Shown piece after piece: positions 1-64,000 of a stretch of 64,000 nt of DNA. Within the stretch, counting starts at the first letter, position 1. The number at the start of each line of letters is the position of its first letter. A program made the position numbers and the translations under genes. This DNA comes from Guillardia theta CCMP2712 (taxonomy: Eukaryota; Protista; Cryptophyta), in assembly GCF_000315625.1 (NCBI RefSeq), contig NW_005434616.1, positions 62,001 to 126,000 on the forward strand, in the 5' to 3' direction. The notes beneath the pieces are model-generated. The model made no database searches. It was not told the origin of the DNA and saw only the letters and a list, made by a program, of their open reading frames with translations.

Positions 1-1633
1 AACCTCCGCAGATTCCAGTTCCTGCACCTCTTGTAGCAGGAGACCTGTGGGATGATGAATACATACGGAATATGAGATCTGTCAACAAGAACGTGAGATA
101 TCTCTCCATCACTTTCAAACGTTTTGTTATGATTCGCTGCTAGGTATCAGAGCTCGTTTCAGGGGGATATGGAGTTCTGGAGTGGGTGGAGATGAAACGG
201 GTATGAACATTCATGATGTGAATCTCCGAGACTGACATGCCGGTTTGCATCAGAGCATCACCCCCAACCTTGTTGGAAGAGTCGCTGAGCAGGCATAGAA
301 TTGTGAATGGCAAGGAAGTGGAATTTGATGATATTGCCTCCAGCTTGCGGCCCTTCACTTGAACTCCTTGGAGAAATCAAGAAATCATGGATATCACATG
401 GACACCTTCCTTGGGCAGCGTAGACAGAGAAACAGCGAAATGAAGGTTTCTGAGGCATGGAGCAATTTCACTTTGACTCATGTGAGCTTAGGACTTCCTT
501 GAGTTTTTTGCGGAAAAAAGATTGGAACCAGAAATCCGTGATGCATCAGCAGCGAAAGAAAGAGTGGATCGGTCTCCCTCCAAGTCTGAAATCTTTGGAA
601 TTGACTTGCTCTCAGCTCTGCCGAGTACAGTGACAATATCCGAGATAAGATTGGATTCTTTGGAAACAAGGTCAGTAAGATAAATTTCATCTAATCATCT
701 TTAAGTGTTCGAAAAAGATACTGGAGCGATTAGTCGATAGCCATGTGTGGAGAGAAATCTTTGCGCCAGTGCTTGAATCAAGTCCTTCGATGTTGCACGG
801 AGACATCTGGTTGGGAAATATTGCTGTAAGAAGTCAATCAGCTCAGAGAGCCACTAGATTCTCACACTTCGTTGCAGGAAAAAGGCGACAAGACAGAATT
901 TGTTTTCGGACCTGCCAGTTGGCATGGGCCAGCTGAGTTCGATCTTGTACGCGGATCGTAATTTTCTACTTGTGATTGATCTCTCCGCAGTCGGTAGGGG
1001 AAACTTTTGGAATGCCTCAAAGGTTCTTCGAAGGTTACCATCACTATAACCCAAGGCTGGAAGGGTACTCCCTTGCTCTTGCGAAAGTTTGGCAGCAAGT
1101 TGATTTTTACTTTTCAATTAGGTACGAGATGAGGATGAAAGTGTACAAGCTTTATCACCTCTTGAACCATCTCAATCAGCCCTCGGATTACAAGTACAAC
1201 TTCAACATCGCGCGTGAGCCACTGTAAGTGACCGCACAATCGAAGTTTGCTAGAGCAAGAGTAATGCCTCATAGGTTCGAATATCGGCCCGACAATCTCC
1301 TAGGAGGAAGGACCTTGACAAACTTCAACAGTCAAGGGGTATCGCATCAACTCTACTGCAAGTGTCGGTCGGGTCACCTTACTCTTGCAGGTTCTGAATC
1401 CTGGGAAACATCAATACCGGTCAGAGATGGAGATGATCACTCGTGGAGGGTGGTTCGACCCAGAGGTCGCCTTGCTCCTTTGACATCTGACATGCTCTGA
1501 ACTTTAGCTGCAGTTTTATCTCAAAGAAGTTATGGGCCTCATCTATGAGATTCGCGACGTCCACCCCCCGCAGCAACAAGGGCAGATCTTCAAATTTTGG
1601 GGCAAAGCCAAGAAGCCCTCGAGGGGGTTTTGA
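1..1633 (+). CDS. Fructosamine-3-kinase / ketosamine kinase family protein (5' partial, multi-exon)
   Basis: Exon motifs IPVPAPLVAG, GYGVLEWVEM, LAALHLN, PSMLHGDIWLGNI, EFDL, MPQRFFEGYH and RMKVYKLYHLLNHLN match the FN3K family (HGDLWxGN; YHxLNHxN). The spliced C-terminus ends at TGA 1631-1633. Confidence 0.85.
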
Positions 1634-1717
1634 TCAGTTGCGACTGCACATGTAGGAAATTTCTATGAGAGATGATCAGGGAGGTTGTATGAAAGCGACC
1701 CTGTCTCTGTCTTGCTT

Positions 1718-3138
1718 TCATGTTTCCATAACATTCTGCAGTCTTGCATAGATGATGAATTCAATGTTCCCGTTGGGCCCTGTAATGGGACTCTGAGTGA
1801 TCCCTTGCACCTTGTCATTCCTTGTCAAGCGCGATCTCGCTTGCTGATACGTCAAGGACGTTACCTCCCATCCAACCGATTTCAACCACGAAGAGACTTC
1901 GGAGCAAACCCTCTCGTGCACTTTCCCGTCACGCACAACTTCCAAGAGCACGTGAGTGGAGAGCGCAAGATCGCAAGATTCAACCTCCAGTCCCCGATTC
2001 GACCTCGTGCCTAAGGGCCTCAAACTGAGGTTTGATCAAGGCCAACAGCACTGATGGAGGTTGACAAAGCTTTAACGAGGCTGGCAACACCTGCATCCAG
2101 GCCGTCATAGACCTGGGCGAGAGCCAGGACTTACTTTGTGCAGAGGGATAAAAGATGCGTCACAGACTATCATGGATGGCGCGTCTGCGATAACATCTCG
2201 GGTCAAGTTTCTTGCATTCGTTCTCTCCAGCACCACGACTCGAGGATCCTGGCCATATCTAAATACCAACAATCAACACAGCTTGACAATACTTGTCTTA
2301 TTTGAAGGTCAAGTTGGCCATACCCAACATCGACCGCGTAAACCTACAGCAGTTGTCAACGGGTTCGAACAATTCGACAGGAGAGTATATGTTCTTTCCT
2401 TTGACGCTCCATAGTGCAGCAATACATTCGTAAACCCCCCAGTACTACAACCCACGTCAACCGCTACCACGTCTTTGACCTGCATACTCTATTCACGCAT
2501 ATAGAGGGACTCAGCAACTGTTCACTTCAACAGAAAATTCTCTGATTGCATGGTCAAGCTTCATCCCCCCACGAGATACCCAGGGATGTTCCTGCACGAG
2601 AAGTTAAAAAGTCATAAGGCAGGTATTATGCAAGGCGCGACTACTTTTTGGGCTTTAAGACGTATCGGAGTGCTCCTACGAACTTTTTGAGCAGGGCTAG
2701 TGACACGTACGGTTTCATCGATAATCACAGCTCCTGCCAAGACAAGAGCACCGGCATGCTGGATCGACTGTTACAAAATCTGGAACGAACTGATGAAATG
2801 AGTACCTTCATATCGCTGGCAAGTCCGAGTTCTAACAAGAGTTCATCGACCCTGATCTTTTTGTTTAAGAATTTTTCCGTCATCTCGTTGCCATTCATCT
2901 CTCGATCTGTATTTACATTCTCATCGCTTTGCGAACTCCGTGACATGCTTCGACCGGGCGCAACCCAGTATCGTCCCTTTACAGGCCTAAAGCAGCAAGT
3001 CTTGAGCGAGGGAAGCGCGCTGCCTGGTAGACGGAGTAGTTTATTAGTGGCGATGAAGCAGCTTCTGCAGCTTCCGCCTCCTCTGCTCCCTTGAAGCCAC
3101 AGCATCGTCACAGTTGCTGCTGCCATGGCGGCCTTCAT
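1718..3138 (-). CDS. tlyA: TlyA-family rRNA 2'-O-methyltransferase (S4-like + FtsJ), N-terminal targeting extension
   Basis: KIRVDELLLELGL, VSRGGMKL, VDVGCSTGGFTNVLL, DVGYGQL, DPRVVVLERTNAR, IVCDAS, LIKPQFEA, VVRD, SPITGPNGNIEF. N-terminus MKAAMAAATVTMLWL. Confidence 0.93.
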
Positions 3139-3749
3139 GGAGGTGAGTACTGATGTCGCGCCGGGTTTCGGAAGTTCGGGGATCCCCCGGGCATTCACTG
3201 ACGGCCCGCCTCTATATTAGGATGCAGTGGAGGGTGGGGGTAGCAAGCCCTTGCAATGGATGGTGGGGTAGTTGGTTGTACATCTTTACTACTAGGACCG
3301 CATCGTTTGTGGAGGCATAGGAAGACACAGGGTACCGATTCAGCATGGGGTGGTGCAAAATATGTAGGGGTGTCTCATTGAAAGGGGTACTCTTTGCTAC
3401 AATACAATAATTATGTTATCATAAGACATAGCAAATATGAAGACTTGAGGAGAAGAAATTGAACGATGGAAAAAGACTACCAATCAAGGGGGTAGGGGTA
3501 ATGCAAGCCTGCCAGACTCTGGGGTAGGGTATAGCAAAGTAGGGGTAGGGAAAAACAGGCTCTACTCAGATGGGAACCTTGCTCTTGGAGGGGATGCAGA
3601 GATGTAGAGGAGCAAGATGAATGGTTTGAGAGAGAGGGGGGGGAGTGAGATGAACGATGGGAGCGATCAGAAGAGAGAGAAAGATTGTTTCGAAATGGTT
3701 TGAAAGATGGTTCGACATGGTGTGAGAACGTCTCTTGAACAAGACAGGA

Positions 3750-5524
3750 AAATGGATCATGGGTTGGTGAAATGCACTCGATCTATCTCATATTCCTTGC
3801 CTTCTCTGCAATGGAATGCGAATGGGAGCCGGACACAAGACATCTGAATCTGAGTGTGAGCTGAATGAGAGGTGATTGTAGATGGAGATCCAGAGAAGCA
3901 TGGATTGAAGATGAAATGGACGTTTTCTAGGTGGAACGACGCACTAATGCTTCCCTGCAGGTCATGGGAGGTATCACTGTGGATCAACCGATTAGCAACA
4001 ATGCCAGCGAAAACAAGCTTCTAATAACAAATGCTGGGCATTCTAAGACCTATGATTGGTCCCTTTCAACTGCAGAAAACTTTAGGTAGTTTTTGTTATG
4101 TTTCGTCGTTGACGCAAGTGAGAAATTGTTCTCACAGTCACGATGAAATGGAGTTTGTGGGGCCTTTTGCCGATATTCGGTATGATTCTTCAAAGGACGA
4201 CATCACATTTCTGACTCAATTCTTCCAGTGCTCAGCTCGATCACACATATCACACCAACTTCATGCCTGCAAGGTGAGGTACGATTTTGGATCTATACCG
4301 CTGAAAGTCAAGCAGGCAGAGGTTGCAGGATATGCTGATCGAAGAGGTTCTTCAAAAACCTTCTACGACTCAGCTTACACATCCGTGGATCATTTTCACT
4401 TGTGGTACATCGTGTTTGGTTCCTTCCTTCCTCGTGTAACAATGGTGTACATCCTCTCAGGTGCGATGGGATCAGGGAAATCCTACGTCATTGACAAGAT
4501 ATGTCAAAATCCTGCTTTTCGTCTTGGAGACGTGAGATCATGGAATGTCTGTATATGTTCATGAAGATTGTGTCCTCAGATTGTGAGGGTGGATCCAGAC
4601 TTCTTCCGTCTCAGACTCCCTGAGTGGTCCGAATATGCTTCCCGAAACTACGAAACAGCTGGGAAACTCACACACAGAGAATGTGGGTACTGCGTAGAGG
4701 TATTCTAACTTGAAGAGAGGGTACAGCATCTTTGACAGGCATGCTCAGATTGCCCAAGAGGCTGCTCTGCAGCAAGGGAAGACGTTGTTTGTCGATGGGA
4801 GTCTAAGGAACTATGAATGGTACTCAAGGACAATAGAAGATATCCGTCAGCGACATCCGAGACACAGGATTGCGATCATTCACGTCGAGGTATTCTATCT
4901 TTGGTTTCCTCTAAATCGCTGATGCACATGTGTTAGGCTAGTATGGAAGTAATTCTTTCTCGAGCGTCAGACCGTGCAAAGAGGACAGGTCATGACGGAC
5001 TGAGAGCTCACCTACACTCCATTTCTGATTGGACGTTGGTGTACAGGGCGACATGTCCCAGAGAGCGAAGTTTTTGATTCGTACACGATGGCAATCAAGA
5101 CTGCTCACCGGTATGTGATTGCAGTCGTTGAAAATGATACATTTGATTCGCTCGTGACGAAATGAATCCAGCTTAGGCCCAATGGTAGACCTTTACACAA
5201 GAATCTTCAATGATGCATCGGGGCCACAATTACCAGAAGTGAAAGATTCCATGACAAGACCTCAGGAAGGAATGACAAGCTGTGCAAGGGAGCTCTACAG
5301 TTGCATCCAAAACAGCTGTAACATCTCAGTGTCTTCCGACGAATTACACATGGAGGGGTCCCATGTTATCTCCAACATTAAGTGATTACCCCGCACGTGA
5401 TTGATTGCTCGACCATGTACAATCATCTGGAAGGGGCTTCAAGAGGTTGCTTCCGGCTCTCAACGAATTCAGGGGTCGCTCACCCGAGCCTAAGATCTCT
5501 GATTCCGATGCGTCATGCAATTAG
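3750..5524 (+). CDS. Zeta-toxin-like P-loop kinase (multi-exon; start approximate)
   Basis: Spliced reading PWIIFTCGAMGSGKSYV, VDPDFFRLRLPEW, LTHRECGYCVEIAQE, VDGSLRNYEWY, IAIIHVEA, RAKRTGRHVP. Confidence 0.85.
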
Positions 5525-5747
5525 ATAATCTTGTAATCGTCCTGAAGACACACATTTCAGGAGTTGTGTAACAATTGTTGTAATATATCATACTACACTA
5601 TCACACAGAAGGTGTGCAAATTGGTTCTTAAGGTCAAAGAAACTATTTATTCGCATCTTCTCTTAGAATATATCAAATTTCGCACTAGAAACGGATTAGA
5701 GCTCTCAAAATTAAAATGCGACTACACGGAAGGGAACAGAAAGACAT

Positions 5748-7163
5748 TCACATCTTGGTAATCTTGTCGATTGTGGTCTCGCGTGTTCTGCCATCGGAAA
5801 ACTGCGCGATCGTCAAAGAAAGCATGATGAGCAGACCCTACCAGGTTGCTTCACCTGGATATGATAGTAAGTCTTGGTCCTCATAGAACCATTGTGGCCT
5901 GGAAGCTCCACATCGACAACAACAACTTCTTCAGGATCTGAGCGAGGAGTTTGTTTGTAAAGAACTTTCTGCCCGATAGAAAGCTCGCCGACTCCTGCTC
6001 CCTATTGATGTCGTGGTCAACCATGGCACACAATCATGATGTTGTACTTGAACGGCCTGAACTTTCACGCCATCTCCAATCCTCTTGTCTTGGAAGTCCG
6101 TCTTGCGGAAGGGGGAGGAAGTCTCTGCAGGAGGGACATTTTCATCTTGAACATTCATCCTCTCCATCCCTTCCTCAGGAGCTTCCTCTGCAAAACTTCA
6201 GAGCAACATAACAGCAGAGGAAGGCACACCTTCTTGAACGAGTCGCAGCTTGTCCACCGTGGTATTTCGTTCCCTTCCATCTTCAAATCGGATCTTGTAG
6301 TTGTCTTTCCTGCGACCATTTTTGAGCTACACCTCAGACAGGTTCAGGAATCACCTGCTTCCAACAGGCTCGATCTCAACAATCTGGGCAACACTCTCGG
6401 CATTGCTTCCCAACTGTCTGTAGATGACAGTGCTTCCGACTTGCATCACGTTGGACACCACCTTAGCAGATGGCATACTCTGCTACACAAGACTCTCAGG
6501 CTCCAAGATGTCATCCTTACGATGTGTGAAACCTTGTGCACGTGCTCAGCAGGCTGGGGGGGAGCCTTTCCTTCGGGTTCAGCCCAGGCAAATGAAGTCC
6601 CTAAGGCATTGGAACCTCCAGCAGGAGCGTGCCTGACGACAGGAGTCACCCTAAAAGGGACTGAGCTTGTACTCACAGTCGAACACAGGAATGTCCAGTG
6701 TCACCAAATCCCTGGACAACTTTCAGGCTGAAGCTTTCATCTTTAAGATCTTATCAACCTTCCTGTCCTCCCCTGGGGACTCGGTGGGTTGAGGGCTTGC
6801 AGCTTGTACAGCCTTGGGAGGAGTAGCAATGCTCTTCGGAGGCGACATGGCAACACGTGGTGGCTGACAACAGATATCAGGAGAGACATTCCCCCGATGG
6901 ATCGAGCTCCTCTCACCTCATTTTCCTGGCCCCATCCAAAGGAAATGGAAGATGCACCGCCGGGAGGTGCGTGCAGACCTGCCCAAGATTACGTCAGCAC
7001 AGGAAAGTGATGCTAGCCTGCCTGCTAGCCATCGAGAATTTCATACGTGTACTGGATCGGCCCGAGGAGTGATCGTGAATCAGGTGCGCCTGAGCAGCGC
7101 AAAATGAGTCGAAATTTCGAATCGACGCAGATTCGTTACTTGATTGATGCTGTAGCCGCTCAT
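5748..7163 (-). CDS. Protein with two SPIRAL1/Jupiter-like PGG motifs and two SH3/Tudor-like repeats (multi-exon)
   Basis: Manual GT-AG splicing gives MSGYSINQAHLIHDHSSGRSSTRLHAPPGGASSISFGW...GHSCVRLHAPAGGSNALGTSFAW...MQVGSTVIYRQ...YKIRFEDGRERNTTVDKLR...LSIGQKVLYKQ...YHIQFSDGRTRETTIDKITKM*. Confidence 0.75.
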
Positions 7164-7759
7164 GTTGCAAGGAACTGCAATGCAGAAGGGTCAAATGTAG
7201 ATCAGGTCGTGAAAGAATATTTGAATCGAGGAGTGCACAGTTGTCTTTCTCAGGTAAATATCTGTTTGTTACAACGCACGGTGTTGGGATACTCCACGAA
7301 GTAGAATCAAGAAGGAGTTGAAGAGTCAGAAGAAGAGCTGAACAATGAGAAGTATCATGCAGCACGCAGTGCTGATGGAAGGGAACATGGAAGGGGCAGA
7401 AGACGGGACCGGATAGGAAGGGAGTGACAGAGCATGAGCGAGAGGAGGAAGGGCAGCGCCGGCATAACATCTTCAGCCACCTCCTCCACCCTACCCTTGG
7501 ATTACGGGTGGAGAACAGGGTAGTGGTAACTCCCTGTTCTCCATCACCCCCACATTCGACGAAATTTGAATGGAATGTGTAGGGTAGGTCATATGCCGAC
7601 AGGCTGCAGGGGTAGAGCATATCACGGTAGGGTACTTCGACAGTACAAACAAGGGGTAGATCACAGGGTCATTGGCAGTCGTTCCGATTTGAAGGGGTGC
7701 AATTGACTTGATTGTGACCCTGCGAATGGGGGTGGGGTGTTTGAAATTTGAATTCATCG

Positions 7760-8345
7760 GCACCGGGCCCGTGACAGGTGGGACGTACGGTTACCACCGG
7801 GGGACCGGCCGGGCCTGGCCCAGTGGCGGCCGCCGCCGGCCGGGCCGGGCGACTGCTCCGAGTGTCACTCCGGCGACTGAGAGTGAACTCGCCTTGGCTC
7901 ACAATGATCATCGGATCCTCACTGATCCTGGCAGCCCAACGCCGTGACTCTCCAACCCGGCAAACTTTGAAACTCTAGTCTACCTCTTCAAAAACCTCGG
8001 GTGACAAACTTCCGCCGGACTACCGTGACCACAAATCCTTGGACGGTAGTACCGTACCATACGGTACGGTACGCCGTTCCGCCGTGTCGGACTGCCAGGT
8101 CCGACCGTGCCCCCGTTATGCCCGGCAACTGAGCCTCCGAGTGATCAGCCTTTCACCAGGCTAGCCGGGCACTGATTCAAGCCGGCTGGCCGCGGGATCT
8201 GGCCCGCCGGGCCCCGCCGCGGGCACTCGATGGTCTACCAACCGCTGAGCCCTGCTGAGCGGCCCTGGCAGTGCTGAGCCTCCGAGGCTCGGAGCACTGC
8301 CTCGGAGCCCGGCCCAGGCGGCACGGCCCGGCTGACGGCCCGGAT
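7760..8345. repeat. GC-rich non-coding island (CCGG/GGCC-rich) with hairpin
   Basis: Abrupt GC increase and no credible ORF. Perfect stem GTACCGTACC-atac-GGTACGGTAC at 8049-8072. Words shared with 61430-61830. Confidence 0.55.
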
Positions 8346-8642
8346 CATATTAGCAGGTCTACCAACATGCGTGGTACTCGGAATTTGGTGTCGGGACTAC
8401 GCAATGCAGCAACCGGGCGAGGACCACGGGTGAGATGGCGAAGGCTCGTGACCGATGAGAGAAGAGCAATACAGAAGCGAGACACAAGGATGTAGCTGGA
8501 TACATGTGCATGGTTCAAGTTTACAGGACAACGGCGCACCGACGGGAGCATGAGCTTACTCGAAGATTTCACGATTTAAGGATGCTAAGCAGGATTATAG
8601 GAGCGATTGAAAGGAGAAAAGCTTCAGCTGATTGATGTAAGC

Positions 8643-11600
8643 ATGGGTGGAGGATCAAGTAAGGCTGTAGGCAAGCCTACTGGGCAGGTTGGGACGAGAG
8701 AAATCGGAAACCTTGATGTTGCGGCCACCAACTTGCCCCGAGACTGGAACGATGACTTTCAGCGAGGTCTTGAGATGGTTGAGAAGGAGCAGTACTTGGA
8801 AGGATATACTCTGCTGGCTAACGTCATTGCAGATTTCAGAGAGAAGGCAGATTATTTCAATAGAATTATAATATCAGAGCTGGCGCTCGTCAGTGATGAG
8901 AAAACTTTCCTCCCTCGGGCGTTCAAGTCAAATGACGACGCAAACTTCACAATATACGGGGTTCAAAACATTGAGTTCAGGGTTGCAAATGGTGGCCAAG
9001 GTTCAAAGTCATGGGTTGAGCTTGGCAATGAACTGAGGCACTCCAAGAACATTCTGCATTGCAGGTCTGTGCAAACGCTTTCCAAGAGAAGATTGATGGT
9101 TTGTAACAACCTTCCAGGTTGCACGACAAGAATACTGGGCTGTCGCACATATGTGTGCCGCTCATGATGATTCTAGATTACAAAGGCTTTAGGACGCTGG
9201 CAGTGGCCAAGATCACAGCTCAGACCAAGTACGTGCATGGTTGGGATCCAGTATTAAAGGGTTTCGTGATGGAAGATTCAGACCTTCAGGTTTATGTTTG
9301 TGTATCCTTGTGGAGATGCTGAGCCATGGTTGTTCCCAGAGCTTGCTGGTGACTGTAGGAACAATGCTCAACTTGTCATATCATAAGGTGAGTGAAACCT
9401 CCAGGGATCGAAGTAACTTGGACATAGCTCGGGGTTGGATCCACTGCCGTGCTGTCTTCGATGCATGCCGGGATTCGATGTCTTGTCGAGCTGCAAGGCA
9501 TCAACCTCTTGAAGCGCAAGAAGAGGATATACTTCCTTGACTTGAAAGACTTGATGCCTCCGGACCTTACAAAAGGGGTTAGTCTGCCTTGCAGTATGCG
9601 ATGATTTGTGATCGCTATCATCCAGGCTCGATGGAACCTTCAAAGCAAGACAGATGGGCATGTTGAAATGAGTGAGAGAGTCAGGCCTGAATACGTCAGG
9701 AGATATGAGAAGCCGCTGAGCCCGGATATTGGCATTCCACCGCCTAACAGAAAGGCCATCAATCGATACATCCACGAGGGTATAGATCACAGGTTGAAAG
9801 CTCTTTGTCCGAAACCTGCTGATGACTGTTGTTATCAGTCTATCTGATCTTAAAAACGCTCTGCAACACCTCACAGTCGTCAAGTCAATGGAGCTGATCG
9901 ACAGTTTGTCTCGAGACATCCAAGACTTCCGAAGAGGGAAGGACTCTTTAACGGGGCTTGCAACTCATGATTTCAGGTCTGTTTGCTCTTGAGAGCAGCC
10001 ACATTGTGCTGATGTGGCTTAAGAGGGCAACCGCTCAACTACGATGAGATCGACATTCACCAGAGGATCATGTCAAACATACACGCCGCTGGCTTCAATA
10101 GGAGGATGTTGGGATTCCTGAGGTCCAAAGTGAAGGAACAATCGTATGATCCAGCCATCTTCGAGCTGCGAAAGATGCTCCTCAACGAGATGGTGAGCAG
10201 GGTGCTGAAGGTGAAAGATTCTCTCTGCAGGGAGACTGCCTCTGACGACGATGGCCGCAGACTTCGATCTACAAGGTTCTGCGCATTGCAAGCGGGTTTT
10301 ACGGTCAGAGCGGGAGCATGCTCCAGGCAATCAAAGCTCAATTCAATGTCGACAAGGAACAAAAGATCACAGACGAGGAAGATCCGCATAGTCTGCCAGA
10401 GATCAGCTCTCAGATCACCAAAGCAAACGTGTTGTCGACAGAAACATCCAAGGCCGCGCTTGTGGACTTCTTCGACACAGCCTTCTCACGGCAGTATGTA
10501 GAAAAGAACCATGCAGAGTTACGCGAAGAGCTTGAAGCTGTTGGCATCGAGCCCACAAAGATAGACGAAGTTCTCACCTTGTCTGCCATGATTGCAGAAC
10601 TTCGCAGAGAGCGTATGAAACGATACCCTGAAGCAGTGAAAGCTGCGATCGAGTCGCTCAAGGGCGAACTCGCACTGATCATCAAGGCTTCGGTGCCAGG
10701 AGCAAAGTGGATGGCAGACAAGTACTCGAATTTCAAAACTGCCAGAGCCGAAAAGTTGGCACAGAAGAAGGAGATGGAAGCAATCAAAGCAGAAATCACA
10801 GACAAGCTAATCAACACACCCTTGGACACTGACCCGTTCAGCATCTACTGGCGACAAAGCATGAAGAGTCTACTGATCCGAAAGTTTGGCAAACTTTGCC
10901 TCTCGTCTTCAGAACTTAGGACTGACTGGTCAGTCATTGACAACATCGACGTGGCGGTGGTTGTGAGGAGAGTCGAGACGCTGACTGGCATTCGGCTGTC
11001 GCGAGAAGGCCTGAAGAAAATCTCTTCGATCCATGAGTTTCCTCTCACTCCTTCCTCTGTTGTGAGATGGAACGAGAGAGACTTCGATAGCATCGGCCCT
11101 AAGACGAAAGGTCTAGGCCTGCTGCAGTCGGCCAGGGGATGGCAGCTTCTTCACAAGTCTCGCTCATTGGATAAGAGTGAGGCAAAGGTACAAATGCTTC
11201 AGAGCGCCTGCGACTGCTTTGAAGAAATGCTGCTGCATCACCCCAACGATTGGATCTCCAACTTTGAATTTGGCTCTGCCCTCTATGAGCTCGCCTGGAC
11301 CCTTCCAACGTCTTCACGCTACTCACTCTTGCGAGCGGCTTATCGTCGCTTCCGACACTCACACGTCGTGTGCCGAGCGTGGCTGCCATCCATGTTGAGG
11401 CTGGGAGATTCCATCTATGCGATGACGCTGATGCGACAAGATACCGACGTGGAGGAGGACTACGTCAAGCTTTGTGTGGAGGCAGGTGACATCCTTGACC
11501 GCTCTCAAGAATATGCCAACAGATGTGGAGCGTGGGCGGATCAGGTCAAGGCTGAGGTCTGGCGGTTGGTGCATTAGCTGATGTTTGCTTGCAGGTGCTC

Positions 11601-14600
11601 AAGGCGGCTCAACTGTCGTGCGGGTTTCGGTCGGAGAGACTCTTCACGTTGGCGGGGGTGACGTTCAACGAGTGGATCGCGTTGAGAGCAGACGAGGAAG
11701 CAGTTTCTCTCGCGTGGATCCTCGAGAACCACGAAGAGCTCGGTCTGGTGCCAGCAGATATTTCAGCTCTTGTCAGTCTGGTGAAGCAGATCGGGTCGAA
11801 CCGCAAGAAATCCAACTGGTTCATGTCCTCCAAACAGCCCGAGCAAGCAGGTCTATCCGAATGTTTCATGTGAACGCTTGCTGACTCTGCTTCTGAAGCG
11901 TCACCGTTGGAGCATCTCTACTTCACCAACAAATCGATATCCGATGCATGCATTCTGTTGGTAAGTCGGCAAGCTTCTATCGGCGAGATCAGACACGTCG
12001 ATCTCTCGAACCTCTCCAACATCACCTCTAGATCACTCTCTGTGCTGTGCGAGGAGCACGGCGCTCATTTCGAGAGCCTGAAGCTCAAAGCTGACAACAA
12101 GGTGCCGCCCTCGGATATCCTGTCGGTTGTGGAGCTCTGCGTTTCTGAAGGGATTGGGTCCCTCACCCACCTTTCCTTGTATGGAATGAGCAACATGAAG
12201 GATGGGGAGTTTGCCGGTCTTGTAAGCCTCCTGCCCAACTCGCTCAAGTCTCTCAGCCTGCAGTTCTGCCTGACCCTGGAGGACAAGGAAGTCATCGAGC
12301 TGGCGAAGCAGAAGACTGACTTGTTGGAGCTCAACCTCCGAGGGTGCGAGAAGATCACAGACAACTCGATCCTCGCTCTTGCTCATCACTGCCTCTTCCT
12401 AGAGAAGTTGGATTTCTCCTACTGCACCCAAGTCTCTGACGTTGGCCTGCGAGAGTTTGCGTACCGGACAAGACGGTTCTTGAAAGGCACCAAAGGCATC
12501 CCGACCGGCGGTTTGTTCGACCACACTGACCCGACTCTCCTGCTTGCCGACCTGATCATCAAGAATCGCAAGAAGAAGAAGAAAGCTGACGACGAAGAAG
12601 ACCTGATCTTTGATACTGACATTGCTGCCTCCGATGACCCTGAAGCCGTTGCAGCCTTTGAGCTGGAACAGGTGCGTCCTAGTGCTGTCTTGCTTACTTG
12701 CAACCTGACAAAAGACTCCACAGTCAAGAATCAGACAGATAGCCTTGTACAAAGCACAACAAGACCAGGAGGAGTTGAGAAAGATTCTTCGAAACGCCGG
12801 GTTGACTCTGCCACAAATCAAGCAGTTTCTTGCCGGAGGACGAGATGACTTCGACGAGGACGAAGGCATCGACTTGGACTCCATCGCGATCAAACTTGGG
12901 CTTGAGGAGCCTGCTCAACGAGAGAGACGGCTACGAGAGAAGGAGAAGAAGGACAATGAAGAGAAAGAGAAGAAAGTTGTGGAGCAATGCAGAGAGATGG
13001 TTCTGACATCTGCTTTCATGCCGGAAGAATGATTTCTGTACCACAGGTCAAGAACGGACTTCGACCCTTCCAGATCGCGAGAGAATTGGAAATCGACATA
13101 TCCATTGCAAACAAGGTCTTTGACCTGCTCGCATAGTCTCTGCTTGACATTGAACATCCAGGTGAAAGAAGAGTGGGACCTGCAGAATAGGAAGTTTGTG
13201 ACGCTGCAAGAGATCCGGCAAGAGGACCTGTCAAAGTACGCCATACATCTCAAGATACCTTATTGCAAGGTCAAGAGAGTGCTTCTCAGAGATGTCAACC
13301 CGCAGTCCAGGCTCTTTCTGCGGTCTCAGTTGTCGTCAGGAGGGACAGTGAAGAATTCGGCGTACAAAGCGATCATGACGGAGTTGAACTTCGACTTGGA
13401 CACTTCATTCCCCAAGATCATGGACAAGTTTGACGTCATGAAGATAGAGCTGTGCGAGCGCCCGGATATAGGCCCTGCCAAGGCACTCGCTTACTACAAG
13501 GCTCCGATGCCGCAAAAGATCGACTATCCCATCATCACCAAGAAAGTCCCTCTTTACGGCTCGTCGGGGTTTGTGCAGGGACAGCCTGTGGGGTACATGC
13601 AGTTAGCGATACGCGCGATGAGTGGAGAAGAACACAATGCATGGAGGGAGTCCCTGGAAGTCTACGAGCAAAATCGCGTGCGAACCACCGTGACATCAAA
13701 GATGGTCAGGCTACCGTTTGAAGTACAAAGCAGTCTTGTGATGTATGTGTGAAGGGAAGGAGCATCCTCGACCGGACGAAAATTGTCAGTGAGAAAGTCT
13801 TCGAGAGGGTTTGCTTTGCATCTGCAAACCAGCAAACGATGACGTGGCGGTGCAGGTGGTAGAATATGCGGTCACTCAAATGCTCGATTACTTTCAGGAT
13901 TACAAGAAGATGCATACACTGACTATTTCTCGATGCGTCAAAGTCACCGACTTCTCCGTCATCGAGATCGTTCGGTCTATGCCCAACATAGTCTGCTTGA
14001 ACCTGGAAGGCTTGAGGGGCCTCACGGACAACGCTCTGAGGCACATTGCAAGGTCTCCACTCCCCGAGTCGACTGCCCTCACACCCTCGCAGGCTCTGCC
14101 CCAACCTCAAGAAGCTTGAGCTGGAGGCTTGTGTGCGCATCACCGACGGAGGCATGATGGAGGTCGCGTCGGGGTGTCACTTGATCGAGAGCGTCACGCT
14201 CAACGAGTGCTCGGAGCTCACCGACGCCTCGATCGCCTTCCTCGTCAACTTCGACTTGGATTTCCGACTGAGAGAGGTGCCGCACGCGCGTGACCAGAAG
14301 TTGCTGACGTCACCGCTTCAGATCTCTTACACGGGGCTGGTCAAGACGACCGAAGAGTCCTTCGGGCAGATCTGCGGAAGCTGTTCGAGTCTAGAGAGTC
14401 TGCAAGTGGCAGGGAGCAAACTGTTGGGACTGAACTGCCCGCGATGTGACTGGCCGTGACTCGTCCACGTGTCAGGTATCAAGATGTCCAACTGGTGCAT
14501 CTGTCGCACACATGCATCCAGCTGCGCAAGCTTGACTTGAGCTGGTGAAGCCTCCGATATGCTGTGGCCAGCTGACGGAGGAAGCAGGTGTGAGAGCATC

Positions 14601-15172
14601 ACCGACTACGGCATAAGTTGCGTGGCTCGATCGTGCACGAAGCTGGATGACGTCAGCCTGGCGTACTGTGACAAGATCACCAACCAAGGTTCACCCGGCT
14701 GGTCTTGAAGTGCCTGACGAGCTCCCAGGGTTCTCTGAGTTGGCCCACCATTGCGGTGGCATCACAGACTTGGACCTGACAGGTAGAGCCTCCTGCCCTC
14801 CCTCCCTCCTCATGGACCTTCAGGATGCTTTGGTCTGGACGACCTGGCCATGTCGGAGATATCGAGATCGCTCTTCTTCCTGTGCGCTCGCCTCGCTCCT
14901 TTTGCTTGGCCTCACCCACCGCCAGGTCGCACCTGAACATCTCCAACTGCGAGAACGTCACCAAGGACTCCCTCGTCCACATTCGCGATTGGGCTGAAGG
15001 GCTGACTCAGCTGGAGCTGTTGGGTACGCTGGTGTTGCCGTCACTTGGGGACTGTCTTGACTGCTGGCCTTGAAGGTTGTTCTGCCATCGACAGGGTCGA
15101 CATGTTGCGGTTTGGGGAGAAGGTAACGGCGATGAACCGATGTGGACAAGTCTGACCTCGGTGTCCAGATGA
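8643..15172 (+). CDS. Large Clu-domain protein with TPR-like helices, LRRs and a C2-like insert; N-myristoylation motif
   Basis: MGGGSSK start. Clu motifs LGNELR, VPLMMILDYKGFRTLA, YFLDLKDLMPPD, RVRPEYVRRYEKPLSPD, HAAGFNRRMLG, LLNEMVSRVLK. Cys-containing LRRs such as LLELNLRGCEKITDNSI and LKKLELEACVRITDGG. Confidence 0.8.
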
Positions 15173-15300
15173 GAGGCAGGACCAAGGTTTGTTGGGAGCA
15201 GAGTGAAGATGATTTCATATTCACTTGATACAACCATGTATGTTTATGTCGTTCAAATATGTCTTCATTCAATACATCATGTCTTATGTGCACGTTTCCT

Positions 15301-18009
15301 TCAAACAGACCCCATGAGCAGGCTCTCGATCTGCTGCGGCCCGTGCAGCAAGATAGCGTGCGGTTCCCTGTACCTGCTCCCTGCGTCACTTGCGCCTCTT
15401 GCCTTCCTCCTTCCTCCTCCACTCACCCTGACTCCGGCGAGATGATGGCGTCGTAGAGCTCCTTGTAGCTCTGTGTGATGCCCGCAGCCACCTGCCCACA
15501 GCGTCACTCCGCCAGGCCCGGCTCCTTCACCTTCACCTTGCTACGAGCGGACGAGCGTATCGAGCTGGTCGACAGCCTGTCGACGTAACGATACTCCAGG
15601 GAGCTGGTGAGAACGACTCCGTAGAACCTTGAAGGGGTGAGGAGGGGGAGAGCAGATGGAAGGATCTTACTGCTTCAGGCTGATGCTAAGAGCGAGCGGG
15701 TCCATGCCGACCATGCCGGATAAGGACTCCATCCCCTCCCCTCGCTGCTCGGATTTCCACGAACGAACAGAGTACCTGCCATGGCGTCAGCCGCGGGGGA
15801 TCCAGCAAGGAGAACGACATCTTGTCGTCTAGGTTGCACTGTCGCATTATGATCAACACTGCACGAGGGTCACACTCGACCAGCCAAGGGCAAGGCGGAC
15901 CTTGCTCCTTGATCCCTTGCTCCAGCGCCTGCGCGATCTGATTCTGCAAGGCAGCGAGTAAAGAGATAAAGCTCAGCTGTAGACCAGCTGACCTGCAGCC
16001 TCGGGATCCTCCACGCGCAGAAGTCGTAACGTTGCAGTAACGTCTGTCACGGGAGTCAACCAGCAGGCAGATGCTTGTCGACACACCTGGATGGCGAGCA
16101 AGCAGTTGACCAGGTAGATACTGCCTTCCGCTGGAGTGATGGCGTTGGCAGATAGAGCACAAGCACCAATCAGAGGCTCCACGCCTTCTTCCACGACAGG
16201 CTTGAAGATGCTTTAGCGTGTTATGTAAAACCTCAACCTCTGACCTTGAAATAATTTTCACGCAATCTTGCTGGTATAAGCGATGCGTCGAAAGATGACA
16301 TAACTTCCTTCAGTTCTTCCAAAGCCGCAAGAATATCATTATGAGGAGCAAGGGTCGATGGGCAGGGCGGGGGCTGTTTGTAGAGCCGCTGAGACGAAGC
16401 TGTAAGCAGTTCCATGAAAAGCTTCCCAGCAAGCTTGTGACAGCCCTATAACAATCGCGTCAGCGACAATCGTTGAAAACAAGAAGCAGATGTACTTGAA
16501 TGGTGCTGGTCAGAGAGGCTCCGTCCGGAAGCAATCCTCCGATGGTATGTAAGTAGAAGAGCAGAAGATTTCCAAGCTTGAAGATCAGCACTGCTGACGA
16601 TTGGCTCTGCAAGACTGCTTCTACCCGAGCCTATCACCAGATGTTATTTTCTTCATCATACAAATCTTTCCCACCTGCACAGTCGAGCTGACACCGTCCA
16701 ACACCCCTGCCAAGACTTTGTCCTCTTCAACCCTGGCGGTTACGGAATTCATCTTTGAAGGCTCTGAGCTGTCTGGACGAGTCGCGATGAACAGGGAAGC
16801 CAGAAGCTCGCGTTCTGACGCCAGTGCCTGATGCACCCAAGCAAGCATGTCGCCGATGTAGCGAAGGGGATCATGGGCATGGATCTCAATGGGCTTCGGA
16901 GTTCCGCCAGGTCCGCCTCGACTGAGTGCAGCGACGAATCTCTTATGAAGGGCTTGACGACGTGAGACCGCGAGGTCCTCCAGACACACTTTGTACAGAG
17001 CGCTTCTGCTTCGAAGAGTCTTGAGACCCTTCTTGACAAGCAGCGGAACATCTGAACTGTCGCCCTGCACGTTTGACAACTCCTTTTGCAACCAGCGATA
17101 CCTGCAGCAAGAGTGAGAGACTGGCTCGCAATGGATTCACTCAGATCACAGGCGATCAAATCCTTTCTCCTGCAACGACGCAGCCTCGTCTACAATGTCC
17201 ATCAAGGCGGTCTTATGATGTACCCGCAGCAGCTGCTTGCTTTCGCTCTGGATCTGACCAACTCTATCGAGAACTTCAAGGAAAGGATCCGAGACTTCTC
17301 CGGTCTGCAGGAGCTGCATCTCCGATGGTTTCAGTCGGAACCGATCAAGGAACGCCAGCACTAGGTTCTTATGTGCCTCTGCCGTGTGTTCCTTCTTCTG
17401 CAGCTGCTCCGTGAGTTTGAGCACCTGTGAAGCAACAATCAGAGTGTATTGGAGCGAACTCTCCATGTTCTGCACTCAGGACAGACCTGTGCTGTTGTTG
17501 TCTGAGCTGTATGAAGCCTCTGTTGCATCCTCTGAGAGCAGTCCGACAACTTCATCTACCACCAGCCAATCACTGCCGACTCATTGTCGCCTAGTCACTC
17601 ACCACGTAGTTTTCCACATGGTCCAATTTCTTCATCACATCCTCAAAGCAGCTGCCATAGGAGGTCAAGAGAGAAAAATCTCCTCGAGTGAGGACGCGAG
17701 TACTTGATGAACTGATGGTTCACATCGATCCCTCGCTTCTCAATGCAAGACTTGAGATTCCTCCTGTTTTCCAGGGTATTCGCTCCTGATCACAAGGGTT
17801 ATTTAGAGGTCACTTGCCAATCCTGACATCAATATGCTTGTCAGCTCCTCACCATAGAACTCTGTAAGCTGGTCGAGTGCCGCTGAAAGTTCTGGCGCAT
17901 CCAGTCTCAGCTCGACTACTTTTTTGACCTTCTTAGCTATGGCGGGAGAGGGCGTCGGCCCTCCCACCAGACTGCCTGCGGATGGATGGTTCTCGCTTCC
18001 ATTGCTCAT
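15301..18009 (-). CDS. COG6: Conserved oligomeric Golgi complex subunit 6
   Basis: RFVAALSRGGPGGTPKPIEIHAHDPLRYIGDMLAWVHQALASERELL is the COG6 signature. Also AFLDRFRLKPSEMQLL and IYLVNCLLAIQ. Confidence 0.95.
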
Positions 18010-18099
18010 GTGGGAGGGATCAGATGTCGATGCAGGCGTCTCCTGTTGAAAATTAAAATTCCATCTCCTTCTCCATCGTCCATCTTCTTCTCCATCGTC

Positions 18100-18276
18100 T
18101 CCGCGCATCATCATTATCGTCTCCACCACCATTACCGCCACATCATCATCACCACCAACACCACCATCATCATCCTACACCAGTACCTCCATTTCCATCT
18201 CCTTGTCATCCTCCTCCATTTCCTTCTCCTCCTCCTCGTTACCATCATACCAACAACCATCATAACAATCGTCGCA

Positions 18277-18323
<47 letters not shown>

Positions 18324-18440
18324 TCTCCACCCCCACTTCCCTTTCCCCTCTTACTCTCCTCCTCCTACTCCCCGCTCCTCCTCCTCCTCCTCCTCCTCCT
18401 CCTCCTCCTCCTCCTCCTCCTCCTCCTCCTCCTCCTCAGG
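18100..18440. repeat. Simple repeats (CAC/CAT-rich, (TCGTCA)n, (TCC)n)
   Basis: Directly visible tandem arrays at ~18276-18322 and ~18375-18437. Confidence 0.95.
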
Positions 18441-18892
18441 ATCTTCATTCTCCTCCTCCTCATTTTCGCCATGGCTGGCGGGCTGCCTTACCTCTGCTGG
18501 CGCATCAGCCATCTCGTTTCTCCTGGCCTTCAGCTGCTGGACTGTCCGGTTCACCTCAGGCAATCAATTATCAAAGATAAAAGACATCACCAAATAATTA
18601 CCAAATACATAGGAAACTATTGAAAGGCAGCAATAATCTTGCAATGTCAGAGGGAAATTAGGAGGGCAGAACTCTACAATTAGTCAAGGGAATAGTCAAA
18701 AGAAGGAGGGCAGAAGAAGCGAAACTAGAGGAAGATTTTTAGCGTCCCAACTCTTTTTGGGAGATTGAGCAGATTTGAGCAAGAGCGGGTGGTAGAGAGA
18801 AGGAGAGAGGTAGAGGTAGAGGTAGAGGTAAGGACAGACGAGGAGAGGTAGCAAGAGAACGAGAGAGAGTGTGTGTGATAGTGAAGGCGAGG

Positions 18893-20905
18893 ATGAAGGC
18901 TACATTGTTTGCTCGAGCTATGGCTGCTAGGATCCTGGGACAGTCTCTAGTTTCCAGTAGTCGTTCTTTCTGTTCAGGAGCCTTGCCTGTACAATGCAGA
19001 CCGCCACAGCAAGTGCTCGTAAAGGACGGTGGACTGCATGTGCAATGGAGCCAATCCCACTCGTCCTTCTATCACAGGGATTGGCTGCACAGGAATCGGC
19101 CTGGCGTCTTGTCCTCGAGCGGCCAGAACATGCAGGAATCTTGTTCCAACGCGCCAGACGGAATCGGATCGGCGACTTTGAACGGGGAGAAGATGACAAT
19201 CGACATCGTGTGGAAGGACGAGGGTCTCAGTGTTAGCGAGTATCCAGTCAACATGCTGCTCGAGCACGACTGCTCGAGCGAGGCCCTGAACAAGAGGAAG
19301 ATGCAGCGCAGGCCGACTCCGCTCAAGGAGAGGAACGGGGGAATAGTCCCTCGAATATCCTACGAGCGGGTGACGACGTCAGAGGATGGCGTCTTCGAGT
19401 GGATGGACCACGTAATGCGCGATGGACTCTGCATCGTGCACGACACACCATGCCATGAGGGGCAGGTATTCGGTTGAATCCTCCAGTGCTCATGCTGATA
19501 GCATACAGGTGACAAAGCTGGCAAGGCGGATAGGGAATGTGATGGACACAATCTACGGAGAGATCTGGGACGTGCGGCTTGGTGATTTGACACTGATCGA
19601 GGTTGGAGGCGATATGACATAGCTTCGAAGAGAATGATCCGATCAACATCGCGTACACGAACCTCGGACTTGACCTGCATCAGGTGCATGCCTTTCTCTG
19701 TGGAGTCAAGGCTTCTGACCAAGGGGAACAGGATCTCGTATACTATGAGAGCCCGCCGGGTCTACAGCTCCTTCACTGCATGAAGTTCGACGAGGGGTGC
19801 GCTATTTTCTGTGCCATGTTTGGGTACTTATTTTCTGTTTACATCAGCATCCAAGGGGGGAATTCTACCTTTGCTGATGCGATACAAGCAGCCGAGCTTT
19901 TGAGAAAGACAGACAAAGTGTTTGACTTGCTCTTGTTCTTCACGCCTTCATTAACCTATGATCAAAGGAGGCATTCGACACGCTTGTCCGGGTTCCTGCC
20001 ACGTTCCAGAAGATTCATTATGCAAGAGCATCTCCGGTTCACCTCAAGGTTCTCTCCTTTTTCTTTGGTTCTCCCTCTCGCTCTTGGTCGATCGTTTGGT
20101 CACATTATCATCTTTGCTCTCCGTCTCTTGTTGGGCTCCCTTGCTGATCGTGACCTTCGCGCCACACAGTATCAACGTCCACATATTGTGTTGAACCACG
20201 ACGAGGTAATTTGTCTCTCTCCCACTTCTCTTCTCCTTCATCTGGAATTCTCGACGTTTCGTCTCCATCGCTATCCTCATCCCAATTCCCGTCGCCCCTA
20301 CCTCCCCACCATTCAGATCCATCCCCATCCTTCAGATTGAATGACGCGGAGCTTCGCCAGGAAGTCGTTGGAGTCTTCTGGGCGCCAGCGTTTGAGGGTC
20401 CGCTACAAGTCCCGGAGGCGCAGGTGCAGCGATACTTCGAGGCATACAAGGTAACCCCCAGCAGGAGGGAAGCAGTCAACACGATCTCACGCGTGGAGAC
20501 AGAAGTTCGCCCACCTTGTTGAAGATGAAGCGAATGGGCTCAAAATCAGCTTCCGGCTGAAGGAGGGTGAAACTGTTGTGTTCAATAACCGCCGTATGCT
20601 GCACGGGAGGACCTCCTTCAAACCTTCTGGGCCTGCGAGTGCAACCAGACACCTGCAGGTAGGACTGCTCCAGGCTCGCCCTGTCCCCTGACATTCAAGA
20701 TCTCCCCCTCCCTCCCCCCTTATCGCAGGGCTGCTATCTTTCCATCGAGTCTTTCGTCAGCAGATACAACTGCCTCCTGCATTCGAGGTCTTGTCTTGCC
20801 GGCTCTCTTGAAACCAATCTCATTCATATGCCTTGCAGGGCTTGTCAGAACTTAGCGGGCAGCGAGTCGAGAAATATCCGGGTGGGAGATCAAAACTACT
20901 TCTAA
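18893..20905 (+). CDS. Gamma-butyrobetaine dioxygenase-like (TauD/BBOX family Fe/2OG dioxygenase), mitochondrial-type presequence
   Basis: DPINIAYTNLGLDLHQDLVYYESPPGLQLLHC (HxD), GGNSTFADA, VFNNRRMLHGRTSF, RHLQGCY. Arg/Ala/Ser-rich N-terminus. Confidence 0.9.
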
Positions 20906-21345
20906 AAGCAGCAGGGCGTTGGGCACCGCTCTGAAGAGCATCCATGGAGAGTAGTAGTAACACAAGTTGGCGGACCTCACTGCCGCCCCTAGTTGCAGCA
21001 TTCTTGGTTGAAAAGGAATGACGGGGGCCTTGTGAAACAAGATGGAAGGAGATAGTTCTTTATAGTGTGTCAGCAGACAAGACAGACAACATTTATTCCT
21101 CTGATGCGTTCGGCTTCATAACAGATTGCGGAATATCGTAAGCTTCGTCGATGTGAATAGGCATGCTACAACACTTGGTGTCTAACCTCGGATGTCGACC
21201 AGCTCTGGCCACACGAACTTGGCAGCTGCTGTCTGCCCCTGATACAGCTCGACCAGCGTCATGGCTGCATCCAACGCTGTTCCTCCTCCCTATCTTCTTC
21301 TAGATCGGGGAGTTGCTCCCGTCACGATGGCAGAAACAGCGATGC

Positions 21346-21381
21346 GCTCCAATCCATTTAATTACTTAAATGGATTGGAGC
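21346..21381. repeat. Perfect 16-bp inverted repeat (hairpin)
   Basis: GCTCCAATCCATTTAA-ttac-TTAAATGGATTGGAGC. Confidence 0.9.
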
Positions 21382-21688
21382 TGACATACATAGCTCGCCT
21401 CGGGGTTTTGCTTTACAATTCAAAAGGGCAGAGAATTCTATTAGGTATCATAAACATACAATAATGGGCTCTACCCTTTGTAACAACACGCCATTTCAAA
21501 AAAAGCCGGCGCAGGCTGGGGGCTACAATGGGAGATGGTTCCAAGAAAGTGTAGGAGGCAGAATGAGTCATCGGAGAACCAACTTTGTGTGAGATGAGGT
21601 AGTGAGGACACATCAGCTCATCACAAACGCAAGCCCCTTCGAGCAACCTTGCGAGCATACCAAGAAAACGCGGGGAAAACGCAGTGCG

Positions 21689-23100
21689 ATGGGGTGTGGA
21701 GCTCTTTCAAAGGTGGCCTTTCCGGGCGACGACGACGACGAGGTGATGCATTATCCGAATATCGGAATACAAAATGCTGACGACCCTCAGGCTACTACTC
21801 TTGATGGCTCAATTTACAACTCGTCGAGGGGGAGTAATACCAACGAATCCGTTGACGAGTTTGACGTCGAGCAAGTTATTCCGATTCACTCTCTGCAAGA
21901 GAAGCTTTGGGGTGTAAAGGAGGGAGCAATTTCCAGTCAAAACTTGTACCAATTCATGGACCTGCTGAAGATCGACATGCTTGAAATGCAGGTGCTCTAG
22001 TGTCGGAATCTTTTGACTTGACTGTTGTCCAAACCCTGATTTGTGACATGGCCGTGCAGAAAGCACTTCAAACTTTCAGGGGAATTGGAAGTCGACAAGA
22101 AATCACTGCCATGCAAATATCCCGTGTTTCGAGCCTTCCTGTTATGTCTGGGAAGACAAATCCGCTCCTTTCTCGCTTCGTCCGAGCCATTCACACTCCG
22201 GAAGAGGGCGATAAGGAACACCTTACTTATCGAGAATTTGTCTTTGGTCGAAGATTATTTGAGGTAATCAAGTTCAATCTTGTCTTGAGCACTGTACTAA
22301 TACGTTTCCTCTCAAGGAGCTTGCAAGTCATGAAGAAATACTACAATTCTGGTTCTTGGTAATGTTGGCCAGCGCTGGGAAAGTCGTGGAGCTGAGGCAG
22401 GAAATAGACAAGAAGTCCCTTGTCAGCTTTCTTGTTGATGTAATCCTCAGCAAGACTGAATCCTTCGATTCCTTTCTATCAAAAGCCCCGTCAAAGTTGA
22501 GGAATAAGGTCCAGCTGGTGCTCAACAAAAGTAACTTGGACCGTGATGATTATAACTTTCATCACTTTCAGAGGATAGTCGAAGTCTCCAACAAGTCCTT
22601 GTTCATGGGTTCGATTTTAGAGAAAGTATATCGGAAGCTTTCAGGCGCATTTCAAAAGAATGAAGCAAATTCGAAGCAAGTCAAGCCAGATATGATCATG
22701 ACATACTTCTGGAACCTGAAACGGGATATCAAGAAATCCTCCAAAGGTTTTCGTGGTTCAAAGAGGAGCGTCTGGGTGCATCCTTTTGAAGGAGAAGAAG
22801 TATTTGAGACTGGAGCGACAGGAATAAGAGACATCACGAACTTGCCACGAAGTCGGAGGTATGTGTAACATGCTGTCACTTTTCCGTTCACTCACATTGG
22901 GTTTATTGCAGGGAAGAAGCTATGCAAGTTGGGTGGAAGTTTTGATCTCAGCCATGCATCTCGAGCATATAGCACTCTTATTTGTTGGTTTCATTTGCAG
23001 CAATCAGATTTAGGTTCATTCAAGGCTATAAATAGTATATGTAATGCAAGGTTTTCGAAATGTGAACCTCGTGATTCAAGGCACTCATTGGTTGTGTTGC
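21689..23100 (+). CDS. Hypothetical N-acylated protein (MGCGALSK), possibly EF-hand-like helical; end approximate
   Basis: Consecutive ORF segments 21602-22000, 22043-22267 and 22356-22868 joined by GT-AG introns. Gly2/Cys3 acylation motif. Confidence 0.6.
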
Positions 23101-23410
23101 CATTGATGCTTGATTCGTTGAGTTTGAGGACAGTAAAGAGTCAGGCCAAGTGCTTTTACAGGCAGATGGCAAGGGCAGCAGCACCAACCTGGATTTGATG
23201 CATGGAAACAATGCATTCGAATACAATCCATGACAATGTCAGTCCTTGTACACCCAGTCTTTCATCTCTGGTCATATGCCACACTTGTAGGCTTGGCTGT
23301 GCCCCGTGGATAGTCTTGCAGCAATAGGAAACATGTTTCCTCCCTTGATCTTGGAGGGCTGTCCAACAGGCTCCTTGGCATAGCTCGTTGGGTTGGCTTG
23401 AGACAACGAT

Positions 23411-24150
23411 TTATAACTTGCTCCTGGTTCGGTGACATTCAGAGCTGTTTGGGGTTCCTTTCTGGTCTGGCCCTCCTGGCAAAGCTGGCGCTCTCAACAG
23501 AGCAAGAGCATCGTTTCCTTTCATTCCGACCTAGGGCGAGGTCAATCCTGCTGTGTGAGAGTGCAGAATTTGCCAAATTACCTTGATGCCCATGTGCATA
23601 GCAGCATTCGAGACAGCTGTTACCTGCCGCACATGAAATCAACACCCTTCACTGCATTATAAAACTTGGAACATGTTTATGCAGCACTTCTTCGTAGTCG
23701 CTTACTCCCGCGACAATAGCACAAGCTTCATTCAATCTGGTGATAAGATGTTGAGCGTTAGTGAGAACCCTAACCAATTTGTACTGTTACCTGTTACAAG
23801 TGTCGATGGAGACATATCCGCATGCTAGAAAACCTCGATCTATGTAAAAACCACGAAATAGACAGTGAATGAATGTAAGTAGTGAAGCCATGTAAAATAC
23901 CAGCTTTGATGATGATCAAGGGGGCTTTCAGCGCCTTGATTTGGTATACTCTGCCACAGAAATCTCGTGAACGGTGCCATGGAGATGTGTGAGAGGAAAG
24001 ATTTTTAGGAGGTTGTGTCTCGACCTGCACTTCCTCCTCAACAGTTTACATTGCAACGATAACTCACTCCAGCATCTCTTGCAGAATGCTCCGTTGCGCC
24101 CCTACAGCAAAATATCTGATGTATACAAGAATCTTATACATTGCTTTATA
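23411..24150 (-). CDS. yunC: YunC / DUF1805 family protein (multi-exon; start approximate)
   Basis: Spliced reading KAPLIIIKA|DRGFLACGYVSIDTCN|RLNEACAIVAGVSDYEEVL...|VTAVSNAAMHMGIK|VGMKGNDALALL matches the YunC pattern (GxLACGYxxxxxxxxxxxxxAIVxGV...GIxxGMxGxxAL). Confidence 0.8.
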
Positions 24151-24761
24151 CCTCTTATACATCCGAGGGTGAAATTTGTAATGGATTATTTGAAGAGAAG
24201 TCTTTTCAGATCTCAACCCCAACTTACCACATGGTGAGTTATTTAAAAAGCTTTATTATACGTGAACAAGATAGCTTTGGACTTTCATTATCTCCCCTTA
24301 CGTATAAACTATAATATCAAGGGGTTCACGGAAACCACCCCTTTATCCCTTTCATTTCCTTTCACCCCTGATTGATGCTGAATGTACCCTACGAATTGAG
24401 AGCAGCCTTAACCACCCTACCATGTTCGTTGTTTTCCCCGACCCCCAGTCTCGAGATCGATGTTACAAACCAAGTTTTTAAAATCTCTGGGTTTAGTGGA
24501 TTGGAAGGGGTGGGGTATACCCATCCGTATCTCATCAGGGGTATTTCTTAGGGCAGTGTGTGGGGTATTTTCTCAAGTGCTCACACATCATGGGGTAGGG
24601 TAGGTTAAGGGGCGTCTCCTATAAGAACGCGTTGCAAGCGGAAGGCGCTCAACAGTGTCAAGGTTGTAGAGAGTTGAAGGTTGCAGACGCACTATTCGTT
24701 ACAGTATAGGTTGACTGCCAACTACTCCAAGTTACGGAAGACAATACATATTGCTGCAAAA

Positions 24762-25475
24762 ATGAAGACTATGAGCTTGCAGCGCAGCATCGGGGTTAAC
24801 TCAATCACAATTAAGAAATCACGAATGTGCCAGGAGAAAAAGATGCCTATTTTCCACACTGTTGAATCACCTTGTGACTCTCAAAGATCAGCAGCTTCCA
24901 CTCCAGAGGTTGTGAAAGACGAAGACAGAGTAAGCATCGGATGTCACGAGACCAGCGCAGTCCGACCTGGTTGTACCGCTCATTGGAGGCCTGATTCATG
25001 CACGCACAGGGTTGATTCGGATGAACTCTTTCCTTCGTTGAACGGCGATGATATGAGCTTTGGCGAGCTTCAGCAACTGCGATATGCGTGTTCGAAATTG
25101 CTCACAAGGACTGACGAGATCGACAAGGATGATCTAGACGATATTCGGGTGGTGGATGTGAAGAAGGCTGGTTATTACTTCAAGAATCGACACATGAAAT
25201 CCAACTTTCAGAATTTTTCATCTAAATTGGTTAGAAACAAAGCTTGCTTGGACCTCAAGGGACTTGTTGCAGAGGATGATGAAAAAATGCAGGACCACGT
25301 TGTTGCTCATATCTCAAAGGAACTCTCCGTCCTTCGGACTGGGGATGTTCAGAAGTGTAATGATTCTTCCATTCCTATGTCTAAGAAGTTTCAAGATATT
25401 GATGTTGCCATGGATCACTCTGCAGATATATGGAAGATTTCGTGCTCTTTGAATGTAAGGGTATCCCCAAGTTGA
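24762..25475 (+). CDS. Hypothetical protein (apparently single exon)
   Basis: Open frame of more than 230 codons with normal charged composition. No motif recognised. Confidence 0.55.
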   Translation: MKTMSLQRSIGVNSITIKKSRMCQEKKMPIFHTVESPCDSQRSAASTPEVVKDEDRVSIGCHETSAVRPGCTAHWRPDSCTHRVDSDELFPSLNGDDMSFGELQQLRYACSKLLTRTDEIDKDDLDDIRVVDVKKAGYYFKNRHMKSNFQNFSSKLVRNKACLDLKGLVAEDDEKMQDHVVAHISKELSVLRTGDVQKCNDSSIPMSKKFQDIDVAMDHSADIWKISCSLNVRVSPS

Positions 25476-26049
25476 TGCTCAGAAGAAACAATTGAAACCT
25501 AGTTAAATAGCGAATGTAATATAGTCTGGAAATCAAATTGATTGCATGAATATTATGGCAATGCTTCTTTAAGGTGCACCATGGCAGGTCATCGCCGCAT
25601 TCAAATGCATGTAGAACTCGCCTTCTGAACAGTGTTTATGGTGGAGGGGGTTGACCATCCTTGGTAATCATATGTATTGTATAGAGTTTACTAACATGGT
25701 ACGAACAATCTCCTGAACCAAACATCTACGGTCCCAGAAGTCACACGCTCCCCCCCCCCTCTCGATTCTCTTCCCCGTTGTTTCTTGTTCCCCTCTGGTT
25801 TCCTGTGGCGCGAAAAAAAAAAATAAGAGGGCAGCCAGGGGTGGGAATCGAACTGAAGAGCTTCCCAGGTAAATTTGGAGGTCATACATATCAAAAAGGT
25901 TGGGGTGATATACACCTTGACCAGCCGCCGAGTTATTGACATGAAAACAGTACAAATATATAAACTTATAAATTTGTCCCAGAAGCCTTTTGTTCCGCCG
26001 AGTTCCGGGTGATTGACAAGACTCTTTCAGCCTTCACAACCGTTTGGCC

Positions 26050-28121
26050 ATGAACGTCGTGCGGCCGAGGATGAGGATGAAGATGGCGGGGAGGGCGACG
26101 GTAACCCCAGGAGCAGAGAGTGGGCGCTTCCTTGTCCAGCCATCTTCGTCCTTGGGAGAAGCTCGTGATTCAGGCCAGGCCGCAGAGCATCGCCATCGTG
26201 TCAGACAGGCGTCTGCACCGCGGCTGCCGAACTTGCCGAAGCAGATGGAAGGATGGACAAAGGTGCCAAGGTTGGAGGATGGAGACAATGAAGTGGCTGG
26301 CAGAGATTATCTGCTGACAGATCGAAGCGCAAGGCTGTTCTCAGTGAGGAAGACACGTCATCCCGAGGTACGATAGTGAAATTGTAGTGGGTCAAGTCCT
26401 GATGCGACAGGTTCTCTCAAGGATGGCTCACAGACGGAACGTGCCCGCACGAGCCACGTAGAAGCCTCAAGATCGAAGTTCATGCTGGCCAAACGTGAGC
26501 AGAGAGGGCGAGCAAGGACCCAGTCCTCCTCCAGCTCCCTGCGACCATGGACACCTGAAGGTACGCCCTTAATTCGTTGACACCTCGCGCAATCTGACGG
26601 CGTGCCGATCAGTCGCTCCAAATGCCGTAAACAATCGCAGGCCGTCGACTGAGTCAGTGACGGCGAAGCCACCTGCCTGCTCCTCTCAGGGCGAGCAAGC
26701 GTGGGAAGCCAAGGATGCAAAGCTGCCGGACTCAGCAAGATCAACAGAAAGATTCGAAGACAAGGAGCAGAGATCACATCAGGAGCGCAGGAGTTCATAT
26801 CGTGAGGCGTCGAGGAGGGAGAAGATTGTCCCGACTGGGCCACATCTGCGATGGGCAGGGAGCTCTACCATGAACGCCGTGCAAGTTGGTTTCAAGATCA
26901 CCGACGAGGAACGACTGGAGATCCTCAGGAACTCACACTTGACTTGTCGCGTTTGAGATGGCTGTTTGATGGTGCGTGCAGACTGTCTGAAGACGTCGAC
27001 AACTTTGTCGGTGCGATGGAAGAGAATGTGACAACATTGAGATGTGCCATCATCCGCACGAGACTGAAATTCTGCGTAGCGGTCGGCTGACAGGGATGGA
27101 GGCAAGGCTGAGAGCAGGAGACCTTCAGTTGAGGTGCTTGCCTGATTTAAGATGCAAATGAAAGTTACGAATCCCCCAGGGTCTTCAGCTCAGCAACGCG
27201 ACAGACTTTGAAAGGAGAAACTCAATCGAAGTCACGATAGGGACAGGGGCCGTGGAAACGAACTACGAGGCTAGCGTGCGCGAAGCAAGCAACGGAGAGC
27301 TGTCGTGTACCGATCATGTCAGCGCGCTTCCTCGTTCGCTACCAATGGAGATGTTGACATTCACGCCTGCAGGAGCAGCAGAAACGATGGCAAGAGGGAG
27401 AAGATGGGCAGCAAGTGTCCGTGAGCTTCGTCCTTCCACAGAAAGATCCCCAGATAGATCAAGGAGAGCATCGCAGGTGAGCTGAGAGCTAGCGTTGTGT
27501 TCCGTGCCGGTCCCATCCAGTCTGAAGCCCTACCAGGAACAAGCCTGTTCGCCTTTACGAGACGGTAACGAGGAAAGATCCTGCTCTCCTTCCTGTGGGG
27601 GAGAAAGTTCAGCTTACCCCCCGCCTCCTCTCCGAGACCTCGTTTGGCTCCTTTGCAACTAGGCACAAAGTCGCCGCCACCGACAATACGAAAGAGTTTC
27701 CTTCTGAGCAGGACCTCAACAAGCGCTCTTCCTCGCCCAAGGCAGCAACGAGAATCTGTCCTGAGAGGGTTTGAGCTGAAGCTGAGAGCAGGGGGCGTGG
27801 AGGACGATGCAGTCAAAGCAAGAACGCCCATTTGACATGCGATCCATCAACGAAAATTTCTTCCATGCGCCGGTGAGGCGAAGACGTCAAGGGTTTTCGA
27901 TATTGACGGCTCCTGTCGCAGATCAAACTAGGACCAGAGCCAATCAGCTCGTTACAGATTTCTTCCTTCATCAAACCACCCAAACAGGAGCCGAGCAGCC
28001 TGGAGCTCACGTGACAGGAGAAGAGGAGTTCAACATGAACAGACTGAGAGAGCGTAGTGTTAAGTATTCAGCCACATTCAATGCGAAGAACAGGTTTTCA
28101 TTCAAGTATAAATATCTCTAA
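26050..28121 (+). CDS. Hypothetical low-complexity/basic protein (multi-exon)
   Basis: Chain of ORF segments flanked by GT/AG sites. Ends RFSFKYKYL*. Confidence 0.5.
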
Positions 28122-28335
28122 GAAATTGGTTTGCGTGAGCCCTTCCATCTCTAGCACACTCCCTTCATCAAAAACTTTGATTCGCAAGAACCGCCAACCG
28201 CCGGACACATTCTCAACCAGGATGCTACATCAACAGGGATGAAACAGGCAAGAAATGTTGGTGACCAGAAGACGAAGCAAAATCTCCGCAAGAACAATAT
28301 TGACAACGACTAGTAAGACATCAGGGGTGAGCCAA

Positions 28336-29364
28336 TCATGACTCGACCTTTTTCCTCCTCGATGGCTTCTGGGGAGCATATGGGTCCATGATCTTACGAG
28401 CCTGGGGGAGGGCGTCTTCCGTGAATCCCATGCAGTAGCTGTAGATCAACATGACAAAGAGGTAGAGCGTGAACACGACAAACTCAACAAGCCATCCTGT
28501 ATGCCATGCGCTCTTCTCGTCCAGTGTAGGATCCGCCATCCACTTGATGATGGGAGCATTTGATGCAGTCTTGATCGAGAACTTCTTGGAAGCCTCCTCG
28601 ATGGACTTGGTGTAGTGATGAGTCCTCCTCACGCCCAATCCTGCTCTGAAGTTCTTGCTCCAGCTCGCCTGCACTACGTTCTTCTCGAACGTGGGGTCCG
28701 AGCAGGAAACATGCGACATGGTCGCAACCCACGCGTAAGCAACGACTCCCTTCTCATAGGTAGTGTCGAGGAGAGGAGCAGTGCAGTAGTAGTCATACAC
28801 GCAAGTACCGACGACAGGGAGCTTGTCCTTGCAGTACTTGAACTCTCCGATGTAATCAGTGCCGACCGACCCATCCTTGAGGTAGAAGACTGTGTTCTCC
28901 TCATAGTTCTTGGCTACCTTCGGCAGGTCCGCCAAGGACGCGCCCTTGATAACATCCTTGCCAGCCGACTTCGACCAGACAACGAAGAAGTGACCGCCAA
29001 GAATACAGGAGAGGAACATCATCATGGCTGCCAACATGAGAGGCCTTGCGAGCTCGTACTTGCCGCTCACAGCTTGGTACCCGGCGAAGCAAAAGCAGGT
29101 GGCAAAGAAAAGCATCATCATAGCACAGCCAGCGAGCCAGTTAACATGCACTGATGTAGCGACAGAGCATGTCGTTCCGATGACGAGGTAGCAAAACCCA
29201 GCCCATCCGTACTCTTTGCCGAACAGCAGGAAGACAAAATGGATTCCTGCATGGAAAGCACGGATAGGGGCTGCCCTCAGAGGTTCTTGCTTTTCAGCGG
29301 AAGTTTCGACCAGTGGTTCAGACTCGGATGCTTCCCCCTTCTCGACTTCGTTTGGAGACGTCAT
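28336..29364 (-). CDS. Hypothetical multi-pass membrane protein (about 3-4 N-terminal TM, Cys-containing lumenal domain, C-terminal TM)
   Basis: Uninterrupted ~340-aa ORF with C/G-ending codons, hydrophobic segments and the motif YYCTAPL...AWVA. Confidence 0.8.
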   Translation of the reverse strand: MTSPNEVEKGEASESEPLVETSAEKQEPLRAAPIRAFHAGIHFVFLLFGKEYGWAGFCYLVIGTTCSVATSVHVNWLAGCAMMMLFFATCFCFAGYQAVSGKYELARPLMLAAMMMFLSCILGGHFFVVWSKSAGKDVIKGASLADLPKVAKNYEENTVFYLKDGSVGTDYIGEFKYCKDKLPVVGTCVYDYYCTAPLLDTTYEKGVVAYAWVATMSHVSCSDPTFEKNVVQASWSKNFRAGLGVRRTHHYTKSIEEASKKFSIKTASNAPIIKWMADPTLDEKSAWHTGWLVEFVVFTLYLFVMLIYSYCMGFTEDALPQARKIMDPYAPQKPSRRKKVES

Positions 29365-30762
29365 GGTCTTCGTGGCGGACACTGCTACGACAGTTAGATT
29401 ATTGCACAACAAAACCGAGATGCTCACTGTACGTCAAGACGTTCGCTACACGCTCCTGGAGACACAAGACGTCAGCTTGAAGATCAGAAGATTCTTCTTG
29501 TTTTGCTATATTTTCTCTTGGCATTCTCCCTCATCCTAAAGATATCTAGATGCTTCAGAGGCAACATGTCACATGCATCTACTCTTTCATTTTCATTCAT
29601 CTACTCTTTCATAATCATTCTCGATCACCAGCACTAAGATCCCCTTTCGTGGCCCCTCTGTTGTAAATTCACTGGCCGGAAGATGCCTCATAACGAACAG
29701 CACGGTTTCACAAGGTAGCCTACGATCATTCCAGGCTTACCAAGGAACATCTTGTCCAGAAACAAAAAAGACTCTAAACCTATGCAAATAGTACTCTCGA
29801 ACATCTTCTGAATCGTAATTCAACCTTGCAGCTTCGCATTCTGGTCACCCTGAAACTACGACATGCAATCGTATTTTCTGTCGATACACACTTTCATCAT
29901 CTCATCCCCTCATCTTCTATGGCCTGATCCAATCATCATATCATCATCGAACATATTCTTGTACTCCTCTCCTCTCCTCTCCTCTCCTCTCCTCTTCTCT
30001 CTTCTCCTTCTCTCTTCCTCAATCCTCACCCACTACATGCTAACCTCAATAACCCTGCCTGATGACGAGGCAGAAATGTATTTCCATAGAGGGGCAAGTA
30101 ATCTGGAGAATGCTGGTGGGTGTTTCTCTATGGAGTAAAGTTATGTATTGACATCGATATTTACTAAACTATTACTATCAATTGATAGAAGTATTTACCC
30201 TTCGACAAGACAGTTGATCAAGGACATGGACCCCATATTGTTGACTAAAAACTGTACCAGGATGTAACTGAATCTTAGTACCATCTTTAGAAACCATCCA
30301 CTGAGCTATTTCGGGGATTTCCAGTTCTCCATGGTGGGGTGTAACAAGTACCCCATATTTATATAACACAAGGTGCTTTTTCCAGTGGTGGGTCATAGAA
30401 TCTGTCGAGGACCTCCTGGGGGTGGGTGGTATTATGCCGGTGCGGGCCTGAAATAATTGAGTTGACTACAAGCGTGAGATAACTGTTTAATTAAAAGGGT
30501 TTATAGTCAACACTTGGTTGTTGAGGGCTATAGTCAATCTTAGTCGAAAGGACGTTGCTGTCAAGCCTACATAAATGGGGGTGGTGGTAGGTAGGGGTGA
30601 GTATCGATGAGAAAAACAGGTACTCTAGAACCCGTCCTTTTTACACCAAAATCATGGGTGAGAAGGCTAGATTCAGGGGTCCTTGTGAATTTGGGTGAGA
30701 CATCCAGTAGGGGTGCGGCTCTTCATCAAGGGTCTCCCTCCAAGAGACAGGCAGCCTTCGCA

Positions 30763-31416
30763 ATGCTCTTCTCCCAGCTCGTACGTATCGCCCCAGTTGT
30801 ACTGTCGATGCTTGCCCCCTATGCTCGATCCTCTGGAGGAAGCTGAGCTCCTGTTGGTTGTGTATTTGTTCTCACTTTGTCTTCTTCCCATTCACATAAC
30901 CATGGATGTTCTGTCTCGTAACACGTGCAGGGTCTCAACAATTGTGCTGACTGAAATGGTTTGAGCTCAGTCACGGTCCCTCACAGTTGAAATATCTTTG
31001 TGACATACAAATATTCTTGCTCTGTGTAGGTGATCGTGTTGATGTTTACCGCCATGACTGCTTTTTCTCTGCTGTGCTGAAAATGTGTTGGTTCTTGATT
31101 GTTGATTTGTGTTGATTGCACATGCTCTGACCTACATTGTGTGAGCTCAGATCTTCACATTGATGATGAATTTGATATTGACACCAATTTGAATGTCTGT
31201 TGTCACTACCATGATGAGAGTCTTGCTCTGCTTCTTTGCCTGACTAACGCATTCATTCAGGATTGCTCTTTCCCCGCCTACTTCTACACTCAGCCCATGG
31301 CTACCGGACCGGGCTTCTATGACAACCTCTGCCCCCAGTCCTGGCAGGATGGCTCCGCTGCCACCTTCACCCTCCAGGATCCCCACCAGCAGACCTTCGA
31401 CTGCCCGGGCAACTAA
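30763..31416 (+). CDS. 57-aa micro-protein, two exons (30763-30780, 31261-31416)
   Basis: ATG CTC TTC TCC CAG CTC|gtacgt...ctaac...ttcattcag|GAT TGC, a phase-0 intron. Product MLFSQLDCSFPAYFYTQPMATGPGFYDNLCPQSWQDGSAATFTLQDPHQQTFDCPGN. Strongly C-ending codons. Confidence 0.7.
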
Positions 31417-31949
31417 GTGTGAAACCATATAGTTTTTGCAAGGGATTCTTTCCTGTGGGAATTTTATATGGATTTGGCTATGCGGACTAAGTTAGAAGTT
31501 AGTTATTTTGAGCATCCTGCTTGATCTGAATGTAAACTTGAAAAATCTCAAAGGTGTATCTGGCTGACTCCACAATTAAAATCACATCTCACCCCTCTTA
31601 AGCAAACTACATACTGTTCTGAGATACAGCACACACAAAGCCCATTCGGTGTCTGCAGCAAGGATTGATTCAGTAGCTCGATCAAGCTCCCTTGGTGTCA
31701 ATCCGCAAATGAGCTGGGTGGCACGAAACTCATGGGAAGAAAGGTGTGATGCGAGCAAGGATGGTGTAATGCGAGGATGGATGTCGAATTCCAGGTGAGA
31801 TGGTACAGATGATGTGCGATGTAGTGGCATGAGACCAAGGCATCTATGAGTCAAGAGAACTCCTGATATGTCATCGCAATGGAAGGAAGCTTTGTCAATT
31901 CCTGCCCAAAGGAGACTTGACCGTGACTTGCTCAATTGCTAGCAAGTCA

Positions 31950-32827
31950 CGGTCAAGTCAACTGTCTCGGACCTCCACAATCAAAAGAACGACTGCGGTG
32001 CCTCGTTTCCGAAGTGCTGGAGCAAGGGGACCAGTTCAGTTCGAGCTGCAAATTTCATACGATGTGAGTGGGAAACACCTCGAGCACGTAGGATCCTATC
32101 TTTACAACCATTACAAACTCGTTCCCTCTCCACTTACCATCTGGACCAGCCATCCGATCCTGGTGAGAGTGAGTTCGGCCCATCGTGCTGATGATATCCT
32201 GCTGGCGCTCCAGTGATGTCAGTTGCAACTTGTGAGTCCCCGACGTTCTGGAGATTAATTCTCTTCACACCCAATGCATCCAGGCAAGAGTGAAACTCCG
32301 CTTGATCGTAGTCACTCACAGGGGGGAAGCTTCGCTTGCAGAAGATGTAAGGATTTGCAATGCTCTTGCTGTGGAGTTCCTCGCCCTTTTGTACTTGTGG
32401 TGCACCCATGCGCTTCATGTGCGCGTTGTATAACAACTTTGTACGCTCGTACCGTGCCCTGATCGCTTTGTATCCCGGAAAGTAGTTTTCCCACAACTTC
32501 TGTTGCTCAAGACTCTGCAATACCAACCGTCATTTGTGCTGTCTTAGATAGATCGTGAGCTATCATTACCGTCTGTTGCTTGTTGTGGAACACAATGTTT
32601 GAATGCTGGCGACGTCTTGTCAGGGACTTCGACAGCGCACGCAGGGAGGAAGACAAGGGAAGAAAATAAGACTGGTAGAATAGCACGGCAAAGAGATCAA
32701 GTGAGAACAAGCTTACCGCATTCGAGAGAACCATCAGGCAGCAGATCGCAACTAGAGCTGCTGCCGCTGAGAATACTATGGCCGCCGCAGGTCGCCGCAG
32801 AGCTTCATGGTGAACTGCCCTGACCAT
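31950..32827 (-). CDS. Hypothetical type II membrane/secreted protein (end approximate)
   Basis: N-terminal signal-anchor AAAIVFSAAAALVAICCLMVL followed by spliced exons ...LQSLEQQKLWENYFPGY... Confidence 0.6.
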
Positions 32828-33287
32828 GGCGAAAGGCCGTCAAGAACGTTACAGTGCGTTTCCGGTGGTTACGGCAGTTTTGAAGTTGGTTCACCAGCTG
32901 CTCCGGTCACCTTACCTGGAAGCCCACCCACAACATTTACATGGTGTAGAAAAGAGGGGTAGTGGTTCAGGGGTGGTCTTCATTTGCAGGATTCAGCCTG
33001 ATAATGGCTTGATAGCGTCGATGCGGAATGACGAGATGAGGACGAGGATGAGGACGATATGAAGATGAGAAGTAGATGAAATGATGGTGAAGAGCATCAT
33101 AGCATGAAGATGCTGGTGTTAACAGACGATGGTGAACAGATGAAGACTCCGATGGTGCGAATCAGCTTCCTGAAAAGGGTGATGGAAATGCTGTGAGGTG
33201 TTTTGGGTTGAGGGAGTCAGAGTTACCAGGACGTGTTCCTGTCACTTGGTCGACGTATGTAGCTGAAGTCACCAGGGATCTCAAGTA

Positions 33288-36200
33288 ATGGGCGCTGTGC
33301 AATCGTCGTCGAGCGAAAATGGAGTCATATGGAGGGAGCACAAGAAGCCAGTGCATGCCTGCTGCGTTTCTATGGATGGAACCATGCTCCTTTCATGCTC
33401 CGGAGACAAGACCCTCAAGCTTTGGAGTTTGAATGACTTCACTTTTCTTCGTCAATTTGATGGTGGTCTTTCGCATGCCGGGGATTTGCAGCAACTCAAC
33501 ATTTTGTTCAGGTCACGCAAGTCCAGTATACAGCTGCAGCTTTAGCTGGGATGGAAAGTTTGCGATATCCGGGTCGCTGGACGGTGAAGTTAAGGTAAGA
33601 GAGATGATTGCATGAGAGTGTCTTAACTGTGAGCAATCGTCTACGTACAGGTTTGGGATGTATCGCTCGGAAAGGAGTTGTACACGCTTCAAGAGCACAA
33701 ACAGGCGGTCATGGACGTCAAGTTTCATCCCACCAAGGTGCAAGCGATCTCTGCGTCGGCCGACAAGTCACTGGTACATGTATCAGCAGCTTCGACAGCT
33801 CTGACTCTTTCCAGTTGGTTTGGGAGTTCTTTGAAGACGAATCGTCTGCAGAACAATCAATGACGTCTCGTCGGATCGCTCTAACGGGACACCGCAATGC
33901 TGTCAACTCTATCGCAGTGACTTCCGACGGTCAGAGCATCATCTCAGGGTCATCGGACAACTCGGTCAAGGTCTGGAGCACGAAGACCATGAAGGATGTC
34001 AAGACTTTCTCCGGCCATAAGGACGCCGTGATGTCAGTCGACGTAAACCTCGACGGGACTCTGATCATCTCATCGAGTCAAGACTACTCTGTCCGGATCT
34101 GGAGCTTCGAGAGCGGAAAGGTGATGAGGGTGCTCACTGGACATGTCGATGCCGTGCGCTGCTGCAAATTCTCGTTGGACGGCACGATGATCCTGTCTGG
34201 GTCGTTCGACAAGAACCTCATTGCCTGGGTGATGGCGGAAGACTCCGACGACTGGGAACGGGCCTGCATCTTCAAAGGTACCCTCCCGCTCCCTCCAGTG
34301 TCTTGCTCTTGCTGTGCGATGCCCTGTCTCCCATCCTTGTGACGCGCTTGCTTCTGCTGCAGGAGGTCACTCCCGTGGGATAACCACTTGTAGCTTTTCT
34401 CCCGATGGAATGGTTGCCATCAGCGGCAGTTGGGATGGGTCAGTCCACCTGTGGCCAATGGAGGACATTCGCCTGCATGCTGCCTTCCAGAGGCAAGGGG
34501 ACGGGAATGGAGAGAAAGAGGGGGACAGTGGGCCGGGAGGAGAGGATGGGAAAGTTGAGTTCAACCTGCCAAGCACAACTACACTTCCTGCCATTGTTGC
34601 CGACAAGAGCTTCGAGGCGACTCGACCGAGTCTCCATGCCGTGGTGGCTGAGATGGAGAAGATGGTGGGAGTACAGCGAGGGAAGGCCAAGATTGGCCAC
34701 CTCTGCAAGTATTACCTGAGATATTGGGAGCACCTGGGAGTTCGCAACCGCTGCTTGAACATGTTTCTTCTGGGGCAGCAGGGGACTGGCAAGTACCACT
34801 TTGCGAAGCTCTACGCTCGCTTCCTGTGGGCCTCTGGCTTCATCAAGACGGACGGCTTCACTCAGGGCAGTATGAACGTGTCCAACACATGGGAGCGACC
34901 GACAATGAGGCTGTCGATTGGAGGTCACGAGGACGAACATTGGCCCCTGATCCTCCTGCGGGCCCCGAAGCTGAAGGGCTCCAGCCCCGAGTCGACGGCC
35001 AACAACTTCCGTAACTTCCTTGAGAGGCACCGAGGAAACGTAGTGCTCCTCAAGGAGATCGACTCCCTTGCCGACTCAGTGTCGGTGGAGGTGATCAAGG
35101 CAGTGGTGCAGGTCATCCAGAGGTTCCTCGAGGAGCATGGCGATGGTTTTACCCTCCTTGTCTCCGGGAGGGACAGGAACTCAGTCGGCAACATCTTCCG
35201 ACACTACCAGCCGGCGAAGCCGACCATGCTCAGGAGGCACTTTCCCTTTGTGATGGACTTCGACCGGTACTCAGCCGAGGAGCTGATGGAGATTTTCCGC
35301 AGGCAGTGCGACAGAGAGCAGGTGAGGCTGGGCAGCACAGTGACGGAGGTGATGCTACAGAAGGCCTTCGTGCTCAACTTCAACTTCTTCGACGGCAGCA
35401 ACGGGGCGGGGACGCGGCACCTGCTCATGCTGGCGCGACTCGAGCATGGCAAGAGGGGGGACAGGAGGGAAGGGATCTTCGAGGCAACGGACCTGCAGGC
35501 TGCTTTCCAGAAACTGCGGCAAGACTGGTTTGCCGCCCATCCCGAGCGAACGTTTGCAGCCTTGCAGTACATGCAGCAGACCGAGAAGTCGATGGAGTCT
35601 CGGAGGAGGAAGTCGATCGGGGATGATGCTGATGCGATCAACGACGCGAGCGCGGCAGGAGCAGAGGCTGACCTTGAGGAGGAGGAGGGCGAGTCTGAAG
35701 ACGACTGGGAGCTGCAGAAGTGGACGCTGGAAGACTTCAGGATCTTTCACGATCATGAACTGAAGAAGAGGGAGGAGGATCACCACAGGACTTTGCAGCG
35801 GGAGCGAGAAGAATGCAGGATGGTCCTGAAACGATCTTGATAGCCTTTTCTTGTTCTGATCTCCGCTCCAGGTGGTCGAGCAGACTAACCTAGCTCACGC
35901 AGCTTCTCTGTCAAGATTCCTTGCGGTCATCTCCTCTCCCTCCTCCTTCTCGCGCTCCCTCGCCTCCTTTGCAAATCATCCCCCGACTGATCTTGCCCCT
36001 CGTCCTCGCTCCTTCTCCCCCCTCACGTTCACTCCAATCCTGCCCTGCCCTGCCCTGCCCTGCCCTGCCCTGCCCTGCCCTGCCCTGCCTTGTCCACTCC
36101 GCTCCTCTCCTCTCTTCTCACTCTTTTCATGTTCAGGCACTTCGACAAGTCATCTACCAGAAGTTCTTTCACATCACCGGACGGGAGGCATTTCAAGTCT

Positions 36201-39200
36201 GGCAGTTCGGAACCCGCAGGAGGCACCTGAGACAGCACAGGAGAAAGATTGCCCAAGAGTGAGAGGACGAAGAGTGTTGCTGTCACGTGACGGAGATGTC
36301 AGGCGATGGAGCAGGAAAGTGTATAGCATCGCTCTCAGTGAATGGAAGGAATGGCAACGAGAGCGCAGGTGGACTTGAAGAGAAGGAAGAGGGAAGGAGG
36401 GGAAGGAGCTGACAAGCAGCGGGCAGGATGCGATCGAGGGTTTTGTCGAGTGCAGTGGCGGCTCGCAAGTATGAAGCAGCCAAGGAGTCGTTTCAACTGT
36501 GGAATGTGAGCGGTCGAGAACAAGTTGCAGCATTCTGTTGACGTGTCATCACAAACAGCGATTCCTCTGGCTCTCTCGGGAGGAGCAGAGGGTGAAAGCG
36601 ACAGGCTATGAAAGACTTCTCAGCTCCCTTGTTGCCAAACAAGATTCCTTCAGGAAAGATAGTTCTGCTCAAGAGGGCGGGAGAGGGGGAGCCTGGGAGG
36701 GGAGAGAGGGGGAAGAGGAGGGAGTGGAGGATGGAGATCTTGCAACGGTTCTCATCCTAGTACAGGAACTCGATCCTTCCTGACTGGAGCGACGCTGTGA
36801 ACGAGCAGATCAACGATCGAGAGCTTGAGGTGCTCGCGCTGCTCCAGCTGCCATGCGCCTCTTAACTTGTCGGGCCAGTGGGAGTTTCAGAGGCGAGACG
36901 CGAAGCATGCGGACGAGATGTACAAGCTGACCAAGAGGTGGATCAGCTTGCGAGGTCGCAGAGAGTGATGCTGCTGCAGGCATCAGTCGGAAGTCTCGGA
37001 ATGGAGGAAGGACTCCGAGGTAGGAGAGGAGGAGTGGGAGGAGCAAGGGGGTGAGAAGGAAGAGGACGACAGGGTGAGTGAGGGAGCATGCAGGCCAAGC
37101 TGAGAAGGCAGAAGGAGCTGAGGAAAGAGTCAGAGAAGACTCTCAAGCCCCTTCAGTAAGTGTTATCTCCTCCTCCCTCCTCCTCAACTTTTACAGGCAG
37201 TGGAAGTGGAAGGCAACAGTTTTCTCCTCCATCCTCGTCATTCTTTACGCTGCCCCCATCGTTCCTGCCGGTGACTTCTCCACGTCCTCCCTCCCCTCCC
37301 TCCCTCCCTCCCTCCCTCCCTCCCTCCCTCCCTCCCTCCCTCCCTCCCTCCCTCCCTCCTCCTTTTCACTCGACTCACCTTCAGCTGACCTTTTTCCGCC
37401 AGTCACCCCTTGGGTGATGTCAACGATGCAGCAGCTGTCCCTCGGCCACTGGTACGTCGGCATCCTCCTCGTCGTTAGCCTGGGGGCAGCCATTCGCCGC
37501 CTCCTCAAGTGGCTCTATGTGTCCGTTATCCCCTCCAACGTCAAGAGCGCCTATAGGTCTGCTATCGTTTTCTTCTCCTACTTTTTCTCTCCTTCCCCCC
37601 CCCCCCTCCCCTCTCCATTCCCTTTTTCACGCTGGATTTCCTTGCGTTCCGATCTCCCCGATCTTCCCCATCTGCTCGTTCGCATTTTCCTATCTTCTTT
37701 CCTGTTTGTTTTTTATTTCTCCTCACTTGCCTTGAAGGTGGGCTCGTGATATGGAGCTGGACTCCCATCTTGTGGGGGTGTTGATCGCTTACTTCTCATG
37801 GCTCCAGCTGTGCGATGATGGGGATCAAGGTCAAAATACCTCCTCCTCCCTCCTCCCTCCTCCCTCCTCCCTCCTCCCTCCTCCCTCCTCCCTCCTCCCT
37901 CCTCCCTCCTCCCTCCTCCCTCATTCCTCTTCTTCCCTGTGTCCTCCCCTCTCTTTCCCTCCCAATCTGCTCTGCTTTTCTTTGCTCTTCTCTCCCCTTC
38001 CCACCTTCCCTCCACTCCCTCCCCCCATTCTAGTCTCGCGTTTCTCGTGCCTCTCTGTTGTTATTTACAGTTTGCGCACCCCCTCACTTCCTTCCCCAGC
38101 ACAAGGCCAGCTCTTCTTGCGGTGCAAACCACGTATCAGCTGGATATCCAAAGTTGTCGTCGCAGTCTCAGGTGCTCATCCTCCCAGCTATCTCCCATCT
38201 CCCGTCAACTCCCCTGCACTTGTCAAACTCGTCCCGCAAGCATCCCGCAGGCCCGTCAGGGTCCAGCGGGCTCGAGCTAGGGTCTTGCTGACTCATTCCT
38301 TCAGCCTCTGTGATGACGCAGGAGATCAAGGTCTTGGTCGCCATCCTCCATCGCCAGGGGATCCGCAACGTCATCAAGGCAACGGCAGCGAAACTTGTCC
38401 CGTCCTGGTTCTACAGCCTGCATGTCAGACTACCACAACCCTCTCCCTTCCCTGCTTCTCCCCCATCCCCTCCCCATCCCCCCTATCCTCCTGCCTCTCC
38501 TCCTGCCTCTCCCCACCCTCCCCTCCTCCCTCCCCTCCTCTCGCTCCTCTTCCTGACTATCCGAGGAGCAGGATCACAGCATCCCAGAACTGCTTGCGGT
38601 TGTCCAGCACTCAAACGTCCCTCCTGGCAAGAAGGTCAAGGCCTGCAAAAGAATCGCGGAGTTCGCAGAAGGCGGGCAGGTCTGCGGGCGGTAGAGCTTC
38701 TCTCCCCAGCTGAAGTCCTGCTGGCTCAGGAGCGGCAGGAGCACATCGTGCACTGGGATGGGATCGTGATCTTGACAGACGTCATCAAGTCTGAGCAGGT
38801 AGGCTACAGCTGGGGTAGGGCAGGCTGACGGGGCTCTGTCAGAACCTGGAGGTGCTGGAGGCAGCAGCAGAGGCCCTGGCGAACATGTGCTCATCTCGAG
38901 TCGTCGTGAACTCGCTGCTCGAGAAAGGTCGGGACGCACATCGTGAGCCGGCGCTGACGCGTCACGCAGACGGCGTGAAGATCCTCATTAACCTGCTGCA
39001 GAGGGAGAAGAAAGCAAGCATAACGAAGCAATGCTTGCGCTGCCTTGCCCAAATCGCTGAGTCCGGTGCCGCAAACGCAGGAGGGTCGCGAGGAGTCCTG
39101 ACGAACCCCTGCAGGGTTCCTGGGGGCAGAAGCTGTCCTCTCCTTCCCAGGATCCTCCCAGCTGATCACCGAAGTTCTCAGCTCAAGGGATGTTGAGACG

Positions 39201-40495
39201 AGGAAGCAGGTGAACATCCTGCTGGGGCTGCCCCCACCGCTCATGTCAAGGTCAGGCCGCCAAGATGCTGAGCTCGCTGGCGTCGTCGCTCTTCTCGAAG
39301 CCCCTGAAAGACGGTGCAGCATGCGCAAGTGACGGGGAGGAGGTGAAGAGTCGCTGCCTCAGAGGGGATGCACATCTCGAAGCTCCAGAAGGACCTGCGC
39401 CTGATGGAAATGGTGGCGGGAGCAGAGGGAGTAAGGAGGAAGGGTAACTTCCCTTCCAGGTCCAGCCGCTTGTGAGCGAGCTACAAGGAGGCTGGTTCCT
39501 CCGCATCATCTGCCTTCTTCCTGACTGCAAGGCCTGCGCTGCTCGATCCCTTGGCTTCCTTGCCGGTCTGTTTCGTTCTCCCCCCCCCGCTCCTCCTCCG
39601 TCCTCTCTGCCCTCTCCGGCTTCCATTCCCTCCCCTGAGCTCCATCACTCCAGGTGGAAGCAGCGACTACGTCGAGTCGATGGTGCGAGCAGGAGCCGTA
39701 CAGGCGCTGATGAAGATTCTCAGACTGCGATATCGCTGGCTCTATCCCACTGAGAGCCTCCTGCGTCTCAAGGCAGATGCTGCGTTCGCGGTACCAGCTC
39801 GTCTTCCTAGCCCCTTTTCTTCCTCCTAGTCCCCCTCCTTCTCTTTCCCAGTTCATCTTGTTGGCCTTGCGCTTTTCCCCCTTCTCTTCCATCTCCTCTC
39901 TCTTCCCTTCTGCTTGCCCTCTCTCGCGTTGCTCCTCACAGGCCCGCAGGTAGCGGCGATAGCCAGGGAGGGAGACTTGCAGAGGGGCAGGTTGCAAGAG
40001 GCAGGCGCCATCCAAGTCCTCGAGCAGCTGTGGATGGGGATGGTGCGAGGAAGCGACCGCTGCGCTGCTCCATCCCCCTCCGCTCCTCTCACCGTCTGCT
40101 CGCAGATGCACAACATCGACGGGGACGTTGCCGTGCTGATGAGGGACGAGGCTCTGAAGGCTCTGCAGGCTGTGAGACTAGCCTTCGCTCCTCCCCTCCT
40201 TCCCCGTTGACCCGTGGGGCTGACAGGTGAGGGGCACTAGCAACCAGGGCAGCGTCTTCCGCACTCCTCCGCTCTCCGGCACCTCCACTCCCTGTATCTC
40301 CAGGTGTTGCATGCAGGTTCTCACTGCCTCTCCCTCTTGACTGCTCCCGTCAGCCGCAACTCGAGCCCGGCGTCCAGCCCACGACGCAGGTGACATGCTG
40401 CTGATCCCCTACCCATGCTCACGCGATCGCCTCTACCTGCTTGACTGCTCTGCAGGAGGGTCACGGACAGCGCCTACCTGCGGCAAAGCCTCTAG
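33288..40495 (+). CDS. Giant multidomain protein: 7x WD40 - CbxX/SpoVK-like AAA - coiled coil/Trp-spaced helices - TM - ARM repeats (could be two genes)
   Basis: Seven GH/EH...W[SDEVP] repeats at 33335-34460. LNMFLLGQQGTGKYHFAKLYARFL and LRRHFPFVMDFDRYSAEELMEIF. TM segments at ~37200-37550. ARM-like EAAAEALANM, DGVKILINLL, MVRAGAVQALMKIL, LQEAGAIQVL. Stop TAG at 40493-40495. Confidence 0.7.
36040..36088. repeat. (TGCCC)n microsatellite, intronic
   Basis: Direct tandem array. Confidence 0.95.
37290..37360. repeat. (CTCC)n microsatellite, intronic
   Basis: Direct tandem array. A related (CCTCCCT)n tract lies at 37840-37920. Confidence 0.95.
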
Positions 40496-40591
40496 GAGGA
40501 GAGAGATGGCATAGAAACACGTTTTCATTCAAATCCTGACAACGGAAGACTAGCAACTCAAAACAACATGCTCCTTTCCCTCTCTGCAAGC

Positions 40592-41017
40592 TCAAGAGAC
40601 TTTCCCAGCCACAGCAGCAGCCAACATCCTACCGCTGCTATCAGCACCGCTATCTTCACCCTGCGTCTGCGACACTCGGTCTTTTATCATCTCGACAATG
40701 GCCTGTTGCGTCCTCCTCTCCAACTTGTCGAGTTTCTTCTGGATATGCTGCTTCAAGTCCCAGTTCGGCTTTTTCGGGGCAACATCCAGCTGTATCTCGT
40801 TACCCTGCGGAGCCGCTCCTACCTGTTCCAGTTCCTTGTCTACCGAGACCTTCACCGGCTCCACCACCGCGGTCTTGAACTCATCAGACTTGGGTTGATA
40901 GTTGCGGAACTTGATCTTGGGCGCCTCCTCCTCGTTGTTGTCTCCCGATTCACGTGCGCGTTTGGCTCGCTCTTTCAGCTCCCGCAACCTCCTCGCTCTT
41001 GCCTCTGCATCTTCCAT
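40592..41017 (-). CDS. CCDC12: Pre-mRNA splicing factor Cwf18/CCDC12
   Basis: ARARRLRELK, KIKFRNYQP, APKKPNWDLK, KKLDKLERRTQQAIVEMI. Confidence 0.92.
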   Translation of the reverse strand: MEDAEARARRLRELKERAKRARESGDNNEEEAPKIKFRNYQPKSDEFKTAVVEPVKVSVDKELEQVGAAPQGNEIQLDVAPKKPNWDLKQHIQKKLDKLERRTQQAIVEMIKDRVSQTQGEDSGADSSGRMLAAAVAGKVS

Positions 41018-42067
41018 CTTGCCAGATTTTCTGTTCCTAAATGCAAATCCAGGGATTTCTTCCTTCAAACCAATCTACATGCAGTGGCTTTACCACACCT
41101 ATCTTGAAAAGAAATCATCTCAGCCCATACAAATTGAACAATAAGGGAGTTTGGGCCTCATTCAAAGGTGAACCATGACACGCACATATCACTTGAGGTC
41201 TGCTGTTCTTTCTACGATCACTCTTCCAAAGCTCATCTAATCAGTAAGAGTGTCTGATCCTCAATGTTTCCTTTGTTTCCCACCCATTCACTCAATCCTT
41301 ATCTGCTGTCAGGATTTCCATTCCAACATGTACCTGGCAACCCCCCTCTTCCTGTTGCCTTGCCCTCTCCGTCCTTGGACCCCTGCAGCTCAACCTCCAG
41401 GTTGTTCCTTTTGCCTGCCCTCCACTTCTCTCTCTACCTTCACTTGCACACGGTACTCGCTCATCCTCTTGCTTGACCCACATCTCACCGTCCATTCTTT
41501 CCTCCTCTCCCTCCTCTCCCCGCCCTACTCCATTTTCTTCCCGCCCTCTTCTTGACCGCCATTGTCGGCGCCTCTTTCTCACACCCACCCCTACCAATCA
41601 CAGCCCAATCACCCATCGTGAATTCCATCCCCTCGTCTCAGCAAGACTACCCCTGCTAATTGTACCAGATATCCTCATTCGTACCCGTACTTCATGTACC
41701 CCTACCTACAGTAATCTGAGTAGACTCACCTTGAACGAGAAACTGGACCAGGGGGTACTCTCCCCTGCACGAGGGATGACAGGGTGGGGGTAGGGGTGGA
41801 GGATCCTGAAACGAGTGTGGGTACTTGGACGGGGAAAACTAGGGGGTAGCCAGTTTTAGACATGGGGAATGTGAGGAGGATCTTAGGGGTGGGGGTACAG
41901 GAGGGAGTATCTTAGAGGGGTACTTGAGTTGTGGGGTGGGTACAGATATTAGAAAAAAGATGGTGAATGCATAGATAGATGTGGGGTAGAGGTATGGGAT
42001 ATTTCGTTAAGGGGGGTAGGGGTACAAATGAATTCGGGGGTAGTAGGGTTGCAAATAAAGGATCGCT

Positions 42068-44017
42068 ATGGCCACAGTGACGATGCTGATGCTGGCGGCG
42101 ACGACAGCCGAGGCCTTCATGGTGGTAGGAGGAGGAAGCGCCTCGATTCTCAGGAGAGGAGGTCAGGCTTTCGTTGCTCCTGCCCTTCGCGGACCCTCTT
42201 TCACTTCCAACGGGCGCGTCAGGAGGTTTACTGCTGAGAATGCGGCCCTTGCGACTTCCATGGCTGCCAAGAAGGTTGCGGTGAGAGCGACTTTTATCTA
42301 CATTGATCGGTTCATCCATCACTATTTTGAGGAATAATGTGCTTGAGATTTATTGGTTTCGACCATGAAAGTTCTCATGTACAGTCCTGTATTCAAATAT
42401 CTCATGAACAACTTGGGAATCCTGTTTCACGCATTCACATGATCTTAGGTTGGTATTGTTGGACCTGGCCTTGTCGGAGGAGAGCTTCTCAACCAGCTTG
42501 AGAAGACTAAAAGCATCCTTGCAAAAAGCAACATGGATGTAACAATTCTTGTTTGCACGGCTCGTTTCCCTTGACAGGTGGTGAAACAGGTCACCGTAGC
42601 TGCTGTTGCGAGCCGTCAAAATGGCAAACCAGTCATGCTGTAAGTCTGAACCCATCCTCTCCGGTCCAATGCCATGGATATACCTGATCTCTACCCAGGT
42701 GCAAGAATGATTACATCACTGTCGACCAAGTCAACGTGAGGGCTTGACATTCCTATGTAAAGGCTGGTGACACTTGTGACTCCTGATCCTCAGTCGTTCA
42801 AATCTGGAAAGACTGCTGGACAGGAGGCAGATTATGCCAAGATGGCTGAGCACTTGAAGTCTGTCGCTCCCATCGCTGTCATCTTCGACACTACTTCGTC
42901 TGAGCCGGTATGGTCCATAACACGTGCTGCCCTTTAAGTTGACACCTTGGCTTGGCAGGTCTCCGACATGTACGAGTCTTGGCTCAAGATGGGAGTCCAT
43001 GTGATCACGCCAAACAAGAAAGTTGGCTCTGGTCCCATCAATCGCTACAAGTCTTGCATGAACATGCAGCAGACTGCTGGAAAGTGGGGTATGCAGACGC
43101 GACTGTTGGGTCGAAGTTGCTCATCTGAGCTTGTACAGGCTATGAGACGACTGTGGGAGCAGGACTCCCTATTCTTCATGTTCTTCAGACTGACCTTATC
43201 AAGACGGGTGATAAGGTCAAGAAGATCGAGGTGCGACGGATGTCGGGTGGTGGAGTCTTGGAATGACTGGCTTCGAAGGGTATCTTCTCCGGAACTCTCT
43301 CCTACATCTTCAACACTTACAAGCCTGGAATGAAGTTCAGCGATGTTGTTGCTGATGCCAAGAACAAGGGTTTCACTGAGCCTGATCCTCGTGACGACCT
43401 TGCTGGGATGGACGTTGCTCGCAAAGTTGTTATCTTGGGAAGAGAGTGCGGGATCGACGTCGAGCTGTCGGACGTGAGTCTCAGGTCACAACCTTTCTCG
43501 TCGGTGACATTTGGTGTCAGATTCCTGTCGAAAGCCTCGTGCCGAAGCCCCTCCAGGACTGGAAGCCCAAGGAGGGAGAGAACCTGGCTGATGCCTTCGT
43601 GAAGGAGCTGGTAGCCTACGATGCTGAGAAGGACGCTCTGATCAAGGCCGCGAACGATGCTGGCGAGGTTCTTCTACATGCCTTGACATCATTTCGGCTC
43701 ACAGATCTGAGCGTGTCTACTCGTGTTTCAGGTGCTCCGCTATGTCGGCATGGTCGACGTCGAGAACAAGAAGTGCTCTGTGAAGTTGGCCCGGTACCCC
43801 AAGACCCATCCTTTCGCCGGCACGCAGTGGGCAGATAACATCGTGGCCTTTGACACGGAGCGATACACTCCTCAGCCCCTTGTCATCCAGGGCCCTGGCG
43901 CTGGAGCTGCTGTCACTGCTGCTGGGGTAAGAGGAGTGGACGTGGTGGATTGTAGGGCTGATTCTTGCCTGTACTCAGATCTATGCTGACTTCATTCGGA
44001 TCGTCAACTCAGTCTAG
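42068..44017 (+). CDS. hom: Homoserine dehydrogenase, plastid-targeted (stand-alone, no aspartokinase domain)
   Basis: Signal MATVTMLMLAATTAEA-F. Motifs VGIVGPGLVGGELL, GVHVITPNKK, YETTVGAGLP, GIFSGTLSYIFN, GFTEPDPRDDLAGMDVARK, QGPGAGAAVTAAG. Confidence 0.95.
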
Positions 44018-44099
44018 AAAAAGCAGTTCGGGCAGCAGCAGACCGTCTGTGACTTTGAGCTCAATGAATTGAAATCCGAGAACCAAAACTTGGAGTTTA

Positions 44100-44270
44100 G
44101 TAGACTCCCGGTGACTCTTCAGTCCTGCCGCCTGTATGACACTCAGTTTAGCCTGGGCCCTCCTGGACTTCAAGGGGTCGTAGTCGGGAGCCCGAGTCCG
44201 ATCGGAGCTCCCGGGCTCGGAGGCCCGGCCGCGCGGCCGACTCCGAGTCCGGCGCGGCGAAGAGTTTAGT
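44100..44270. repeat. Short GC-rich non-coding island
   Basis: CCGG/CCGA-rich intergenic patch resembling 7760-8345 in composition. Confidence 0.4.
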
Positions 44271-44909
44271 GTGCGAAGCATCTCAGTTTTTAAAACTATT
44301 CTTGTTGCCTTCTGTTCTCCGAGTTCCGAGGCCTACCCGCTGCCGTGGGGGTGGGTGGCGTTCCTAGGAGGGGTCCCTCTCCTACCACTACTTATGGACT
44401 GGAAAGTACCCTCTTTTTTGCAAATCCAAAGTACCGGTGATTGTTCAAACTCCGGCATTGCTGGGGGTAGGGTGATGCCATTTGACGTTCTTTTTGATCA
44501 CAATGGCCTGACGCCTTGCGCCTCCTCATACTCCTTCTCCCTGCCATCGCCATCCTCCCTGCCTCCTTCTCATCTCCTAGCAGCTCATCTCTACTCCCTC
44601 CCTCGCCTTGCTCCCTCCCTCTTCGTCTTCCTTGCCCTTCGGTATCCGTTCTCGTACCTTGTCTCTTTGCGTCTGGTTCCTCGGTATCGTGTCCAATATC
44701 TGTCATCTCAGGACAAGCAAGGAACAAGTCACTGCCGGAACCAGGCTTGTTCCGACCTCTTACACAAATAGCACGTTGTTACCGCTCCTCTCAACCCGCA
44801 CCATCGCTCTATCGGCGATTATTGGTGCTTAGAGATTGTTGGTGCTGTTAACGCAGACTCACAGCGGAACTTGCATGATTTTGGCGTGTAATTTTGGAAT
44901 TTTCTGATC

Positions 44910-46475
44910 ATGGGAGGAGAAGCCTCAAAATTTCTGGACTGGATTGAGGGGAAAAGTCCCGACGAGTCTGCCATTCAAAACAGACAGTCGAGGTCTCAAC
45001 CCAATCATCCATCTCAGTCTAATCATCGAACAACTTCTTACATCTCATTCGTGACGAACAGGCAACGCTCAGATCAATCTCCTGCAAGCAAAGCAAGAAC
45101 TCCCACCAACTATGCTGCACACTCAGCAGCTCCGAGAGTCATACCTTCGCGGACACCACAAAGTGAACCTAAACATCATTCGTACTCGCAACTCTCCCCA
45201 TCCTCTATGCCCAGCCCAGCTGCAGCAAGGGTGCCTTTCAATCCTATCTCTCCCTCTCCGAGCATGACGCTCACTCCGGGAGCTGCTGCAGGAAAGACAG
45301 TGACACCAGGGGCAACATCGGGAAGAACTCCATCGCACAACAGCCTGCAGGACAAAGACAAGAAGAGCTTGCTCAAGTCTCGCGTGCATCACGTGGTGGA
45401 GGCGGACATGTGCTTCCAGGGAGCGGAAACAACATTTCCTGTGGAGTTTGAGAGACTGTCTGCCTCGGAGAAAGAGTTCTACTCCTCGCCCATCGCAGAC
45501 AGCAAGTACAACACTGCACTCCTTCTTAAGAGCATCGGGCACTACGACAGAGCAAGGAGCCTGTTCGATCAGTGCCGGCAAATCTACACGGACATCTATG
45601 GTTCTGAACACAAGGATGCGCTTGATGCCGCGGCACAGGCTTCGACGTGCTTGATTGTGAAAGCGACTGAGGAGGACATGCAGAATTCAATTACTTCCGA
45701 GGAAGGGAGCAGCATACCGCTGATAGCCAGAGATGGCGACTACGAGAGGAGGAGAAAGAGCATGCAAGCGACAGAAGCTGACATGCAGAGAAGCTTGATG
45801 GCTGAGAACGAGCGAAGAGCCCTATTCGTAAAGGGAGGACTTGATGAAAGTACGAACTTGTCCAGCACCCTTCCTCCAAAGTTCGTGATCGAGGGGTTGG
45901 AAGTTGACGAGGAGGCGGTGCTTTCAAGTGGGCAAACGCCGCAGAATGACCGAGAGCAGATGGCGGATCATGCGATGAAGGATGAGAAAAGAGCAGCGGA
46001 CACCAGGATTGTGAGGAAAGAATCGCCGGAAGCAAAAGTCAACATCCCTCCCAAGCTTCACGACAGAGCCTCGGATGTCCAACAGCTGCATGCAAACTTT
46101 ACTTCAGTCGTGCGCGATGCAAGGGGCAGTTTGAACTTGCTCAGTTCCAGCCAAGACAGGACCAATCAGACAGGGAATTCTTCTCTGCCTCCCCCTATCT
46201 TGTCGCCTCCTCGTCCTCCTTCCGGGATTCCGTCCCGTCCTGCAGTTCCTTCTCCTGCTCCTGCACCTTCTCCTGATGTTGTGTCTACCCGTCTCTTTGC
46301 CCCTGGCTCCTTCCCTAGCCCTGCTCTTGCTCCTTCCCCAGCCACGCCCGTCCCTGCACCTCTTCGTCATCGTGATCCTTCGCTGCAAGGAAGGACTTTC
46401 GACTTCTACGAGGCATTCGAGGACCGGGCTCGCCCCATCGAATCTCGTCCACCTGGCTCCTTGGTTTGGGTTTAA
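44910..46475 (+). CDS. Intronless disordered protein with a single kinesin-light-chain-type TPR motif; MGGEASK N-terminus
   Basis: 521-aa ORF. IADSKYNTALLLKSIGHYDRARSLFDQCRQIYTDIYGSEHKD. Pro/Ser-rich flanks. Confidence 0.75.
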   Translation: MGGEASKFLDWIEGKSPDESAIQNRQSRSQPNHPSQSNHRTTSYISFVTNRQRSDQSPASKARTPTNYAAHSAAPRVIPSRTPQSEPKHHSYSQLSPSSMPSPAAARVPFNPISPSPSMTLTPGAAAGKTVTPGATSGRTPSHNSLQDKDKKSLLKSRVHHVVEADMCFQGAETTFPVEFERLSASEKEFYSSPIADSKYNTALLLKSIGHYDRARSLFDQCRQIYTDIYGSEHKDALDAAAQASTCLIVKATEEDMQNSITSEEGSSIPLIARDGDYERRRKSMQATEADMQRSLMAENERRALFVKGGLDESTNLSSTLPPKFVIEGLEVDEEAVLSSGQTPQNDREQMADHAMKDEKRAADTRIVRKESPEAKVNIPPKLHDRASDVQQLHANFTSVVRDARGSLNLLSSSQDRTNQTGNSSLPPPILSPPRPPSGIPSRPAVPSPAPAPSPDVVSTRLFAPGSFPSPALAPSPATPVPAPLRHRDPSLQGRTFDFYEAFEDRARPIESRPPGSLVWV

Positions 46476-46498
46476 CAAGCGTAAGGGAGGAAGAAGAA

Positions 46499-46558
46499 TC
46501 TAGGTCTCATCCCCCTCATTCTCTAGGTCTCATCCCCCTCATTCTCTAGATCTCATCT
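46499..46558. repeat. 23-bp tandem repeat, ~2.6 copies, between convergent 3' ends
   Basis: TCTAGGTCTCATCCCCCTCATTC x2 plus a partial copy. Confidence 0.85.
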
Positions 46559-46606
46559 CTATCTTCTGCCTTCAGCAGTGAAAAACGCCTGTAAAATCTC
46601 CTGCCC

Positions 46607-48700
46607 CTACAGCAGCTCATTCGACTTGGTGATGCTCGCGACTATCTTGTCCGGCGTCATGTCGTCCAGCGTCAAGCAGTCCTCCAGCTGAAACCTTCCC
46701 TGGAACGCAGACTGACGGTCAAGCGGAGTACGGAGGGATACGGGGGACGGGGGACGTGAGTGGGAAGGGGGAGGGCAGGACATGGACGAGCGGCGGATGG
46801 GGGGGGGGGGGGGGGGGGGGGGGGGTTGGAGAGACAACGGAATGGATCGTCTTGCCTGATGCGTGCGGACCAATTTCGTCATGTGAGCAGCGGTGCCAAG
46901 GTCGAGAGCGATGTCGGAGATGAGGCTGGAAAAATCATGAGAGGGGGGAAGGGAAGAGATGCGTGGAAACCTGCGAATGTACGTTCCTCCTCCGCAATCC
47001 ACATAGATGTGGAAATCCGGTGCTGTCTCTGGCACCAGAGGAGTGAGGTAAAGGAGCAAAGTTGCATGGAAGAGGAGGAGCGGCAGGAAGGGATGCAGGA
47101 GGGGAAAAGGCGCCAGTACCAGCAAATGGACGCATCAGCTTGATGCTGTGGACCCTGACTGGCCTTGGCTTCATCTCGACCTTGAGGGAAAAATCAGGAC
47201 GGGGAGGGAAGAGCGTCGGAAGCAGCGGCTCACCTCGACCCCTTTCCTTGCCAACTCGTACGCTCGCACTCCCTGGATCTTGACGGCAGAGTACATGGGG
47301 GGCCGCTGGAGTAAAGGAGGTGAGATGGGAGTGAGGAAGGGGGAGGGGGGGGGGACGACCTGCAGGATGTCGCCAATGTACGAGTCTAGGACCTTGATCA
47401 GCTTCTCATCGGTCAAATCTTCCCAGGGGTGAACTTCTCCGATCTTCAAACGTTCAAGTCACTTCCATGCCGAATCTCACAACCACCCTCGTTTCCTCCG
47501 CATCAAACTTGTTCACAACCCCACACCTGCGTTCCCTCGGCATCGCCCGTGTCCGTGAAGAAACCGAATCTTCCGACCTGTTTGCAAAAAGTTATGGGAA
47601 AGAACAGGGGAGTAAGAGCGAAGATTGAGCATGGGAAAGTGGACACAACGGGGGAATATAAAAGAGAAAGAGAAAGAGAGGAGAAGACGGGAAAAGATAA
47701 GAGATGATGACGATGACGATGAATGGAAAGGATAAATAGGCAGATGGAAAGATAGAAAGGACAGGGGAGCACAGGCGAACAACTGTTTTGTTCTGCATCA
47801 CCGCTTCATAAGCCTTCCTTCCCTTGGTGAAGAAGTCCATCTTTCGTGTGCCACTTCCTACACCGATTACAAGCACACCGGTAGCCATGGGGTCCAGCGT
47901 CCCACCATGCCCGACTTTGATCTCCGCCCTGAGCGTTACGATCGTAAAGTGCAGATCCAAAGAGCAAAGGGAGGAGGTATTAGGAGTAGTGGAATTTTGG
48001 CGTCTGCGGACAGGAAGAGGGCAACAGAGGACGACGGGAAAGAAGAGGAGCATGAGGATGAAGAAGGAAGATGAATATGACAAGAGCACTGACCCTTTCC
48101 TTGTAAGTTCAGGCTGGAGGCTTCGTAGGTGCCTGCTAATCATTGATCGGATCTGAACAAGTGTCACGGTCGTCCACCTCTTCCTTCGGGAACCTTGGCG
48201 ACAACATCGTAGGAGGTGAAGTTTTGAGGCTTGTGGACGGGAAAGATGCCATCGAGCCCCAGATCTGTCGCCAGTCGCTTCGCCCTCTCCCTTTCGATCC
48301 CTCTGTTTTGCTTTGTCCCAGCAGGCTTGCTGGAGGCCTCCTGCTTCTGACAGTTGAGCGGCATCATGGAGGCAGCTCGCCTCTTCTTCTCGGCTCTCAG
48401 AGGCGATCGACTGCAGCAGCATCTCCGTCACTGATCACTGTCCGTGCAAGTCTCGCTCACTCACATATCTGAGGCTCCGCTGGCGGATCGTGACAGAGGC
48501 TTCCTTTCCCCCTCCGTGTGGTACATCGCTTTCCATGCTGTCCACATGGATCGCGTGGCCGGGGAGGACGAGATGATGGCCTCCTTAGCAGGCCTGAGCG
48601 CGACTGAACGCAGCTGGTGAAAACCTACGTTGAGGCTAGGAAGAAGGTTGAGATGGGGAAAAAGAGAGAGAGAAGTAACCTCCAGGACATGGCGCAAGGA
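46607..48700 (-). CDS. truB: tRNA pseudouridine(55) synthase TruB, organellar type (start approximate)
   Basis: GIFPVHKPQNFTSYDVV, KVGHGGTLDPMATGVLVIGVG, TDTGDAEG, PPMYSAVKIQGVRAYELARKG, CGGGTYIRSL, AHMTKLVRT. Confidence 0.95.
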
Positions 48701-49520
48701 GCGACGGCGAGACAGAAGAGGAAGGGGCTGATTGACCTGCTAGTAGCCAGACTTCTCTTCACGTTATAGGAGGCAGTGAGTTCCAGTCCACAAGTACCTG
48801 CGAGCCAGAGACAGGAGGGCTATCACAAGCTGGAAGGAAGATTTCAACACCGATCACATGATCTGAGGGGCACGCGCTCATTCCTCTTTACATGCTATCT
48901 CCCCTGCCCTCCTAGAACTCCTTTCCTTGCCCTTCAACGAGCTCTTGGCCCCACATTCCTTCGGCCCCGTGTCCTTATCCCCGTCTTCCTTTAGGCTTAT
49001 CCTCACCCTCGGGGTTGTGAGAATCCTTGCCCGCTATGCTTGTGTCATGATCATCATGCAAGCCTTCCTATTCCTCGTCATCTTCTTCCTCACCATCCTT
49101 TCACGTCTTCTCCAGGTCCTTCTTGTCTTCCTCGTCCTTGTCCTCGTCCTCATGTTCAAATGTTCTCTTCCTTCCGTTTCGTTCCCTCTCTCCTTTCTCC
49201 ACCTCCTTCGCGTTTTTCTGCTCCCCTGTCCCCACTCTATCACATAATCATCCTCGTTTTCTTCATCCTCTTCATCCTTCTCATCGCCCTCTGAGTCTTC
49301 CTCCTCCTCCTCTCGTACCGCTTTCCCGCAGCGCCAAGGCTGCATTGCATGACCTGCACGGATATTCACGGGACCCCACCCTCCGAGCTAGTCGGTAGCA
49401 AAGTGTGGTTTTAAAAGGGAGGGGTGGATCAATGCTAGGGGCGGATCGCCAGCGGCAGTGAAGGAAAGAAAGGAGAACAGAAAGACGAAGAAAGAGGTCA
49501 GGAAGGAAGGAAGGCAGTCA

Positions 49521-49522
49521 GT

Positions 49523-49617
<95 letters not shown>
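49521..49617. repeat. (GGCA)n microsatellite
   Basis: Direct tandem array. Confidence 0.97.
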
Positions 49618-49723
49618 TGAGAGAGTCTTCTGGTCGCAGACATGTCAGTCCGCCGATCCTGGGACGATGTTCGGCTCGGTGTGAGAGGCCTCCTTTGAAT
49701 GTTACCTCGGCACTCTCCTCGCC

Positions 49724-52495
49724 ATGGTCAAGAACCTGAGAAGCGCAGCTCTCATCGTCGCCATCTACGGGGCTCTGCATGTGGCCGGCATCCACACTGG
49801 TTGTAACCCAGATCATTCCTCCAACTTGTTCTCACAATAATGCAACAGCTGACACTCAGCTTCGTCGAACCAGCCTCACGGGTAAGACTTAACGCCATTA
49901 TTGCTAGGATGTTGATGTCCTGCGCAGGGACTGCATCTCCACCTTCGAAGGGAGCTCACGCCTACACCTCGCTCGAGCCTCTTGTCTTCTCCTCCTTAGC
50001 AAGAGGTTTCTTCGTTGTTCCCTTGTCGTGAGGGCCCTCAATGAAGCATCAGGCTTGTGGACTTTGTATTGGTTGTTTGAGCATCTTATCGCGGAGATTT
50101 CATCTGCAGTCACATGGCCGTTCTTGAGGTTTTTTGATGATCCAAAGATTGAATGTTTTTCCTGAACTGCTGGACTTTGATAGTTACCGGAGATTCAAAG
50201 AGAAGATGCAAAGTGACAGCTCCCCTGAGCCACCTGTAAGTCTGCAGTCTTGTGTTAGACGCAAGAACTGATTCCTGACTCTCTAGCCATGGGAAGATTT
50301 CGAATATCCTGTCGAGTCTCTCAACGATGATCATGTGGTACCGAGGTATTGACTTGGTTATGATGATACGCGAATCTGTGTTGAGCGAGAGGATCTGCTT
50401 GCAGTGCTTGTCATGCTTTAAGAAGACGATGATATTCGTGTCAAAGTGGTTCAATGTTTGGGGAGTGATTGTGATGATGACGTGCCACAGTTAGAAATCT
50501 GATTGATATCCTCACGCAGTTGGAAGTATGAGAGCATGAAGGACGCCATCGAGCAGGCGAGGAGCGGTCAGAGGATCTATGCTCGCAAGGTCCAACAAGC
50601 TCTTCCTTGCCTTCCTGACTGAGCCTCAGGGAGATCATCACTGGGACGCGAAGATTACATTGCAAGGCCCCCACGACACGCGAGGAAAGATAAGATGGAT
50701 GCACGTGGTACTTCCCACTGGAAGCTTGAGGTGAGCGCTCGCTGATACAGCATGGAAGATAGGGGAGTACGACGCTCGTCTGTGGGGCAGATGGTCCATC
50801 TCCATCAACACGGGAGGAAGGTGAGGGAAGAGGCGGCAAGGGAGAGCACTAAAGGAAAGAAGCTTCAAAGGCCTCAAGTGCGCATACGAGACGGAGGGAG
50901 TGAGCTGGCCCTGCGTTCTAGTCAGAGGAAACCCTTGGATGTTCGAAACTTGTCAAATAAGGTTGTTGCCTCCACATCTTCGCTTTCTCTTGCTCTGCGA
51001 ACTTCAATTTCTTTCTGCACATTTCGGCTTGATACCTTCATCATTTCTCCCCCCTTCGCCTGATTGTCTTGCAGATGCGCTGGTGCGTACGCCATGATGT
51101 GCGCCAAGTCATCAAGAGTTACCGTCAGACGATGTGGAGTAAGTACCCCAACGCTGACCTGTCAATCGGGAATCAGAAAGGAAGAAAGGGAGGAGCAGGA
51201 GCAGGAGGACAGCAAGGAATGGAGAGTGCATTGCATGGGCTGAGTCTTTACTCAGGTGGGGGGGATGGGAGGGGGAGCTCGACGAGCAGTATGCTGCGTG
51301 ATGATCATGGACAGCAGCTGGTGTTGCCTTCAGAACTCACAGGTGGACTGAGGACGCGTTCCTGCTCCTTCTCACTGCTGTTGGATCAGATTGACGAGAC
51401 TGAATATCAAAGTCCGGGAATCAGGCTCATTGAAAATGGTCAGAAAGCATTCTTGCCCTGGATCCTGCATACACCTCCTCTGGACTCGCTGAAATGCTGT
51501 GATTCAGGGAAGGCTGTCATTGAAAGCTGCGTCTTCCAGCGAAATGGCTACGGCATAGCAGTAGACAACAATGCAAAGGTAGGCATGAGTGAGAAGGGAG
51601 AGGGAAGTGACGTTGCTGCTGGAAGGTGAAAGTCCGGGGATGCATTCTGAAGGAGAACAATCATGCAGCTTTCTACGCTGGTTGGGACGCCTCAAACTCG
51701 GAGATTGACATCCGACAGTGCGCGGTCTATGGGAGAGTCTGGCACTCGAGCGATAGGCCCGGAAAACTTTCAGAGTGCGACAATCGGTGAGATTTCCTTC
51801 CTTCTTCATAGAACTTTGTCATCCTTTCCTCCTGTCCTCTCCCTTGCTTGTTTGTCTCTTCCCGATGCTCCTCTTGCAGTCGGCTCCTCTGTCTCCTGCA
51901 TTGACTTGGCTGCAGCTTCACTGTCTCCTCGATGACACAATCATCCATGATCGTGGACCCTGAGCTGGCAGCAGATGCAGTCGGTACCCTCTGCATTTTA
52001 TCTCACGTCTGAGGTTGCAAGCAGACGAGTGAGGAAGATAAAGACGATCTTTCATGGCGGTATGGGAGGACGCCAGGACGGAAGTGAGAGCTCAAGTTTG
52101 TTTCATCTCCTTCTTTCCCTTGACGTGTGCTGCAGGGGGTTTACTGCTCCTGGCTCAGAGCTGGGATCGCTTAGGGAGAGAATGGTTTCGAGGAGGATGA
52201 GCTTTCCCGACCTCCGGGGCCTTGAAATGCACACGAAATCTTCCAAGGTGAGCGCAGAGGAATCAGTGAAGCTCGCGCTGATGCAGTGGAGCAGGCGGCA
52301 GAGGAAGGGGGTGGGCAGGAGGAGGAGACGGTCAGTCGAAAGCGAGGGACCTCCAGGGACTCGCAGCGGTCGGACTTGACGCCGAGGTGGATCAGCGCGA
52401 AAAGTTTCATAGGGAGAAGCAGATCGATAGCAGAGATCACGTCGGGGACATACGAAGAGACGATGCAGACGCGAAGTAGCAGCACTCAAACATAG
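49724..52495 (+). CDS. Right-handed beta-helix (pectin-lyase-like) domain protein, signal peptide; boundaries uncertain
   Basis: MVKNLRSAALIVAIYGALHVAG, YESMKDAIEQARSGQRIYARKGDH, RLWGRWSI, KAVIESCVFQRNGYGIAVDNNAK|VKVRGCILKEN. Confidence 0.6.
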
Positions 52496-52542
52496 GAGGA
52501 GAAGAGATGGTGATTGAAGTAGAAGCAACCAAGGGTAGCGAT

Positions 52543-52718
52543 TCAGTCAAAGATGATGTGCTTCGGTTGAGCGTTCACTACTGATGGTCCTGGCCGCCTC
52601 CAGACCTGCTGTGGCAGAAGTGAAAAGCGGAGAGAGGATACAAGGGAAAGGTGTTGGGGCAAGGAATGCCCTAATTCTGCTGGTAGGAGAAAAAACAGAA
52701 CAAAACTTGCAAAAACTG

Positions 52719-52783
<65 letters not shown>

Positions 52784-54466
52784 AAGGGGAAGGAGGGAAC
52801 CTGTGGCTTCTGCTTCTGCTTCTGGTCCTTCGCATGCTGTTTCAACGGCTGAATGAAATAAGTGAACGAGGAGTAGGAGATCGCAGCAACGCGACTTACA
52901 CGCCCGAAGGGGAAGCTTCCACTGGTCGGATCCCTGCGTGACTCCAGCTTCGAGATCATCCTCTGAGCCCCATGGTCAGGAGAGAAGGAGAGAGACGGAT
53001 CGACCAACCTGATGCCTCTTCCTCAGCTTGTTGATGAGTGCGACTGCCCAAGGACCTTGTCATGGAATTGACACGCTCGTGCCTGCCCTCTACCTGCTTT
53101 CATCGACTGGCGGCCCTCCTTCACTCTTCGGTCCTGCTCCTCCTCCTCCTTCTTCTTAGTCAGCTTCTTCAGCTCATGCGCTCTCCTATGAGGATTCATC
53201 TTCATCTTGGAATGATCCCTCTCCTGACTCAGCTCCTCCTCAGCTTCCTCCTCCTTTGTCGAGCTCTTCATCGCCTCATCTGCTAAGAGAGGTGCTTCAA
53301 CTCTCGTATCACAGTGTTCATCCTCACCCTCTTCCGAACTTTCTTCCTCTATCTGCATAATCCCGTCTTCTATCCATCTAGTCTTCAATTTGAATCTCTT
53401 TCCATCCGCTTCTGTTCTCGTCCCATAAGTTTCCTCCATCATCGTTACCAAGTCCTGTGCAGCAATCAACAGCCCTGCTCATGCTGAAGACATCAACAAG
53501 CTCTACCTTTTCTTTGGCTTTCTTGTCAAAGGATTGGATCTCTTCCCTCTCAGGAGTTTCTTCCTGCCTTTCTCGTTCGTTTTCCTCTTTCTCTTCTCCT
53601 TGTTCAGCGCCTTCCCAGTGGAACATCCTGCCTGTCTGACTCCACAATGAGCGGACCCGTGACAGTTCGGACTTTCTTTCAAGGAGCTTCTCAGAAGAAG
53701 GTAGCTCTACATTCTTCTCGGACAACTCCTCCTCCTCTCCTGGTAAGCCTTCTGGATCATCATTCACTGCAGCCTTGCGCCCTTTGTTCCTCGCTTTTGC
53801 ATTTTTCACTCCTCTTTCCGCTTTTTCATTCTTTTCTTTCTTCTTCACACGCTGAGATTCAATGATCATCAGACAACGACAACCTTCAACCATTGACTCT
53901 TTTCACCTGTCTACTGGGGTATTTCTTGTCTGGTTCTGCATAAATCCGTTCAAGAACTTGATCTGCTGGTACCAGTGTCTGGAGCTTTCGTGACTCTCCC
54001 ACTTCCCTACCAGTTTGTCTACCTTTGGCGGAGTCTTCCCCTTCGTCGTTGGGGCTCTCACTTTCAGCTGAGCACACAACGTCATCATCCTACACCAGCA
54101 AGGCCTCGCCGATCACCATGACAGGCGCCGTCGATTCGAATTGACAGGCAGGAGCAGGGAATTCAGTCAAGAGGCTCATCAAAGGGTCCCCTTGAGTAGC
54201 CAGCGTGGCTTCATCAAGGCCTCTCCTGCCCAATCGAGTCAAGGAAAAGAAGAGCATGACACCTCTCACCCCTGCTTCCCTCCTCGGAGGACTAGAGCCA
54301 CGCGGAAATGTTCGTTGGGGAAGCTAGCCGCCGGCTCCGACATGCGTCCTCTCTGAGTGTAGGACTCGAGGAGAGGGAACCATAGAGCTAAAGAAATTAT
54401 CCACAGCAGAGACCTTGCTGTGCCGCTACGGGCCGGGACGGGACCAAGACCCGCTCCTCGGACCAT
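52543..54466 (-). CDS. Hypothetical charged (Glu/Lys-rich) protein with N-terminal hydrophobic signal and LRGG motif
   Basis: SLLWIISLALWFPLLES...VALVLRGG followed by a chain of charged exons. Ends PKHIIFD*. Confidence 0.6.
52718..52781. repeat. (GAGCAG)n microsatellite, intronic
   Basis: Direct tandem array. Confidence 0.95.
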
Positions 54467-54801
54467 CTCGATGTCTTCATTGTACATTGAAAGTCGGTCT
54501 TTGCCCGCTGCTCTCCTGATGACTCCTCACCATCGACCTCCGTGCTCGTCCTCCCCTCATCTCATTCTTCTCCTCTTGCCTCCTCCTCCTCCTCCTCCTC
54601 CTCCTCCTCCTCCTCCTCCTCTCATTCTCGACGCCTCCCCATCCTCACCCCCAAGGCGCCTCCTTTCCCTGACATGATGCGACCACTCGTGACCTCATCC
54701 CCGCACATATTCTGAGGATGAGGGCGATGAACTGGGCGATGAAATCGTTCACAAAGTCGCAATAGAGGATTCCTTCTTCCGCCCTCTCCCCCCCCCCCCC
54801 A

Positions 54802-54901
54802 NNNNNNNNNNNNNNNNNNNNNNNNNNNNNNNNNNNNNNNNNNNNNNNNNNNNNNNNNNNNNNNNNNNNNNNNNNNNNNNNNNNNNNNNNNNNNNNNNNN
54901 N
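54802..54901. other. Assembly gap (100 N) following a poly-C tract
   Basis: Run of n characters. Confidence 1.
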
Positions 54902-55131
54902 CATACTCTACCCTCCTTCTCTTCGCTCCTACTCGTCTTCTCTCCTTGTTGCTTTCCTTAGACCTTCTTCTCACTTCCTTCTCCGCCCCCCACGAATCCC
55001 TGCTTCCCTATTGTCACTGTCTTGTTGGTCCTGGAAAGATTGCCATACCTTCTGCCCATCATCATCATTCACCGCTCGTTATTTTTGTTCCCCTCTTCAG
55101 CTCGGTCGCAGTTTTGACTTTAACCCATGGC

Positions 55132-57763
55132 ATGCTAGCATGCGAGATGCGGTCGTGGACACGACGCTGGTTACTGGGCCTTGTGCTGTACTTCGCTGGA
55201 TTAGGACTTCACAGAGGACTGCAAGTTGAAGCGCTGCATCGAGAACAAGATCCGTCCAGACTCTTGTCAAGAGATCAAACATGGCGCGCAAGGATCACTC
55301 GACATCAGCATGGGCTCCGACTAAAGGGGGGGATCAGTGAAGATGACAACTTTCCCTCCGACAGCGTTGGGAGATTTTCAAGTTCCACAGCTGAGCATCA
55401 GGCTGGTAGAGTCGAGCAGGTGAGAGGAGGCGCAAGTTGACCATGATGTGACAAGGAACATAGCACTGCGACGAGAATATTCCCAGGGTGTACCGAGCCA
55501 AGTGGTCGAGGTAGGGACGAGGAAGCGTGGCAGGAGGTCTGATGGCTCAGTGATAGCACGTGGAGTCAACTCGTGTACCGATTCTCTTCCGTATCGATCG
55601 CCATCATCTCGCTTGCAGTGGTGTGGAACAAGGTAGAGATCACTCGGACACTTGTAAGATGTCAACCTGACCATGAGTTGATCCCGTTGCGATCCTTCTC
55701 TATCGCTCAGTCCGTGAAGTATCCATTCTTCGAACCTTACGTCCAACCAACCTCGCTTATAAGTATCTCCATCTTCGTATCATTTTTCCGCAAGGCCGCG
55801 TCATGGCTTATCAGAGCTCTTGTCTTCCGTCGAATCGCTCACTTCGGTGAAGGGACTCAGTTGACTTCAACGCCTGATGCGGGCTTGCAGTGCTCGCTTT
55901 TTTCATCCTGCCTGGTCCTTGGCTCATGGGAGAATCGTCGCTTGAGGCTGTCCATGTAAACTTGTTCATGGCCGGTACAGGTCAGTGATGGAAGAGACGC
56001 AGCTGAAGGGATCGACGATGAGGAAGTTCAAGGACGACATCAGACAGAGGAACGGGGCTTGTTGGGGTTTGTGTGTTGTGACCTGGTTCCTGGTATTTGC
56101 AGATGCAAGATCGGAAGGACAATAATGGAGCAAGACTTGAATGGAGTTGACATCAAGATCATCACAGCCGGTATGACTAACGGGGGATCGGTGCCCGGGC
56201 CCTGATTTCTTTGAAGACGGCGAACCGCTAGATGCAATGTTTTTCCGCTCCAAGGTGAATCCCACTATCTTGTCAGCGCTGTAGAAGACTGGTGATTGTG
56301 CGATGAAGAACAACACACTTGGAGGTCCGACGATGGTGCGATTCAACGGGAATGCGGAGGTAATGTCATTGGCTGTCTGCCTGCAAAAGGATGAGAACAC
56401 TCCTTGACATTCATCATACAGGCTTTTGAGATGCTCGACAACAGCCTGGTCATCTTGAGTGACTTTCTGCGTGTTCCCTCCTCACCTTCAATCAGATTCG
56501 TCTGTATCTCCGCGCGGGCTGCAACGTCATGCTGTGCAATTACAGAGGTTTGTTCTTACACATGTGTGATCCGGCCTGACCTGGAGGACAGGAGTCAATC
56601 CAACTCGACGGAGCAGAAAGTTCGATGCGTCATACTCCACTTCCAGGGATCTGAAGCTCAAGGAGGACTCGTCAATACTGCAGAAGACTGTAGGGAAGTT
56701 CGTGAGGTACCATCACCATCCCGCCTCCCGTTCACCCTTCCTGAAACTCAACGCTCGCAAAGAAAGCTGGAGAGGCTTGTCAACTGGTGTGTAGTGACGG
56801 AGAGAGATAGTATGATCTTGGACGCTGAGGCTGTGGTGACGGCTCATCGCTGCGCTCCTGCACCCTGACATTCCTTCAGCTGCAGTATCTCATACGAGTT
56901 CACCAAGTGCGGAGGTCGCGGTGATCAGAACCAGCGCAGATGTCTGTGTGTGATGGTGTGGGACAGGCTGTTGGTCTTCGGACATTCCATTGGGGGTGCA
57001 GTGGCTGCTATTCTCTCGGACAAGTACCAGGTGATAGGAGGACGACTGAGGTGTTTGCATCTCATGGGTGTGCGGCAACAGACTCCGACATGCAACAGCC
57101 GATCCTTCGCCAGGCTGTCCAAGATTGTGAGCATGATGACATCGCAATTTTTGTGCCGGTGGCCCAGCTGAGAAAGTAACAACTAGGTTGCGATCCATGG
57201 ATCTATGGTTTTGTCGCAGATATTTCCCTTCCTGCCCCTCCTTCCCTTCAAGTTTGTTTTCCGAGCCTTGTGACTGCAGCACTGGGTCAACCTGAAGAGA
57301 TGACAGCTGCTAACAGGTGCTGGTTGCTCTGTAAGGTGAGTGGGTGGGAAATGGAAGTGGCACGACGATGGCCAAGAATTTGCCGAAGCAAATGGACGGG
57401 TAGGGCTGAAGCCACCAACAATCGCAAGAGACTAACGTGGCTGACGGTAGAGTACTGTGTCGGGGACAAGATTATCCCTTACACATGCTCGCTGCATCAC
57501 GCCGTGCACAAGGTAGAGGAGGCGGAGCTCAAGTGGTTGTAGACCTGCTAACGAGCCGGGAAGATGAAGGGAGACGTCCCAGCATCAGGTTCCAAGGGCA
57601 GTTCCCTCTCCCTGGAGGTGCTGGATGCCGACAATCATAACAGGTGAGGGCTGCTGGGGAGCAGTTCAGGGATGACCAGCCGGCCAGGATCTACACCAAG
57701 ACTGAGCTAGCAAAGCATGTCAGTTTGATGCGCAGAGCTCTGAGGCTTTCAGCTCGAGCGTGA
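55132..57763 (+). CDS. Alpha/beta hydrolase (GHSIGG), signal peptide + LRLKGG, TM segments
   Basis: MVRFNGNAE, MILDAEAVV, LLVFGHSIGGAVA, NSRSFARLS, GWEMEVARRW, GDKIIPY, DNHN. Spliced stop at 57761-57763. Confidence 0.8.
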
Positions 57764-57799
57764 GGGAGAGGAGGACAAGGGTCGACTGATTTACACACC

Positions 57800-60700
57800 A
57801 ACACACGATTTTACTTGACAAAAATGAATCAACGTCACGAGTATCTTTAGAGATACCAACGAGACGGAAAGCAACACTGAAAGCTGGACGGCTGCTCTCA
57901 AGGTGCTTACATGCCTCTGACCGCTGAACTGCTTCTGAGCCCGGGCCTGCATCCTGGCGTTCCTCCTGCACTTGCCCTGCCTCTGGGAGCTGCTGAGCGT
58001 CTTGGCGTTCCTCCTGCACTTGCCCTGCCTCTGGGAGCTGCTGAGCGTCTTGGCGTTCCTCCTGCACTTGCCCTGCCTCTGGGAGCTGCTGAGCGTCTTG
58101 GCGTTCCTCCTGCACTTGCCCTGCCTCTGGGAGCTGCTGAGCGTCTTGGCGTTCCTCCTGCACTTGCCCTGCCTCCGGGAGCTGCTGAGCTTCCTGGCGT
58201 TCCTCCTGCACTTGCCCTGCCTCTGAGACAGCTGGGAGACATCACCTCAAGATTGTTGAAGCTCATCCTTGTGCTCGCTTGGCTTCGAGACTTGACCTTG
58301 AACCACACGCTATTTTCCTGGTGCGCTGAAACATCGATCATTTTCTCATGGAAGGCCGTGGCGAATTGCAAGATGCATTCCAACTCATCGGTGCAGAGCT
58401 TCTGAATTTGCCTCCACAAGCGCTCCGGGATCGTGATCATGTCCAAGTCTCTCTCCTTCAGAGTCTTCTTGAGGACCACGATAATGAAGTTTTCCAACGT
58501 CATGGACCTGTATGGCAGCTCCTGGTTGTCCTGACTAGAATCCATCCCCAGTTGCTCACTCCAACGCTCTTGCATACTCTCTGGCGAATGCCGGGGCCTG
58601 TTGATCCTCCTGATCAGCGGGCTTTCTTCATCGCTTCCATTTTCTTGGCTTATCTCTTCTCGTCTCCTCTTCCTTTGGTTCATCTCTGTCACGCAGCCCT
58701 GCCTTGCCAAAAGCCTCGTTTGACCCTCGTGCTGCTGCTGGACGTCAGTCTCCTCCTCCTCCTCCTCCTCCTCCTCCTCCTCGCCTCCAGCCTCCTCCTC
58801 CTCATTGCCTCCAGCCTGCATCTCCTCGTCCTGGCTGTCCTTCTCCTCGTCCTGGCTGTTCCCATCCTCGTCCTGGCTGTCCCCATCCTCGATGTCCCCT
58901 TCCTCCTCCTCCTCGCCCCTATCCTCTTCCTGCTCGCTTTCAGCCTCTTTTGTCTGCATGCTTTCAGCCCTGTCATTCGTCCTGTTCACAACGTTGACCT
59001 GCACTACCGTCCCGTCATGCTCATGCTCTTTGATGTATGTCTCCTCAACTATCTCCATCTCCACCTCCACTTTCTCCTCGTCGCGTTCCTGCAGCTCCTG
59101 CTGAAGCTCATTTTGCCTTTTCGTTTTCTCTTCCACTTCGTCCTGCCGCAAGTTCATTACCCGGGGTTGTGTGGAGTAGAGCACCTGCTGCTGGTCCGCT
59201 TGCCCCTCTTCCTCCTCTTCAGTATCCTGTTCATCCCCATTTCTTCTCATCTCTCCTTCCGGCCGTACATTGAAGAGCCTCGACTGATCATTGCTTGTCT
59301 CTGTCGGCAGCTGAGGGTGTCTCTTACCAGCTTCTGCACCCTCCGTGACCCCACGCAGACCCGCTGGTGGGTCAGCGGCAACTGTTGATGTCCGAGGCCG
59401 GTTTTGAAAGGATGACCCTGCAGGTGCCGATTCCGATGGCATCGACTCTTTGAGCGCCGAGCAGACCACTCCTTCTCCTCTCCGTTGGGCAACGAATGCC
59501 AAGTCAAGACATATGTTCTTGAAAATTTCGATGTCACGTTCATCGACGTCGCTCTTGCTCATCAAGTTTGACATGTGAGATGCCCTCTCCTGACGTGACA
59601 TGGTCAATTTCTTCGTCCTGATTAGGTCCTCCATCTCGTCCTCATAAACGATGACGAAGGTTCCGTCGTCAAGGGAATTGGGCATCTTGAAGCAGTAGCC
59701 GTGCTTCATCACATCATGTTGAATGCACGGCAAACCCTCAAGCTCCTTGATGATGCTGTCAGCCTGCAAACTCTCGCGTGAACAAAAATGCGGGATTGGA
59801 TTCGAGATCACCGTCGAGACAGTTTGCGTCTCCGCAGGATTTGACGCGTTGGATCCGCTGCTGTCACATGCAGTCAGGCCATGGGAGAGGGAGAATCCAT
59901 TTCACCTCTCGCTTTCCGGGGAAGAGGTGTCCTCGCTCTCACGGTTCTCAGTCTCTTTCCTTGTCTTCGATCCGCTCCCATCCCTATGCGAGCCTCGTCA
60001 GCGTTTGCGTGATGGGAGGGACAGAGTCCTTACTGTGGTTGCGATGGATCAACTGAGTCACCAAGAGCCAAGGCAACTCCGGCTCCAGCTGCTTCAGAGC
60101 CTGTTGCCTCACTCTCTCGACGCTTCTTGATAGAGCTGCAATCATCTCAGGGGCGGCAGGGAGGAAACGACAACCTACTGCTCTCCCTCGTCGTCTTGCT
60201 GTCGTTTCCTTTTGTTGGACGCGGATGAGTCGCTGGTGGGCCAAGAGTGATGAGGAGCGCGAGGGACTAAATTGTTTGACTCACCCCCTCATCGTTGTGC
60301 TCGCCGTCGAGCCTTTACCCGAAAAATCGCTCAACCATGACTCGATCAAACTGCAATGCCATCAGCTTCTAACCCCGCAGTCATCCGCTCATAACCTCTG
60401 CTTGATGATGTCATGGACGGAGGCTGTATTGTCGCTGCATCATGAAAATCAGCTTCAGCTGGTGGTTTCGAAACCCTCGGCTTACTCTTGGTTTTCGACC
60501 GTTCTTGGGGCTGCAAAGGAGGTCGAGCTTGGTTGACCTCGCGCAGCCAACTTCATTTTCATGGACAGCCTATGCTTTCTGCTCCAGAGGTTGAAGAAGT
60601 GCAACACGTTGCTGCGAAACTGTTTGTGCTGCTGTTTGATAGGCTTGCGCAACAAAAAGCTTCTCATCTCGTTCTCCTCCAAGTCCTCGCTGTCGCCATC

Positions 60701-61016
60701 ATGATAGATGATGCGGTAGAGCGGGGGCTCAGTTGCATTTCCGGGCAAGACGCCGGTCACCTGCGACAGTTATGAGGATTTGAAGGATAGAGCATCTGAG
60801 ATGACAGCGCACCAGGCCAAGGTAATCCTTCTTGAAAAAACGCTTGACAACATACTTGCCCAAATACCTGCGGCTGCCTTTGTAAAATTTTTTTTTGGCG
60901 TGGAGGTCAAGGGCAACAAACTCCTTGCGATCCGAGATGTTCTGTGATTCAAGATCATTGTTGATGTTGGAGTCGTCGAAGATGTACTCCATTGCAATGT
61001 TCTGCATGCCTTCCAT
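57800..61016 (-). CDS. PTM/DIR17-like Tudor-domain protein with long acidic region and C-terminal 16-aa tandem repeat (ends approximate)
   Basis: YLGKYVVKRFFKKDYLGL|VTGVLPG...LYRIIYHDGDSEDLEENEM. 634-aa ORF at 57907-59811 with poly-Glu. Confidence 0.7.
57955..58222. repeat. 48-bp minisatellite, ~5.6 near-identical copies
   Basis: Unit CTGGGAGCTGCTGAGCGTCTTGGCGTTCCTCCTGCACTTGCCCTGCCT. Confidence 0.97.
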
Positions 61017-61429
61017 CCTGAAGGTTCGATTGTTCTCCGTAAGGTTCGAGATGTTTGATTCGTAGATGAACACGAAGAAGTGCGGGCCCAAGATAGGACG
61101 TACAACTGAAGAACTCTAAGCACGGGAGGGACGGGAGGGAAGGGATGGAAGGGAGGGTAGAGGAAGTTGCGAGGGTTGGTGGGGGGGAGCTACTTGCGTG
61201 GGAGGGCAGGAGAGTTTGGCGCAGGTGATGGGTCCCAGTCTGAAGTAGGGGAGATAAGCCTCTCAAGGGGATTTGCAAGGGGCTCTAGAAAGGGTGGGTG
61301 GTCAAACAGATGATGATGTTTGGGGCCGTGAATGGGTGCTACCAGCGGTAGTTACAGCTTCCTACAAGGGTGGTGGGGTGGAGGAGAGACATTGACAGGG
61401 TAGTTGAGGGAGGGTGGGGTAGGGCTCCA

Positions 61430-61830
61430 TCCTGACGGTCAGGCGGCAGTGAAGCATGTACGCACGGTCGGAGTTTGACCAGCAGTGGGGGCCCTCAGAG
61501 TATGACCACCGACTGAGGCCGGGCCAGGCCGGGCCCGGTGGTCACCGGGAAGGGGGGGGGGGCCGATTCACTGGTTGACTCAGCGGAGCGGTCGGGCGGG
61601 TGGGGGACTCACTTTTATCCGAGCCTGAGGATCATCAAATTTTTGCAGCTGAGCAATCGGATCAAGACCGGCGACTTAGGCACAAGATGACCTCCGAGTC
61701 TGGCTAGCGGCGCCGCCCCGGGCGGCGGCGCACGGCCCGGCCCGCGGCCCGCGTTTGCCAACTTGAACGGGCGTTGAACCGATGACCCTCTGCCCGGCCA
61801 CTGCCGCTTTGTCAACGCGCTATACCGGGC
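61430..61830. repeat. GC-rich non-coding island
   Basis: GGCCGGGCC and CACGGCCCGGC words shared with 7760-8345. Confidence 0.55.
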
Positions 61831-62036
61831 TTACCCGCATCCCCACGCAATCCTTGGATGTTTGTTGCGCCTTGCTGCAATTGCGATTTCCTGCACTGAA
61901 ACTCACCCACCCCCTCCTGAAAAGGTACCCCTTAGATATCATACAAACATACCGGTACTAGACCCTTTTATTGCGAGTTCCACCCCTGTGGTTGCAGCTC
62001 GGTTGCGGCTGGTTGCCGGCACCCGCCCGCATTAAT

Positions 62037-63642
62037 ATGCTGTCGTTGCGACGGATAGGTGAGATATGAGATGCCGGCGAAGAAGAAGAAAGAGGAGGAG
62101 GAGAAGGACAGAGAGAATGAGCAACAGAAGGAGAGAGAGAGAGAGGGGGGGAGAAAGGGAGGGAGGGAGAGAGAGGGAGGGAGGGAGAGAGAGAGAGAGA
62201 GGGAGGGAGGGAGGGAGGGAGGGAGGGAGGGAGGGAGGGAGGGAGAGAGGATGAGAAGGAGAGAGAGAGAGAGAGAGGAGGAGAGGAGGAGGAGAAGTTA
62301 GAGAGAGTATGATTTGGAGAGGGAGAGGACGAGAAGAAGAAGGAGGAGAGAGAAGAGAGGAGGAGGAGCAGGAGGAGGAGAAGGAGGAGGAGGAGGAGGA
62401 GAGAGAAGAGAAGAGGAGGAGCAGGAGGAGGAGGAGGAGGAGGAGGAGAGAGAGGATGAGAAGAGAAGGGGTAGAAGGAGATCCCTCTTATGGTGCAATA
62501 TCGATCTCTTACCTTGATGTGAGCAGCTGTGACCACAAGGAATCTCCCGTTCTCCACAATCCAGGGAATCAGATCCCTTACAACCAAAGCATCCTACAAC
62601 AACATCCTTGTCGAAAAGCGGGGGAAAGTTGCCCTTCTTACATTGAACCGGCCGAAGGCGCTCAATGCTTTGAACAGCGAATTGATGTGATCTTGGTTGT
62701 GTTTGGCATGTCTTTGGTCTGACATCTTTTTAGGAATGAACTGCAAGATGCTATGAGCACCTTGGATACCGACTCAGGCGTTGGGGCATTCGTTCTCACA
62801 GGTGTTTCTAAACCGTGTGCCACCTTACCAACACAAAGCTTGACAGGGAGCGAGAAAGCATTTGCGGCAGGAGCGGATATCAAAGAGATGTCTTCCAAGA
62901 CCTTTGTTGGTATTATCCCATGTGACCTTTGAGCTGTCATTCACTCGTCATCGGCAGACACTTACAAGGGGAATTGGCTGTCTAACTGGGGCTCTATCAG
63001 CCGACTCAGGAAGCCCATCATTGCTGTGAGAACCGCTTTCCTGCCTCCTCGTCTTGCACTCAGAGTGCACTTAGGCTGTGAACGGCTACGCTCTTGGCGG
63101 TGGATGCGAAGTTGCCATGATGTGCGATATCATCTATGCGGGGGACAACGCTCGTTTTGGACAACCAGAAATCACGATAGGGACCATTCCGGGAGGTGAG
63201 GAGCAGTGAGGGAACAATTGAGAATGACACCGGGCGCAGGGGGAGGGACACAAAGACTTATTCGTGCGATCGGCAAAGCACGAGCCATGGAGATGATCCT
63301 GACAGGAGAGCAGATGACAGCAGAAGAGGCGTTGAGGTCTGGCCTCGTTGCCAAAGTGTTTCCAAAGGAGGAGACGGTTGCCAAGGCGATCGAGACGGCC
63401 GAGAAGATTTCTTCCTTCTCACAGAATCACGTCATTATGGCAAAAGAGGTGAACGAATCTCGTGCCGTGTTCACTTCTGAATTCGTTTGCTGCAGGCTGT
63501 GAATCAGGCCTACGAGGTCGGACTACAGCAGGGACTGCTCTTCGAGCTCCGATCGTTCTGGACTACTTTTGCCACGGAAGATCAGAAGGAAGGGATGGCT
63601 GCATTCATCGAGAAAAGGAAACCAAACTTTCGAGACCAGTAA
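62037..63642 (+). CDS. ECHS1: Enoyl-CoA hydratase, mitochondrial short-chain type
   Basis: [85 protein letters not shown]. Confidence 0.95.
62075..62480. repeat. Polypurine (GA/GGA/GGGA) tract inside the first intron of the enoyl-CoA hydratase gene
   Basis: About 400 nt that is almost purely A/G. Confidence 0.9.
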
Positions 63643-63715
63643 GAACCCAAGGTCAAGATGGATGGTTTGTTGAAGATCGTAGGTATGGAATACAAGAAAT
63701 GAGACATTCAAAGCA

Positions 63716-64000
63716 TTATGGTCGTCTCCATTGGTAGGGCGACGAATCTAGTGACCCAAGGACGTTCACGCTTGGCTCTCCTGGTCCCCTCCACTTGTAA
63801 GGCTCGTCCTTCAAGCCTTCAACCGGGTTTGCCTCCGGTACTGCGGCACCTTTCCACTTGTAGGGGGAGTCGTCCAATGCGTCAAGAGGACTCTTGTCCG
63901 GCTGTACTCCCTTCCAGACGTACTTTGAGGCGTCAAGCGCGTCCAAAGGCGACTCATCCTGCTGATAGCCTCCCCACTGATGTACTGAGTCATCCAGGCT
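63716..64000 (-). CDS. C-terminal part of a ~20-aa tandem-repeat protein (5' partial)
   Basis: SLDDSVHQWGG / SPLDALDASKYVWKG / SPLDALDDSPYKWKG / NPVEGLKDEPYKWRG / NVLGSLDSSPYQWRRP*. Confidence 0.75.
   Translation of the reverse strand, partial: SLDDSVHQWGGYQQDESPLDALDASKYVWKGVQPDKSPLDALDDSPYKWKGAAVPEANPVEGLKDEPYKWRGPGEPSVNVLGSLDSSPYQWRRP

What the first reader, a model, noticed from the sequence alone, without database searches (positions are those of the whole stretch)
5748..7163. Hidden spliced gene: two SPIRAL1/Jupiter-like microtubule motifs fused to tandem SH3/Tudor-like barrels
Seen: removing canonical short introns gives GRSSTRLHAPPGGASSISFG and GHSCVRLHAPAGGSNALG. In both motifs an intron falls just before the HAP, which suggests an internal duplication. 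Two ~55-aa beta-rich repeats follow (G-x-x-V-x-Y...Y-x-I-x-F-x-DGR-x-R-x-TT-x-DK). Known: plant SPIRAL1 (RxSTKVHAAPGGGSSL) and animal Jupiter/HN1 (PPGG) are microtubule-associated and are normally small and disordered. Inference: a modular microtubule adaptor with an architecture I do not recognise. The ORF track does not show it intact.
Basis: partly seen in the sequence, partly recalled or inferred. Interest (0 to 1): 0.75.

Follow-up and report, generated by a model that had tools for sequence, protein, structure and literature searches.

The report
Jupiter-like motifs fused to Tudor barrels
This is a real, transcribed 11-exon gene of the alga Guillardia theta, already in databases as a 'hypothetical protein', that joins two short microtubule-protein-type motifs (as in animal Jupiter/HN1 and plant SPIRAL1) to two Tudor-like beta-barrels; this combination seems confined to cryptophyte algae and its function has not been tested.

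Summary
On the minus strand, 11 exons (7163..5748) joined by 10 GT-AG introns of 42-68 nt encode 305 aa. This is identical to the annotated Guillardia theta protein GUITHDRAFT_141827 (XP_005828540.1) and to an MMETSP transcript, so the gene is not hidden. Both motifs read exactly as reported. The N-terminal half (1-133) is predicted disordered. It is clearly homologous to a family of ~120-aa two-motif cryptophyte proteins, one of which UniRef names 'Jupiter', and more distantly to ciliate-type PGGKS-repeat proteins. It does not reach Pfam's JUPITER model, and plant SPR1 could not be tested by profile. The two barrels are true duplicates (hhalign 98.4%, E 9e-15) and fold confidently (pLDDT ~90). 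Their best matches are Tudor domains (ERCC6L2 Z 9.0, LBR, PHF19, 53BP1; Foldseek tandem-Tudor hits at E 1e-4). They just pass Pfam DUF7141 (28.9 vs 27 bits). The introns in the two motifs are not at the same position, and a barrel-less paralog has no intron in either motif, so intron position does not support the duplication argument. Microtubule binding and an adaptor role are inferred only. It is a new variant of known kinds, of moderate interest.

The parts
5748..7163 (-). Whole coding region of GUITHDRAFT_141827 (305 aa). Exons: E1 7163-7140, E2 7089-7047, E3 6978-6917, E4 6863-6759, E5 6711-6677, E6 6632-6533, E7 6482-6355, E8 6309-6230, E9 6187-6048, E10 6001-5855, E11 5801-5748.
   Evidence: exon model identical to P0013; NCBI, UniRef and MMETSP records.
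6932..7062 (-). PGG motif 1, residues 18-38 (GRSSTRLHAPPGGASSISFGW). It is interrupted by intron 2 (7046-6979, phase 1, inside the Arg codon).
   Evidence: 77% identity over 43 aa to the N-terminus of Hemiselmis 'Jupiter' P0084, E 2e-18. JPT2's minimal microtubule-binding peptide LNPPGGKSSISFY is quoted in PMC12773733.
6584..6711 (-). PGG motif 2, residues 79-106 (GFGDTGHSCVRLHAPAGGSNALGTSFAW). It is interrupted by intron 5 (6676-6633, phase 2, inside the Leu codon).
   Evidence: It aligns to the motif of P0084 at E 1e-09. The GFGDTG...H.APGG unit is conserved across the family.
6231..6452 (-). Tudor-like barrel 1, residues ~134-192, split by intron 7 (6354-6310).
   Evidence: AF2 pLDDT ~90 with five strands. 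VIA-align: ERCC6L2 Tudor Z 9.0 / rmsd 2.0 / 58 aligned; LBR Tudor Z 8.7; PHF19 Z 8.7. DUF7141 hit at residues 153-188.
6063..6095 (-). Third short linear motif in the inter-barrel linker, residues 224-234 (DFQDKRIGDGV). It matches the [DE]F.[DE].RIG.GV element of the small barrel-less relatives.
   Evidence: It is present in the Guillardia fusion protein, the small family and the second architecture, but absent from the Geminigera-type orthologs P0016 and P0033.
5751..5986 (-). Tudor-like barrel 2, residues ~245-305, split by intron 10 (5854-5802). The stop codon is at 5750-5748.
   Evidence: AF2 pLDDT ~90. 53BP1 second Tudor Z 8.2 / rmsd 1.4 / 54 aligned. hhalign vs barrel 1: 98.4%. The orthologs' C-termini support the E10-E11 splice.

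Best explanation
Shown: window 7163..5748 (minus strand) is the single-copy Guillardia theta gene GUITHDRAFT_141827. It is transcribed and spliced into a 305-aa protein. Residues 1-133 form a disordered half that carries two copies of the [ST]S.[KR][VL]H.(A/P)PGG.S..(F)GW motif. Two duplicated five-stranded Tudor-like barrels (DUF7141-type) follow, separated by a ~55-aa disordered linker that holds a third conserved motif (DF.D.RIG.GV). Also shown: the motif half is homologous to a family of ~120-aa barrel-less two-motif proteins in cryptophytes, including a paralog on contig C32. That family links to small PGGKS-repeat proteins of ciliates and other protists. The same motif type is the mapped microtubule-binding element of human JPT2. 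Inferred: the gene arose when a small Jupiter/HN1/SPR1-type microtubule-associated protein was fused to a pair of Tudor-like barrels. The PGG motifs would tether the protein to microtubules (lattice, lumen/taxane pocket or plus end, by analogy with JPT2 and SPR1). The two barrels, held on flexible linkers, would bind a partner protein, a modified residue or a nucleic acid, making the protein a microtubule-anchored adaptor. The ligand of the barrels is unknown. From the sequence pattern, only about two of the usual four aromatic-cage positions are aromatic, so classical methyl-lysine or methyl-arginine reading is doubtful.
For: Gene model and transcripts. Single copy. Disorder and barrels: AF2 (residues 1-133 pLDDT <50; barrels ~90). 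Tudor fold: Foldseek top hits SHH1 SAWADEE, 53BP1, Sgf29, UHRF1, SETDB1, E 1e-4 to 2e-3, prob 1.00. VIA-align, run independently of Foldseek: ERCC6L2, LBR and PHF19 Tudor, Z 8.7-9.0, covering the whole target domains. Pfam: DUF7141 28.9 bits vs cut-off 27, hit in 14 of 16 family members, with Tudor_2 and Tudor_3 sub-threshold on the same strands. Barrel duplication. Motif-half homology to small proteins: (P0084, UniRef name 'Microtubule-associated protein Jupiter', profile E 7e-23; BLAST to P0013 2e-18). Wider PGGKS-repeat proteins at E 1e-10 to 1e-4 against 5.8 billion sequences. Literature: the PPGGK*S motif is needed for JPT2 microtubule localisation, and the 13-aa peptide LNPPGGKSSISFY localises to microtubules and is displaced by taxanes (PMC12773733). 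SPR1's GGG/PGGG repeats act in plus-end tracking (10.1101/521047), and the SPR1 repeat consensus is GG(G/H)(Q/-)SSL.YLFG (PMC9959322). Motifs and barrels stay together in two different orders (motif-motif-barrel-barrel, and motif-barrel-motif(s)-barrel), which argues for a functional link between the two modules.
Against: There is no experimental or computed evidence of microtubule binding for this protein or any cryptophyte relative. Pfam JUPITER does not hit P0013, gives only 11.9 bits (cut-off 27) for a barrel-less relative, and found nothing in the genome. The UniRef name 'Jupiter' is automatic. The resemblance to SPR1 and JPT rests on a motif of ~15-20 residues, which could in principle be convergent. 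The window motifs have A or S where JPT2's functional repeats have K (PPGGA, PAGGS vs PPGGK). Z scores of 8-9 for a 55-aa barrel are in the range the tool itself calls middling, and KOW, chromo, PWWP, CAP-Gly and SH3-like barrels also appear at Z 7-8. Tudor domains are mostly chromatin or RNP readers, and HN1/JPT proteins are also nuclear.
Confidence: 0.5

Rival explanations
1. It is a nuclear or RNP reader. The two Tudor-like barrels would be the functional core, binding methylated histones or other proteins, or nucleic acid. The disordered PGG-motif half would serve another purpose (nuclear role, phase separation, regulation) with no stable microtubule binding.
For: All the best structural matches are chromatin or RNP Tudor domains. 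The only other DUF7141-like barrel in this genome sits in a SNF2 helicase. HN1/JPT proteins are reported as partly nuclear, and Drosophila Jupiter gave strong nuclear signal in HeLa cells (PMC12773733; PMC12063521 abstract).
Against: The motif half is the more strongly and widely conserved part. On its own it forms a small-protein family of Jupiter/HN1 format. The aromatic cage looks incomplete from the sequence pattern (inference). No nuclear localisation signal or chromatin domain was found by Pfam.
Confidence: 0.25
2. It is a microtubule-associated protein in which the barrels do not recruit a third party. Instead they would bind tubulin or microtubules themselves, or self-associate, adding avidity, bundling or cross-linking to the PGG motifs.
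For: The barrels sit on long flexible linkers and occur in variable order with the motifs, as expected for multivalent lattice binders. Small barrels such as CAP-Gly bind tubulin, and CYLD CAP-Gly appears at Z 7.0-7.2.
Against: There is no CAP-Gly signature or Pfam hit. The barrels are near neutral (pI 6.5-7.0), so they are not obvious binders of acidic tubulin tails. CAP-Gly ranks below many Tudor hits.
Confidence: 0.15
3. It is an artefact: a chance chain of short ORFs with GT-AG boundaries, or a mis-annotated pseudogene.
For: None beyond the fact that no single long ORF covers the region.
Against: The exon model is identical to an independently assembled transcript product and to the NCBI model. 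Orthologs at 45-54% identity with the same architecture exist in other cryptophytes. The barrels fold with high confidence.
Confidence: 0.01

Closest known systems
Animal Jupiter / HN1 (JPT1, JPT2) microtubule-associated proteins
   Same: Both have repeated PPGG-type motifs in a disordered chain. Window motif 1 (LHAPPGGASSISFGW) nearly matches JPT2's minimal microtubule-binding peptide LNPPGGKSSISFY. The barrel-less cryptophyte paralogs share the small size and the motif at the extreme C-terminus (…HAPGGKSSGNILSWS, …HAPGGKSNFVLG).
   Different: The window protein is 305 aa with two folded barrels. Its motifs have A or S instead of the Lys of PPGGK*S. Pfam JUPITER (PF17054) is not reached.
Plant SPIRAL1 / SP1L plus-end tracking proteins
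   Same: Both have a direct repeat of a G-G-x-S-S…(Y/S)(L/F)(F/G)(G/W) unit preceded by GGG or PGGG, set in a disordered, poorly conserved spacer. Relative P0007 starts MAGRSCGGGASSMGTSFGW, like SPR1's N-terminal GGG repeat.
   Different: SPR1 proteins are ~12 kDa with the repeats at the two termini and no folded domain. No SPR1 profile or sequence was available here, so homology is not tested. SPR1 is regarded as plant-specific.
Small two-motif proteins of cryptophytes (G. theta C32 paralog; Hemiselmis P0084; Rhodomonas P0072; Baffinella P0092) and ciliate-type PGGKS-repeat proteins (some reach Pfam DUF4057)
   Same: Homology to the window protein's N-terminal half is demonstrable (BLAST 2e-18; profile hits). 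The NAHLIHDHSSGRSSTRLHAPPGG start, the GFGDTG…H.APGG second unit and the RIG motif are shared.
   Different: They have no barrels and are 90-170 aa long. In the C32 paralog the motifs are not interrupted by introns. P0013 itself does not hit DUF4057.
Tudor / 'Royal family' barrels (ERCC6L2, LBR, PHF19/MTF2, 53BP1, SHH1 SAWADEE) and Pfam DUF7141
   Same: The five-stranded barrel has the Y…Y.I.F.DG strand pattern. The best structural matches by two independent aligners are Tudor domains, and DUF7141 is just passed.
   Different: The two barrels are separated by a ~55-aa disordered linker (more than 200 aa in the second architecture), not packed as in 53BP1, UHRF1 or SHH1 tandem Tudors; Foldseek rmsd is 16-20 Å over both barrels. 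By sequence pattern only about two cage positions are aromatic, and Arg sits where 53BP1 has Tyr (from memory of 53BP1; not computed here). No Tudor Pfam model reaches its cut-off.

Membership tests
JUPITER / HN1 (Pfam PF17054) | Sequence reaches the curated Pfam model (27 bits) | tested here: not met
   No hit for P0013 or any of 16 family members at E<=0.1. No six-frame hit in the genome, although that search rang nowhere, including the controls. The best result is 11.9 bits for barrel-less relative P0049.
JUPITER / HN1 (Pfam PF17054) | Repeated PPGG(K)xS motif, the mapped microtubule-binding element | tested here: met
   Two copies at residues 18-38 and 79-106. Compared with the JPT2 peptide quoted in PMC12773733. 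The Lys after GG is absent in the window protein but present in the small paralogs.
JUPITER / HN1 (Pfam PF17054) | Small, wholly disordered protein that binds microtubules | tested here: not met
   305 aa with two confidently folded barrels. Microtubule binding itself cannot be tested with these tools.
SPIRAL1 / SP1L | ~100-130-aa protein with the GG(G/H)(Q/-)SSL.YLFG repeat at both termini | tested here: not met
   The motif type is similar, but the protein is 305 aa, both motifs lie in the N-terminal third, and the C-terminus is a barrel.
SPIRAL1 / SP1L | Profile-level sequence homology to plant SPR1 | not tested
   No SPR1 sequence or profile could be obtained by reference. The word search with the small-family profile returned no named SPR1 among the 120 hits listed out of 266.
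DUF7141 (Pfam PF23614) | Whole-protein score at or above the gathering cut-off (27 bits) | tested here: met
   P0013 scores 28.9 bits, E 9.7e-07, and 14 of 16 relatives hit. This is borderline: the match covers profile positions 3-34 of 61, and single exons or truncated isoforms fall below the cut-off.
Tudor / Royal-family barrel | Five-stranded Tudor barrel fold | tested here: met
   AF2 barrels at pLDDT ~90. Foldseek tandem-Tudor, SAWADEE and Agenet hits, E 1e-4, prob 1.00. VIA-align Z 9.0/8.7/8.7 to ERCC6L2, LBR and PHF19 Tudors at rmsd 2.0-2.5 Å over 56-62 residues. Caveat: other small barrels score Z 7-8.
Tudor / Royal-family barrel | Curated Tudor sequence models (Tudor_2, Tudor_3, Tudor_5) | tested here: not met
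   The best scores are 16 bits against cut-offs of 25.8-31.4.
Tudor / Royal-family barrel | Aromatic cage of 4-5 residues for methyl-Lys or methyl-Arg | tested here: inconclusive
   Family alignments show invariant Tyr at the end of strand 1 and invariant Phe in F.DGR, with Arg at the following position. Model coordinates could not be inspected, so cage geometry is not established.

The most novel reading that the evidence does not exclude
The protein is a microtubule-resident 'reader'. The PGG motifs would anchor it on or inside microtubules, and the two Tudor-like barrels would recognise a post-translational mark on tubulin or on a microtubule-bound partner. That would make it a dedicated tubulin-code reader built from a chromatin-reader fold, invented in cryptophytes.
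Probability: 0.1. Interest if true: 0.8.

Novelty: new variant of a known kind. Interest (0 to 1): 0.42.

Why it matters
Jupiter/HN1- and SPIRAL1-type proteins are known as tiny, fully disordered microtubule-associated proteins, and they are usually treated as animal and plant inventions respectively. This locus adds three points. First, the same PGG motif unit is widespread in protists: cryptophytes, ciliate-type sequences and many environmental eukaryotes. That bears on whether SPR1 and Jupiter/HN1 are one ancient family. Second, in cryptophytes the motif module has been fused, in two different orders, to a pair of Tudor-like barrels. Tudor domains are not known as parts of microtubule-associated proteins, so if the fusion does sit on microtubules it offers a natural handle for finding what such a barrel binds there. 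Third, it gives the uncharacterised Pfam family DUF7141 a fold assignment (Tudor-like) and a second protein context. It remains a bioinformatic prediction for an annotated hypothetical protein in an organism that is hard to manipulate genetically, hence the moderate score.

Tried and rejected
- **Single-exon scans.** Pfam gave only a weak DUF7141/Tudor_3 hit on E8. PDB sequence searches with E10 and E7 gave nothing meaningful.
- **E7 vs E10 by BLAST.** No alignment was found. The duplication only became significant with family profiles.
- **Pfam JUPITER.** It found nothing in the genome, and nothing in the control genomes either, so this is uninformative. It was sub-threshold on relatives.
- **PDB sequence searches with profiles.** The family profile A3, the small-family profile A4 and P0093 gave no significant hits. 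There was only a chance-level match to a ribosomal-L2 SH3-like design at E 0.46. No solved microtubule structure contains a chain with this motif.
- **The look-up of encoding contigs for P0001 and P0004.** Nothing is on record.
- **Protein atlas.** Only sub-0.9 leads came back: small oomycete and ciliate proteins, a Jupiter cluster at 0.81, and Tudor clusters at TM ~0.3.
- **Literature.** No paper mentions DUF7141, DUF4057 appears only in gene lists, and nothing links Tudor domains to Jupiter/SPR1-type proteins.
- **Bacterial promoter/terminator scan.** At background level and irrelevant for a eukaryote.
- **Basic barrel surface binding acidic tubulin tails.** Considered and dropped: the barrels have pI 6.5-7.0.
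- **Alternative splice choices.** The gtaagg donor at 6520, the 26-nt intron ending at 6651 and the acceptor at 6327 were considered and rejected because P0013 and the transcript use the sites in the model.
- **Hand-joined spliced protein.** I never typed or submitted one. All whole-protein steps used database protein P0013, returned by a tool and then shown to equal the exon model.

Full report
**What is there**

The window is eukaryotic, and the stretch 5748-7163 has no long ORF. Reading the minus strand and checking it exon by exon with a script gives 11 exons joined by 10 GT..AG introns of 42-68 nt. The frame is continuous from ATG 7163 to TGA 5750-5748, and four codons are split by introns. 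GRSSTRLHAPPGGASSISFG spans exons 2 and 3, and GHSCVRLHAPAGGSNALG spans exons 5 and 6.

**How the whole protein was handled**

I searched single exons by reference. The family scans left the barrels open, so I spent the one representative search on exon 10 (49 aa). It returned 11 proteins, among them isoforms of this very gene. A cluster look-up identified the organism and the gene:

- The organism is Guillardia theta CCMP2712.
- The gene is GUITHDRAFT_141827 (EKX41560.1 / XP_005828540.1, UniRef L1J0E0), 305 aa, here P0013.
- The same product comes from MMETSP Transcript_23791.

A script showed that every exon peptide of my model lies in P0013 in order, with exactly one residue between exons wherever a codon is split, from residue 1 to 305. 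From then on P0013 was used by id.

The gene is therefore real and transcribed, and already annotated as 'hypothetical'. It is not hidden. Other MMETSP isoforms retain intron 8 (P0012), intron 9 (P0015) or intron 10 (P0001). That confirms these stretches are introns, seen in both spliced and unspliced form. Six-frame searches of the 87-Mb assembly found the barrel exons only once, apart from a 69-nt fragment described below.

**The motif half**

AlphaFold2, run with a 16-sequence family alignment, predicts residues 1-133 as disordered, with pLDDT below 50. This half is homologous to a separate family of small proteins:

- A six-frame search with exon 6 found a paralog on contig C32. Read on the minus strand, it encodes a ~121-aa protein (…AHLIHDHSSGRSSTRLHAPPGGGNAMGTSFGWGDDSAP / APIKK…KGEFVDNRIGCGVENK…KGFGDTGASSVKVHHAPGGKSSGNILSWS-stop) with two motifs, no barrel, and no intron inside either motif.
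- Its relatives are 90-145-aa proteins of Rhodomonas, Hemiselmis, Baffinella and many environmental eukaryotes.
- One of them, Hemiselmis P0084, carries the automatic UniRef name 'Microtubule-associated protein Jupiter'. It is 77% identical to the first 43 residues of the window protein (E 2e-18), and the window's second motif aligns to it at E 1e-09.
- The small-family profile also reaches many 80-170-aa proteins built from repeated TSVKVHHAPGGKSNFSLGW units and ending …VHNPPGGKSNFTLG. These hits have E 1e-10 to 1e-4 against 5.8 billion sequences. Named sources include Stylonychia and a Sphagnum assembly entry. Two of these proteins pass Pfam DUF4057.

**Comparison of the motif with known families**

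- **JPT2.** The PNAS 2025 paper (PMC12773733) maps microtubule localisation to PPGGK*S repeats. It shows that the 13-residue C-terminal peptide LNPPGGKSSISFY is enough to localise to microtubules and is displaced by taxane-site ligands. Window motif 1 reads LHAPPGGASSISFGW.
- **SPR1.** Its direct repeat is GG(G/H)(Q/-)SSL.YLFG, preceded by GGG or PGGG (PMC9959322). Its GGG repeat is required for plus-end tracking (bioRxiv 10.1101/521047).

The motif type therefore matches. Formal membership does not hold. Pfam JUPITER does not reach P0013 and gives only 11.9 bits for a relative. No SPR1 profile was available to test.

**The intron argument**

This does not hold. Intron 2 splits the Arg codon (phase 1) and intron 5 splits the following Leu codon (phase 2), so they lie 4 nt apart relative to the motif. 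The C32 paralog has neither intron. The duplication is supported by sequence similarity instead.

**The barrels**

AF2 gives two five-stranded barrels, at about residues 138-190 and 248-305, with pLDDT ~90. They are separated by a ~55-aa low-confidence linker.

- **Duplication.** Family profiles of barrel 1 and barrel 2 align with hhalign probability 98.4%, E 9e-15, over 56 columns.
- **Foldseek against the PDB.** The top hits are tandem Tudor, SAWADEE and Agenet modules (SHH1, 53BP1, Sgf29, BAHCC1, SETDB1, UHRF1, FMRP) at E 1e-4 to 2e-3. The rmsd of 16-20 Å over both barrels shows that their mutual orientation is not that of a packed tandem Tudor.
- **VIA-align, run without Foldseek.** For barrel 1 the best matches are ERCC6L2 Tudor (Z 9.0, rmsd 2.0 Å, 58 of 58 residues), LBR Tudor (Z 8.7) and PHF19 Tudor (Z 8.7). 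For barrel 2 the best match is the second 53BP1 Tudor (Z 8.2, rmsd 1.4 Å). KOW, chromo, PWWP, CAP-Gly and designed SH3-like barrels follow at Z 7-8.
- **Pfam.** On full-length P0013, DUF7141 scores 28.9 bits (cut-off 27), and 14 of 16 relatives hit it. Tudor_2 and Tudor_3 are sub-threshold on the same strands.

My conclusion is that these are Tudor-like barrels of the DUF7141 type. 'SH3-like' is true only in the broad sense of a small barrel.

From the alignments, the invariant residues are a Tyr at the end of strand 1 and the Phe and Asp of F.DGR, with Arg where 53BP1 (from memory) has a cage Tyr. A full aromatic cage is therefore doubtful, but I could not inspect coordinates. The barrels are near neutral, pI 6.5-7.0.

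**Distribution and architecture**

The word search with P0013 and sequence inspection show two architectures:

- **Motif-motif-barrel-barrel:** Guillardia; Geminigera P0016 (335 aa); and P0033, which EukProt labels Siedleckia nematoides but which is closest to the Geminigera-type sequences and may be carry-over in that transcriptome (inference).
- **Motif-barrel-motif(s)-barrel:** P0007, P0023 and P0042, all from unnamed environmental sources.

Hanusia has a fragment. All reliably named sources are cryptophytes. The two modules stay together while their order changes, which argues that they work together.

A third short element, [DE]F.[DE].RIG.GV, lies in the linker before barrel 2 (DFQDKRIGDGV, residues 224-234). 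It recurs in the small family and in the second architecture, but not in the Geminigera-type orthologs.

**Mechanism**

Shown: the gene, its splicing, the disordered two-motif half and its homologs, the duplicated Tudor-like barrels, and their co-occurrence with the motifs.

Inferred: the gene is a cryptophyte fusion of a small Jupiter/HN1/SPR1-type microtubule-associated protein with two Tudor-like barrels. The PGG motifs would tether it to microtubules. The barrels, on flexible linkers, would bind a partner, a mark or a nucleic acid. I give the architecture about 0.95, microtubule association about 0.5, and an adaptor or reader role about 0.3. The statement as a whole gets 0.5.

Rivals are a nuclear or RNP Tudor reader whose PGG half does not bind microtubules (0.25), a multivalent microtubule binder whose barrels bind tubulin or self-associate (0.15), and an artefact (0.01, refuted by transcripts and orthologs).

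**Novelty**

The locus is an annotated hypothetical protein. No paper in the searchable library mentions DUF7141 or links Tudor domains with Jupiter/SPR1-type proteins. It is best classed as a new variant of known kinds, namely a fusion of two known module types. Interest is moderate. It would rise if the barrels proved to read a mark on microtubules.

Noticed in passing
L005 (G000:C32:521692-524751), minus strand 1602..1214: A barrel-less paralog of ~121 aa. It has the same NAHLIHDHSSGRSSTRLHAPPGG start, an EFVDNRIGCGV element and a C-terminal GFGDTGASSVKVHHAPGGKSSGNILSWS. One 47-nt intron separates the two halves, and there is no intron inside either motif. It belongs to a cryptophyte family of 90-145-aa proteins, one of which UniRef names 'Jupiter'.
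   Followed up: yes
L007 (G000:C41:504459-507518), 1499-1567: A 69-nt copy, 97% identical, of window 6243-6310 (most of exon 8 plus the last base of the acceptor). It is flanked by runs of N in a gap-ridden stretch. It is either a stray duplicated fragment or an assembly artefact.
   Followed up: partly
L002 (G000:C48:89933-93010), + strand, long open frame around 1501-1578: A SNF2-type helicase (…DEPGMGKT…, …ILDEGH…) with a Tudor-like barrel upstream of the helicase core. It gives the only other DUF7141-like hit in the genome (22 bits). The layout recalls ERCC6L2, whose Tudor domain was the best structural match to barrel 1.
   Followed up: partly
window 6229-6188, 6047-6002, 5854-5802 (introns 8, 9, 10): MMETSP transcript isoforms retain each of these introns (P0012, P0015, P0001) and end in premature stops. 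The UniRef entry A0A6U5Z1R8 (301 aa) is the form that retains intron 10 and so lacks the last strands of barrel 2.
   Followed up: yes
window 6036-6731, + strand: The longest mechanical ORF in the region (231 aa) lies antisense to exons 6-9. It has no support and is taken as spurious.
   Followed up: partly
proteins P0049 / P0056 (environmental, ENA): Barrel-less proteins of 376-394 aa with an HN1-like N-terminal unit (SSRVLQRPGGTSTINLFGG) and three long repeats, each ending GRSSTRLHAPPGGASQISFG. This is another way the same motif has been multiplied.
   Followed up: no
protein P0033 (EukProt label Siedleckia nematoides): A full-length ortholog with the cryptophyte architecture, filed under an apicomplexan transcriptome. 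It is probably cryptophyte carry-over and should not be read as evidence that the family extends beyond cryptophytes.
   Followed up: no
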